Sequence record: SRR22947725_4464
Direction: 5' to 3' (one strand)
Length of the DNA stretch: 44,582 bases
Shown: one piece after another, positions 1 to 44,582 of the stretch
Layout: the number at the start of each line of letters is the position of its first letter
How positions within the stretch are numbered: the stretch's first letter is position 1
The notes under the pieces: model-generated
The model's database searches: none
The model's input: the letters and a program-made list of their open reading frames with translations, nothing else
Told to the model about the DNA's origin: nothing
Program-made: the position numbers and the translations under genes

Positions 1-127
1 GTGTATGATGATGCGTGGCGTTCAAAAACAAAATTCATTAACAACAACTTCTGGGTTTCGAGGAGCATTTGAAAAAATGGAAACACGTAATGAGTTTTTA
101 AAGCTCATCCAAGGAAAGCTTTCTTAA
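1..127 (+). CDS. folE: GTP cyclohydrolase I, 3' end (partial, runs off window start)
   Basis: Manual translation from nt 2 gives [41 protein letters not shown], the FolE C-terminal CMxMRG...TRxEF signature. Not in the ORF track. Confidence 0.93.
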
Positions 128-2310
128 AAACTTGTGTTTATAAAAAGTGAGAAGTTGATTCCTAAATCATCTGCAAAATAACGCATTCTGTTTAGGTAGT
201 CCCTGTACGACTCATCCAATAGATTATTAATCCTAAGACCAATCTTTGTTTTTTTGCTAAGGTTCATACTTGACTTAAGATGTAGTAAGTGATAATCCGA
301 TGGAGTTGTACTTACATCCAATGACACATATGAATCTGTTCGTGATATATAAACATCAAAATTATTATCTGGATAATCATTTTGCCTAGAAACATATTCG
401 CTTTCAACAGTTATCTCTAAGTTTTTATACTTGGGAATATTCCACGTAATTTCATGCTTTGCACTCAAAGGGGGTATGTCAATTAACGGGTTATTAGATC
501 CTTTTTCGAATCCTTTTGTGAGTGAAATTTTTTGATTAAAACTTAAGCTGTTAGCTAGATCTATATCTAAATCATAATCAAATCCGTACAGTGTAGTATC
601 GGTTTGTTTGTACTCCCAAACAGGAAAGGAACCCCTTATTGTAGTCCTAACTCCAGTGGGCACAATATATATGAAATTTTGAATGGTATTTAAGAATGGA
701 CTAAACGATGCGTGTAACCGCTTGTTTTTAAACTTGTATGAAAGCTGAATCTTTTGACCTACTTCTGAAGACAGGCTTAAATCACCAATTTCTATACGTG
801 CCGCTGCATGGTGTAAACCTTCGCTAAATAGTTCAGAAGGGTTTGGGTTTCTAGCCAACAACGCATAATTAAGGTATAAATCATGGTTCGTTCCTAGAGA
901 TAAATAACTACCCAAGCTAAACGAAAGATTACTGTAATCAAACGTTGGGTTTGCAAGAACCTGACTGTTTACTTCGTTAAGAATAATATTTGGATACAGA
1001 TTGCTGTAATTACGATCTTCCCATAATGATTTCCTATAATACTTGTAGGCATTGATGTGGGTGTAGTCGTAACGAATACCAAGCTCAAAAAGAAAGTCTT
1101 CTTCGAAAGCAAGATTTCCAATCGCATAGGCAGTTAGATCGTACTTCGTATAATCTGGAATAATTCTTCGAACACCCGTTTCTGGGTTGGCGTAATTCTT
1201 TTGATATTTTGATTCTAAACCAAGTTTTGTACTGAGCTTATTTGAAATGTTTGAAGTCAATTTAAGATTAAGCACATGCGTGTCAAGTTTTAGATCAATG
1301 GAGGGCTTACTGTTATTGCTACTACGCCTTATATCAAATTCAAATCTTCGGTTCTGCTGGTAATTATAGGAGATGTCAATTTTGCCAAGACTTGAGCGAT
1401 AGGTGTAATAGTTAAATTTGGCTACATGATGTTTGACTTGTTGTCTTGGTGCATTGATATCGTATGTGAAATCTTCAACTCGCAAGGGTAATGGGCTGTT
1501 TATCCCACGAATAAGATCTTCTGCAGTATGCAAATGTGACGCCTTAAGAATACCAACGTTTTTATTAAAAAAGGAATAGTAAAATTCCACTCCAGAACGG
1601 GTATTGTTTTTTCCAACTCTTGCTGAAATATTATTTTCACTATAGCCGGTATTGCTTAAGATGTAATCAGGAGATTGAAAATCCCCAAATCGTTTTAAGG
1701 TCCAGTTTAGGTTGGAAAACCAGCCACTTTTAAACCTATTTTCGAACTTATTAGCTAATGATGCGCCCCTGCCATTTGAAGAAGCTGTGAATAGCGTTTT
1801 TCCCGAAAAACCTACTTCTTTACGCACTTCTTTTGGTAGGGTTACCACAACGCCTCCTAGAGAATTTCCGCTGTACTCTAGCTTGTCAGCACCCGTGAGT
1901 ACAAAAATTTGGTCAACCGAGTTGATATCCAAACTTGGCTCATGTTCAACACCCCATTCCTGATCTTCAATTCGAACCCCATTATTGATAACAGCCACAC
2001 GGCTACTGTGTAACCCATGGATCACAGGTTTTGAGATTGTATTCCCTGTGTTTAAGGTAGATACTCCGTTAATGTGCTTGAGCACCTCTCCAAATGGAAG
2101 ACTTGACAAGTCTTCTAAATCCTTGTTTGTGAGTATGGTTTTATTAAGTGCCTTGGTGATTTTATTGAATTTATCATAAACAACAACCTCTTCCAATTCT
2201 TCTACTTTTTCTTGAGAAAAACCATAGAAGTTAGCAAGCAACACCATACAAAAAAAAGAAAATGGTGTAGCAATAGACTTTATCATTACACCATTTTTAA
2301 GAAGATTCAT
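124..2310 (-). CDS. TonB-dependent outer-membrane receptor, probably metal uptake
   Basis: Signal peptide, ELEEVVV TonB-box-like segment, plug motif KPVIHGL...QEWG.EH, barrel NNLLD..Y motif, C-terminal Phe; His clusters ASHLH and GLHH. Confidence 0.9.
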
Positions 2311-2324
2311 TTCGGAAAGTTTAA

Positions 2325-2873
2325 CTACTGAACTGTTACAGTAAATGTAGCGTCTATATCTGTATCTCCACCAACTTCAGCCAAAGTGCAATCATTGGGT
2401 TTTGTCGGCTCATGACGTAGTGTAAACGTAATCGTTCCGCTTCCTGCAGCTCCTGTCGTTAAATTGAAAGTAGTGCCCAAAGCTAATCCTTTGGTATCTG
2501 TGTTTAGATTATCAATAACTACGTCCGAAAGACCATTTAGTGTAAAAACAAACTGGTGTTCATCGCTTTCTTCGTTTACCTCGTCAGTAATGTTTTCTGC
2601 AGGGGATTCAAGTTCATTTAACAACACAATTACTCCAGAATAAACGGTATTTACAGCTAAAGGCCCAGAAACAGTAAATTCAGCTTCAGCAGAACCCATA
2701 CCATCTGAGTCTTGAGATTTTAATTCAACTACTGTTCCGGTTTGTGGCGTTAATGTTACAGTTAACGTTGTGATTACTTCTTCTTCATTAACTACTTCAG
2801 GTGTATCATCATCTTTACAGGATACATTGATGAATAACAATGCCAAGGTGGCATAAAAAAATACTTTTTTCAT
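2325..2873 (-). CDS. Acidic lipoprotein partner of the TonB-dependent receptor
   Basis: Lipobox NVSC followed by KDDD; EEEVITT, EHQF and LRHEP motifs that I recall from this TBDR-linked flavobacterial lipoprotein family; 14 nt from the receptor start. Confidence 0.8.
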   Translation of the reverse strand: MKKVFFYATLALLFINVSCKDDDTPEVVNEEEVITTLTVTLTPQTGTVVELKSQDSDGMGSAEAEFTVSGPLAVNTVYSGVIVLLNELESPAENITDEVNEESDEHQFVFTLNGLSDVVIDNLNTDTKGLALGTTFNLTTGAAGSGTITFTLRHEPTKPNDCTLAEVGGDTDIDATFTVTVQ

Positions 2874-2921
2874 TTTATAAATTTAATTGATTAATAAGGG
2901 TAAATAAGACGGAAGAGAGGT

Positions 2922-3224
2922 CTACATCGGGGGTGCCCTTAATAATTTACAACTAAATTTATTTTTTAAAATAGGATCAGTAAAAGCGTAAAGCTCGATT
3001 GAAAAATCAAAGAACCGAATACTATACTGGTAAAGAGCCGTTAGAGAGGAAAACTCAAATACATAGTCCAACAGATCACAGGAGGTGTCAATGGAGTGAA
3101 AGTGCAGTGAGTTTTCGTTACAGCTAGGGTGATCATGGTCGGATAATAGGTGTGTATGTTGTGCTAGGGTAGGGAGGAATAAAAACCCCACCAAAAGCAA
3201 CCGAACAAACAAAGTATTATGCAT
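2922..3224 (-). CDS. Small His/Cys-rich upstream ORF with C-terminal RAPP motif (DUF2946/CruR-like candidate arrest peptide), 100 aa
   Basis: Start moved to ATG 3224 (MHNTLFVRLLLVGFLFL, hydrophobic), then HTHLLSDHDHPSC...HFH...SC, ending LLRAPPM*. Confidence 0.75.
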   Translation of the reverse strand: MHNTLFVRLLLVGFLFLPTLAQHTHLLSDHDHPSCNENSLHFHSIDTSCDLLDYVFEFSSLTALYQYSIRFFDFSIELYAFTDPILKNKFSCKLLRAPPM

Positions 3225-3534
3225 TGTTTTTTGATTTAAATAAAAACCCCAGCCCCATGCGACTGAGCATCTTCTTTTCAAAGTTCCAAAAAAAATTGTA
3301 CTGACCAAATATAAATCCAAATAACACTAGTAATACTTGATAAATAGGGAAGATTAAAAATATACGGGCAAACCAATATACAAAAGGAGAAAACCTTTCG
3401 TGTGCAATTCCTAAAAAATCAGTCAATGGGGAGGCTAGTTTTGCTGCAGATGAGCCTGTGATAGCAAACACAACAAAGATGATGACCAACTGTGTGTTGG
3501 TTTCAATACCCCAGCGTTTTTTCAGTTTTTGCAT
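3217..3534 (-). CDS. Small membrane protein, DUF6787-like
   Basis: KLKKRWGI...VFAITGS...YQVLL...FGQ..FFW.FEKKM pattern; two hydrophobic segments. Confidence 0.75.
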   Translation of the reverse strand: MQKLKKRWGIETNTQLVIIFVVFAITGSSAAKLASPLTDFLGIAHERFSPFVYWFARIFLIFPIYQVLLVLFGFIFGQYNFFWNFEKKMLSRMGLGFLFKSKNNA

Positions 3535-4485
3535 TTATCCCAATAACTCCTTAATCTGTTGTGCTAGTTCCGTACCAATACGGTCTTGTGCTTCCATAGT
3601 AGCCGCTCCAATATGTGGCGTAAGCGAAATCTTTGGATGCATAAGTAGTTTTACTGCTGGAGTTGGCTCATTTAAAAAGGTGTCTAAAGCTGCAAAGCCC
3701 AAGTGATCGTTATCTAGTGCTTCTATAAGTGCTTCTTCATCAACCACGCCACCACGGGCTAAATTAATGAGTCCTGCACCTTCTTTCATTTTGGCCATTT
3801 CAGCGGCTCCAATAGTTGGTTTGTCTTGAGCAGGTACGTGAAGTGTTACAAAATCAGCTTGTTCCAAAACCTCATCAAATGATTTAATTTTCACTGATAC
3901 ATCAACGGATTGTCCATCAAAGAAATCTACAGCAATTGTTGCCGCTTCCATAAAAGGATCATAGGCAGCAACATCCATACCCAAACCAAGTGCCATTTTT
4001 GCAGTAGCTTGACCAATACGGCCAAAACCAATAACCCCAAGTGTTTTTCCACGAAGTTCGATACCACCAGCGTAAGCTTTTTTGAGGGATTTAAACTTAG
4101 TCTCTCCATCCAAAGGCATGTTTCGGTTTGAATCGTATAAGAAACGAACGGCTCCAAATAAATGTGCAAATACAAGTTCTGCAACAGATGCTGATGAAGC
4201 TGCAGGTGTATTGATCACATGAAGTCCTTTTTCACGCGCATAGTCAACATCAATGTTGTCCATACCAACGCCACCACGTCCAATTAGCTTTAACCCTGGA
4301 CACGCATCAATAAGTTCCTTACGTGCCGTTGTAGCACTACGGACCAAAAGTCCTGTGATGTTGTTTTCATTGATGTAATCAACAAGTTGTTCTTGAGCTA
4401 CATTGGTGGTAGTTATCGTAAAACCAGCTGCAGCTAGTGCATCTTGTCCAGTTTGAGAAACTCCGTCGTTTGCGTGAATATTCAT
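3535..4485 (-). CDS. serA: D-3-phosphoglycerate dehydrogenase (short form without ACT domain)
   Basis: VRSAT, GVGMDNID, GFGRIG NAD motif, NLARGG, TPHIGA; adjacent to serC. Confidence 0.9.
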   Translation of the reverse strand: MNIHANDGVSQTGQDALAAAGFTITTTNVAQEQLVDYINENNITGLLVRSATTARKELIDACPGLKLIGRGGVGMDNIDVDYAREKGLHVINTPAASSASVAELVFAHLFGAVRFLYDSNRNMPLDGETKFKSLKKAYAGGIELRGKTLGVIGFGRIGQATAKMALGLGMDVAAYDPFMEAATIAVDFFDGQSVDVSVKIKSFDEVLEQADFVTLHVPAQDKPTIGAAEMAKMKEGAGLINLARGGVVDEEALIEALDNDHLGFAALDTFLNEPTPAVKLLMHPKISLTPHIGAATMEAQDRIGTELAQQIKELLG

Positions 4486-4493
4486 AAATAGTA

Positions 4494-5558
4494 TTAAGCG
4501 TTTTGTTCTAGTGTTTTCATGACATCAACCAAGGCTTGTACCGATGCAATCGGTAATGCGTTGTACATAGATGCGCGGTAGCCACCAACAGAGCGGTGTC
4601 CATTAATTCCATTAAGTCCAGCTTCTTTCGCCATGGCTTCAAAAGTGTCCTTGAGTTCAGGTGTGTTTAGTGTAAATGTAGCATTCATTGTACTTCGATC
4701 TTCAACGGCAGCAAAACCATCAAACAGCGGATTGCGGTCAACTTCACCATACATTAAGGCTGCTTTAGCATTGTTTTCCTTTTCAATAGCACCTACACCG
4801 CCTTTATTTTTCAACCATTCCAAGTTAAGCATGGATGTATAAACAGCGAATACTGGAGGTGTATTAAACATACTTCCTTTATCAGCGTGAATACTATAAT
4901 CTAACATTGAAGGAATTGTATGGGATACTTTCCCTAGAATGTCTTCACGAACCACAACAAGTGTCGTTCCTGCTGGACCCATATTTTTTTGTGCTCCGGC
5001 ATAGATCAATCCGAATTTGGAAAAATCCAATTCACGAGAAAAAATATCTGAAGAAGAGTCTGCCACAAGAGTAGCATCTGTTTCAGGCAATGATTTATAC
5101 TGCGTCCCAAAAATGGTATTATTCGTTGTAATATGAAGGTAATCTAAGCCTGAAGGAATATCAAATCCTTTTGGGATGTAATTGAAGTTGGCATCTTTGG
5201 AAGAAGATAGTTCAATAGTTTCACCTATTAATTTTGCTTCTTTAATTGCTTTAGAAGACCAAGTTCCTGTGTTGCAATAACCCGCTTTGGTTTCTAATAG
5301 GTTGTAAGCAGTTGCAATAAACTGCATACTTGCACCTCCTTGAAGGAACATAGCCTTGTACCCTTTACCTTCAAGTCCTAAAAGCTCTAGGGCTAACGAA
5401 GTCGCATTGTCCATGATTTCAATAAAAGCAGGACTACGGTGAGAGATTTCTATTAGGGATAATCCTGAATTGTTAAGTTCTACAACAGCTTGTGAGGCTT
5501 TCTGCATCACTTCTTGCGGGAGGATACACGGTCCAGCACTAAAGTTGTGCTTTTTCAT
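4494..5558 (-). CDS. serC: Phosphoserine aminotransferase
   Basis: NFSAGP, EISHRS, AGAQKNMGPAG, NTPP, GHRSVGGYRAS; start set at MKKHNF. Confidence 0.97.
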   Translation of the reverse strand: MKKHNFSAGPCILPQEVMQKASQAVVELNNSGLSLIEISHRSPAFIEIMDNATSLALELLGLEGKGYKAMFLQGGASMQFIATAYNLLETKAGYCNTGTWSSKAIKEAKLIGETIELSSSKDANFNYIPKGFDIPSGLDYLHITTNNTIFGTQYKSLPETDATLVADSSSDIFSRELDFSKFGLIYAGAQKNMGPAGTTLVVVREDILGKVSHTIPSMLDYSIHADKGSMFNTPPVFAVYTSMLNLEWLKNKGGVGAIEKENNAKAALMYGEVDRNPLFDGFAAVEDRSTMNATFTLNTPELKDTFEAMAKEAGLNGINGHRSVGGYRASMYNALPIASVQALVDVMKTLEQNA

Positions 5559-5618
5559 ATTCAAATATTTGAAAGGCAAAGAAACAAAAACCTGTTCGGT
5601 TAGTCACAGAAATTTATG

Positions 5619-6653
5619 TTAGTTTTTTAACAAAAAAGCCATAGTGTCCACATGATCGGCATAGTCCATAAGTTTTGGGTATTGTGTTGAACCAAATGGA
5701 AGTGCATCTGAAAGGACATTACTAACCACACATTGTATCTGTTGTGCTTCCTCGTTAAGGCGGTTTTTCGCTTCTTCAAGCGTAGCATACGTACTGTAGT
5801 GAACACACGCAATGGGGGAGTTTAATCCAGTGTCTTTTTTGAGCATCATAAACCCGTTGTCGAGCAAATCGAGTTCTTGCATCAAGTACACTGCTTTATT
5901 GTAATCGTAATTGTTGGCATAGGCGTTGTGATGAATGATGTCGCGATGTTCGTAGAGTGCCAAGAAAAGGGCGTTAAAGTCATAGTTTTCTGGAACGATC
6001 AGGTGTGAAACACTACGACAGCCCAATCCAAAATAGTGTACAATATCCGTACTAAGTGCCGCTAAATCATCTGATGTTTCTGTTCCATCCAACAATGCAA
6101 CACCATTTCGTGTTTTTCGTATGATATGAGGAACAGCTTTAAAATAGTACTCAAAATACCGCGCTGTGTTGTTGCTTCCTGTTGCAATAACGGCATCAAA
6201 ACTGGAGAGTTTACCATCAGTAAATTGGATGCTGTCTTTCCATGAAGGCTCGGCATCCACAAGGAAATCCACAATAAACGGCAGTAAAACGGTATCGTTT
6301 GACGAGCGTTTTGCCTGTATGCTGTACCCACACGCTAGGCCACAGAGTAGGTCGTGAAGCCCAACCATAGGCACGTTTCCTGCCAAAACAAGCCCCAATC
6401 GCTTGGTGCTTGTAGGGGTGTTGTAGTTGGATAGCCATGCGGTAATCGCTTCTTTGGTCAATGTTTCTCCCCAAACAGCTATACAAAAGGATAGGTTCTC
6501 TTTGGTAAACCATTTGTTTTGACTCGAAGCCTCAACACATGCATTGTCAAGAAGTTGTATCCAATTATCGGATCGAGAATTCCCTTCAGAATAATCACGA
6601 AAAAGCTGTCCTAATTTTAAAAAGGCAAGAATTGATTGTTGATGTGCGTTCAT
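5619..6653 (-). CDS. Acyl-CoA reductase (LuxC-like)
   Basis: AGNVP.VG, IATGSNNT and GLGCRSV (catalytic Cys) motifs of the LuxC/ALDH-like family. Confidence 0.85.
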   Translation of the reverse strand: MNAHQQSILAFLKLGQLFRDYSEGNSRSDNWIQLLDNACVEASSQNKWFTKENLSFCIAVWGETLTKEAITAWLSNYNTPTSTKRLGLVLAGNVPMVGLHDLLCGLACGYSIQAKRSSNDTVLLPFIVDFLVDAEPSWKDSIQFTDGKLSSFDAVIATGSNNTARYFEYYFKAVPHIIRKTRNGVALLDGTETSDDLAALSTDIVHYFGLGCRSVSHLIVPENYDFNALFLALYEHRDIIHHNAYANNYDYNKAVYLMQELDLLDNGFMMLKKDTGLNSPIACVHYSTYATLEEAKNRLNEEAQQIQCVVSNVLSDALPFGSTQYPKLMDYADHVDTMAFLLKN

Positions 6654-6655
6654 AT

Positions 6656-6694
6656 TTTGCTTTGGTGTGGTTATACACTATTTTTGCAAAGTTA
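6656..6694. promoter_or_regulatory. Overlapping bidirectional Bacteroidota sigma-A promoter
   Basis: + strand TTTG (6656-59), N19, TATTTTTG (6679-86); - strand TAACTTTG (6687-94) immediately abutting. Confidence 0.65.
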
Positions 6695-6704
6695 AAGAAT
6701 TGCT

Positions 6705-7055
6705 ATGGCTATCATCATTACTGACGAATGTATTAATTGTGGAGCGTGTGAACCCGAATGCCCGAACACCGCTATTTATGAAGGGGCCTTTGATTGGAAA
6801 TACGGAGACGGCACCCAACTTAAAGGAGATGTGGTCCTTCCCAATGGAAGTGCTGTAAATGCAGATTCTATGCAAGAGCCTATTTCAGACGAGCTGTATT
6901 TTATCGTTCCTGATAAATGCACGGAGTGTAAAGGGTTTCACGATGAACCGCAATGTGCGGCTGTATGTCCCGTTGACTGCTGTGTTCCTGATGAGGATCA
7001 CGTAGAAACAGAAGAAGTACTTCTTGGCAAGCAACGTTTTATGCATCCCGACTAA
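6705..7055 (+). CDS. 4Fe-4S dicluster ferredoxin (YfhL-like)
   Basis: [12 protein letters not shown] and CTECKG...CAAVCP motifs. Confidence 0.93.
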
Positions 7056-7056
7056 T

Positions 7057-8151
7057 ATGAAAGCAGGAATTGTTGGCCTACCAAACGTAGGAAAATCTAC
7101 CTTATTTAATTGTTTGTCAAGTGCCAAGGCACAAAGTGCAAACTTTCCTTTTTGTACCATCGAACCCAATATTGGCGTAGTAAACGTTCCTGATCCACGG
7201 CTAAACCGCTTGGAGGAATTGGTTGCTCCCCAAAAAGTACTTCCTGCTACGGTTGAAATCGTAGACATCGCTGGCTTGGTAAAAGGGGCAAGCAAAGGGG
7301 AGGGCTTGGGCAATCAGTTTTTGGCCAATATCCGGGAAACCGATGCTATTATTCATGTGTTGCGTTGTTTTGACAACGATAATATTGTACACGTAGACGG
7401 CTCTGTAGACCCGATACGCGACAAAGAAACCATTGATATCGAATTGCAGCTTAAAGACCTAGAAGCCGTTGAAAAACGCTTGGAAAAGGTAAAACGTGCT
7501 ACACGAACAGGCGACAAAGACGCGCAGAAAGAACTTGTTGTTTTAGAGTTGCTGCACAAAGCACTTGAAGCCGCTACTTCTGTGCGTGCTGTAGCACTTA
7601 GCGATGACGATAGAACAAGCTTTGTTCATCCGTTGCAACTGATTACAGACAAACCTGTATTGTATGTGTGTAATGTAGATGAGCGTGCTGCAGCTAGCGG
7701 AAACGATTACGTTACCCAAGTTAAAGGAGCGGTAGCAGGCGAAAATGCGCAAGTATTGGTGTTGGCAGTAGCTACTGAGGCAGACATCAATGAATTGGAA
7801 ACCTACGACGAACGCCAGTTGTTTCTTGAAGATTTAGGCCTCGATGAGCCTGGAGCAGCCAAACTAATTCGTTCGGCTTATACCTTGTTAAAACTAGAAA
7901 CCTATTTTACGGCAGGGGAGAAAGAAGTACGCGCATGGACGATTCCTGCGGGTGCAACGGCACCTCAAGCTGCAGGAGTAATTCATACCGACTTTGAAAA
8001 AGGCTTTATTCGTGCCGAAGTGATTTCATATGCTGATTACGACAGCTTTGGTTCTGAACAAAAAGCCAAAGAAGCCGGTAAGGCTAGGGTAGAAGGTAAG
8101 GAGTACATTGTTCAAGACGGAGACGTGATGCACTTTAGATTTAACGTTTAA
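7057..8151 (+). CDS. ychF: Ribosome-binding ATPase YchF
   Basis: GIVGLPNVGKSTLFN, NFPFCTIEPN, DIAGLV, C-terminal TGS domain ending DGDVMHFRFNV; ATG at 7057. Confidence 0.98.
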   Translation: MKAGIVGLPNVGKSTLFNCLSSAKAQSANFPFCTIEPNIGVVNVPDPRLNRLEELVAPQKVLPATVEIVDIAGLVKGASKGEGLGNQFLANIRETDAIIHVLRCFDNDNIVHVDGSVDPIRDKETIDIELQLKDLEAVEKRLEKVKRATRTGDKDAQKELVVLELLHKALEAATSVRAVALSDDDRTSFVHPLQLITDKPVLYVCNVDERAAASGNDYVTQVKGAVAGENAQVLVLAVATEADINELETYDERQLFLEDLGLDEPGAAKLIRSAYTLLKLETYFTAGEKEVRAWTIPAGATAPQAAGVIHTDFEKGFIRAEVISYADYDSFGSEQKAKEAGKARVEGKEYIVQDGDVMHFRFNV

Positions 8152-8220
8152 TTCACCCCCTCTTTTTTCCTAATTGCAGAAATTGTTTTAATTTATACGA
8201 CAATTTTAAAGCAATTAAAT

Positions 8221-8715
8221 ATGAAAAAAGCACTTTTAGTATTCACCATAATTATACTCGCAAGCTGTGCCACTCCAACAGCACCAGCTGTAGAGGGTGT
8301 AGGTTTCTTTAAGCCCATGCCAGAAGAGAAATTCATTACAGGATCGGATGACACTACCGATTTCTGGATGAAATACATAGACGCACACAACAACCGAGAC
8401 ATTGAGGCTATTAAGTCGATGAGCGCAGACTCTATTTACATTTTAGGCCCTGATGGTTCTGAAATTCGCACCAATGGTGCACAAGCAGCCGTGTTAGAGG
8501 GCTGGTTTGCCGCCTCAAACCCAAAATGGGATATCTATTGGGCAATGCCCTACAAGACTGTTCCTAGCGGTGCAGAGTGGATTATTGCCGGACATGCCGT
8601 TACCGAAACGGTAGAAGGCAACGAAACTACCGCACTGCATATGATAGACGGTGAAATTAAAGACGGTAAAGTAGCACGCTTTTTTGTGTATGCTACCAAA
8701 GCACCTGGAGAATAG
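8221..8715 (+). CDS. Lipoprotein with probable NTF2/SnoaL-like domain
   Basis: Lipobox LASC; YIDAHNNRDIEAI...IKDGKV pattern typical of the NTF2-like fold. Confidence 0.65.
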   Translation: MKKALLVFTIIILASCATPTAPAVEGVGFFKPMPEEKFITGSDDTTDFWMKYIDAHNNRDIEAIKSMSADSIYILGPDGSEIRTNGAQAAVLEGWFAASNPKWDIYWAMPYKTVPSGAEWIIAGHAVTETVEGNETTALHMIDGEIKDGKVARFFVYATKAPGE

Positions 8716-8737
8716 GTTCTGAGTTTTATTCGTAACT

Positions 8738-8765
8738 AAAAAGCACCCGGTTGGGTGCTTTTTTT
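8738..8765 (+). terminator. Rho-independent terminator, bidirectional-type
   Basis: AAAAAGCACCC-GGTT-GGGTGCTTTTTTT. Confidence 0.85.
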
Positions 8766-8851
8766 GTGGGGATTGGTTTTGGCGGTATTTATTCTAATTT
8801 TTTAATAGGGTTCATATTGTCTCATGCTATTCTAATGTGTAACAGAAATAT

Positions 8852-8887
8852 AAAAAAGGCACCAAATAGAGAATTTACGGTGCTTTT
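8852..8887 (-). terminator. Probable terminator for the minus-strand accessory genes
   Basis: On the - strand: AAAAGCACC...GGTGCCTTTTTT, ~50 nt after the stop at 8935. Confidence 0.55.
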
Positions 8888-8934
8888 AATCTCATTGAAT
8901 AAGCTTGAAAATGTAGCAAAATAGATTTTTCAAA

Positions 8935-10137
8935 TCACTTTTCACTAAAGAAGTGAGCGTAAATAGTCTTTAATAAATCAACCTCCTTCTTATTTATTCC
9001 TTTTTCTTTAGATCCTTCGTGTGCTAATTGATTTCGGTAAGAATTAAAATAAGAAATCCATTTTAATACTTCCTTTTTGTTTTTTCCTATTCCAATATCA
9101 ATAGCAAAAGTTTTTTCGAAAGTAATAAAGTCATCTATCATTGGTTCTGGTTTTTTAGACCAATATTTTTCAATGAGAACCTTGTAATCTGTAATACTGA
9201 ACATTTCAGTCCATTCTACTCTTTTAGATATTCCCTCTTTGTAATTCTTTTTGTTTTCAGCATTTGCTCTAAGCGTACAAGCTGACTGAATAGTTTCAAT
9301 TTCTAATTCCCAATTATCTTCAAATAAAATTTCCAAATTATTGAGTATGGTCTTTTTCATAAACCTTTCAACTTCTTTGATATATTTTCTACCATCACTT
9401 TGATAAACTTCATTTTGGCGTTCTTTCCAATCTATTAATTCAGGAGGATTATAACTTGTGTGGTTGGTATTTACAATTGTTTGAAAATAACGTAGCCATT
9501 TTGTGTCAGCACCTGCTCCTAAGAGAGTAAGTTGCTTATCTTCTTCTTCAGTAGATAATTTACTCAAACCATCAAGTAAACTTTTTAAGTAAGGTTTTAT
9601 AATTTCAAATCTATCAGATGATTTTAATTGTTTGCTTAATTTCCCTTTTTCTGTTTCAAATTTATTTAAGTCTCCAATTAAGGATATAAAGGCAAATGTT
9701 CCTCTGTTTGATACGATAAAGTACTTTTCTTTATTATAAATTTTAGGGTATGAATGCTCAACATAATCGTAACAATGAATAATAAAGTCGACAATTTTCT
9801 TTTTTGCCCTATTCATTTCTTGATTGTGAACTTGATTGTTTGTATCGTATAAACTACCAACTAAAGAATCTTCATTATACTTATTTCCTTTTGCACTTGG
9901 TAAAAGACTTGAATTAGCAAGAGCCGTTGTAAATGGTTTAAAAGTTAAAACAGCTTTATCTTCACCAACAGATATTTTATTAAATAAAGGACTAGATTCT
10001 GAGTTTCCTAATTTTTTAATAATTGAAGATCTCAATGCTTTAAGACGAGAATCTGCTCTATCCGAATCCCAATACAAATCTTCTTCTAAATCCAATCTTA
10101 AACTTGGACTAACTGCCTTTTGATTTTGGTTTATATT
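8935..10137 (-). pseudogene. 5'-truncated DGQHR/DndB-like protein with C-terminal Swt1-like HEPN domain
   Basis: The frame continues upstream of the TTG at 10095 as *NINQNQKAVSPSLRLDLEED. IN..QK.V is the end-of-domain motif of DGQHR/DndB proteins, but the DGQHR motif itself is missing. The C-terminus has EVERFMK...NW, DY..LI.KYW and RNQLAH (RxxxxH). Confidence 0.7.
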
Positions 10138-10138
10138 T

Positions 10139-10262
10139 CAACGTTTTGTATAAGAATAGATGCGGGTTTGTATGCGAGGATTTTCCGAAAAAAAATCAGA
10201 TGTAGTAAACACGCAACTACCATTTTTTAGCACTAAACCGCAATTATTTTTATACGGTGTTG
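10139..10262 (-). repeat. 124-bp imperfect inverted repeat element bounded by CAAC...GTTG (attC-like)
   Basis: Left arm CAACgttttGTATAAgAATAgaTGCGGgTTT versus reverse complement of right arm CAACaccGTATAAaAATAatTGCGGTTT; internal hairpins 10179-97 and 10202-20. Confidence 0.8.
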
Positions 10263-10277
10263 CATGGCGTTTTTCAA

Positions 10278-10712
10278 TTATTTCCTGAATTTTTCTTTTT
10301 TTCTAAATACCATATTTATTCGATATTTTGCTTCACTTCCAAATATCTCAATATCATCACCGCCACCAGCTCCAATAGTTCCTGCGGTAGCATTATAAGC
10401 ATCTAAATATTCGAATCCTAATCTAGACATTGCATTAAGTAAATCAGTTTGATTTCGTATTCTTAATTTTTTTTTGTTTTGAAGTAATGTTTCTAATTCT
10501 TCTAACACTATAGCATAATCAGATTTTTTATAATCAATCATAATATTTATTCCTCCTAAAAGCTTTGTGTTCTCTGATGTTATTACTATATATTCAGGAA
10601 GTTGTTCAATGTTTACCGCAGAAGAAGTTTCTGCTTTTAGCTCTTGTGCAGATAAGTTTAATGATAATACTGTAATCATCATTAATAATAAATTTGTTCT
10701 TGTTTTTTTCAT
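10278..10712 (-). CDS. Secreted hypothetical protein (cassette-like)
   Basis: Sec signal ending LSA-Q; DLLNAMSRLGFEY motif; AT-rich; stop 15 nt before the repeat arm. Confidence 0.75.
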   Translation of the reverse strand: MKKTRTNLLLMMITVLSLNLSAQELKAETSSAVNIEQLPEYIVITSENTKLLGGINIMIDYKKSDYAIVLEELETLLQNKKKLRIRNQTDLLNAMSRLGFEYLDAYNATAGTIGAGGGDDIEIFGSEAKYRINMVFRKKEKFRK

Positions 10713-10772
10713 TTTGCGTGTGATTTGTTGTTTATATAAATACTATTTTTCAAAAAAGATGTTTAAAGTCGA

Positions 10773-10800
10773 AAACCGCTATTACGTTTATACTTTGTTG
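10773..10800 (-). repeat. Half copy (one arm) of the same repeat
   Basis: AAACCGCTATTACGTTTATACTTTGTTG matches 10235-10262 at 23/28 positions; 14 nt after the stop of 10815..11321. Confidence 0.75.
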
Positions 10801-10814
10801 GTAGCAGTGATTAT

Positions 10815-11321
10815 TTAATCATCATCATCGTGGTCATCTTTTTCGCCACGATTAAATATTCCATTATCATTATTCACATTGCTTGTTCTTATTTCAGAAT
10901 GTCTAATTTCTCCACCTGTACTTCCTACCTTCGCAAAAAGCCCAAATGTTCCTAATGAAACTACAAGGGTAATTAAACTCAAAGTTTTTGCAAAAGATAA
11001 CTTTTTGATAATCGCAAAAAAGGTGATAATTGACAAAATTCCTAAAAGTCCCATTAACCATATTGCTTTTTCAGCAAGTTCTTCGTGGTTTTCAATTAGT
11101 TGTTCCGAAACTCCTGCGATATGTTCAACAGTTTCTTCTGCTTCTTCGCCCGTTAGAAAAACAGGTATTGTTAAAATAGCCATTAATATAAAAGTTACTA
11201 GTGCTACTTTTTTTATAGCATCATTTTTGGCAAACTGACCATAAGCCAAAATTCCAATTCCGATTATTGTTCCCACTATTGGGAAATGTGTTAATATTAA
11301 ATGCAAATGTGTTGCGTCCAT
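10815..11321 (-). CDS. Four-TM membrane protein, DUF2231-like
   Basis: HL.LTHFPI, TGEEAE, ENHEE.A, GGEIRH motifs; acidic DDHDDDD tail. Confidence 0.75.
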   Translation of the reverse strand: MDATHLHLILTHFPIVGTIIGIGILAYGQFAKNDAIKKVALVTFILMAILTIPVFLTGEEAEETVEHIAGVSEQLIENHEELAEKAIWLMGLLGILSIITFFAIIKKLSFAKTLSLITLVVSLGTFGLFAKVGSTGGEIRHSEIRTSNVNNDNGIFNRGEKDDHDDDD

Positions 11322-11599
11322 AATTTTGTTCTTTTGTCATTTTTACTTAATAGCGCAATCAACGCTTAATTATAAAAGAAAACTGCATTAATGTTGGGTT
11401 GCTGTCGGTATATACTTGGTATGTGCCGTAGGTTTATCATTGTTTGGGGTTAACAGACTTTGGGGTTTGTTTAGCACTAAGTTAACAAAAATACTGAAAA
11501 GACCTCCAGATGATGTTTCAACAATTGGTCGTTGTATTTGTTAATTTCTTTGTTTGACATCGCTTCTATTTAATGGGTTGATGTTTTAAATTAGCCCTC

Positions 11600-13453
11600 A
11601 TGCCACAAACTACCCAATACAACGAAGATAATATCCGATCACTCGATTGGAAAGAGCATATTCGGATGCGTCCGGGAATGTATATTGGGAAGCTTGGTGA
11701 TGGATCTTCTCCAGATGATGGTATCTACATTCTCCTTAAAGAAGTATTGGACAACAGCATCGATGAGTTTGTTATGGGGGCGGGCAGAACCATTGATATC
11801 AAAATTGATGAAGGCAAGGTTACCGTTCGCGATTACGGTCGTGGAATACCGCTAGGTAAGGTTGTGGATGTGGTGTCTAAAATGAACACAGGGGGTAAAT
11901 ACGATTCCCGTGCCTTTAAAAAGTCGGTTGGATTAAACGGAGTAGGAACCAAAGCTGTAAACGCACTCTCGCAATCGTTTTATGTGGCATCCTCTCGTGA
12001 TGGTCAACAGAAATCCGCATTATTTTCACAGGGCAGCTTGGAAACAGACAGCCCCATGGAGGCGACCTCCCATCGCAACGGAACTCAAGTAACTTTTGTT
12101 CCCGACGAATCCATCTTTAAAAAATACCGCTACCGCCATGAGTATGTAGCCAAAATGCTCAAATACTACGTGTACCTTAACCCTGGGCTTACGATAGTTT
12201 TTAACGGTGAAAAATTTATATCGAAAAACGGCCTTAGAGACCTGTTGGAAGACAATAACAATATTGAGGATTTCCTTTATCCCGTAATCCACCTTAAAGG
12301 CGATGATATTGAAGTGGCCATTACACACAGCAAAACCCAATACAACGAAGAATACCACTCGTTTGTTAATGGACAGCACACCACACAAGGAGGAACACAC
12401 CAAAATGCGTTTCGAGAGTCGTTGGTAAAAACAATACGCGAGTTTTACGGCAAGCAGTTTGATCCCTCTGATATTCGTAAATCCATCATTTCAGCCATTA
12501 GTATTAAGGTGATGGAGCCGGTATTTGAGTCGCAAACAAAAACCAAGCTTGGGTCTACGGAAATGGGCGGAAATCTCCCCACAGTACGTACCTACATCAA
12601 TGAGTTTATTGGAAAACAACTCGATAACTTTCTGCATAAAAACACGACTACGGCTGACGCCCTACAGCGTAAAATCTTACAGGCAGAGAAAGAGCGCAAA
12701 GAACTGTCGGGGATTCGTAAACTAGCCCGTGAACGTGCTAAAAAATCAAACCTACACAATAAAAAACTCCGAGATTGCCGTGTTCACTTAGGGGATATTA
12801 AGAAGGATCGTCGTTTAGAGTCTACCTTGTTTATTACTGAGGGCGACTCTGCCAGTGGATCGATTACAAAATCTAGAGATGTGAACACTCAAGCGGTGTT
12901 TAGTTTACGTGGAAAGCCACTGAATTCCTATGGGATGTCCAAAAAAATTGTTTACGAAAACGAGGAATTCAATCTGTTGCAAGCAGCATTGAATATCGAG
13001 GACAACATGGAAGACCTGCGGTATAATAACATTGTAATTGCTACCGATGCCGATGTGGATGGGATGCACATTCGATTGCTGCTGATTACCTTCTTTTTGC
13101 AGTTTTTCCCTGAGCTAATTAAGGATGGCCATTTGTATATTTTACAAACGCCCTTATTTCGTGTTCGCAATAAAAAGAAAACAATTTACTGTTATTCGGA
13201 GCAAGAGCGCGTAAACGCACTTAATGAGTTGGGCAAACAAGCTGAAATCACACGATTTAAAGGATTGGGTGAGATTTCTCCCGATGAATTCAAACATTTT
13301 ATTGGTGATGATATTCGTCTTGACCCCGTGATGTTGGATAGAAACATGACCATAGATGAATTACTGTCTTTTTATATGGGTAAAAACACCCCAAAACGGC
13401 AAGAGTTTATTATTGATAACCTCAAAGTGGAGTTAGATAAAATAGAGCAATGA
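11600..13453 (+). CDS. parE: DNA topoisomerase IV subunit B
   Basis: [44 protein letters not shown]; 617 aa, coupled to the A subunit by an ATGA overlap. Confidence 0.93.
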
Positions 13454-16041
13454 ACGAAGAAGAACAATCCATAGCTTCTGGAGATCAACTGATACGCGTA
13501 TCAGGCATGTACAAGGACTGGTTCCTTGATTATGCTTCGTATGTAATTTTAGAGCGTGCCGTTCCTGCAAACGACGATGGGTTTAAGCCTGTACAGCGGC
13601 GTATTTTACATTCCATGAAGGATTTGGACGATGGACGCTACACCAAGGTGGCTAATATTGTAGGGCACACCATGCAGTACCATCCGCACGGAGACGCCTC
13701 CATTGCCGACGCCATGGTGCAAATCGGTCAAAAAGACTTGCTTATTGATATGCAAGGAAACTGGGGGAATATCCTCACCGGTGATTCTGCAGCAGCTTCG
13801 CGATATATTGAAGCACGTCTTTCAAAGTTTGCTTTAGACGTAGTGTACAGCCCAAAAGTTACCAATTGGCAGCTTTCGTATGATGGACGTAAGAAAGAAC
13901 CCATTCATCTTCCAGTAAAATTCCCGATGTTATTGGCACAGGGTGGCGAGGGGATTGCCGTAGGACTTTCCACCAAAATACTCCCGCACAATTTTTTAGA
14001 ACTTATAGATGCTTCCATCAAGCACTTACAAGGAAAACGCTTTACGCTTGTTCCTGATTTTCCAACAGGAGGCGACATGGATCCCACCAATTACAACGAT
14101 GGACTTCGAGGTGGTAAAATTCGAGTGCGTGCCAAAATAGCGCAGCATGATAAGCAAACCCTTGTTATCAATGAAATTCCGTTTAGTACAACGACTTCTA
14201 CCTTGATCGATTCGATTCTTAAGGCAAACGAAAAAGGAAAGATCAAGATCAAGCAGATTGAAGATAATACAGCTGCTAGTGTTGAGATTTTAATTCACTT
14301 GCCAACTAATGTTTCACCAGATAAAACCATAGATGCACTCTTTGCATTTACGGCTTGTGAAACCTCCATATCGCCTTTGGGATGTGTCATTCAAGACAAC
14401 AAACCCAATTTTATAGGTGTTTCTGAAATGCTGGTTCACTCAACAGACCATACGGTTGAATTGCTTCGCAATGAGCTTGAGGTCAAAAAAGAGGAGCTCG
14501 AAGAACAATGGCATTTTGCTTCGCTGGAACGTATATTTATTGAGGAGCGAATTTATCGAGACATTGAAGAAGTAGAAACTTGGGAAGGTGTATTACAAGC
14601 CATTCATCGTGGACTAGCACCTCATGTAACGCACCTAAAACGTGCGGTTACTGATGATGATGTTGTTCGTCTAACCGAAATTCGCATCAAACGTATTTCA
14701 AAGTTTGACTTAGATAAGGCACAGCAAAAAATTGATGCTCTAGAAGATGAACTTTCTCTTGTAGCACACGATCTAGCAAACCTCATTGATTTTGCTATTG
14801 CTCATTTTAAGCGATTAAAAGCCACCTACGGAGAAGGCAAAGAACGAAAGACAGAAATCAAACTCTTTGAAGATGTTGATGCGCGAAAAGTAGTGATGCG
14901 CAACACCAAGCTGTATGTCAGTAGGGAAGAAGGTTTTATAGGAACGTCATTGCGTAAGGAAGAATACGTTGCCGATTGTGCCGATATTGATGATGTTGTT
15001 GTGTTTACCGCCGATGGCAAGATGATTGTTACAAAGGTAGATACCAAAACGTTTGTTGGTAAAAATATTATTCATGTAGCGGTCTTTAAAAAGAAGGACA
15101 AGCGTACGATTTACAACATGATTTATCAAGATGGCAAAGGGGGCAACTCTTACATCAAACGCTTTGCAGTAACAGGAGTTACTAGAGATAAACACTACGA
15201 TCTAACCAATGGAAATCCATCATCCAAGGTTCATTATTTTTCAGCAAATCCCAATGGCGAAGCCGAAGTAGTAACGATCCACCTAAGACAGAGTGGATCT
15301 ATTAAAAAGTTGAAGTGGGATTTAGATTTTACAGACCTTGTTGTTAAAGGACGTGGCGTTCGTGGAAATACAGTCTCTAAATACGCAATTAAGCGTGTGG
15401 ACTTAAAAGAAGCTGGGGTTTCTACCCTAAAACCACGAAATGTATGGTTTGACGATACGGTTCAGCGTCTCAACGCAGATGAGCGAGGTCGATTACTAGG
15501 AGCCTTCAAAGGAGAGGATCGCCTGTTGATTGTAACAAAATCAGGGCTTGTAAAAACACAAATTCCTGATTTAACCATGCATTTTCCTGCCGACATGCTT
15601 GTTTTAGAAAAATGGGACCCGAACAAACCCTTATCTACAATTTATTTTGATGGAGATAAGGAACGCTATTTCGGAAAACGCTTTCTTATTGAAGCTCCTG
15701 ACAAAGAAGAATCCTTTTTAAAAGAGGGGACAAAAGTGCAATTGGAGTGGTTTTCAACAGATTGGCGTCCCGTATGTACCATGCACTATATTAAACCAAG
15801 AGGAGAAGAAGCAAAAGCCCCCGCTACATTTTCTTTTGAGGATTTTATCACACCAAAAGGTATTAAGGCCATGGGGAACCAGCTTACAGCGGATAAGCTA
15901 AAGCGTATTGAAGCCAATGACTGCCTACCGTACACACCTGAAGTCGAAGTCGCTGCTGAAGATATTGAAGCTGAGGTAGAGGAAATACTCCCAAAACAAG
16001 CGGATGATGATGGTGAGGGGCAAATCAGTTTAGAACTTTAA
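13450..16041 (+). CDS. parC: DNA topoisomerase IV subunit A
   Basis: [15 protein letters not shown], catalytic SRYIEARL; no GyrA box. Confidence 0.92.
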
Positions 16042-16817
16042 ACCGAGGTTTTCTTCTTGCGAAAACGCATATTTAAAAACTCTACCAACAACGAAAATGC
16101 AATAGCAAAATAGAGGTATCCTTTTGGGATGGTTCCAACAGATTGCTGCATAACCTCTAAATGGGAAAGATGCGCACCTTCAGCCAAGAGCATAAATCCA
16201 ATAAGCAACAAGAAGGACAATCCTAAAATTTGCAACGAAGGATGTTGATGAACAAACTTACTTACAGGGTGCGCAAATAAGAGCATAACAAGTATCGAAA
16301 TAACAACTGCTATAATCATAATCCAAATAGCACCATCCAAGCCATTAGTCATTCCAACAGCTGTAAGTATTGAATCTACAGAGAATACAGCATCTATTAA
16401 GAGTATTTGAATCAATACTCGATAAAAAGTATTCCCTGATTTCTGTGCTACCTTTTCACTTTGTTCCCCAGCACGATCCATTTTTTCATGAATTTCTTTG
16501 GTGCTTTTATAGAGTAAAAATAGTCCTCCAGCAAAAAGTATTAGAGACTGTCCGTTTATTGATGCACTAACATGCTCCGTATCAATATGGAAAAGAGTTG
16601 TTTGCATGGCAACAAGCCAAGAAATAGCAAATAGTAGCGCAATACGTAGAACAAGTGCAAGAATTAATCCAATATGTGTTGCACGTTTTCGTTTGTGCTC
16701 TGGTAATTTGCCAACAACAATAGAGATGAAAACGATATTGTCTATACCCAAAATAATCTCTAAAAATGTAAGGGTCAACAGGGATGATATCGCCTCTGGT
16801 GTGAATAAAAAATCCAT
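16038..16817 (-). CDS. TerC family membrane protein
   Basis: LEIILGIDNIVFI, DAVFSVDSI, GYLYFAIAFS. Confidence 0.93.
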   Translation of the reverse strand: MDFLFTPEAISSLLTLTFLEIILGIDNIVFISIVVGKLPEHKRKRATHIGLILALVLRIALLFAISWLVAMQTTLFHIDTEHVSASINGQSLILFAGGLFLLYKSTKEIHEKMDRAGEQSEKVAQKSGNTFYRVLIQILLIDAVFSVDSILTAVGMTNGLDGAIWIMIIAVVISILVMLLFAHPVSKFVHQHPSLQILGLSFLLLIGFMLLAEGAHLSHLEVMQQSVGTIPKGYLYFAIAFSLLVEFLNMRFRKKKTSV

Positions 16818-17194
16818 TAGTCTGATAGTTTAGTTACCATGCCACGTTGTTTGTTTCCTGTGTCCCCAACCAAATTATATTCAAAAGTATATGTGGATTT
16901 GTCCGTGGTTAGTATTTTCATCTGTACCGCCTTAGAGTCTTGAAAGGTGAGGGGGCGTAGTTTTTTGACAATACACTCACAATCATTCAACCACCGCACA
17001 GAGAATGTATCCACACGGCTTAAGTAATAATCGATCTCAATACTATCGTTTCGTGTAAAGGTAGTAGTTAGCGTATCTCCTAAAACAACAGATGTAAATG
17101 AGAATTTACCAGTCTTAAACGCTTTACAATTTCGCTCAGGAGTAAAACAAGCACTTAGCAGAAGGAGTAGGGTGATGAAAACAAGTTTACGCAT
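16817..17194 (-). CDS. Small conserved lipoprotein of unknown function
   Basis: Lipobox LSAC; C..FKTGKF and W.NDCE motifs. Confidence 0.75.
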   Translation of the reverse strand: MRKLVFITLLLLLSACFTPERNCKAFKTGKFSFTSVVLGDTLTTTFTRNDSIEIDYYLSRVDTFSVRWLNDCECIVKKLRPLTFQDSKAVQMKILTTDKSTYTFEYNLVGDTGNKQRGMVTKLSD

Positions 17195-17198
17195 GCCC

Positions 17199-17206
17199 CA
17201 AAAATA
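17199..17206 (-). promoter_or_regulatory. -7 element TATTTTTG, 4 nt before ATG
   Basis: CAAAAATA on the + strand. Confidence 0.5.
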
Positions 17207-17620
17207 TCATTTTTTATTGGTGTATGTACTGCAGCTGCCATCGGAATATAATAAAACAACTTGTTTTACAATTACATCTGCCTTGTTTGGCGTGCTTTTC
17301 GGGAGCGCTTCAGAGAATGTTTTTGATATAATTGATTCTGCGACTAGCGCTTTAGATAGGGGTGCTTCTTCCTCTTCAGGGAAAAGCGGTGGTTGAGCAC
17401 TTGTTGTTTGGCTTTTTTGTTCGGAACCAAAGAGCAGCCAATTCGTATCAGTAGTAGGGAAGGCCTGTAAAAGCTTCATGATAAAATCCAAGCTGGGTTT
17501 ATTACGCCCAGACAAAATATGAGAAATGGAAGAGCGCTGTACACCCAAACGGTCAGCAAATGCAGTGGAACTTAGTTCATGTTGAGCAATGACTTCTTTA
17601 ATACGATCGATTAATAACAT
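17207..17620 (-). CDS. XRE-family HTH transcriptional regulator
   Basis: FADRLGVQRSSISHILSGRNKPSLD HTH_3 pattern; C-terminal VVLLYSDG. Confidence 0.9.
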   Translation of the reverse strand: MLLIDRIKEVIAQHELSSTAFADRLGVQRSSISHILSGRNKPSLDFIMKLLQAFPTTDTNWLLFGSEQKSQTTSAQPPLFPEEEEAPLSKALVAESIISKTFSEALPKSTPNKADVIVKQVVLLYSDGSCSTYTNKK

Positions 17621-17622
17621 GG

Positions 17623-17870
17623 TTACAATTGTAATTTAATTAGTAATATACTATTATTATACAGCAATATACAATAAAAATCACAGGAGTTTAATTAAAC
17701 TATTAATTTATTATTGGAATGTAAAACCAATATTATAAGCAAGTTACTTTAATTTACAATTAAACTGTTTACTTTTGTAATCATTTTGAAGGGATTTATG
17801 TAGAATTTGTGTTTACGTTTATAACACCTGCTGTTTCCAAATGTAAACTATAAAGAATTTACATTTGCAA
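17623..17870. promoter_or_regulatory. Array of five TTAC-N4-GTAA palindromic boxes (candidate operators)
   Basis: TTACAATTGTAA 17623, TTACTTTTGTAA 17769, TTACGTTTATAA 17813, TTCCAAATGTAA 17835, TTACATTTGCAA 17859. Confidence 0.6.
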
Positions 17871-17873
17871 ACA

Positions 17874-18965
17874 ATGAATAATTATTTAGAACAACAGCCA
17901 CTATTATCAACGTCTAAACTAAGCGGTCGTTATATCACACTTGAAACAATAGGTTCAGTAATAACTCTATTTGAACATCAGACTATTGGAAAAAGCGCAT
18001 CAGGGCGACCAATTCATTGTATCACACTAGGCACAGGGCCAATAAAGGTGCTTCTTTGGTCTCAAATGCACGGAAATGAATCAACTGCTACAAAGGGAAT
18101 ATTTGATGTATTGGCATACCTAAATCAAGCGCCTGAGCTATTGGCGCAATTCAGTCTTTGTGTTTTACCAATGTTGAATCCTGATGGCGCCCATGCATAC
18201 ACTCGTGTAAATGCGAATAGTGTTGATTTAAATCGAGATGCTATAGATCAATCGCAACCCGAAACACAAGTATTACTTGAAAAGTATAATCAATTTAACC
18301 CTGATTTTTGCTTTAATCTTCATGATCAACGCACCATTTTTGGCGTAAATGAAGAACCCTGTATGCTTTCATTTTTAGCTCCTTCAGCGAATGAGGCCAA
18401 AGACCTAACGCCAGCTAGAAGAAAAGCTATGGGAGTAATAGGCGCAATAAATACAGTACTTCAGGAACATATTCCCAATCAAGTTGGTCGTTATGATGAT
18501 ACGTACAACGGAAATTGTACAGGTGATTATTTTCAGGGACAGGGCACACCTACTATTTTGTTTGAATGTGGTCAGGTGGGGGATGATTATGGTCGTGTAG
18601 CAACACGTAAATGGTTTGGTTTATCTGTAATTGCGGCCCTTAAAAGTATTGCTGATGATTATTTTAATGCGGATGCCTATAACAACATACCAGAAGTAGC
18701 AAAAACTTTTGTTGATGTTGTTATTAAAAATGTCATGATTAAAGGGAAACAAACGGATATTGCCTTACAATACGAAGAAGCGCTGCATCAAAACACCATT
18801 CAGTTTATCCCTAAAGTGCACACAATAGGGAACTTAGGTAAGACCCAAGGGCATAGAACCGTTGATTTTAATGGAAAATCACTTGACGACGAGACTGAAG
18901 TCACGCTAGGTCAAAATGCGTCTTTTTTGCTAAATGTGATAGATTTAACAAAATATTCACATTGA
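17874..18965 (+). CDS. M14 family zinc carboxypeptidase
   Basis: MHGNE, NPDG, DLNR, NLHDQ; ATG at 17874. Confidence 0.9.
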   Translation: MNNYLEQQPLLSTSKLSGRYITLETIGSVITLFEHQTIGKSASGRPIHCITLGTGPIKVLLWSQMHGNESTATKGIFDVLAYLNQAPELLAQFSLCVLPMLNPDGAHAYTRVNANSVDLNRDAIDQSQPETQVLLEKYNQFNPDFCFNLHDQRTIFGVNEEPCMLSFLAPSANEAKDLTPARRKAMGVIGAINTVLQEHIPNQVGRYDDTYNGNCTGDYFQGQGTPTILFECGQVGDDYGRVATRKWFGLSVIAALKSIADDYFNADAYNNIPEVAKTFVDVVIKNVMIKGKQTDIALQYEEALHQNTIQFIPKVHTIGNLGKTQGHRTVDFNGKSLDDETEVTLGQNASFLLNVIDLTKYSH

Positions 18966-19026
18966 TTTTTCGTTTTGACCGCATATAATTCAATGAATTT
19001 TTGTTTTCTTTGCAAAAATATTAATT

Positions 19027-19506
19027 ATGAACAAATTTAAACTCGACGATATAGACCACCAAATCTTAGATATCCTTATTGATAATATGCGTACGCCTTT
19101 CACAGACATTGCAAAACGTCTTTTGATTTCTGCTGGTACTGTGCATGTTCGTGTCCGTAAGATGGAAGATGCTGGAATTATCAAGGGTTCTTCACTTGCT
19201 TTAGACTACAACAAAATGGGGTATTCTTTTATCGCATATGTTGGTATTTATTTGGAGAAAACACATCAAACGAAATATGTTTTAGAACGTTTACGCGAAA
19301 TTCCTTTTATCACTGTTGCGCACATCACAACAGGTAAGTATAATATTTATTGTAAGGTTCGCGCGAAGTCAACCGAACATGCTAAAGAAATTATATTTAA
19401 AATTGATGACGTTGACGGAATACTTCGAACAGAGACTATGATTTCTCTTGAAGAAAGTATCAACGATAAAAAACGATTAATGCACACCATTTTTAACGAC
19501 CTATAA
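19027..19506 (+). CDS. Lrp/AsnC family regulator
   Basis: LDDIDHQIL...AGTVHVRV.KME..GII HTH plus RAM domain. Confidence 0.93.
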   Translation: MNKFKLDDIDHQILDILIDNMRTPFTDIAKRLLISAGTVHVRVRKMEDAGIIKGSSLALDYNKMGYSFIAYVGIYLEKTHQTKYVLERLREIPFITVAHITTGKYNIYCKVRAKSTEHAKEIIFKIDDVDGILRTETMISLEESINDKKRLMHTIFNDL

Positions 19507-19515
19507 AACCCGCTT

Positions 19516-22089
19516 GTGAATCCACGCACTAAATTAGAACGTTTTGAGGAAAACGTTTTATCAAAATTTAACCTTTACGACAGTATATTTTCAACCTTAC
19601 CATATTCAAAAATCACGAATACGGCTACGCTTTTGCCTTTGTTCTCAAACACTTGTAAAGATGGGTATGATAAAGGACTTAACCCAAAAGATATCGTTGA
19701 AGGTTTTTTTACACGCTATTATCCAGATTTCAGCAAGTCAGAACAGACAGATTTACTGTTTCGTTTTATTCAGTTTATTGAGCGTCGCGTGGTTTTATTT
19801 GATGCTGTTGAGGATGCTGCTTACAGCCGAATTAACAACATGAGTGGTGTGGGAACACTGCGTAATCTTAAAGAAGAAGCAGAGTCACGCCAAAAAACAG
19901 CGGAGTTAAAAGAGCTTTTGCAGGAAATTAATGTTCGTCCTGTGCTTACGGCACACCCAACACAGTTTTATCCAGGTTCCGTTCTTGGAATTATTACTGA
20001 TTTAGGCAAGGGTATTCAAAGAAACGATTTACAAGAAATCAAACTCCTTCTTGCTCAACTTGGTAGAACGCCGTTTTTCAAAAAGAAAAAACCAACCCCG
20101 TTAGACGAGGCAAAAAGTTTGATTTGGTATTTAAGCAACGTTTTTTATCCTGCTATAGGTGAAATTCAATCGTATGTACAACGTCATATTTTTAAGGGAG
20201 TATCCCTTTCAAATCAAACGGTGAAGCTTGGGTTCTGGCCTGGTGGTGATAGAGATGGCAACCCTTTTGTAACAACTGCAATAACACGTAAAACTGCTCA
20301 GTTATTACGGAGTAGTGTAATTCGAAATTATTACCGCGATATACGTAAACTTAGAAGGCGCTTAACTTTTGCAGGGGTGGAAGAGATTGTTTTGGAGGTT
20401 GAAAAAAAATTATATAACAGTATTTTTAAGCTAGATAAAGAGCCAGAAATTTCTTTAGAGGAGTTAAAAGAAAAGCTCAATGAAATATTAATACTCGTTG
20501 AAAAAGATTACCACGGTCTTTTTGAAAAAGAACTCCGTGACTTTATCGGCAAAGTCAATGTATTTGGGTATCACTTTGCTAGTTTAGACATTCGTCAAGA
20601 CTCGAGAGTGCACCACGACGCGTTTTTAACGCTTTTAAGCCAAACCAACGCTAACGGTGTTACTGATTCGTCGTTTGACTACCAAACAGCCTCTGAGGAC
20701 GCCCGTATAGACTTCTTGACCTCACTTACAGGAGATGTTGATCCAGATTCGTTTGAGGATGAAGCTGTTCGAAAAGCCCTTGGATCCATCCGTGCCATAA
20801 AAGCCATTCAAAAAACAAATGGTGAAGCGGGTTGTAACCGTTATATAATAAGTAACAACCAAACAGCGCAAAACATTTTTGAGGTATTTGCCATGATTCG
20901 ACTTAGCGACTGGACAGCTCCTACAGTTGATATTGTTCCGTTGTTTGAAACGATACCTGATTTGGAAATTGCTGTTGAAGTAATGGACAAAGTGTATTCA
21001 AACCAAGAATACCGTGCACACTTGAGCAGAAGGGCTGATAAGCAGACAATTATGCTTGGCTTTTCCGATGGCACAAAAGATGGTGGCTATTTGATGGCCA
21101 ACTGGAGTATTTATAAAGCAAAAGAAGCGCTAACAGCCATTTCTAGAAAACATGGAATTAATGTAGCTTTCTTTGATGGGCGTGGTGGGCCACCAGCTCG
21201 TGGAGGAGGAAACACGCACCAATTTTATGCTTCTATGGGATCTAGCGTTGAGGCTGATGAGATTCAGATAACGGTTCAAGGACAAACCATTAGTTCAAAC
21301 TTTGGTACGCTGAATTCATGCCGCTATAACCTTGAGCAACTTTTAAGTGCTGGGGTTTCAAACCGCCTTTTTGCAGATAAGAGCAAGGATTTAGATGATG
21401 ATGACAGAGCTACAATGACGCAATTGGCTGAAACAAGCTATGAAACGTACAAAAACTTTAAAGCGCATCCGAAATTTTTACCCTACCTCGAGCACATGAG
21501 TACGCTTAAGTATTATGCAAAAACCAATATTGGAAGTCGACCATCTAAGAGGAAGTCAAGTAAGACATTGGATTTTTCTGCACTTCGTGCAATTCCCTTT
21601 GTTGGAAGTTGGAGTCAATTAAAACAAAACGTACCTGGTTTTTATGGTGTAGGTACTGCGCTAGAAACTTTTGATAAAGCTGGTTCTTTTGACAAGGCAA
21701 TGCGATTATATAAAAACAATGCATTTTTTAGAACACTTATTTCTAATTCAATGATGAGTTTGCAGAAATCCTTTTTTAGTCTCACTGCATATATGGAGCA
21801 AGATGCTGAATATGGTCCGTTTTGGAAAGTTATCCATGACGAATACGAGCGCTCAAAGCACTATATTCTTAAACTTACTGAAATGGATGTACTTATGGAA
21901 GATCAGCCATCTGGTAAGGCCTCTATTCGAATTAGGGAGGAAATAGTACAACCATTGCTTACGATCCAACAATATGCACTTTTGAATATTCAAAACAGCA
22001 AGATCAGCGATCCTGAAATAGAGGTTATGGAAAAAATGGTAACACGGTCGTTGTTCGGAAATATTAATGCAAGTAGAAACTCTGCTTAA
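19516..22089 (+). CDS. ppc: Phosphoenolpyruvate carboxylase
   Basis: VLTAHPT, GGDRDGNP, LDIRQ, VPLFET, KDGG, GRGG, LRAIP; GTG start. Confidence 0.96.
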   Translation: MNPRTKLERFEENVLSKFNLYDSIFSTLPYSKITNTATLLPLFSNTCKDGYDKGLNPKDIVEGFFTRYYPDFSKSEQTDLLFRFIQFIERRVVLFDAVEDAAYSRINNMSGVGTLRNLKEEAESRQKTAELKELLQEINVRPVLTAHPTQFYPGSVLGIITDLGKGIQRNDLQEIKLLLAQLGRTPFFKKKKPTPLDEAKSLIWYLSNVFYPAIGEIQSYVQRHIFKGVSLSNQTVKLGFWPGGDRDGNPFVTTAITRKTAQLLRSSVIRNYYRDIRKLRRRLTFAGVEEIVLEVEKKLYNSIFKLDKEPEISLEELKEKLNEILILVEKDYHGLFEKELRDFIGKVNVFGYHFASLDIRQDSRVHHDAFLTLLSQTNANGVTDSSFDYQTASEDARIDFLTSLTGDVDPDSFEDEAVRKALGSIRAIKAIQKTNGEAGCNRYIISNNQTAQNIFEVFAMIRLSDWTAPTVDIVPLFETIPDLEIAVEVMDKVYSNQEYRAHLSRRADKQTIMLGFSDGTKDGGYLMANWSIYKAKEALTAISRKHGINVAFFDGRGGPPARGGGNTHQFYASMGSSVEADEIQITVQGQTISSNFGTLNSCRYNLEQLLSAGVSNRLFADKSKDLDDDDRATMTQLAETSYETYKNFKAHPKFLPYLEHMSTLKYYAKTNIGSRPSKRKSSKTLDFSALRAIPFVGSWSQLKQNVPGFYGVGTALETFDKAGSFDKAMRLYKNNAFFRTLISNSMMSLQKSFFSLTAYMEQDAEYGPFWKVIHDEYERSKHYILKLTEMDVLMEDQPSGKASIRIREEIVQPLLTIQQYALLNIQNSKISDPEIEVMEKMVTRSLFGNINASRNSA

Positions 22090-23138
22090 CTAGCGTAAAA
22101 ATCAAAGGCTTTTTGAATTAGGGACTCAGGAACTGATTGGTTCCATACGGGTTCACCTATGGCTGCTAGTAAGACAAATAGAACATTACCGTTTTCATTT
22201 TTCTTATCATGAGTTAGCATAGCTACAATAGCTTTGATTGTTTCTGCATCGAAAGACACTTTTGGATAAATACTACCAAAAACATTTTTAATTTGTTTTG
22301 CATTAGCTAATGGCAAGCCTGTTAATTCACTAGATAAGTAAGCCTCCAGGACCATTCCAATGGCAATAGCTTCTCCATGTAACAGTCTTTCTTTGTTATC
22401 TGAAATTAAATAATGTGATTCGATTGCATGACCCAGCGTATGACCAAAGTTTAATATTTTTCTAAGATTGTGTTCAAACGGGTCTTCAGTCACCACTTTT
22501 GCCTTAACGCCTACTGAACGGTAGATATGTGGAAGAATTTCATCGCGATTCAAATAACCACTTAATGTTTTAAAATAATTGGGCTCTCGAATAAGCCCAT
22601 GTTTTAACATTTCAGCATATCCACTGCGGTACTCATTTTCAGGGAGTGTTTGTAAAAAGAAGTTGTCTACAAGTACCATTTTAGGCTCTTCAATAGCACC
22701 AACTTGGTTTTTTAATGGGCCTAAATCAATTCCAGTTTTACCTCCAATAGAAGCATCGACCATGGCTAGGAGGGAAGTAGGGATGTTTATAAAATCGATA
22801 CCCCGCTTAAAAGTACAAGCGACAAAGCCACCTAGGTCAGTGACTACACCACCACCAAGATTGATAAGCAAGCTTTTTCTATCTGCACCTTGTGCAGAAA
22901 GCGCATTCCAAAGGGATACACAAGATTCAATATGCTTGTTTTCTTCTCCTGCATTCATTTCCAATAAATCATATGTGAAATTCACCTGATTCTTAAAATG
23001 TGATAAACAATACTTTTTTGTATTGCCATCTACTAAGACGAAAACGGAAGAGTAACTATAGGTATCTATACAGGAATTAAGAGAATCCCATGAGATTTCA
23101 CCAAATAAAACTTCGCTATGATTGGTTTTTATTCGCAT
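22086..23138 (-). CDS. aroB: 3-dehydroquinate synthase
   Basis: GGGVVTDLGGF, PTSLLAMVDASIGGKT, LNFGHTLGHAIE, HGEAIAIG. Confidence 0.97.
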   Translation of the reverse strand: MRIKTNHSEVLFGEISWDSLNSCIDTYSYSSVFVLVDGNTKKYCLSHFKNQVNFTYDLLEMNAGEENKHIESCVSLWNALSAQGADRKSLLINLGGGVVTDLGGFVACTFKRGIDFINIPTSLLAMVDASIGGKTGIDLGPLKNQVGAIEEPKMVLVDNFFLQTLPENEYRSGYAEMLKHGLIREPNYFKTLSGYLNRDEILPHIYRSVGVKAKVVTEDPFEHNLRKILNFGHTLGHAIESHYLISDNKERLLHGEAIAIGMVLEAYLSSELTGLPLANAKQIKNVFGSIYPKVSFDAETIKAIVAMLTHDKKNENGNVLFVLLAAIGEPVWNQSVPESLIQKAFDFYAS

Positions 23139-23152
23139 ATTTTAATAAAGAA

Positions 23153-23190
23153 CAAAATTAGTGCTTTTAACGAGTATTTTCCTAATTTTG
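23153..23190. promoter_or_regulatory. Divergent -7 elements for aroB and proline dehydrogenase
   Basis: TAATTTTG on - at 23153-60 and on + at 23183-90. Confidence 0.55.
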
Positions 23191-23230
23191 ATAGTAGTAG
23201 CATTTTTGGTTTCTAATTAAATTAAATTTC

Positions 23231-24379
23231 TTGATTTTATATCCCCACAAAACATCAAAGGAATTACGTGCCTCACTTGGTTTATTTTGGGTGTTGTCAC
23301 GACCCAAACTAGTAGGCGCAATCCTTTTGCTATGGAAATTATTCCATTATTGTAAAATCCCCATTAAACCATTCATAGGATTTTCTGGCTATTACCAGTT
23401 TTGTGCAGGAGAGGCCGTATCAGATTGCTTTAAGCCATCCAAAAGTTTGGCCTCTTTTGGTGTTTTTACTGCGCTAGACTATGCAAATGAATACGCTCAA
23501 ATCAAAACAGATTTTGATCATAATTTGCAAGTTATTTTGGAAACTATAGATGTAGCAAAAAACAATAAAAGTTATCCCTTTGCCGTACTAAAACCTTCTT
23601 CCTTAGGATCTTTTGAATTACTTGAAAAAAAATCGAGTGGGATAACGGTGTCATTATCTGAAGAAGCTGCATGGGAGCAACTTAAAGCGCGATTTGATGC
23701 TTGTGCTGCCGCCGCAATGCAAGCGGGTATTATACTTATGATTGATGCGGAAGAAAGTTGGATTCAACCTGCTGTAAATGAGTTGATATTACCCTTAGTG
23801 AAACGGTATAACAAAACTCGTGTGGTTATCGTAATCACCTTACAGCTTTATTTAAAACATTCAATTGATTTTTATAAAAACTTAGTTCATGATGCACATG
23901 CTAATAAGTATCTTTTGGGTGTTAAACTTGTTCGTGGGGCATACATGGAGAAAGAGCGTAATAGAGTACATAGGTTAAATCTTCTTAGCCCAGTGTGTAA
24001 TACAAAACAGCAAACAGATAATCAATACCGCAAGGCGTTGCAATTGGCTATGTATGATTTAAATGATCATGTTTGTATTATTGCTTCACACAATGAACAA
24101 GACATCACATGGGTGAAATCGTATTGCAAAGCCAATGCAATTGCACTAGGTGATAAGAATCTTTGGTTTAGTCAGCTCTACGGAATGCGTGATTACCTTT
24201 CCTTTTCTCTTGCTAACGAAGGGGCTAACGTAGTAAAATACATGCCTTTTGGGCCGTTACAACAATCGATACCTTACCTAACACGAAGGGCTTTAGAAAA
24301 TAGCGCAATGAAAGAACAAACAATACGTGAACGGGAAATGATCCGCAAAGAGCTAAAGATGCGAAATGCTAACGCTTGA
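23231..24379 (+). CDS. Monofunctional proline dehydrogenase (start uncertain, TTG)
   Basis: IDAEESW, KLVRGAY, ASHN, QLYGM, KY.PFG, YL.RR..EN. Confidence 0.88.
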   Translation: MILYPHKTSKELRASLGLFWVLSRPKLVGAILLLWKLFHYCKIPIKPFIGFSGYYQFCAGEAVSDCFKPSKSLASFGVFTALDYANEYAQIKTDFDHNLQVILETIDVAKNNKSYPFAVLKPSSLGSFELLEKKSSGITVSLSEEAAWEQLKARFDACAAAAMQAGIILMIDAEESWIQPAVNELILPLVKRYNKTRVVIVITLQLYLKHSIDFYKNLVHDAHANKYLLGVKLVRGAYMEKERNRVHRLNLLSPVCNTKQQTDNQYRKALQLAMYDLNDHVCIIASHNEQDITWVKSYCKANAIALGDKNLWFSQLYGMRDYLSFSLANEGANVVKYMPFGPLQQSIPYLTRRALENSAMKEQTIREREMIRKELKMRNANA

Positions 24380-24692
24380 AAAATGCAGTTTCTTTACAAT
24401 TTTCAACATAGAAAATATCTTTTTTATGGCGGAGCTTATACACATTACAAGAGTCTAATCCTAGGGTGCTTTCACTGAAACGAACATCCGTATCATCAAA
24501 CCATTTAATCGTGTCATGTATTGTGTAAAATCCTGCTTCAAAAATCCATTTCTTTTGTTGGATATCATTTTTTACTCTGGCATCTGGCGTATAGTTACAC
24601 TGGGTGCGTTTTCCATTAAAAAAGAAAAATAAAAAAATCAATCCTACAGAAAGACCAATTAAATAGTAGCCTAATCGCTTTATAAAACTCAT
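24369..24692 (-). CDS. Conserved membrane-anchored protein (DUF4258-like)
   Basis: RLGYYLIG...C.Y.P..RV pattern; ATGA overlap with tsaE. Confidence 0.65.
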   Translation of the reverse strand: MSFIKRLGYYLIGLSVGLIFLFFFFNGKRTQCNYTPDARVKNDIQQKKWIFEAGFYTIHDTIKWFDDTDVRFSESTLGLDSCNVYKLRHKKDIFYVENCKETAFFKR

Positions 24693-25093
24693 ATAAATGT
24701 TATTTGTCTAGTTTGGTGATCTATAGTTTCTATAATTATTACATGGTGCTTTTCAGTAATATATGACATCCCTATTTCTGGCCATTCAATAAAACAATAC
24801 CGATTAGCAGAAACATACTCTTCAAAACCGAACTCAACAAGTTCATTCGGATTATTGATTCGGTACAAATCTAAATGATAACCAGTTTCGCCTCCAATCA
24901 TTAGTTCATTTGCGACACCGAAAGTTGGACTAGAAATAGGATCATTACACCCCAATTCTTTCGCGAGTATTTTAACTAAAGTTGTCTTTCCTGCTCCTAG
25001 TTCACCCTTTAGTAAAATAACTTTATATCTAAACAGTGGAAGCAGTTCCTTGACAAAAGAATTAAGCGTATCTAGTTTGACTACTGAAACCAT
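24689..25093 (-). CDS. tsaE: tRNA threonylcarbamoyladenosine biosynthesis ATPase TsaE
   Basis: GELGAGKTT, SSPTF, HLDLYR, IEWPE; start moved to ATG 25093. Confidence 0.93.
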   Translation of the reverse strand: MVSVVKLDTLNSFVKELLPLFRYKVILLKGELGAGKTTLVKILAKELGCNDPISSPTFGVANELMIGGETGYHLDLYRINNPNELVEFGFEEYVSANRYCFIEWPEIGMSYITEKHHVIIIETIDHQTRQITFI

Positions 25094-25097
25094 GAAG

Positions 25098-25105
25098 CAA
25101 AAGTA
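25098..25105 (-). promoter_or_regulatory. -7 element TACTTTTG, 4 nt before tsaE ATG
   Basis: CAAAAGTA on the + strand. Confidence 0.5.
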
Positions 25106-25107
25106 AG

Positions 25108-26655
25108 CTACTTGGGAGAAAAGACCGCAAACGGAATACACATCTCTTCTAGCGAAATTCCTCCATGCTGATACGTATTCCTGAAATAATTCACAAAATA
25201 GTTGTAGCGCGTGGGGTAAATCAAATAAAAGTTATTTCTGGCAAATGCAAAAGAGCTACTCATGTTAATAGTTGGAAGTCCAATGGATTCGGGATTTGAT
25301 ACCACAAAAACATGTTTATCATCTGTTTTTAGCCTACGCCCTGTTTTGTAGCGAATATTGGAACTAGTTTCTCTGTCGCCAATAATTTTGGCGGGTTGCT
25401 CAACATTAATAGTACCATGATCTGTAGTGACAATAAGTTGATATCCCTTTTGCTGTGCGGTTTTAATAATCTCTAATAATGCTGTATTCTGAAACCAACT
25501 CTTTGTTAGGGAGCGATATGCTTTATCGGTACTCGCCAATTCTTTAATAACCTCCATTTCAGTTTTAGAATGGGAAATCATATCGACAAAATTATAAACA
25601 ACGGTTTTAAAAGCAGTAGCATTTTCTGATTTCAATGCATCTAAAAATTTTGACGCCTCACTAGGCTTTTTTATCTTAGTATAGGTGTAAGGCATTGAAA
25701 TCCCCAATCGATTTATCTGAGCAGCAAGGAAGTCTGCTTCATGCATGTTTTTACCACCCTCATCGGTATCGTTTTTCCACCACTGCGGATATTTTTTCTG
25801 CATTTCAACAGGTAGTAATCCTGAAAAAAAGGCATTCCGTGCGTATTGAGTGGCTGTTGGAAGTATGCTGCAATAGGGACTTTCCTTCTGAAGAGTATAG
25901 TATTTTGATAGAATAGGCTGGATAATTTTAAACTGATCATAGCGTAAATTATCAATCATTAGTAGTAGGGTAGGCTTGTTGGTTTTTAATTCTGGAAGTA
26001 CAAGCTTCTTAAAGGCTTGATGTGAAAAAACAACACCGTCATCAGTATTAAAAACGGAAGCGTAATTCTTTTCAATAAATCTACAAAAAGTAAGATTTGC
26101 CTCTGTTTTTTGATAGTGGAAAATCTCTTGTAACTCTGGGGAGTCTATGGTGTCCAGCTCCAATTCCCAAAAAAGTATTTTTTGATAAAGTGTAATCCAG
26201 TCGTCAAGCGTTTGCGCTTGCATCAGTAATCCGCTTAACTTTTGAAACGATTGCTGATAACTCAAAATTATTTTTTCTGTGATTAGTTTGGAAGACTCCA
26301 AGTTCTTTTTGAGTGCGAGTAAAATCTGGTTTGGATTGACTGGTTTAATAAGGTAGTCTGCAATTTTGGCTCCAATTGCTTCTTCCATAATATTTTCTTC
26401 TTCACTCTTAGTAATCATTATTATTGGCAAAGAAGGTTTTTGCTGTTTTAATGCATCTAACACTTCTAATCCGCTCATCCCAGGCATGTTTTCGTCTAAA
26501 AGCACAATGTCAAAGTTTTTGGAATCTACCAGCTCTAAGGCATCTTGACCACTATGTGCAACCTCAACATTATACCCTTTTTGAGATAGGAATAATATGT
26601 GTGCTTGAAGTAAATCAATTTCATCGTCAATCCAAAGAAGTTCAATCGGCTGCAT
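25108..26655 (-). CDS. porX: PorX response regulator (receiver + PglZ domain)
   Basis: LWIDDE, LLDENMPG, KP receiver motifs; IDNLRYDQ, LPTATQYARN, TTDHG, YQHGG PglZ motifs. Confidence 0.92.
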   Translation of the reverse strand: MQPIELLWIDDEIDLLQAHILFLSQKGYNVEVAHSGQDALELVDSKNFDIVLLDENMPGMSGLEVLDALKQQKPSLPIIMITKSEEENIMEEAIGAKIADYLIKPVNPNQILLALKKNLESSKLITEKIILSYQQSFQKLSGLLMQAQTLDDWITLYQKILFWELELDTIDSPELQEIFHYQKTEANLTFCRFIEKNYASVFNTDDGVVFSHQAFKKLVLPELKTNKPTLLLMIDNLRYDQFKIIQPILSKYYTLQKESPYCSILPTATQYARNAFFSGLLPVEMQKKYPQWWKNDTDEGGKNMHEADFLAAQINRLGISMPYTYTKIKKPSEASKFLDALKSENATAFKTVVYNFVDMISHSKTEMEVIKELASTDKAYRSLTKSWFQNTALLEIIKTAQQKGYQLIVTTDHGTINVEQPAKIIGDRETSSNIRYKTGRRLKTDDKHVFVVSNPESIGLPTINMSSSFAFARNNFYLIYPTRYNYFVNYFRNTYQHGGISLEEMCIPFAVFSPK

Positions 26656-26687
26656 ATGTGTATATTTGGGCGTAATTTAATATTAAG

Positions 26688-27905
26688 TTGAAACTCACCC
26701 AGTACAACGACCCAATTTACGGATTTATTACAATCCCTACACCTTTTATTGGCAAACTTGTCAATCATCCGTTTGTACAGCGCCTTCGAAGGATTAAACA
26801 AATGGGGCTTTCTTTTTTGGTTTTTCCGACAACCGAGCATACTCGCTTTCAACACGCACTCGGTGCCATGCACTTGGCAACTAAAGCAGTTGGGGTGTTA
26901 CGCAATCAACATATCCAAATCAGTAATGATGAAGCAGAAGCATTGTATGCATGTATGCTGTTACACGATCTAGGTCACGGACCCTTTTCACACGCTTTAG
27001 AGCATGTGCTAATGCCAAATGATTCTCATGAAGATATGTCGTTGGCGTTAATGCAAGAATTGAACACTCAATTTGAGGGGAAGTTGTCCATGGCTCTTGA
27101 AATGTTTACGGGTACTTATCCTAGGGAGTTTTTTTCACAGCTGATCAGTTCTCATATTGACCTCGACAGGCTGGATTATTTGAAACGCGACAGTTTTTAC
27201 TCTGGTGTAACTGAGGGTAATATCAATTCGGATCGACTTATTTCGATGATGAATGTAAAAGATGATAGTCTTGTTTTTAACGCAAAAGCAGTGTATTCTA
27301 TTGAAAAGTTTTTACTGGCTAGGAGAATGATGTATTGGTCCGTTTATTTACACAAAACTAGTTTTCTATCGGAAGAGCTATTGGTTCGCTTTTTTAAACG
27401 CGCCAAAGATTTAATCAGTGCGGATAAACCTTTGGTTGTTACAAGTGCTTTAGCATCGTTTTTAAAAGACAGTAATGACTCTATTAATGATAAAATTCAG
27501 CATTTCGTTCTATTGGACGATGCTGATGTTTGGACAATGTTAAAAGAAGCGATTTCAAATTCTGACGTGGTTCTTTCATCGCTTGCATCAATGCTATTGG
27601 ATCGAAAATTGCCGAAGATTACACTTTCAAATAATCCGTTTACTAACGATGAGTTAGAGCAACATCGAAATACCATTCGTTCCAAGCAAAATCTTTCAGA
27701 AGAAGAATTAGGCTATGTTGTGTTCAGCGGTAGTTTTCATATTCAAGGGTATAAAAAAAGCATAAGTCCCATTCAACTTTGCGATCATAAGGGTTCTTGT
27801 TTCTTGTTTGATACTTCATCAGACGTTGCTCATTTTCCAATGCTCACAAAAATGGATAGTAAGTACTATATGTCTTATCCTAAGGGTGACGGATATTTTT
27901 CTTAA
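26688..27905 (+). CDS. HD-domain phosphohydrolase
   Basis: DPIYG, QRLRRIKQ.G, HTRF.H.LG, HDLGHGPFSH, DRLDYL.RD; TTG start, TATATTTG at 26661-68 upstream. Confidence 0.9.
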   Translation: MKLTQYNDPIYGFITIPTPFIGKLVNHPFVQRLRRIKQMGLSFLVFPTTEHTRFQHALGAMHLATKAVGVLRNQHIQISNDEAEALYACMLLHDLGHGPFSHALEHVLMPNDSHEDMSLALMQELNTQFEGKLSMALEMFTGTYPREFFSQLISSHIDLDRLDYLKRDSFYSGVTEGNINSDRLISMMNVKDDSLVFNAKAVYSIEKFLLARRMMYWSVYLHKTSFLSEELLVRFFKRAKDLISADKPLVVTSALASFLKDSNDSINDKIQHFVLLDDADVWTMLKEAISNSDVVLSSLASMLLDRKLPKITLSNNPFTNDELEQHRNTIRSKQNLSEEELGYVVFSGSFHIQGYKKSISPIQLCDHKGSCFLFDTSSDVAHFPMLTKMDSKYYMSYPKGDGYFS

Positions 27906-27915
27906 TTTTGCACCT

Positions 27916-28944
27916 ATGAATTTTACCGCCTCACAAATTGCCGAACTGGTAGCTGGTACTGTTGAAGGAAATGTTGATGCAGAGGTCTCCAAGCTTTCAA
28001 AAATAGAGGAGGGTACTGAAGGGAGTTTGTCTTTTTTAGCGAATCCCAAGTATACTCCCTTTATATATGACACAAATGCAACAATTACATTGGTCAGTGA
28101 TTCCTTTGTAGCTGAAAAGCCTTACACAACAACTTTGGTTCGTGTATCTGATCCTTATGAGGCCTTTTCAAAACTTTTACGTCACTACAATGAAATTACA
28201 TCAAAGCCAGAATATAGCATTGCTGCTTCTGCTTTGGTTTCGCAAGACGCTGTAGTTCCTGATCATGTTTTTATTGGAGATTTTGCACTAATAGGTGCTA
28301 AAAGTGTAATAGGTAACGATGTTACGATACACTCACAAGTTTTTATTGGTCAAGATGTAACAATTGGTGATAACACAATTATACATTCTGGCGCTCGCAT
28401 CCTTAACGGTTCTAGCATAGGCTGTAATTGCGTAATACACAACAATGCAGTAATTGGAGCTGATGGCTTTGGATGGGCTCCTAATGATACGGGGTCTTAT
28501 GATAAGGTTCCACAGACAGGGAATGTTGTTATTGGTGATTTTGTTGATGTCGGTGCTAATACTACCATTGATAGAGCTACGTTAGGATCTACTAAAATTG
28601 GCAATGGTGTGAAGCTTGATAACTTGATTCAAATTGGTCATAATGTTGAAGTAGGCGATCATACAGTAATTGCTGCGCAAACAGGAATTGCAGGTTCTAC
28701 AAAAATTGGATCGTATTGTCAAATTGGAGGTCAAGTAGGTATCAGCGGCCATCTTACAATTGGCAATCGTGTTGGAATTCAAGCAAAATCGGGCATTTTG
28801 AAAAACATTAAGGATGACACCAAGGTTATGGGGTATCCCGCATTTGATTATAAGGCATTTAACAAGTCGTATGTGCACTTCCGTAATCTAAATGAACACA
28901 TTAAAGATCTTCAATCTCTTAAAAAGAAACTTGACCATGAGTAA
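27916..28944 (+). CDS. lpxD: UDP-3-O-acylglucosamine N-acyltransferase
   Basis: SFLANPKY, hexapeptide repeats, GADGFG, TTIDRA, KLDNLIQIGHN; ATG at 27916. Confidence 0.96.
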   Translation: MNFTASQIAELVAGTVEGNVDAEVSKLSKIEEGTEGSLSFLANPKYTPFIYDTNATITLVSDSFVAEKPYTTTLVRVSDPYEAFSKLLRHYNEITSKPEYSIAASALVSQDAVVPDHVFIGDFALIGAKSVIGNDVTIHSQVFIGQDVTIGDNTIIHSGARILNGSSIGCNCVIHNNAVIGADGFGWAPNDTGSYDKVPQTGNVVIGDFVDVGANTTIDRATLGSTKIGNGVKLDNLIQIGHNVEVGDHTVIAAQTGIAGSTKIGSYCQIGGQVGISGHLTIGNRVGIQAKSGILKNIKDDTKVMGYPAFDYKAFNKSYVHFRNLNEHIKDLQSLKKKLDHE

Positions 28945-30337
28945 ACAAACTACGATCTCAAAGCCAATTTCTCTTGATGGTATTGGTATACATACTGGGA
29001 AAAAAGTAACATTAACCTTTAAGCCTGCTCCAAAAAATCATGGCTATGCATTTTCTCGTGTTGATTTAGAAGGGAATCCAGTAATTGAAGCAGATGCTAG
29101 TCTTGTTGTAAATACGCAGCGAGGGACCAATTTAGAAAAAAAAGGGGTTAGCATTCAAACCTCCGAACACGTTTTGGCCGCTTTAGTAGGGCTAGAAATC
29201 GATAATGTTCTCATAGAACTTAATTCTCCAGAACCTCCAATCATGGACGGTTCTTCAAAGTTCTTTGTAGAAGCACTTTTAAAAGCAGGTATTGAGGAAC
29301 AGGATGCCGATCGATACGAATATGTTGTTCGAGAAAACATCACCTATATTGATGAAGAAACAGGTAGTGAAATCACAGTAATACCTGCGGATGAATATCA
29401 GGTTACAACTATGGTAGATTTTGGCACTAAAATTTTAGGGACTCAAAACGCAACCTTAAAACATATTTCTGAATTTAAAGATGATTTCGCCAACGCTAGG
29501 ACTTTTAGCTTTTTACATGAGCTTGAAGCCTTGTTGGAGCATGGTTTGATTAAAGGGGGTGACTTAAACAATGCAATTGTTTATGTTGATAAGGAACTTT
29601 CAGACGAAACTATGCAAAAGCTTTGCTCCGCGTTTAATAGAGATTCAATTTCGGTAAAACCCAATGGTGTATTAGATAATCTTACCCTGAAATATCCTAA
29701 TGAAGCAGCACGTCATAAACTTCTTGATGTTATTGGAGACTTAGCACTTGTTGGTTGTCGGATTAAAGGAAAAGTGATTGCCAATAAACCGGGCCATAAA
29801 ACGAATACCGCTTTTGCTAAAAAACTTTCAAAAATCATCAAGCAAGAAAAACGAAACCGAGTGCCTTCGTTTGATATAAATGCAGAGCCCCTTATGGATG
29901 TGAACGACATCATGAAGGTGCTTCCACATAGACCTCCATTTTTATTGGTTGATAAAATTTTAGAATTAAGCGACACGCATATTGTAGGCTTAAAAAGCAT
30001 CACGATGAACGAGCCTTATTTCCAAGGCCATTTCCCTGGACAACCCGTTATGCCAGGCGTGTTGCAAATTGAAGCCATGGCACAAGCTGGAGGTGTTCTT
30101 GTATTAAATACTGTTCCTGATCCAGAAAACTATTTAACATTTTTTATGAAAATCGAAAATGCCAAGTTTAAAAATCCTGTTGTTCCAGGAGATACGTTGG
30201 TGTTTAAAATGGAATTATTGTCACCCATAAGACGCGGTATTTGCCATATGCAAGCCGTTGCATACTCAAGAGGTAGAATTACTACTGAGGCTGAAATGAT
30301 GGCGCAAATAGTTCGTAAAGACCAAGTAAAAGTATGA
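28937..30337 (+). CDS. lpxC: Bifunctional LpxC/FabZ
   Basis: GIGIHTG, EHVLAA, HKLLD..GDL (LpxC); LPHR.PFLLVD, GHFP..PVMPGV (FabZ); ATG at 28937. Confidence 0.96.
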
Positions 30338-31116
30338 ATCAACCCTTAGCATATGTGCATTCCGATGCCAAAATCGCCAAAAATGTGGTTATTGAACCAT
30401 TTACCACAATCGATAAAAACGTCGTAATCGGAGAGGGCACATGGATTGGGCCTAACGTAACGATTATGGAAGGTGCACGAATTGGAAAAAACTGTAATAT
30501 TTTTCCTGGATCCGTTATTAGTGCAGTTCCACAAGATTTGAAATTTAATGGAGAAAACACAACTGCTGAAATTGGTGACAACACCACAATCAGGGAATGT
30601 GTTACCATCAACCGAGGTACAAGTTCACGCAGAAAGACATCCATTGGTTCTAACTGCCTAATTATGGCATATTCTCACATTGCCCATGATTGTATTGTTG
30701 GGGATTATTGTATTTTTTCCAATAACAGTACTCTTGCAGGGCATATCACCGTAGGGAGTCATGTTATTTTAGCAGGGATGACCGCAGTTCATCAATTCTG
30801 TTCCATTGGGAGTCACGCTTTTGTTGCTGGTGGATCGTTAGTTCGAAAAGATATTCCACCTTTTGTTAAAGCTGCTCGAGAGCCGCTGTCTTACGCTGGC
30901 GTTAACTCGGTAGGACTTCGTAGAAGAGGGTATGACTCCAATAAGATTAGAGAAATTCAAAGCATTTACAGAATTCTCTACCAAAAGAATTTTAATAACA
31001 CACAAGCCACACAAATTATAGAAGCTGAAGTTGAAGTGTCGAATGAAAGAGACGATATTTTGCTGTTCATTAGGCAATCGCAACGTGGTATTATGAAAGG
31101 ATATATTCAAAACTAA
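30334..31116 (+). CDS. lpxA: UDP-N-acetylglucosamine O-acyltransferase
   Basis: PQDLKF, IRECVTINRGT, HIAHDC, HQF. Confidence 0.97.
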   Translation: MNQPLAYVHSDAKIAKNVVIEPFTTIDKNVVIGEGTWIGPNVTIMEGARIGKNCNIFPGSVISAVPQDLKFNGENTTAEIGDNTTIRECVTINRGTSSRRKTSIGSNCLIMAYSHIAHDCIVGDYCIFSNNSTLAGHITVGSHVILAGMTAVHQFCSIGSHAFVAGGSLVRKDIPPFVKAAREPLSYAGVNSVGLRRRGYDSNKIREIQSIYRILYQKNFNNTQATQIIEAEVEVSNERDDILLFIRQSQRGIMKGYIQN

Positions 31117-31118
31117 TT

Positions 31119-31685
31119 ATGGCATCAACTTCAGACATACGTAAAGGACTTTGTATCCATTACAACAACGACATCTTTAAGGTTATAGAATTTTTACATG
31201 TTAAGCCAGGTAAAGGCCCTGCATTTGTACGGACAAAACTTAAAAGCGTAAGTTCTGGTAAAGTAATTGACAACACCTTTTCTGCTGGACATAAGATTGA
31301 AGACGTCCGTGTAGAAACAAGAAAATATCAGTTTCTGTATAACGACGGTGACATCTTTCATTTTATGAATACTGAGGATTACAACCAGATTGAACTTCAA
31401 GAAAGCATCCTAGACCAACCCAAACTAATGAAAGAAGGGGAGATTGTTACCGTGATGACAAACACGGAAGATAATAGTCCAATATCCGTAGATATGCCTG
31501 CTAGTGTAATTCTTGAAATCGCACACGCTGAGCCTGGTGTTAAAGGCAATACAGCTACAAATGCCACCAAGCCAGCTACTACAGAAACCGGTGCTAAAAT
31601 AAATGTCCCTTTGTTTATTAATGAAGGAGATAAAATTAAGATAGACACTGAAAAAGGAACTTATATTGAACGCGTAAAAGAATAA
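31119..31685 (+). CDS. efp: Elongation factor P
   Basis: [28 protein letters not shown]. Confidence 0.97.
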
Positions 31686-31687
31686 AG

Positions 31688-32560
31688 ATGAGTGTATTAG
31701 TAAACAAACAATCGAATATTATTGTACAAGGATTCACTGGAAGTGAAGGAACTTTTCACGCAGGTCAAATGATTGACTATGGGTCAAATGTTGTTGGAGG
31801 CGTAACTCCTGGAAAAGGCGGGCAAACCCATTTAGGAAAACCCGTTTTTAATACCGTTAAAGACGCCGTAGAAAAGGTTCAAGCCGATACAACAATCATT
31901 TTTGTACCACCAGCATTTGCAGCAGATGCCATTATGGAAGCTGCTGATGCAGGGATTAAAGTTATTATCACCATTACAGAAGGTATTCCAGTAAATGATA
32001 TGGCCAAAGTAATGGAATATATCAAACGAAAAGATTGCCGTGTTATTGGACCAAACTGTCCAGGTGTTATATCGCCAGAAGAAGCTAAAGTTGGGATTAT
32101 GCCCGGCTTTGTATTTAAAAAAGGAAACGTTGGGATTGTTTCTAAATCAGGAACACTTACCTACGAAGCTGCTGATCAAGTGGTCAAAGAAGGATTTGGA
32201 ATCACTACTGCAATTGGTATTGGTGGTGATCCAATTATTGGTACTACAACAAGAGACGCCGTTCAGCTTCTGATGGAAGATGACGAAACGGAATGTATTG
32301 TAATGATTGGTGAGATTGGCGGACAGCTAGAAGCTGACGCTGCAAATTGGATTAAAGCTCAAGGGAACCCCAAACCCGTTGTTGGCTTTATTGCTGGTGA
32401 AACAGCCCCTAAAGGAAGAACCATGGGGCATGCTGGTGCTATCGTTGGCGGGACTGAAGACACGGCTGAAGCCAAAAAGGCTATTATGAAAGCCTGTGGC
32501 ATCCACGTTGTGGATTCACCAGCAGCAATAGGAAAAACAGTTGCACTTGCATTAGCTTAA
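31688..32560 (+). CDS. sucD: Succinyl-CoA synthetase alpha subunit
   Basis: VQGFTG, GPNCPG, SGTLTYE, MGHAGA. Confidence 0.97.
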
Positions 32561-32569
32561 TTTAAACGC

Positions 32570-33316
32570 ATGGATTTAGTAAAAGGGAAAAATATTATTA
32601 TTACAGGGGCGAGTAGGGGTATTGGTCGCGGAATTGCCTTGGCTTTTGCAGCACAAGGAGCCAATGTTGCCTTTACATATAGCGCATCAGCAGGTCCTGC
32701 TGAAGCTCTGGAACAAGAACTAATTGCTTTAGGGGTTACAGCAAAGGCATATCAATCCAACGCTGCTGACTACGATGCAGCACAAAAGCTTGTCGATGAT
32801 GTCCTTGAAACCTTTGGCTCAATCGATGTATTGATCAACAATGCGGGTATTACAAAAGACAATTTGCTTATGCGTATGTCTGAAGAAGATTTTGATAAGG
32901 TAATCGAAGTAAACTTAAAATCTGTTTTTAACATGACAAAAGCCGTACAACGCAGCATGTTAAAGCAACGTCACGGAAGTCTGATACATATGAGTTCCGT
33001 AGTAGGAGTGAAGGGAAATGCAGGTCAATCAAATTATGCAGCATCTAAGGCGGGGATTATAGGTTTTTCTAAATCAATTGCACTTGAGTTGGGCTCTAGA
33101 AATATCCGATCTAACGTCATCGCCCCTGGATTTATTGAAACTGAAATGACCGATAAACTCCCGGAAGATGTTGTAGCCCAATGGCGGGCAAACATTCCGC
33201 TAAAACGAGGGGGATCAACCACCGATATTGCAAATGCATGTTTATTTTTATCCTCCGATTTATCTGCGTATATTTCAGGACAAGTCCTCAATGTAGATGG
33301 CGGTATGTTAACCTAA
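32570..33316 (+). CDS. fabG: 3-oxoacyl-ACP reductase
   Basis: TGASRGIG, NNAGIT.D, YAASK, PGFIET.M. Confidence 0.95.
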   Translation: MDLVKGKNIIITGASRGIGRGIALAFAAQGANVAFTYSASAGPAEALEQELIALGVTAKAYQSNAADYDAAQKLVDDVLETFGSIDVLINNAGITKDNLLMRMSEEDFDKVIEVNLKSVFNMTKAVQRSMLKQRHGSLIHMSSVVGVKGNAGQSNYAASKAGIIGFSKSIALELGSRNIRSNVIAPGFIETEMTDKLPEDVVAQWRANIPLKRGGSTTDIANACLFLSSDLSAYISGQVLNVDGGMLT

Positions 33317-33326
33317 TTTTTTAATC

Positions 33327-34145
33327 ATGAATAAACTCCCTAAACTAGGATTACCCCTAGTAGTAATTATACTAGTATGTATCATCTTTATCGCAAAATC
33401 CTCTGTAAATATTGGATACGGAGAAGCTGGTGTATTGTTTAAAACATTTTCAGGAGGTGTAGTTACTGACGAGCCACCATTGGGTGAGGGGTTTCATATT
33501 ATTGCTCCATGGAATCGTGTGTACATTTACAACATCAAACAACAAGAAGAATTTGAGAGCAGCATGCGTGTGCTTTCTTCAAACGGACTTGAAATTTCCC
33601 TAGATGTATCGGTATTATATCAACCAAAACTTGATGAACTTGGAATGTTGCACAAAACTAAAGGAGAAAACTACCTTGGCATCGTTATTGTCCCGGAAAT
33701 TCGTGCAGTTGCCCGATCTGTGATTGGACGTTACACTCCAGAGCAATTGTATTCTTCAAAACGAGACGCCATTCAAAACGAGATTTTTGAAGAAACTAAG
33801 CGTAAGGTAGAATCACAACATGTGCAGTTAAATTCTGTTTTAGTGCGTGATGTGACACTTCCTACGTCAATTAAAGAAGCTATTCAGCGTAAATTGACTC
33901 AAGAACAAGAGTCATTAGAATATGAATTTCGATTAGAAAAAGCTAGAAAAGAGGCTGAAAAAGTGCGAATTGATGCACAAGGAAAAGCTGATGCAAACAG
34001 GATTTTAGCTGCTTCACTGACAACCAATATTCTTAAGGATAAAGGGATTGAAGCAACTATTAAATTATCTGAATCACCCAATACGAAAGTAATTGTTATT
34101 GGTAGCGGTAAAGATGGATTACCACTTATTTTAGGAAATCAGTAA
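33327..34145 (+). CDS. Prohibitin/SPFH domain membrane protein
   Basis: N-terminal TM, GEGFH..APW, coiled-coil EAEK..I.AQG.A. Confidence 0.9.
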   Translation: MNKLPKLGLPLVVIILVCIIFIAKSSVNIGYGEAGVLFKTFSGGVVTDEPPLGEGFHIIAPWNRVYIYNIKQQEEFESSMRVLSSNGLEISLDVSVLYQPKLDELGMLHKTKGENYLGIVIVPEIRAVARSVIGRYTPEQLYSSKRDAIQNEIFEETKRKVESQHVQLNSVLVRDVTLPTSIKEAIQRKLTQEQESLEYEFRLEKARKEAEKVRIDAQGKADANRILAASLTTNILKDKGIEATIKLSESPNTKVIVIGSGKDGLPLILGNQ

Positions 34146-34178
34146 GAATTTCAAAAAAAGTTCGATATTTGCACCGTA

Positions 34179-34235
34179 ATGAAAAACACACCTATACATC
34201 ACCATTTAAATAATTCGTCGTTTCAAGCGAGCTAG
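34179..34235 (+). CDS. his operon leader peptide MKNTPIHHHLNNSSFQAS
   Basis: 18-codon ORF with CAT CAC CAT directly upstream of a terminator and hisG. Confidence 0.8.
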   Translation: MKNTPIHHHLNNSSFQAS

Positions 34236-34258
34236 TTGTGTTGTATATTTAACCGTCT

Positions 34259-34290
34259 AACCCGTTTGATAACCTCAAACGGGTTTTTTT
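34259..34290 (+). terminator. his attenuator terminator
   Basis: AACCCGTTTGA-TAACC-TCAAACGGGTT then T-tract, 9 nt before the hisG ATG. Confidence 0.88.
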
Positions 34291-34299
34291 GTATCAATT

Positions 34300-35163
34300 A
34301 TGAAGAAAGAAAACATACGTATTGCCATTCAAAAGTCTGGAAGACTTAATGAAGAATCTTTAAAATTACTTAAGGATTGTGGCATCTCTATAAATAATGG
34401 CAAAGATCAGCTTAAGACTTCAGCCGCTAATTTCCCTATGGAACTCTATTACCTCCGTAATGGTGATATCCCACAGTACCTTAGAGATGGAGTTGTGGAT
34501 TTAGCTATTGTTGGGGAGAATTTATTGGTTGAAAAGGGAGAAGGTCTTATTACTCAAGAGTCCCTAGGTTTTTCAAAATGTAGGGTTTCGATTGCTGTAC
34601 CCAAAGAAGCTACATACAATGGTATAGCAGATCTTGCTGGTAAAAAAATTGCAACTTCTTACCCGAAAACAGTAGAAAAGTATTTGTCAGAATGGGGAAT
34701 TAAAGCCGATTTACACGTTATTAACGGATCGGTAGAGATTGCTCCGAATATCGGTCTTTCTGAAGCCATTTGTGATATTGTTTCCAGTGGATCAACACTT
34801 TTCAAAAATAACCTTAAAGAGGTTGAAGTGTTGTTTAATTCACAAGCAGTTCTTGTGAGCAGTCAAAACTTTTCTAGCGAAAAACAAGAATTACTGGATA
34901 CGCTATTGTTCCGAATTCGTGCAGTGCTATCAGGTAAAAATTCAAGGTATATCATTATGAATGTTCCAAACGACGCCATTGATACGATTTCTGCATTATT
35001 GCCTGTGCTTAAAAGCCCAACCGTGATGCCGCTAGTTGAAGAAGGATGGAGTTCATTACACTCTGTAGTAGATAAGAATACCTTTTGGGAAATGGTAGAT
35101 GCGCTTAAAGCTGCAGGTGCCCGCGATATCTTGGTTTGTCCAATTGAACGAATTATACAGTAA
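34300..35163 (+). CDS. hisG: ATP phosphoribosyltransferase (long form)
   Basis: IAIQKSGRL, IATSYP, GSVEIAP, DIVSSGSTL. Confidence 0.97.
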   Translation: MKKENIRIAIQKSGRLNEESLKLLKDCGISINNGKDQLKTSAANFPMELYYLRNGDIPQYLRDGVVDLAIVGENLLVEKGEGLITQESLGFSKCRVSIAVPKEATYNGIADLAGKKIATSYPKTVEKYLSEWGIKADLHVINGSVEIAPNIGLSEAICDIVSSGSTLFKNNLKEVEVLFNSQAVLVSSQNFSSEKQELLDTLLFRIRAVLSGKNSRYIIMNVPNDAIDTISALLPVLKSPTVMPLVEEGWSSLHSVVDKNTFWEMVDALKAAGARDILVCPIERIIQ

Positions 35164-36449
35164 TGAAACGTATTATTAATCCAGCCAAAGGGCAATGGTC
35201 GAAACTTACACAACGCCCTACTGCTGATTTTAGCGCGATTGAGCCTGTAGTAGATGAAGTTTTTGCAGCTGTTCAGTCACAAGGAGATGAAGCCGTTGCT
35301 GCATATAGTTTGAAATTTGATAAAATTGCACCAAAAGCGCTTATTGTTAATGAAGAACTTTTGGCAACAGCTAAAGCTGAATTACCTAAAGAATTACTTG
35401 AAGCAATAGATGTAGCATATGCTAATATCTACCGCTTTCACAATGCGCAAAAAACACCTACAGTACGTGTAAGTACGCAAGAAGGTGTTGATTGTTGGCA
35501 AACTAAAAAACCGATCGAAAAAGTAGGGATTTATATTCCTGGGGGTACTGCTCCGTTGTTTTCAACCGTGCTTATGCTAGCAATTCCTGCTCAAATAGCA
35601 GGATGTAAACAAATTGTACTATGCACACCTCCAAGCGGAGATGGCGTCCCTGCTGCCATTCGATATGCTGCTTACAAATGTGGGATTACCCTTGTGGCGC
35701 AAATTGGAGGTATTCAAGCAATTGCCGCGCTTACATTTGGAACGACTACTATTCCTAAGGTGTATAAAATTTTTGGTCCTGGAAATCAATTTGTTACAGT
35801 AGCCAAGCAAAAAGCTACTCAATATCAAACCGCTATTGATATGCCCGCAGGTCCTTCAGAGTTATTGGTAGTTGCAGATAACTCAGCAAACCCTAGCTAT
35901 GTGGCTGCCGATTTACTTTCTCAGGCCGAGCACGGTAAAGACAGTCAGGTTATTTTAGTAACAACATCGAATGATTTTGGGGATCTTGTTGAAGCAGAAA
36001 TTAAACGACAGCTTGTGGAATTGCCAAGAAAAGATATCGCAACGGCTGCATTAGAAAATTCACTTGTTATTTATTTTGACGATGACGCTAATGCGCTTGC
36101 ATTTATTAATGAATACGGCCCCGAGCACTACATTGTTTGTGCAACCAATGAATCGTTATTTGTAGACGGTGTGTCTAACGCTGGATCTGTTTTTATAGGC
36201 AATTATACTCCAGAAAGTGCTGGGGACTATGCTTCTGGGACAAACCACACCCTTCCTACAAATGGCTACACCAAGCAGTACAGCGGCGTGAACCTAGATG
36301 CCTTTTTAAAGGCGATTACCTATCAGCGGATAAGCGCTGAAGGAATTCAACAATTGGGCCCGCATATTGAAGCGATGGCTCAGGCCGAGGGTCTTTATGC
36401 CCACAAAAATGCAGTCACACTTCGATTAAATGATTTGAATAATGGCTAG
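35163..36449 (+). CDS. hisD: Histidinol dehydrogenase
   Basis: YIPGG, GPGN, DMPAGPSE, SQAEH, GDYASGTNHTLPT. Confidence 0.97.
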   Translation: MKRIINPAKGQWSKLTQRPTADFSAIEPVVDEVFAAVQSQGDEAVAAYSLKFDKIAPKALIVNEELLATAKAELPKELLEAIDVAYANIYRFHNAQKTPTVRVSTQEGVDCWQTKKPIEKVGIYIPGGTAPLFSTVLMLAIPAQIAGCKQIVLCTPPSGDGVPAAIRYAAYKCGITLVAQIGGIQAIAALTFGTTTIPKVYKIFGPGNQFVTVAKQKATQYQTAIDMPAGPSELLVVADNSANPSYVAADLLSQAEHGKDSQVILVTTSNDFGDLVEAEIKRQLVELPRKDIATAALENSLVIYFDDDANALAFINEYGPEHYIVCATNESLFVDGVSNAGSVFIGNYTPESAGDYASGTNHTLPTNGYTKQYSGVNLDAFLKAITYQRISAEGIQQLGPHIEAMAQAEGLYAHKNAVTLRLNDLNNG

Positions 36450-37494
36450 AGCGTTTGATATCAAAAAATGGGCTCGAGCTGAAATGCTTGCACTTAAGCC
36501 GTATACTTCGGCTAGGGATACCTTTACTGCAACGGAAGGGGAGTGGACCTTTTTGGATGCCAATGAAAACCCATATCCGTCATCGGTTAACCGATATCCA
36601 GATCCAAACCAAGCAGCACTTAAAGAAGTTATTGCTTCATTGCGTGGTTGTAACACAAATCAACTGTTGATTGGAAATGGAAGTGATGAAATCTTAGATT
36701 TGATTTTTAGGGCATTTTGCACTCCTAATAAAGATGAAGTATTGCTTATGCCGCCAACCTATGGCATGTATGCGGTATTGGCTAATATTAACAGTATAGC
36801 TATATCTGAAGTCCCGCTTGATAAAGATTTTCAACTTGACACAGCAGCGATTCTTAAAGCAGTAAAACCCAACACAAAGGCCTTGTTCTTTTGTAGTCCT
36901 AATAACCCTAGCGGAAATCTGTTCAGAGAAAGTGCTATAAAAGCGCTTTTAGCGGGTTTTGAAGGGGTTGTGGTAATTGATGAGGCCTATATTGATTTCA
37001 CCAGTATAAATAGCTGGAGTACCATTTTAAATGAATATCCACAACTAATTGTTACTCAGACACTATCCAAAGCCTTTGGCTTGGCAGGACTGCGGTTGGG
37101 TATTGCTATTGCACATCCCGAAATCATACAGCTGCTGCACAACATCAAGCCGCCCTATAACATCAATACGTTGAGCCAGCAAAATGCAATCGAAGCACTC
37201 CAAGACACAAAAGGATATGATACGCAAATTCAAACACTAATCGCTGAGCGCAAGCGTCTGGCGGATGCGCTAGGTACTGTGACATGGGTAAAACACATCT
37301 TTCCTTCAGATGCCAATTTTTTACTTATTCGAGTTGATGACGCAAACAAACGCTATGCGAATTTATTAGAACAACACATCGTCGTTCGTAATCGATCGAC
37401 GCAACAAAATTGCGAGAATACCCTTAGAATTAGTGTTGGAACACCTAAAGAGAATGACCTGCTTATTGCTGCATGTAAATCATTACAATTATGA
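36442..37494 (+). CDS. hisC: Histidinol-phosphate aminotransferase
   Basis: [38 protein letters not shown]. Confidence 0.97.
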
Positions 37495-38615
37495 AAAGAG
37501 TATTATTTATTGACCGTGACGGAACCTTGGCACTGGAGCCAGAAGATTATCAATTGGATGCTATTGATAAACTTGAGTTTTATCCTGGTGTCTTTCAATA
37601 TCTAGGACGCATTGCCAAAGAGCTCGACTTTGAGCTAGTGATGGTAACCAATCAAGATGGATTGGGTACTGCTAGTTTTCCTGAAGATACGTTTTGGCCT
37701 ACACATAATTTTATGCTGACGGCATTAAAAAATGAGGGAATTGCTTTTGATCAAGTCTTTATTGACAAAAGCCTCCCGAAAGACAACGCGCCTACACGCA
37801 AACCCAAAACGGGAATGTTAACAGCGTATCTGGATAATCCTGCCTATGATTTAGCCAATTCATTTGTTATTGGAGATAGAATGAGTGATATGCAACTTGC
37901 AAAGAATCTAGGAGCACAAGGTATTTGCCTGCAACACGACACACGATTTTCAGAAGAAATCCCTAAGGAGTTGGAAGAAATCATTGCGTTAAAAGCCAGT
38001 AAATGGGACGCTATTTACACCTTATTAAAGGCGGGGGGAAGGCGTATTGCACACAAACGAACTACTAAAGAAACTGATATTGAGGTTTCCTTAAATCTTG
38101 ATGGAACTGGAGTGAGCACGATTAAAACAGGAATTGCCTTTTTTGACCATATGCTTGATCAATTGGCACGTCACGGAGGCATTGATATTGAGTTATCAAC
38201 GAAAGGTGATCTCGAAGTCGATGAGCACCACACGATTGAAGATACTGCGATTGCATTAGGCGAAGCCTTTGGCTTGGCCTTAGGTGACAAGTTGGGCATA
38301 GAACGTTATGGTTTTTGTTTACCTATGGATGACTGCCTTGCGCAAGTTGCCATTGACTTTGGTGGGCGTGCTTGGTTGATGTGGGACGCTAAATTTAAGC
38401 GTGAAATGATTGGAAAAATGCCAACAGAAATGTTTTTTCACTTCTTTAAATCTTTTGCCGATGGCGCAAAGGCTAACCTGAATATTAAGGCAGAGGGGCA
38501 CAACGAACACCACAAAATAGAAGCAATATTTAAGGCGTTTGCTAAGGCTATTAAGGTTGCCATTAAACGTGATCCAGAGAAACTGGTTTTACCATCTACC
38601 AAAGGACAGTTATGA
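37491..38615 (+). CDS. hisB: Bifunctional histidinol-phosphatase / imidazoleglycerol-phosphate dehydratase
   Basis: FIDRDGT HAD domain; [26 protein letters not shown]. Confidence 0.97.
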
Positions 38616-39190
38616 GTGTAGTCATTATCGATTATGGGGCTGGAAATATCCAAAGCATACGCTTTGCATTGGAGCGTCTGGGAACTTCTGCAGTATTAAC
38701 TAACGATGCAGCTGTAATCCAAGAAGCATCACATGTAATATTTCCTGGAGTAGGAGAGGCGAGTTCTGCTATGGAGAAATTAATTTCTAGTGGACTAGAC
38801 ACCGTTATTCCGTCACTCAAACAACCCGTTTTAGGGATTTGCCTTGGAATGCAATTGATGTGTACCCACACCGAAGAACGCAACACGAAAGGACTCGGGA
38901 TTTTCAATACCCCTGTTGTCCATTTTGACACGACGCTGAACGTCCCTCATATGGGCTGGAATAACGTTGAAGGAACAGGTGTACTGTTTGATAGTATCCC
39001 TCAAAACAGTCATTTTTATATGGTGCATAGTTATTATGCAAAACCAAACGATAACACCATTGGGAGTTGTACGTATGGGATAGCCTTTGCTGCTGCTTTG
39101 GCTAAAAACAATTTTTATGGCACACAGTTTCACCCAGAAAAAAGTGGTGAAATGGGCGCTCAATTATTAAAAAACTTTCTTTCAATATGA
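38612..39190 (+). CDS. hisH: Imidazole glycerol phosphate synthase, glutaminase subunit
   Basis: PGVG, GICLGMQ, PHMGWN, QFHPEKS. Confidence 0.97.
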
Positions 39191-39915
39191 TATTAGTTCC
39201 TGCAATAGACATCATTAACGGCCAGTGTGTACGCCTTACCAAGGGGGATTATGACACCAAAAAGGTCTATAATGAATCCCCTGTAGAAGTTGCCAAAGCT
39301 TTTGAAGGCGCTGGTCTTACGCATGTTCATTTGGTCGATCTTGATGGCGCACGCGCCAAGCATATTGTAAATGCTAAAGTTTTAGAGGCTATAGCCACAA
39401 ACACAAGCCTTAATGTAGATTTCGGTGGTGGTATTAAATCTGCTGAAGATTTGAAGACGGCCTTTGACTGTGGTGCTGCTCAGGTTACTCTAGGAAGTAT
39501 TGCTGTCAGTAGCCCCGAATTGGTTCTTGAATGGTTGGGCATTTACGGCGCTGAAAAACTTGTTTTGGGAGCCGATGCAAAAAACCGTTGCATTGCTACG
39601 CATGGTTGGGAGCAAGATTCAGGCATTGATGTGCTTGATTTTGTAAAAGGCTATGTTCAAAAAGGCTTTAGCGATGTTTTATGTACCGATGTTGCGAAAG
39701 ATGGCATGCTCGCAGGACCTTCACTCGAGTTGTATTATGAACTATTGGATGAGATTGACGAAATTTCACTTATTGCTTCTGGAGGAGTTACGACGCTTGA
39801 CGATATTTATCAATTAGAAGAATTGGGATGTTCGGCTGCTATTATCGGTAAGGCTATTTATGAGGGAAAAATCTCATTGAAGGAGCTAGAAAACTATCAA
39901 TCTGAACAACAGTGA
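39187..39915 (+). CDS. hisA: ProFAR isomerase
   Basis: [29 protein letters not shown]. Confidence 0.96.
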
Positions 39916-39916
39916 T

Positions 39917-40669
39917 ATGCTAACAAAACGAATCATTCCGTGTTTAGACATTAAAGACGGTCGTACTGTGAAGGGTGTAAACTTCGTGTCTTTACGTGAT
40001 GCGGGCGACCCTGTAGAGCTGGCTAGTCGTTATGCAGAAGAAGGGGCAGATGAATTGGTGTTTTTAGACATTTCGGCTTCAGAAGAAAAGCGAAAAACGC
40101 TTGCCAAAATGGTACGGGATGTAGCCCGTGCTATTGATATTCCGTTTACGGTTGGTGGTGGGATTAGTTCGGTGAAAGATGTTGGCGTTTTGTTGGAAAA
40201 TGGAGCCGATAAGGTTTCTATTAATTCATCGGCCGTAGACCGTCCAGAATTGATAAGTGAGTTGGCGCAGCGTTTTGGCACGCAGTGTATTGTTGTTGCT
40301 ATAGATGCCAAACAGCTTGATAACGAATGGATTGTTCACTTAGTGGGGGGAAAAATCCCCACAGAACGCCGGCTATTTGAATGGGCAAAAGAAGCGGTAG
40401 ACCGTGGTGCGGGTGAACTCTTGTTTACTTCGATGGATCACGATGGTACCAAACAAGGTTTCGCCAATAACGCATTAAACGAATTGAGTAAATTGGTTCA
40501 AGTTCCCATAATCGCGTCTGGTGGCGCAGGGACGATGAATCATTTTGTTGATACCTTTGCCCTTGGAAATGCCGATGCCGCTTTAGCAGCAAGTGTTTTC
40601 CACTTTAAAGAAATCAGTATTCCTGCCTTAAAAACATATTTGCAGCAACATAAAATACCTGTACGATGA
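39917..40669 (+). CDS. hisF: Imidazole glycerol phosphate synthase, cyclase subunit
   Basis: [30 protein letters not shown]. Confidence 0.97.
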
Positions 40670-41259
40670 CATTAGATTATACCAAACACCATGACGGACT
40701 TGTTCCTGCTATAGTTCAAGACGCCACTACCAAACAAGTATTGATGCTTGGCTATATGAATGCGGATGCTGTTGCAAAAACACAAGATTCTAAACAAGTG
40801 ACCTTTTTCAGTCGTAGTAAAAACCGCCTTTGGACAAAAGGGGAGGAGAGTGGCAACGTACTCGAATTGGTTTCTATGGCGGTAGATTGTGATAACGACA
40901 CCCTACTGATTCAGGCCAATCCGCATGGCCCTACCTGCCACACCGGTAGTGACACCTGCTGGAATGAGAACAACAAACCCGCTTATGGCTTTTTATCTGC
41001 ATTAGAAGGAATTATTGAAGATCGAAAAAACAACCCCACAGAAAAGAGTTATGTGGCTAGTTTGTTTGCTGAAGGAATTAATAAAATTGCCCAAAAAGTG
41101 GGCGAAGAAGCTGTCGAAACCGTGATTGAAGCCAAAGACAGCAATAAGGATTTGTTTTTAAACGAGAGTGCCGACTTGTTGTTCCACTACCTTATTTTAC
41201 TACAAGCAAAGGGATATAACTTGCATGATGTGGTTCATGTTTTGGAAAACAGGCATTAA
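40666..41259 (+). CDS. hisIE: Bifunctional PR-AMP cyclohydrolase / PR-ATP pyrophosphatase
   Basis: [33 protein letters not shown]. Confidence 0.97.
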
Positions 41260-41351
41260 TCTTTTTAATTTTGGATGTAACAAATTGCTACCCCATTCGT
41301 TTTAAAATAAATACAGAATTAAACCCTATATCTTAACTAAAAACATTACTT

Positions 41352-43262
41352 ATGAAGCATTTCATTTATAAAAGTTACTCCCTTCTTTTTTTAGCAGCAT
41401 TGCTGTTTTTACAAGGATGTGCAACACTGCGCACAAATGACACTACAAACAAAAAAACCAACATCATTGAAGCACATATTGATTTAAATGCTGTTGTTGA
41501 TGACCGACTTGTTATTTCCCTAGACCCGATGCCTTTCCCAAGTGGAGAAGTAACCTTTTACATGCCTAGTGTTATTCCAGGTACTTATGAATATTCAAAC
41601 TTCGGCCGTTTTGTTACTGATTTCAAAGCGTTTGATAATGACAACCAATTGTTAGAAGTTGTTCGTGAAAACGATAATACATGGAAAATTGCTGCGGGTA
41701 AAAATTTAGACCGCATATCATATTTGATAGATGACACCTTTGACGGTGATGAAGGCAGTGGAATTTACCCAATGGGAGGAACTAAAATTGAAAAAGACGA
41801 AGTTTTTTTACTCAACCTTCATGGAATGGTTGGTTATTTTGAAGGTGGAAAAGAATGGTCGTACCGACTTACTATTGAATCTCCTGAAGATTTAGTGCCA
41901 TTTTCATCTTTGCAGTCGGTAAGTAATACTGCAACCAAAGATGTGTTTTTTGCGAAGCGTTATTTTAATATTATCGATGATCCTATTTTATTTTCTGAGG
42001 ACAATAGCATTTCGTTTAATGTTGAAGGTATCGATGTAAGTTTGGCTGTCTATTCACCTACTGGTGCGCACGATGCGGAAGACTTCAAGCAAACATTAAT
42101 TGATATGATGTCTGCCCAAAAAACATTTTTGGGAGAAGCCAACACCACAAAAAGCTACGATATCCTATTGCTTCTTATGAGCATGGAAGAATTGCAGCAT
42201 TACGGTGGTATTCAAGGGGCACTGGAGCATCACACATCCACAACGGTTGTGTTTTTTGAGGGGATTGATAAAGAATCTTTGAAAACCTATTTGACTGATG
42301 TGGTATCACATGAGTTTTTTCACACCCTTACGCCTTTAAATATACACTCGGAGCAAATCCATTTTTTCAATTACAACGAAGGAGTAATGTCTAAGCACCT
42401 TTGGATGTATGAAGGGACTACCGAGTATTTTGCCAATCTATTTCAAGTGCAACAAGGTCTTATTGATCAAAATGATTTTTACACACGCATTTCAGAAAAA
42501 ATAACTGCTGCTAAAAATTATGACGACACCATGCCGTTTACACTAATGAGCAGTAATATTGTAGACGAACCTTACGCTGATAATTACGGCAATGTATACC
42601 AAAAAGGCGCATTAATCAACATGTGCTTGGACATCATTATTCGTGAACAAAGTGGGGGAGTTCGCGGGATTTTATCGGTGATGCAAGCCTTAGCCAAAAA
42701 ATATGGCGTAGACAAGCCGTTTACTGATAATGAACTCTTTAACGAGATTGTTTCCATGACGTACCCAGAAGTTAAGACCTTTATTGAAACCTACATTGAA
42801 GGAGAAACTCCGATTCCCTACAACGACTTCCTAGCCAAAGTTGGGCTGGAGCTTGTGGATAAAGAAGAAAATCTTCCAGGTATTGTTTTACTTAACAACA
42901 CAACACCCTTTATTTCTGGCAGCCCTAACGAAGAAGGTGTACCTGAATTAGTGGTTGTTGGGGTTAACAATAGATTAGAAGCCATTGGCTTTCAAGAAGG
43001 AGACGTGATGCGTGTGTTTAACGGCGTCGAACTACCTGATCTTAACGGACCTAATGCAGGAATGATTAATCGACTGTTTGGCAGTTCGCTTGAATGGACG
43101 CCTGATCAGGAGGTAACGTTTGAAGTAGATCGTAATGGAGAACGCATTGCCCTAGCTGGAACAGTGGGTGTTGCGGTAATGGCTGCAAAGGGGATTTCTG
43201 AAAAGGCAAATGCCACTGCAGCACAGATAGCCCTTAGAAACGCTTGGATGCACGGCAAGTAA
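41352..43262 (+). CDS. M61 family aminopeptidase lipoprotein with PDZ-like tail
   Basis: Lipobox LQGC; P..IPGTY, ALEH, HEFFH, LW.YEG.TEY, Y.KG. Confidence 0.88.
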   Translation: MKHFIYKSYSLLFLAALLFLQGCATLRTNDTTNKKTNIIEAHIDLNAVVDDRLVISLDPMPFPSGEVTFYMPSVIPGTYEYSNFGRFVTDFKAFDNDNQLLEVVRENDNTWKIAAGKNLDRISYLIDDTFDGDEGSGIYPMGGTKIEKDEVFLLNLHGMVGYFEGGKEWSYRLTIESPEDLVPFSSLQSVSNTATKDVFFAKRYFNIIDDPILFSEDNSISFNVEGIDVSLAVYSPTGAHDAEDFKQTLIDMMSAQKTFLGEANTTKSYDILLLLMSMEELQHYGGIQGALEHHTSTTVVFFEGIDKESLKTYLTDVVSHEFFHTLTPLNIHSEQIHFFNYNEGVMSKHLWMYEGTTEYFANLFQVQQGLIDQNDFYTRISEKITAAKNYDDTMPFTLMSSNIVDEPYADNYGNVYQKGALINMCLDIIIREQSGGVRGILSVMQALAKKYGVDKPFTDNELFNEIVSMTYPEVKTFIETYIEGETPIPYNDFLAKVGLELVDKEENLPGIVLLNNTTPFISGSPNEEGVPELVVVGVNNRLEAIGFQEGDVMRVFNGVELPDLNGPNAGMINRLFGSSLEWTPDQEVTFEVDRNGERIALAGTVGVAVMAAKGISEKANATAAQIALRNAWMHGK

Positions 43263-43291
43263 ACTAGACGAATAGTATTCGTTAACATTAA

Positions 43292-43465
43292 TTAGGAGTT
43301 GTCTAATCTTTCCGTCAGTAAAACAATTGCTCCTAAGCAGAGGAATGCAAACACGATTAATGTAAGTAGTATGCTGAGTATTGGATACTTATAAAATGTG
43401 CCTGGAAAGCGTCTATTTACTTGGTGCAGAAAGATAAAAAAAAGGATGAGAAGCAGCCATTCCAT
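43292..43465 (-). CDS. Putative 57-aa membrane microprotein
   Basis: Manual translation MEWLLLILFFIFLHQVNRRFPGTFYKYPILSILLTLIVFAFLCLGAIVLLTERLDNS*; fills an otherwise empty gap. Confidence 0.55.
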   Translation of the reverse strand: MEWLLLILFFIFLHQVNRRFPGTFYKYPILSILLTLIVFAFLCLGAIVLLTERLDNS

Positions 43466-43528
43466 AATCTCAATATTGGGGTGATTTAAATATATAAAAA
43501 AAATTGAAGTAATTTGTATTTTTAAATC

Positions 43529-44197
43529 ATGCAGTTAAATCCTGGTATTTTTCGCTTTTTTGAGCAATTGGCTCAAAACAACAACCGTGAATGGTTTGAT
43601 GCGCATAAACCTGAGTTTAAAACCCTAGAAAACAGCGTAAAGTCATTTGGCGCTTCGCTCAAAGACCAGCTGAATACGCACGACAGTGTGGATCGGTTTA
43701 AGCTGTTTCGTATTTACCGCGATGTGCGTTTTTCAAAAGATAAGACGCCCTATAAAACCCATTTTGGACTTACATGGCACCGTACCAAACCTGAATTTCG
43801 GGGTGGGTATTACCTGCATTTAAAACCGAATGATATCTTTTTGGCTTGTGGTTTTTGGGACCCCAACCCAGCAGACCTAAAACGCATCCGTCAGGAGTTG
43901 GCTTTTGATGGAAACGAATACCGATCGCTTATAAACGACCCCAAGTTTAAAAACGTTTGGGGGGAACTTCAAGGGAATGCGGTAAAAACAGCCCCGAAGG
44001 GATACGCCAAAGACCACCCACAAATTGATTTACTGCGCTTTAAGCAGCATCTCTTTAGCGTTCGCTATACGGAAGCGGATGTTTGTGCGCCAGACTTTTT
44101 TGCGCGTTTAGACGCTGCCCTAGTGGCAGTACGCCCGTTTGTAGACTATATGAGTGCGGTACTGACTACCAATGCAGATGGAGAAAGTATCCTTTAA
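43529..44197 (+). CDS. DUF2461 family protein
   Basis: NNNREWF, FRIYRDVRFSKDKTPYK, K.APKGY..DHP.IDLLR.K. Confidence 0.9.
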   Translation: MQLNPGIFRFFEQLAQNNNREWFDAHKPEFKTLENSVKSFGASLKDQLNTHDSVDRFKLFRIYRDVRFSKDKTPYKTHFGLTWHRTKPEFRGGYYLHLKPNDIFLACGFWDPNPADLKRIRQELAFDGNEYRSLINDPKFKNVWGELQGNAVKTAPKGYAKDHPQIDLLRFKQHLFSVRYTEADVCAPDFFARLDAALVAVRPFVDYMSAVLTTNADGESIL

Positions 44198-44240
44198 TAA
44201 AATGATGCCTTAGCGATTTCCGCTTGTTCCTGAGTTAGAA

Positions 44241-44582
44241 TTAATACATGCCAACCAAATACTTGATTAAATCGGTGGTGGTAACAATGCCAAGCAGCGT
44301 ATCATTGGCATCAACTACGGGGAGGGCATGAAAATTTGATTCTAAAAAGATTTCTGCAACCTCTTTGATGGTAGCTGTATCTGGAATACATTTTGGATTA
44401 CGAACCATAATTTGCTCGAGAGAAAACAAGGAATACACGGAGGTGTCTACCGTAAAATCATTGGGGTCGTAGCTGTCTACAAAACTGATACGCGCCAAAT
44501 CGGTCATGCTCAAGATACCGACAATTTTATCGGCAGAAACTACCGGTAAATGGCGTACACGGTGTTCTTTAAAGAGTTTTTC
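44241..44582 (-). CDS. CBS-pair protein (partial, runs off window end)
   Basis: Frame is open to the window edge: EKLFKEHRVRHLPVV...GILS.TDL...FHALPVV...GIVTTTDL. Confidence 0.88.
   Translation of the reverse strand, partial: EKLFKEHRVRHLPVVSADKIVGILSMTDLARISFVDSYDPNDFTVDTSVYSLFSLEQIMVRNPKCIPDTATIKEVAEIFLESNFHALPVVDANDTLLGIVTTTDLIKYLVGMY

Follow-up and report, generated by a model that had tools for sequence, protein, structure and literature searches.

The prototype of the Pfam family DUF2946 is CruR (Bp2923) from Bordetella pertussis (PMC9426467), for which arrest in vitro and a toeprint have been reported (PMC12992588). Roy et al. describe DUF2946 proteins as having 45 residues between CXXC and RAPP, a distance that varies by no more than one or two residues; when this gap was changed by 5 residues in a DUF2946 protein, regulation was impaired (PMC9426467). 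CutF from Rhodobacter capsulatus, also a DUF2946 protein, carries a CxxxC motif and stalls at PPP in an EF-P-dependent manner. Its sensing is periplasmic, a stem-loop shields the ribosome-binding site of the next gene, and copper induces the stall, which switches on a detoxifying oxidase (bioRxiv 10.1101/2025.02.05.636593). Small ORFs with RAPP or RGPP in front of TonB-dependent receptors have been catalogued across bacteria, and are reported to be general among Gram-negative bacteria (EMBO J 2025, PMC12992588). In vitro stalling has been reported for an RAPP-like arrest peptide of Flavobacteriales (PMC10987492).

We analyzed a window of 44,582 nucleotides (sequence record SRR22947725_4464), whose features are listed in Table 1, and find that a small ORF within it is most likely a metal-controlled translational switch placed before an outer-membrane metal-receptor operon. 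To our knowledge, the metal-sensing arrest peptides for which there are experiments are two proteobacterial proteins, both of them sensing copper. The leader described here is most likely a Bacteroidota version of this mechanism, which has so far been demonstrated only for copper in proteobacteria.

Table 1. Features of the leader locus; positions are those of the window.
Feature	Position	Strand	Remarks
DUF6787 small membrane protein	3217..3534	-	Pfam PF20584, E 6e-31
Arrest-type leader ORF (candidate)	2922..3224	-	100 aa plus stop; from homologues and alignments
Hydrophobic N-terminal segment, signal anchor or signal peptide	3162..3212	-	codons 5-21; hydropathy, AlphaFold2
His/Cys cluster, presumed metal sensor	3078..3158	-	codons 23-49; HTH..., DHDHPSC, HFH, SC
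Spacer	2940..3077	-	codons 50-95; length fixed, sequence variable; predicted coil, pLDDT 55-75
R96-A97-P98-P99 codons, presumed stall site	2928..2939	-	P98 in P site and P99 in A site, by analogy with CruR
Hairpin 5' arm	2936..2962	-	codons N88 to A97
Intergenic region, 48 nt	2874..2921	-	C-rich, G-poor: 11 C, 1 G
Hairpin 3' arm	2877..2900	-	-27 to -4 before lipoprotein ATG; covers translation start region
Lipoprotein, 182 aa, presumably the receptor's surface 'lid' or metal-binding partner	2325..2873	-	lipobox Cys19
TonB-dependent receptor (TBDR), 728 aa	124..2310	-	Pfam Plug plus barrel

An ORF check of the window places the leader on the minus strand, with its ATG at 3224 and a TAG stop at 2922–2924. 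The longest frame begins with a TTG at 3320 and is 132 residues long; the Met equivalent to our ATG is the start in all seven close homologues. A search for related loci with an eight-sequence alignment as query gave only seven close ones. An earlier note on this DNA had described a 100-residue ORF with a hydrophobic N-terminus, a His/Cys cluster and a RAPPM-stop ending, and our coordinates and translation agree with it. The protein ends in LRAPPM-stop, so that RAPP is R96-A97-P98-P99 and M100 is the last residue. The absence of CxxC that the note had remarked on (SCDLL) is confirmed: the second Cys of the motif is replaced by Leu, giving C49-D-L-L52, and the spacing from L52, its CxxC equivalent, to R96 is 43. 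R[AG]PP is expected at 6.4e-6 per position from the window's own amino-acid frequencies, and it does not occur among the 36 long ORFs of the window.

In an AlphaFold2 model built from 61 sequences, residues 3–28 form a helix (pLDDT 85–93), and no other fold is predicted (pTM 0.28). The export-type N-terminus is a general property of the family: the maximum 15-residue hydropathy reaches 1.6 or more in 59 of 61 members, and the N-terminal flank is net positive in 46 of 61. A chance ORF can be dismissed because of conservation across relatives; a FecR-like anti-sigma role is likewise dismissed, given the small size of the protein and its lack of a domain of this kind.

The leader family has 54 representatives among 1.84 billion proteins, and neither Pfam nor NCBIfam contains a model for it. 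Among sampled genomes, the profile matched 238 of 301 from Flavobacteriaceae, usually with a single copy, and 43 of 401 from Bacteroidota. The earlier note had proposed aligning homologues for conservation of R[AG]PP and His, and had named a lack of RAPP conservation in orthologues as a refutation; the alignments show the motif to be conserved. Of 238 unique relatives, 232 retain R[AG]PP, and 221 of these 232 have it 1–5 residues before the stop. It is encoded with all six Arg, four Ala, four Gly and four Pro codons, and we therefore conclude that selection acts on the peptide. In the 61-sequence alignment H43 and C49 are invariant, while H25, H30, C35 and H41 are conserved in at least 90% of sequences. 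A CxxC in register with C49 is present in 171 of 232 relatives, the remaining 61 having a single Cys; in the window's clade the loss of CxxC is derived. The distance to the Arg is tightly fixed: 44–45 residues from the second Cys in 168 of the 171 CxxC-bearing relatives, and 45–48 residues from the first Cys in 88 of 89 leader sequences.

This arrangement has much in common with CruR. Both are small ORFs with an export-type N-terminus, a Cys-based metal motif, a spacer of about 45 residues and R-A-P-P a few residues before the stop, and both have a TonB-dependent receptor directly downstream. They differ in that the window leader has a single Cys and a His-rich cluster, whereas the CxxC of CruR carries copper sensing. 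They also differ in that the leader is not the first gene of its operon and in the length of the intergenic region, 48 nt here versus 162 bp for CruR. The family belongs to Bacteroidota, a phylum that the taxa list in section 10 of Roy et al. (PMC9426467) does not name; a search for taxon terms in the supplements of that paper found none.

The leader does not qualify as a member of Pfam DUF2946 (PF11162). The gathering cut-off is 23.7 bits, and none of the 301 Flavobacteriaceae genomes exceeded it. The window leader itself has no match to PF11162 at E≤0.1. Traces of similarity are present: 2 of 61 family members match at E 0.07, matches at E 0.03–0.1 occur in 6 of 301 Flavobacteriaceae genomes (four of the six with internal stops), and 3 of 10 Flavobacterium-type relatives score 15.7–16.4 bits over the full length, below the cut-off. 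Similarly, 5 of the 120 leader relatives listed bear the UniRef name 'DUF2946 domain-containing', and in 13 of 30 named ESM Atlas neighbour clusters PF11162 is found on 12–36% of members. Of the characteristic features of DUF2946, the window leader lacks CXXC and has the C-terminal RAPP, the gap of about 45 residues (as a family) and a predicted N-terminal export signal. DUF2946 leaders also characteristically open an operon that contains a gene for a TonB-dependent transporter, a PepSY_TM gene or both; the receptor genes downstream of the present family and the DUF6787 gene often found before it are described below, and in one case a second copy of the leader is followed by a weakly matching PepSY_TM-like gene (E 5.7e-5).

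The leader also fits the class catalogued in PMC12992588: it is shorter than 300 residues, carries a signal sequence, has the motif close to its C-terminal end and precedes a receptor gene. That survey is based on motif plus annotation, and its section 13 does not describe this Bacteroidota family, the cluster, the ruler or the hairpin described below; members may nevertheless stand in the source data of its Figure 4. Our literature searches, which were aimed at other topics, found no description of the leader family in Bacteroidota.

The lipoprotein gene starts 48 nt downstream of the leader and the receptor gene begins 14 nt after the lipoprotein gene. This linkage is maintained elsewhere, the next genes being almost always a TBDR or a TBDR module across 64 loci: a receptor, or a lipoprotein plus receptor, follows the leader in 36 of 36 loci and in 22 of 28 more distant ones. 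In three of four remaining loci that were fetched wider, the receptor is the second or third gene. On the other side, the stop end of DUF6787 overlaps the start of the leader by 8 nt, and DUF6787 lies immediately upstream in 29 of 64 loci; the leader is therefore not a classical first-gene leader. The earlier description of an upstream ORF holds in that it directly precedes the lipoprotein and receptor genes, but not in the sense of being the first gene of the operon. A search for Bacteroidota-type promoters gave one weak TAnnTTTG at 3306–3313 without a −33 element, on which we do not rely. An Rfam search of 2300–3700 gave no family match.

The 3' end of the leader can pair with the start of the next gene. 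Folding of 2843–2984 (minus strand) gave a hairpin with a minimum free energy of −25.0 kcal/mol and a z score of −3.24, and 0 of 200 shuffled sequences were as good. The masked start region is AU-rich and has no evident Shine-Dalgarno sequence; translation initiation in Bacteroidota occurs largely without Shine-Dalgarno pairing. Within the window's clade, the alignment of the final 15 codons together with the spacer region has 81–82% invariant columns, compared with 37–66% for flanking coding DNA. The hairpin being invariant in this clade, there are no compensatory changes there, and its unpaired loop is likewise conserved.

Between loci, the pairing of the leader 3' end with the start of the next gene covaries. 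For 51 loci, the pairing energy between ORF tail and start region had a mean of −7.60 kcal/mol for cognate and −4.37 kcal/mol for non-cognate combinations, and 0 of 20000 permutations reached the cognate value. After de-duplication to 35 loci the values were −7.01 and −4.92 kcal/mol, again with 0 of 20000 permutations. RNAalifold found no consensus structure in a MAFFT alignment of 13 orthologous junctions, because the tail lengths differ and the register is lost; we therefore relied on the alignment-free permutation tests.

The position of the ribosome matters for this pairing. The modelled cost of opening the start region was 10.27 kcal/mol in the free mRNA, 6.28 kcal/mol with a 30-nt ribosome footprint at RxPP, and 10.29 kcal/mol with a mock footprint 45 nt upstream. 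With the footprint at RxPP, 38 of 51 loci showed a drop of 2 kcal/mol or more, and in the other 13 the modelled effect was below 2 kcal/mol; with the mock footprint, such a drop occurred in 3 of 51. By this modelling the mRNA contains an element that links ribosome position to the downstream start region, and this RNA element, tying the presumed stall site to the start of the next gene, is the new part of the system. In the window, the footprint at RxPP lowers the opening cost from 13.1 to 9.5 kcal/mol. Start nucleotides −20 to +3 pair mainly with codons 88–93, just outside the 30-nt footprint (a pairing share of 0.70, versus 0.16 with the footprint), and the unpaired probability of the start region rises from 0.15 to 0.23 under one stalled ribosome. 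In the model, therefore, one stalled ribosome opens only the inner half of the hairpin, and a trailing ribosome would be needed to open it fully.

An arrest leader of the same kind could instead act on transcription. The stalled ribosome would then block Rho at a C-rich, G-poor site in the intergenic region, and release would lead to termination before the lipoprotein and receptor genes. CruR provides a precedent, Rho-dependent termination having been described between that leader and its receptor gene (PMC9426467), and where CruR has a Rho site the window leader has an ORF tail that pairs with the start region of the next gene. The composition of the window's intergenic region (Table 1) fits such a site, C exceeds G in the intergenic region of 41 of 58 loci, and conservation of the unpaired hairpin loop is also consistent with a Rho site. 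In 7 of 58 loci the intergenic region exceeds 100 nt, and another mechanism than the hairpin may act there. The space available argues the other way: the distance from leader to next gene has a median of 47.5 nt and is at most 60 nt in 44 of 58 loci. Such lengths are short for a Rho loading site. Rho action also leaves the covarying pairing with the start region unexplained. We consider transcriptional output unlikely as the explanation, while noting that the Rho and hairpin mechanisms could coexist.

The ORF might also encode a genuine small membrane-anchored or periplasmic metal-binding protein, acting as a chaperone or accessory of the receptor, with R[AG]PP as a structural or sorting feature and the hairpin as ordinary translational coupling. 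A conserved His/Cys cluster behind an export-type N-terminus would suit such a protein, as would a gene position within the operon, behind DUF6787, in nearly half of the loci; a released leader peptide could in addition have a function of its own. Several observations make this account quite unlikely. The stretch of roughly 45 residues that separates cluster and motif has no sequence conservation yet a fixed length, and no fold is predicted after the N-terminal helix. Proteomes avoid R[AG]PP (PMC12992588, section 13), and in those of Bacteroidota RAPP and RGPP are strongly depleted, with a mean bias of 0.137 and 0.173, respectively (PMC12992588, supplementary file 1), yet the motif is near-invariant beside the stop in this family. 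Finally, the mock control indicates that the pairing energy varies with where the stall site lies.

A secretion-monitoring substrate of the SecM/ApdA type, whose stall would report Sec or membrane-insertion activity with no role for metal, is very improbable: the N-terminal export signal and C-terminal RAPP-like motif are indeed shared with ApdA, ApdP and leaders before sec genes in Bacteroidota and Flavobacteriales (PMC10987492), but the downstream genes here are receptors, lipoproteins and, for a paralog, one COG0523 operon rather than Sec or YidC components, and the conserved His/Cys cluster would be left without explanation. ApdA, ApdP, SecM and the Flavobacteriales leader uDF_RQH (PMC10987492) resemble the leader in having an RAPP-like motif at the peptidyl-transferase centre and an N-terminal localisation signal, but a metal-ligand cluster is absent from them, and it is Sec/YidC components that they monitor and regulate.

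The arrest-leader interpretation of the earlier note is thus supported, at the level of sequence, by motif conservation, the fixed spacer, the lack of a fold past the helix, linkage to TBDR genes and the covarying hairpin. We consider it probable that the ORF serves as a regulatory leader in which the nascent chain responds to a metal and arrests the ribosome making it. In the mechanism that we propose, the hydrophobic N-terminal helix would target the nascent chain to the membrane or the Sec translocon, and the ribosome would pause at R96-A97-P98-P99, as expected from the known behaviour of RAPP/RGPP motifs. At the pause, the His/Cys cluster (residues 23–49) would lie about 47–75 residues behind the peptidyl-transferase centre. 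This would put it just past the combined length of ribosomal tunnel and translocon and would account for the constant length of the spacer. Binding of metal to the cluster, or its metal-induced folding, may then alter the pull on the chain and hence the duration of the stall. The stalled ribosome would occupy part of the hairpin whose other arm covers the AU-rich start region of the lipoprotein gene; a long stall would therefore open this region, and the lipoprotein, and probably the receptor, would be made. For an importer, scarce metal would be expected to give a persistent stall and switch synthesis on, and sufficient metal would release the ribosome and switch it off; we lean somewhat towards this direction over the reverse.

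The RNA analysis indicates a mechanism of the CutF type. CutF (bioRxiv 10.1101/2025.02.05.636593) and, as we propose, the leader are both co-translationally exported nascent sensors with a C-terminal proline motif. They differ in the motif (R[AG]PP in the leader, PPP in CutF), in what is masked (an AU-rich start without evident Shine-Dalgarno sequence, against a ribosome-binding site) and in the target, an importer rather than an oxidase. Since the target of the leader is an importer, the opposite sign to CutF is expected.

The family is missed by current domain libraries. With its occurrence in about four-fifths of sampled Flavobacteriaceae genomes, it is a candidate for widespread control of metal uptake in abundant marine and soil bacteria. 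It offers presumed sensors that naturally either have or lack CxxC, along with a molecular ruler of fixed length and a covarying hairpin, and could therefore be used to test how the ribosome reads an extracytoplasmic ligand and whether the mechanism extends from copper to zinc. For annotation, such leaders would mark the TonB-dependent receptors that import metal.

The identity of the metal is suggested mainly by a paralog. One leader paralog heads a COG0523-ThrRS-FolE-Fur operon, which favours zinc, so that we tentatively take zinc as the leading candidate; copper is the alternative and is quite possible, and some other metal is somewhat unlikely. The receptor has NCBIfam matches to heme/transferrin, ZnuD and copper receptor models, all weak and below cut-off, and its nearest solved chains are ZnuD and then OprC, again both weak; neither NCBIfam nor the solved structures separate zinc, copper and heme types for this receptor. 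In its fullest form, which we regard as doubtful, the proposal would make the family the first zinc-sensing nascent-peptide switch. Periplasmic zinc would be read by the His/Cys cluster as it emerges from the Sec translocon, with the 44–45-residue ruler setting the length of the R[AG]PP stall; this in turn would expose the start region, devoid of a Shine-Dalgarno sequence, of an outer-membrane zinc importer gene. Such a switch would be nearly universal in Flavobacteriaceae and, in some Bacteroidota, duplicated for zinc-starvation modules (receptors, ABC systems and the COG0523 chaperone operon).

In other loci the orthologue of the lipoprotein gene comes after the receptor gene (E 1e-30 to 1e-54). 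The lipoprotein model is a predicted β-sandwich (pLDDT 81.7), for which Foldseek against the PDB gave no match at E≤0.001, only generic β-sandwiches. The invariant residues are H106, H154, D126, D172, E30 and E32, and some orthologues carry His/Asp-rich inserts.

The earlier note had described an ORF with a hydrophobic N-terminus, a His-rich cluster and a terminal RAPP, directly upstream of a lipoprotein gene and a TonB-dependent receptor gene. The description is accurate but for one point: the leader does not come first in its transcription unit, since the gene of a small DUF6787 membrane protein lies upstream and overlaps it. That gene adjoins serA and serC homologues in the window. In 29 of 64 loci it is found immediately 5' of the leader, and in many of these 29 DUF937 and DUF6146 genes precede it. 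A terminator-like hairpin with a T-run (3248-3267, minus strand) is located in its 3' end, about 25 nt before the leader ATG; positions 2700-3700 hold five terminator-like sites, against 0.4 expected from shuffles.

Features of the leader locus and of the hairpin at its downstream junction
Feature	Position	Strand	Description
Leader ORF	ATG at 3224, TAG stop 2922-2924	(-)	100 codons
Leader hydrophobic N-terminus	about residues 5-21		
Leader His/Cys cluster	residues 23-49		
Leader stretch without obvious features	between His/Cys cluster and C-terminal motif		
Leader C-terminal end			L95-R96-A97-P98-P99-M100-stop
Lipoprotein gene	2325..2873	(-)	182 aa, begins 48 nt 3' of leader
TonB-dependent receptor	124..2310	(-)	728 aa, Plug and barrel, after lipoprotein gene
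DUF6787 small membrane-protein gene	3217..3534	(-)	8-nt overlap with leader start
Hairpin 5' arm	2936-2962	(-)	codons N88 to A97
Hairpin 3' arm	2877-2900	(-)	-27 to -4 before lipoprotein ATG

The leader protein has no match in Pfam or NCBIfam. A word-indexed search gave 7 relatives of 100-101 residues (43-94% identity), and an exhaustive phmmer search of 1.84 billion representatives gave 54 at E ≤ 0.001. For the taxonomic family to which a Flavobacteriaceae MAG belongs, 238 of 301 sampled genomes match the leader profile, usually with a single copy; phylum-wide sampling gave matches in 43 of 401. Matches outside Flavobacteriaceae are weaker, and some genomes contain 2-4 copies. A second profile identified 136 proteins at E ≤ 0.001 among 881 candidates, bringing the set to 238 unique sequences. 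The leader family is real, large and unmodelled by domain libraries. One fetched locus (L043) has a genome-level profile match at E 2.2e-21, yet the ORF scan gave no profile-matching ORF there, which may reflect an unusual start codon or a frameshift.

The C-terminal motif R[AG]PP, presumed to be the stall site, is expected at 6.4e-6 per position from the window's own amino-acid frequencies, and occurs in none of the window's 36 long ORFs. It lies near the C-terminus in 87 of 93 unique sequences (43 RAPP, 44 RGPP); three others carry the variants RAHP, RDPP and RGSP, and three lack it, one being cut at 69 residues and two having unrelated C-terminal tails. A lack of RAPP conservation, which the earlier note would have taken as refutation, is not what the larger set shows: R[AG]PP is present in 232 of 238 unique sequences, 1-5 residues from the stop in 221 of the 232. 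In a 61-sequence alignment H43 and C49 are invariant, and P18, H25, H30, C35, H41, R96, P98 and P99 are each at least 90% conserved, while the roughly 45 residues between cluster and motif show no sequence conservation. Across 65 distinct DNA loci the motif uses all six Arg codons and all four codons of Ala, Gly and Pro, and therefore selection acts on the peptide and not on a DNA word; Leu immediately precedes the motif Arg in 59 of the 65. RAPP and RGPP are listed among the most avoided four-residue words of Bacteroidota proteomes, with mean bias of 0.137 and 0.173 (PMC12992588, supplementary file 1).

AlphaFold2, using the 61-sequence alignment, predicts a single helix (residues 3-28, pLDDT 85-93) and coil beyond, with mean pLDDT 68.9 and pTM 0.28. 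Hydropathy fits in 59 of 61 members and the N-terminal flank is positive in 46, so that the N-terminus would fit a signal anchor or signal peptide.

What follows the leader is nearly constant. In all 36 distinct close loci a receptor (27) or a lipoprotein and a receptor (9) follows within tens of nucleotides; among 28 loci that are more distant, 22 have a receptor inside the 1.5-kb flank. Four of the remaining six were fetched more widely: the receptor is the second or third gene in three, preceded by an ABC ATPase or by two DUF4625 lipoproteins, and in the fourth the family member heads a different operon, containing COG0523. The window lipoprotein is an orthologue (E 1e-30 to 1e-54) of the gene that follows a 799-residue receptor in other loci; receptor and lipoprotein therefore constitute one module, whose two genes stand in the opposite order in the window clade. 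Pfam has no model for the lipoprotein family. Its invariant positions are H106, H154, D126, D172, E30 and E32 (lipoprotein alignment A5), and some orthologues carry His/Asp-rich inserts. It is predicted to be a β-sandwich (pLDDT 81.7), for which no clear relative was found among solved structures; for small lipoproteins that adjoin non-SusC receptors in Bacteroides, a role as 'lids' has been proposed (bioRxiv 10.1101/2023.03.17.533168).

The family was compared with DUF2946 (PF11162), whose prototype is CruR of Bordetella pertussis. The earlier claim that CxxC is absent holds for the window copy, but this is a derived state. CxxC is present in 171 of 232 members, and the other 61, the window copy among them, carry only one Cys; in distant Bacteroidota members the CxxC begins at the position of C49. 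Among the 171, the gap from the second Cys to the motif Arg is 45 residues in 143 and 44 in 25. DUF2946 proteins have 45 intervening residues, constant within one or two, and a 5-residue change of the gap impairs regulation (Roy et al., PMC9426467). This quantitative match of the ruler, 44-45 here and 45 in DUF2946, is the strongest link to CruR. By the Pfam model's own cut-off the family falls outside DUF2946: the window protein gives no match, 2 of 61 members match at E 0.07, three of ten Flavobacterium-type relatives align over the full length at 15.7-16.4 bits against a cut-off of 23.7, and the cut-off is exceeded in none of 301 genomes. UniRef labels 5 of 120 listed relatives 'DUF2946 domain-containing', and in 13 of the 30 named neighbour clusters of the ESM Atlas 12-36% of the members carry PF11162; we regard both as leads to remote homology. 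Section 10 of Roy et al. names proteobacteria together with a few Planctomycetes, Firmicutes and Deinococcus; Bacteroidetes are not among the taxa given there (PMC9426467). The likeness could reflect either common descent or convergence on the same physical ruler.

Reading of the junctions showed that the bases immediately before the next start codon are often the complement of codons 3' of R[AG]PP, with sequences that differ between loci. Pairing was tested without alignment in 51 loci with intergenic regions of at most 100 nt. The ORF tail pairs with its cognate start region (-28 to +12 around the next start codon) at a mean of -7.60 kcal/mol, compared with -4.37 for non-cognate pairs. The two figures become -7.52 and -5.24 with a 30-nt footprint that has the presumed P site at its centre, and -7.01 and -4.92 for 35 de-duplicated loci. 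None of 20000 permutations was as good in any of the three tests. The mean ensemble cost of opening the start region (-20 to +10) is 10.27 kcal/mol in free RNA, 6.28 with a ribosome at RxPP and 10.29 with a mock ribosome 45 nt upstream; a drop of 2 kcal/mol or more is seen in 38 of 51 loci with the RxPP ribosome versus 3 with the mock, and 13 of 51 show little modelled effect.

The window hairpin has a minimum free energy of -25.0 kcal/mol (z -3.24; 0 of 200 shuffles fold as well), and its start-region opening cost drops from 13.1 to 9.5 kcal/mol with a ribosome at RxPP. One 30-nt footprint reaches no further than the inner half of the stem, and with it the probability that the start region is unpaired rises from 0.15 to just 0.23. 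Across the six window-clade sequences, DNA conservation in the locus is highest in the last 15 leader codons and the intergenic region, where 81-82% of columns are invariant; in neighbouring coding regions the share is 37-66%. RNAalifold found no structure in a MAFFT alignment of 13 junctions. This result, the limited opening by one footprint, the 13 loci with little modelled effect and the long intergenic regions named below weigh against the RNA link. The loop (2901-2935, minus strand) is C-rich with a single G, unpaired, and as conserved as the stems in the window clade; a simple hairpin model leaves this unexplained, and the loop may be a binding site for Rho or a protein. In the 7 of 58 loci whose intergenic region exceeds 100 nt, a CruR-like transcriptional mechanism would be as plausible.

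The closest anatomy is that of CutF, the DUF2946 arrest protein of Rhodobacter capsulatus, which is described as exported co-translationally, with a proline-based stall and a stem-loop over the next gene's start that is melted by the stalled ribosome (bioRxiv 10.1101/2025.02.05.636593). CruR shares motif, ruler and receptor target with the family; it arrests in vitro, and toeprinting puts residue three of the motif in the P site and residue four in the A site (PMC12992588). RAPP-like leaders 5' of sec genes in Bacteroidales and Flavobacteriales also arrest translation in vitro (PMC10987492). On the strength of these likenesses and precedents, we think that a metal-modulated stall at R[AG]PP probably unmasks the start region of the lipoprotein and receptor genes. 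Metal scarcity would lead to the stall and hence to expression, and sensing would take place on the translocon's periplasmic side. According to a 2025 survey, small ORFs with a signal sequence and RAPP/RGPP are enriched upstream of TonB-dependent receptors in Gram-negatives generally (PMC12992588, section 13), and the class is therefore already known; members of this Bacteroidota family may be among its source tables. In the literature examined we found neither a delineation of this family nor a figure for how common it is in Flavobacteriaceae, and no mention of a His-rich subtype with a single Cys, of a 44-45-residue ruler other than in DUF2946 or of a covarying start-masking hairpin. The RNA link, in which the leader tail pairs with the next start region, is new here.

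Two metals are candidates. In a genome with four family copies, one paralog, which has CxxC and ends LRAPPLFLK, heads an operon at L094:900-6900 (minus strand); after a gap of about 290 nt come genes for a COG0523 GTPase, MogA, ThrRS, a dCTP-deaminase-like protein, FolE and a Fur-family regulator. [quoted passage not shown] One associated receptor has ZnuD as its best NCBIfam match, at E 1.6e-50 and far below the cut-off, and ZnuD is within the top three matches of the other four scanned ZnuD/heme-type receptors. The operon, the ZnuD matches and the His-rich inserts of the lipoprotein would argue for zinc. CxxC, the DUF2946 resemblance and the neighbours of a second family copy, which is followed by a weak PepSY_TM-like gene adjoining an HMA-domain gene, would argue for copper.

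Some further arrangements were seen. In six of six DUF6787-type loci (L069, L072, L074, L076, L077 and L078), a 102-115-residue ORF without a Pfam family and folE are convergent 3' of the receptor, or in L078 beyond the receptor-lipoprotein pair; msrA is next in all except L077. FolE (GTP cyclohydrolase I) is a zinc enzyme. L100:995-5650 (plus strand) has two leader-type ORFs; a receptor comes after the first, and two DUF4625 lipoprotein genes come after the second. In four Flavobacterium-type loci (L084, L086, L089 and L091) a gap of 220-280 nt separates the leader from genes for an ABC ATPase, a siderophore-type receptor and two ABC-2/DUF3526 permeases downstream, a gene set that suggests a metallophore system; the L089 receptor, the one of these four scanned against NCBIfam, scores above the cut-off of TIGR01783.

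Follow-up and report, generated by a model that had tools for sequence, protein, structure and literature searches.

The question raised by this locus is what sequence follows, at almost the same distance, the stop codons of two neighbouring minus-strand genes in a stretch of 44,582 nucleotides (sequence record SRR22947725_4464; hereafter the window). The genes lie in an AT-rich island between a DUF4440 gene and parE that holds three minus-strand ORFs of 168, 144 and 386 aa (Table 1), and an earlier note, made from the letters alone, had read the shared sequence as part of an integron-like cassette site left over from an array of co-oriented cassettes. The analysis reported here indicates that the element at 10140-10262 is very probably the recombination site of an integron-like gene-cassette system of the Flavobacteriaceae that employs an Xer-like recombinase, and that the window holds a small, decaying cluster of this system without a recombinase of its own.

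The shared arm begins at 10262, 15 nt on from the stop codon of the 144-aa gene (10278-10280), and again at 10800, 14 nt on from that of the 168-aa gene (10815-10817), confirming the spacing first noticed. The two 28-nt arms (repeat family D3) are identical at 23 positions (82%), and their common pattern is matched twice in the window and not once in 100 shuffles. The first copy also has an inverted partner arm, at 10148-10171, and together they delimit an element of 123 nt that runs from CAAC (10262-10259) to GTT (10142-10140), which confirms the AAC...GTT palindrome of the earlier note. The element shares 89% identity with a copy in genome G142 and 88% with a copy in Maribacter ulvicola. What had been counted as a second copy does share the 5′ arm, however its 3′ half is missing, and the remaining stump scores only 12.5 bits against the family model (E 0.056 in a 3.1-kb search without filters). 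A degenerate site considered upstream of the 168-aa gene, ending near 11363, found no support (8.4 bits, E 0.44, in another register). Elsewhere in the window there is a very weak match to the model at 17710-17765 (10 bits, E 6), and a small minus-strand pair at 16817-17620 between the TerC and M14 peptidase genes, consisting of a 137-aa HTH_3 protein and a 125-aa ORF without a family, could be another small insertion.

Table 1. Features of the AT-rich island and its cassette sites.
Feature	Position	Strand	Remarks
AT-rich island between DUF4440 gene and parE	8780..11451		GC 0.26-0.33 vs 0.40-0.46 in the flanks
Cassette gene A, 168 aa	10815..11321	-	Several hydrophobic segments (by eye); no family above cut-off
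Truncated site, 5′ arm only (about 33 nt)	10768..10800	-	Starts 14 nt past the stop codon of cassette gene A; agrees with the 5′ arm of the intact site at 23/28 positions
Cassette gene B, 144 aa	10278..10712	-	N-terminus signal-peptide-like (by eye); no family match
Intact cassette recombination site (probable attC analogue)	10140..10262	-	Covariance model R1, 131.2 bits, E 7e-28; belongs to the upstream 144-aa gene
Putative crossover triplet GTT	10140..10142	-	Duplicate cassettes elsewhere diverge right after GTT; DndB-like gene begins 2 nt on
DGQHR/DndB-like gene (PF14072 family proteins), 3′ two-thirds	8935..10137	-	Begins 2 nt after the GTT of the site; 386-aa ORF at 8935-10095

The element belongs to a large family. 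A first pattern search of five genomes that are relatives by ParE returned five matches, all of them in M. ulvicola (G002) and four of them co-oriented on one contig, while the reversed pattern used as a control returned none. On that contig an AT-rich run of minus-strand ORFs carries an element of about 129 nt 10-23 nt after each stop codon, and the conserved stretch of these elements spans precisely from CAAC to CGTT and one following purine. A covariance model (R1) built from ten copies was run on a sample of 151 Flavobacteriaceae genomes and detects the element in 129 of them, often with at least 22 scored candidates per genome. Complete genomes contain one large single-strand array each, with a few scattered copies elsewhere; the arrays examined comprise about 90 copies over 77 kb in G093, 56 copies in G142, 24-27 in G098 and 14-15 in G154, and M. 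ulvicola has 27 copies genome-wide, many of them at contig ends. Across the five arrays and the window (344,582 nt) the model gives 201 matches at E ≤ 1e-3; strand is uniform within each of the five arrays, and the median spacing of elements in them is 724-996 nt. The expectation attached to the earlier note, that family members would lie in tandem just 3′ of variable ORFs, is thereby borne out.

The position of the element relative to genes follows a clear rule. Among 195 full-length elements, 133 begin between -5 and +30 nt from the stop codon of a same-strand ORF of at least 50 aa, with a mode of 10-11 nt, compared with 782 of 12,000 random in-array positions; for the other 62 no stop codon of such an ORF lies within 30 nt. 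The genes themselves are diverse: Pfam assigns no family to 64 of the 91 cassette ORFs taken from two arrays, and the remainder include Imm7, DMP19-like, ParE toxin, superoxide dismutase and other matches. One cassette-like unit in the M. ulvicola array (L086:9789-14612) encodes a giant, putatively defence-like protein of 1,607 aa with helicase (AAA_11/12), REase_MTES_1575 and GreA/GreB C-terminal domains. In the G142 array (L109/L110 region), one site has its GTTG immediately followed by a series of N, a masked or withheld stretch within the array.

Cassettes that recur at non-adjacent places within an array (c59/69, c60/65 and c68/75 in G093; c20/27 and c43/47 in G142) define the limits of the mobile unit. 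Identity between the duplicates starts at the invariant CGTT of the otherwise unrelated upstream site, covers the gene together with the entire downstream site, and in each pair examined ends right after the GTT of that downstream site. The duplicating unit is thus gene plus site, not the site alone, and its boundaries indicate that each site belongs to the gene preceding it and that crossover takes place in or beside GTT, as in integrons. No covariation was detected between the base after GTT and position 1 of the element.

A candidate enzyme is encoded at the arrays. At the 5′ head of the M. ulvicola array, on the cassette strand, lies a gene for a 375-aa tyrosine recombinase (PF00589 and PF13495) whose best sequence match is the XerA structure 4a8e, with an end-to-end alignment (E 2e-45). 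The protein passes the NF040815 model (XerA / 'integron integrase') with 226 bits against a cut-off of 220 and fails the TIGR02249 model, scoring 204 bits where 265 are required. A segment of 74 residues in IntI4 (2a3v) is matched by only 31 in this protein, so the IntI-specific insertion is absent. Homologues occupy the 5′ head on the same strand in four of the five arrays examined; in the fifth, G098, none was found in the examined region despite its 24-27 sites. Genome-wide, homologues occur in 107 of the 151 genomes, namely 102 of the 129 with the element and 5 of the 22 without it (tables cross-read by hand), whereas 27 element-positive genomes have no homologue at E ≤ 1e-45. The tie between element and tyrosine recombinase suspected in the earlier note is accordingly seen both within arrays and across genomes. 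A shorter type of recombinase, aligning only to residues ~105-375 at 42-46% identity, is encoded divergently to nearby elements at G006:C13, G013:C7 and G046:C29; this head-to-head placement corresponds to the classical integron arrangement, whereas the long type is co-oriented with its cassettes.

The window itself encodes no such enzyme, as the earlier note had stated: tblastn finds no tyrosine recombinase and PF00589 is absent from the 43 scanned ORFs of at least 100 aa. Pfam, NCBIfam and PADLOC searches place none of the three island proteins in a family above cut-off, and the five arrays examined hold no homologue of the window's cassette proteins. Homologues of the 144-aa protein (64-76% identity) are present in 5 of 401 genomes of the family, in differing contexts, and the element comes after the gene in only one of the five.

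The earlier picture of co-oriented cassettes holds for the two genes that precede the sites, however the gene downstream of the intact site is a truncated DndB-like gene rather than a cassette. The 386-aa ORF encodes a C-terminal portion of a DGQHR/DndB-like protein and aligns to residues 269-654 of the 655-aa homologue P0017; the homology as a whole extends to 10137, 2 nt past the GTT of the intact site, and so reaches back to residue 255 of P0017, and in a second homologue, P0002, it covers residues 53-449 at 88% identity. The N-terminal ~254 residues of the protein are nowhere in the window. This junction, with the start of homology 2 nt past GTT and the N-terminal part missing, indicates that the intact site has been joined at the crossover point to the interior of the gene, either by insertion of the cassettes at a secondary site or by a deletion between the site and a secondary site. 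No cassette site follows the DndB-like gene, where two terminator-like hairpins were read by eye, and a covariance-model search finds no recognisable site at the outer ends of the island.

Marine metagenomes show the island to vary from strain to strain. In two such runs, X3 and X4, with depth taken from Logan contigs, the flanks are four to five times deeper than the island (~28 vs ~6); uncovered parts of the island in some runs were given no weight. One X4 contig joins 8779 to 11452, adjoining a minus-strand GTT, and this single contig, with a side of only 29 nt, gives a weak hint of an island-less joint. The island is absent from the parE loci of 80 relatives, the closest of which has 84% ParE identity, and no DGQHR homologue is found near parE there either. 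Among the first 45 of these 80 ParE-anchored loci, ychF lies just upstream of parE in 18, with a gap of 94-1,616 nt, compared with 3,448 nt in the window (8151-11600). The gap has the look of a hotspot, its content being variable in the relatives, and in the window it also contains a lineage-specific DUF4440 gene (8221-8715, normal GC) that has no counterpart in the relatives' loci examined.

The structure of the site emerges from the family rather than from the fold of the window element. Folded alone, the coding strand of the window element shows no significant gain over shuffles (z -0.61 for 146 nt), and comparison of the two strands gives z -1.41 for the top and -2.26 for the bottom strand. 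A motif of the type TTGC..GTTT occurs three times in the element (alignment A2), once in each arm, the 3′ one being inverted, and once between the arms, so that a long inner hairpin competes with the outer stem over about 5 nt, and minimum-energy folds alternate between the two. Across the family, by contrast, an outer stem of 16 positions is Watson-Crick paired in 2014 of 2400 cells (150 of the 201 elements; RNAalifold and pair counts), with several and up to four pair types per position. In alignment A3, which was fitted to the model and hence favours its structure, 89.3% of stem cells are paired compared with 69.5% after shuffling and 25-50% after sliding, and 516 cells are changed on both sides compared with 148 in shuffles. 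It is this covariation, which the earlier note had named as a check, that supports the structure. The ends are nearly invariant: AAC is found in 150 of 150 elements and the two T of the final triplet in 150 and 149, YAAC and GTTR are each present in 149 of 150, and the next three positions are unconstrained. The site further has a conserved GC-closed inner hairpin with a 4-nt loop, two conserved 1x1 A.C (G.T) positions and unequal spacers.

The mismatches are strongly asymmetric. Non-Watson-Crick stem cells comprise 338 A.C on the coding strand, equivalent to G.T on the bottom strand, and only seven coding-strand G.T, and in DNA folding it is the bottom strand that gains the greater stability in seven of seven elements, which together suggest that the folded bottom strand is likely the active form of the site.

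Such a structure, placed 10-15 nt after stop codons and containing a covarying stem and a conserved hairpin with a 4-nt loop, could instead act in RNA, as a terminator, a 3′-UTR stabiliser or a regulatory RNA of the cassette mRNAs, with no part in DNA recombination. The strand asymmetry runs the wrong way for this, since it is the mRNA-sense strand that carries the mismatches (338 A.C against seven G.U cells). Further, no T-run follows the hairpin, and an Rfam scan of positions 9500-12000 at E ≤ 10 gave four weak matches, all outside the element and well short of the gathering score. A purely RNA-level element would also leave unexplained the GTT boundaries of duplicated cassettes, the cut in the DndB-like gene 2 nt after GTT, and the tie between arrays and recombinase. 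We therefore regard it as unlikely, although the element may have a secondary role in transcription. A separate sub-threshold match to Listeria rli45 on the minus strand at 11326-11397 (27.7 bits, gathering score 60, E 0.042) is most likely due to chance in AT-rich DNA.

A selfish MITE- or REP-like repeat spread by a transposase or RAYT-type enzyme would likewise be a multi-copy palindrome with conserved ends, and the many copies at contig ends would fit it. Target-site duplications of at least 4 nt, however, flank none of 192 elements, and every element points the same way as the ORF upstream of it, the copies forming single-strand arrays with as many as 90 members. The duplication of gene and site together likewise argues against a mobile repeat, as does the lack of a transposase in a Pfam scan that was limited to the 91 cassette ORFs. 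This explanation is very improbable.

It could still be that the sites are ordinary attC sites, the window being a true CALIN served by a classical IntI encoded elsewhere. The AAC...GTT ends, the position after stop codons and the imperfect hairpin would all be expected of attC, and reviews, in the parts available, list Bacteroidota among the integron-bearing phyla. The recombinase at the array head, however, is no IntI by its TIGR02249 score and its shortened insertion region, and its gene is co-oriented with the cassettes; on these two grounds the system is not a canonical integron, which narrows the earlier reading of an integron-like cassette site while arrays, position and covariation uphold it. 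The ends also appear to differ. Integron core boxes are RYYYAAC (R″) and GTTRRRY (R′), whereas over the positions tallied only YAAC and GTTR, apparently not the 7-nt boxes, are conserved here. A classical integron thus has only a slight chance of being the correct reading. That the likeness of two AT-rich intergenic stretches arose by chance can be dismissed as next to impossible, since against the AT-rich background stand the 100 shuffles without a match, the E value of 7e-28 and the hundreds of copies elsewhere.

With a cassette system preferred over these alternatives, the closest described system is rAID-1, the recombinase-associated acquired interbacterial defence clusters of gut Bacteroidales (Ross et al. 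2019, bioRxiv 10.1101/471110). According to the available portion of that preprint, rAID-1 occurs in 226 of 423 Bacteroidales genomes and consists of a 5′ XerD-like recombinase and co-directional low-GC genes with intergenic repeats 'reminiscent of integrons'; it is defined by a recombinase at least 44% identical to the reference of B. fragilis NCTC 9343 and at least two co-directional downstream genes with GC of at most 41%. Over residues 95-374 the recombinase of M. ulvicola shares 47% identity with its best Bacteroides match, which stands at the head of a cluster of this kind. That cluster has ~17 small co-directional ORFs with GC 0.31-0.39 compared with 0.48-0.59. The window island, with three minus-strand genes at GC 0.26-0.33, has the gene content that the rAID-1 definition asks for, as have the arrays examined, and some flavobacterial cassettes match Pfam Imm7 ('Immunity protein 7'). 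There are also clear differences: rAID-1 has been described only from Bacteroidales, and the examined Bacteroides cluster has spacers of 30-100 nt in which the flavobacterial model finds nothing, whereas the flavobacterial system has structured sites of ~129 nt in arrays of up to 90 copies over 77 kb. Site structure, crossover point and strand are left undefined in that part of the rAID-1 paper (bioRxiv 10.1101/471110).

The likeness to integrons is broad. As far as the available parts of the sources on sedentary chromosomal integrons, Vibrio cholerae repeats and CALINs go (Cury et al. 2016, PMC4889954; IntegronFinder 2.0 preprint), both systems have co-oriented single-gene cassettes with the site after the stop codon, AAC...GTT ends, an imperfect hairpin of similar length, a cassette boundary at GTT, strand asymmetry, recombinase-less satellite clusters and secondary-site junctions inside a gene. 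The flavobacterial sites lie directly 3′ of the cassette ORF, with cassettes co-oriented and the boundary at G/TT, as the definition of an integron requires. They differ in apparently conserving only 4+4 end bases; and where attC has extrahelical bases, they have the two 1x1 A.C (G.T) positions and spacers of unequal length. The recombinase differs in lacking the IntI-specific insertion and in that its gene faces the same way as the cassettes, not away from them. By sequence the array-head recombinase is closest to the XerA/XerC/XerD chromosome-dimer resolvases (PDB 4a8e, 5hxy, 1a0p), compared with which it has an extra N-terminal region of ~105 residues without a family, heads cassette arrays, and is present in only part of the genomes. 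For Bacteroidetes, the portion of the IntegronFinder 2.0 preprint available to us gives only In0 elements and one complete integron, in Salinibacter ruber, and IntegronFinder surveys, to the same extent, report no such arrays in Flavobacteriaceae. No published description of the flavobacterial cassette system was found in the collection of papers searched, outside subscription journals and supplements.

These observations suggest how the system might work. A cassette consists of one gene, occasionally more, followed by a site of ~129 nt with (C/T)AAC and CGTT ends, a covarying outer stem of 16 positions and inner hairpins. The Xer/XerA-like tyrosine recombinase, whose gene usually leads a large array from its 5′ end in the orientation of the cassettes, presumably cuts and rejoins DNA in or next to GTT, most probably on the folded, single-stranded bottom strand, and by doing so would excise, insert and duplicate cassettes. 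The window would then be a satellite cluster without a recombinase, comparable to an integron CALIN, made up of two cassettes, A and B, of which the first has a decayed and the second an intact site; this intact site has been joined at GTT to the interior of the DndB-like gene, as expected from secondary-site recombination. In the genome from which the window derives, the recombinase would have to act in trans, as the earlier note proposed.

On balance, we favour the broader view that this is a second kind of integron that extends throughout the Flavobacteriaceae, with arrays of up to ~90 cassettes, an Xer/XerA-like recombinase that lacks the IntI insertion, and sites of ~129 nt that are recognised in the form of folded bottom-strand hairpins, with crossover at GTT and with conserved G.T positions where an integron site has extrahelical bases. 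It would share ancestry with rAID-1, scatter recombinase-less clusters, and cut genes at secondary GTT sites, as in the window, where such a cluster accounts for both the strain-variable AT-rich island beside parE and the truncated DndB-like gene. Integrons are currently defined by IntI and, according to surveys, are nearly absent from Bacteroidota. If the view is correct, single-stranded cassette capture at hairpin sites exists without the IntI-specific domain, which would offer a natural comparison for determining which features of integron recombination are essential and a mechanistic frame for rAID-1. Cultured strains such as Maribacter ulvicola DSM 15366 allow the system to be tested directly. 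Cassette capture would then operate in most genomes of a dominant marine bacterial family, widening the known routes of gene flow in the ocean.
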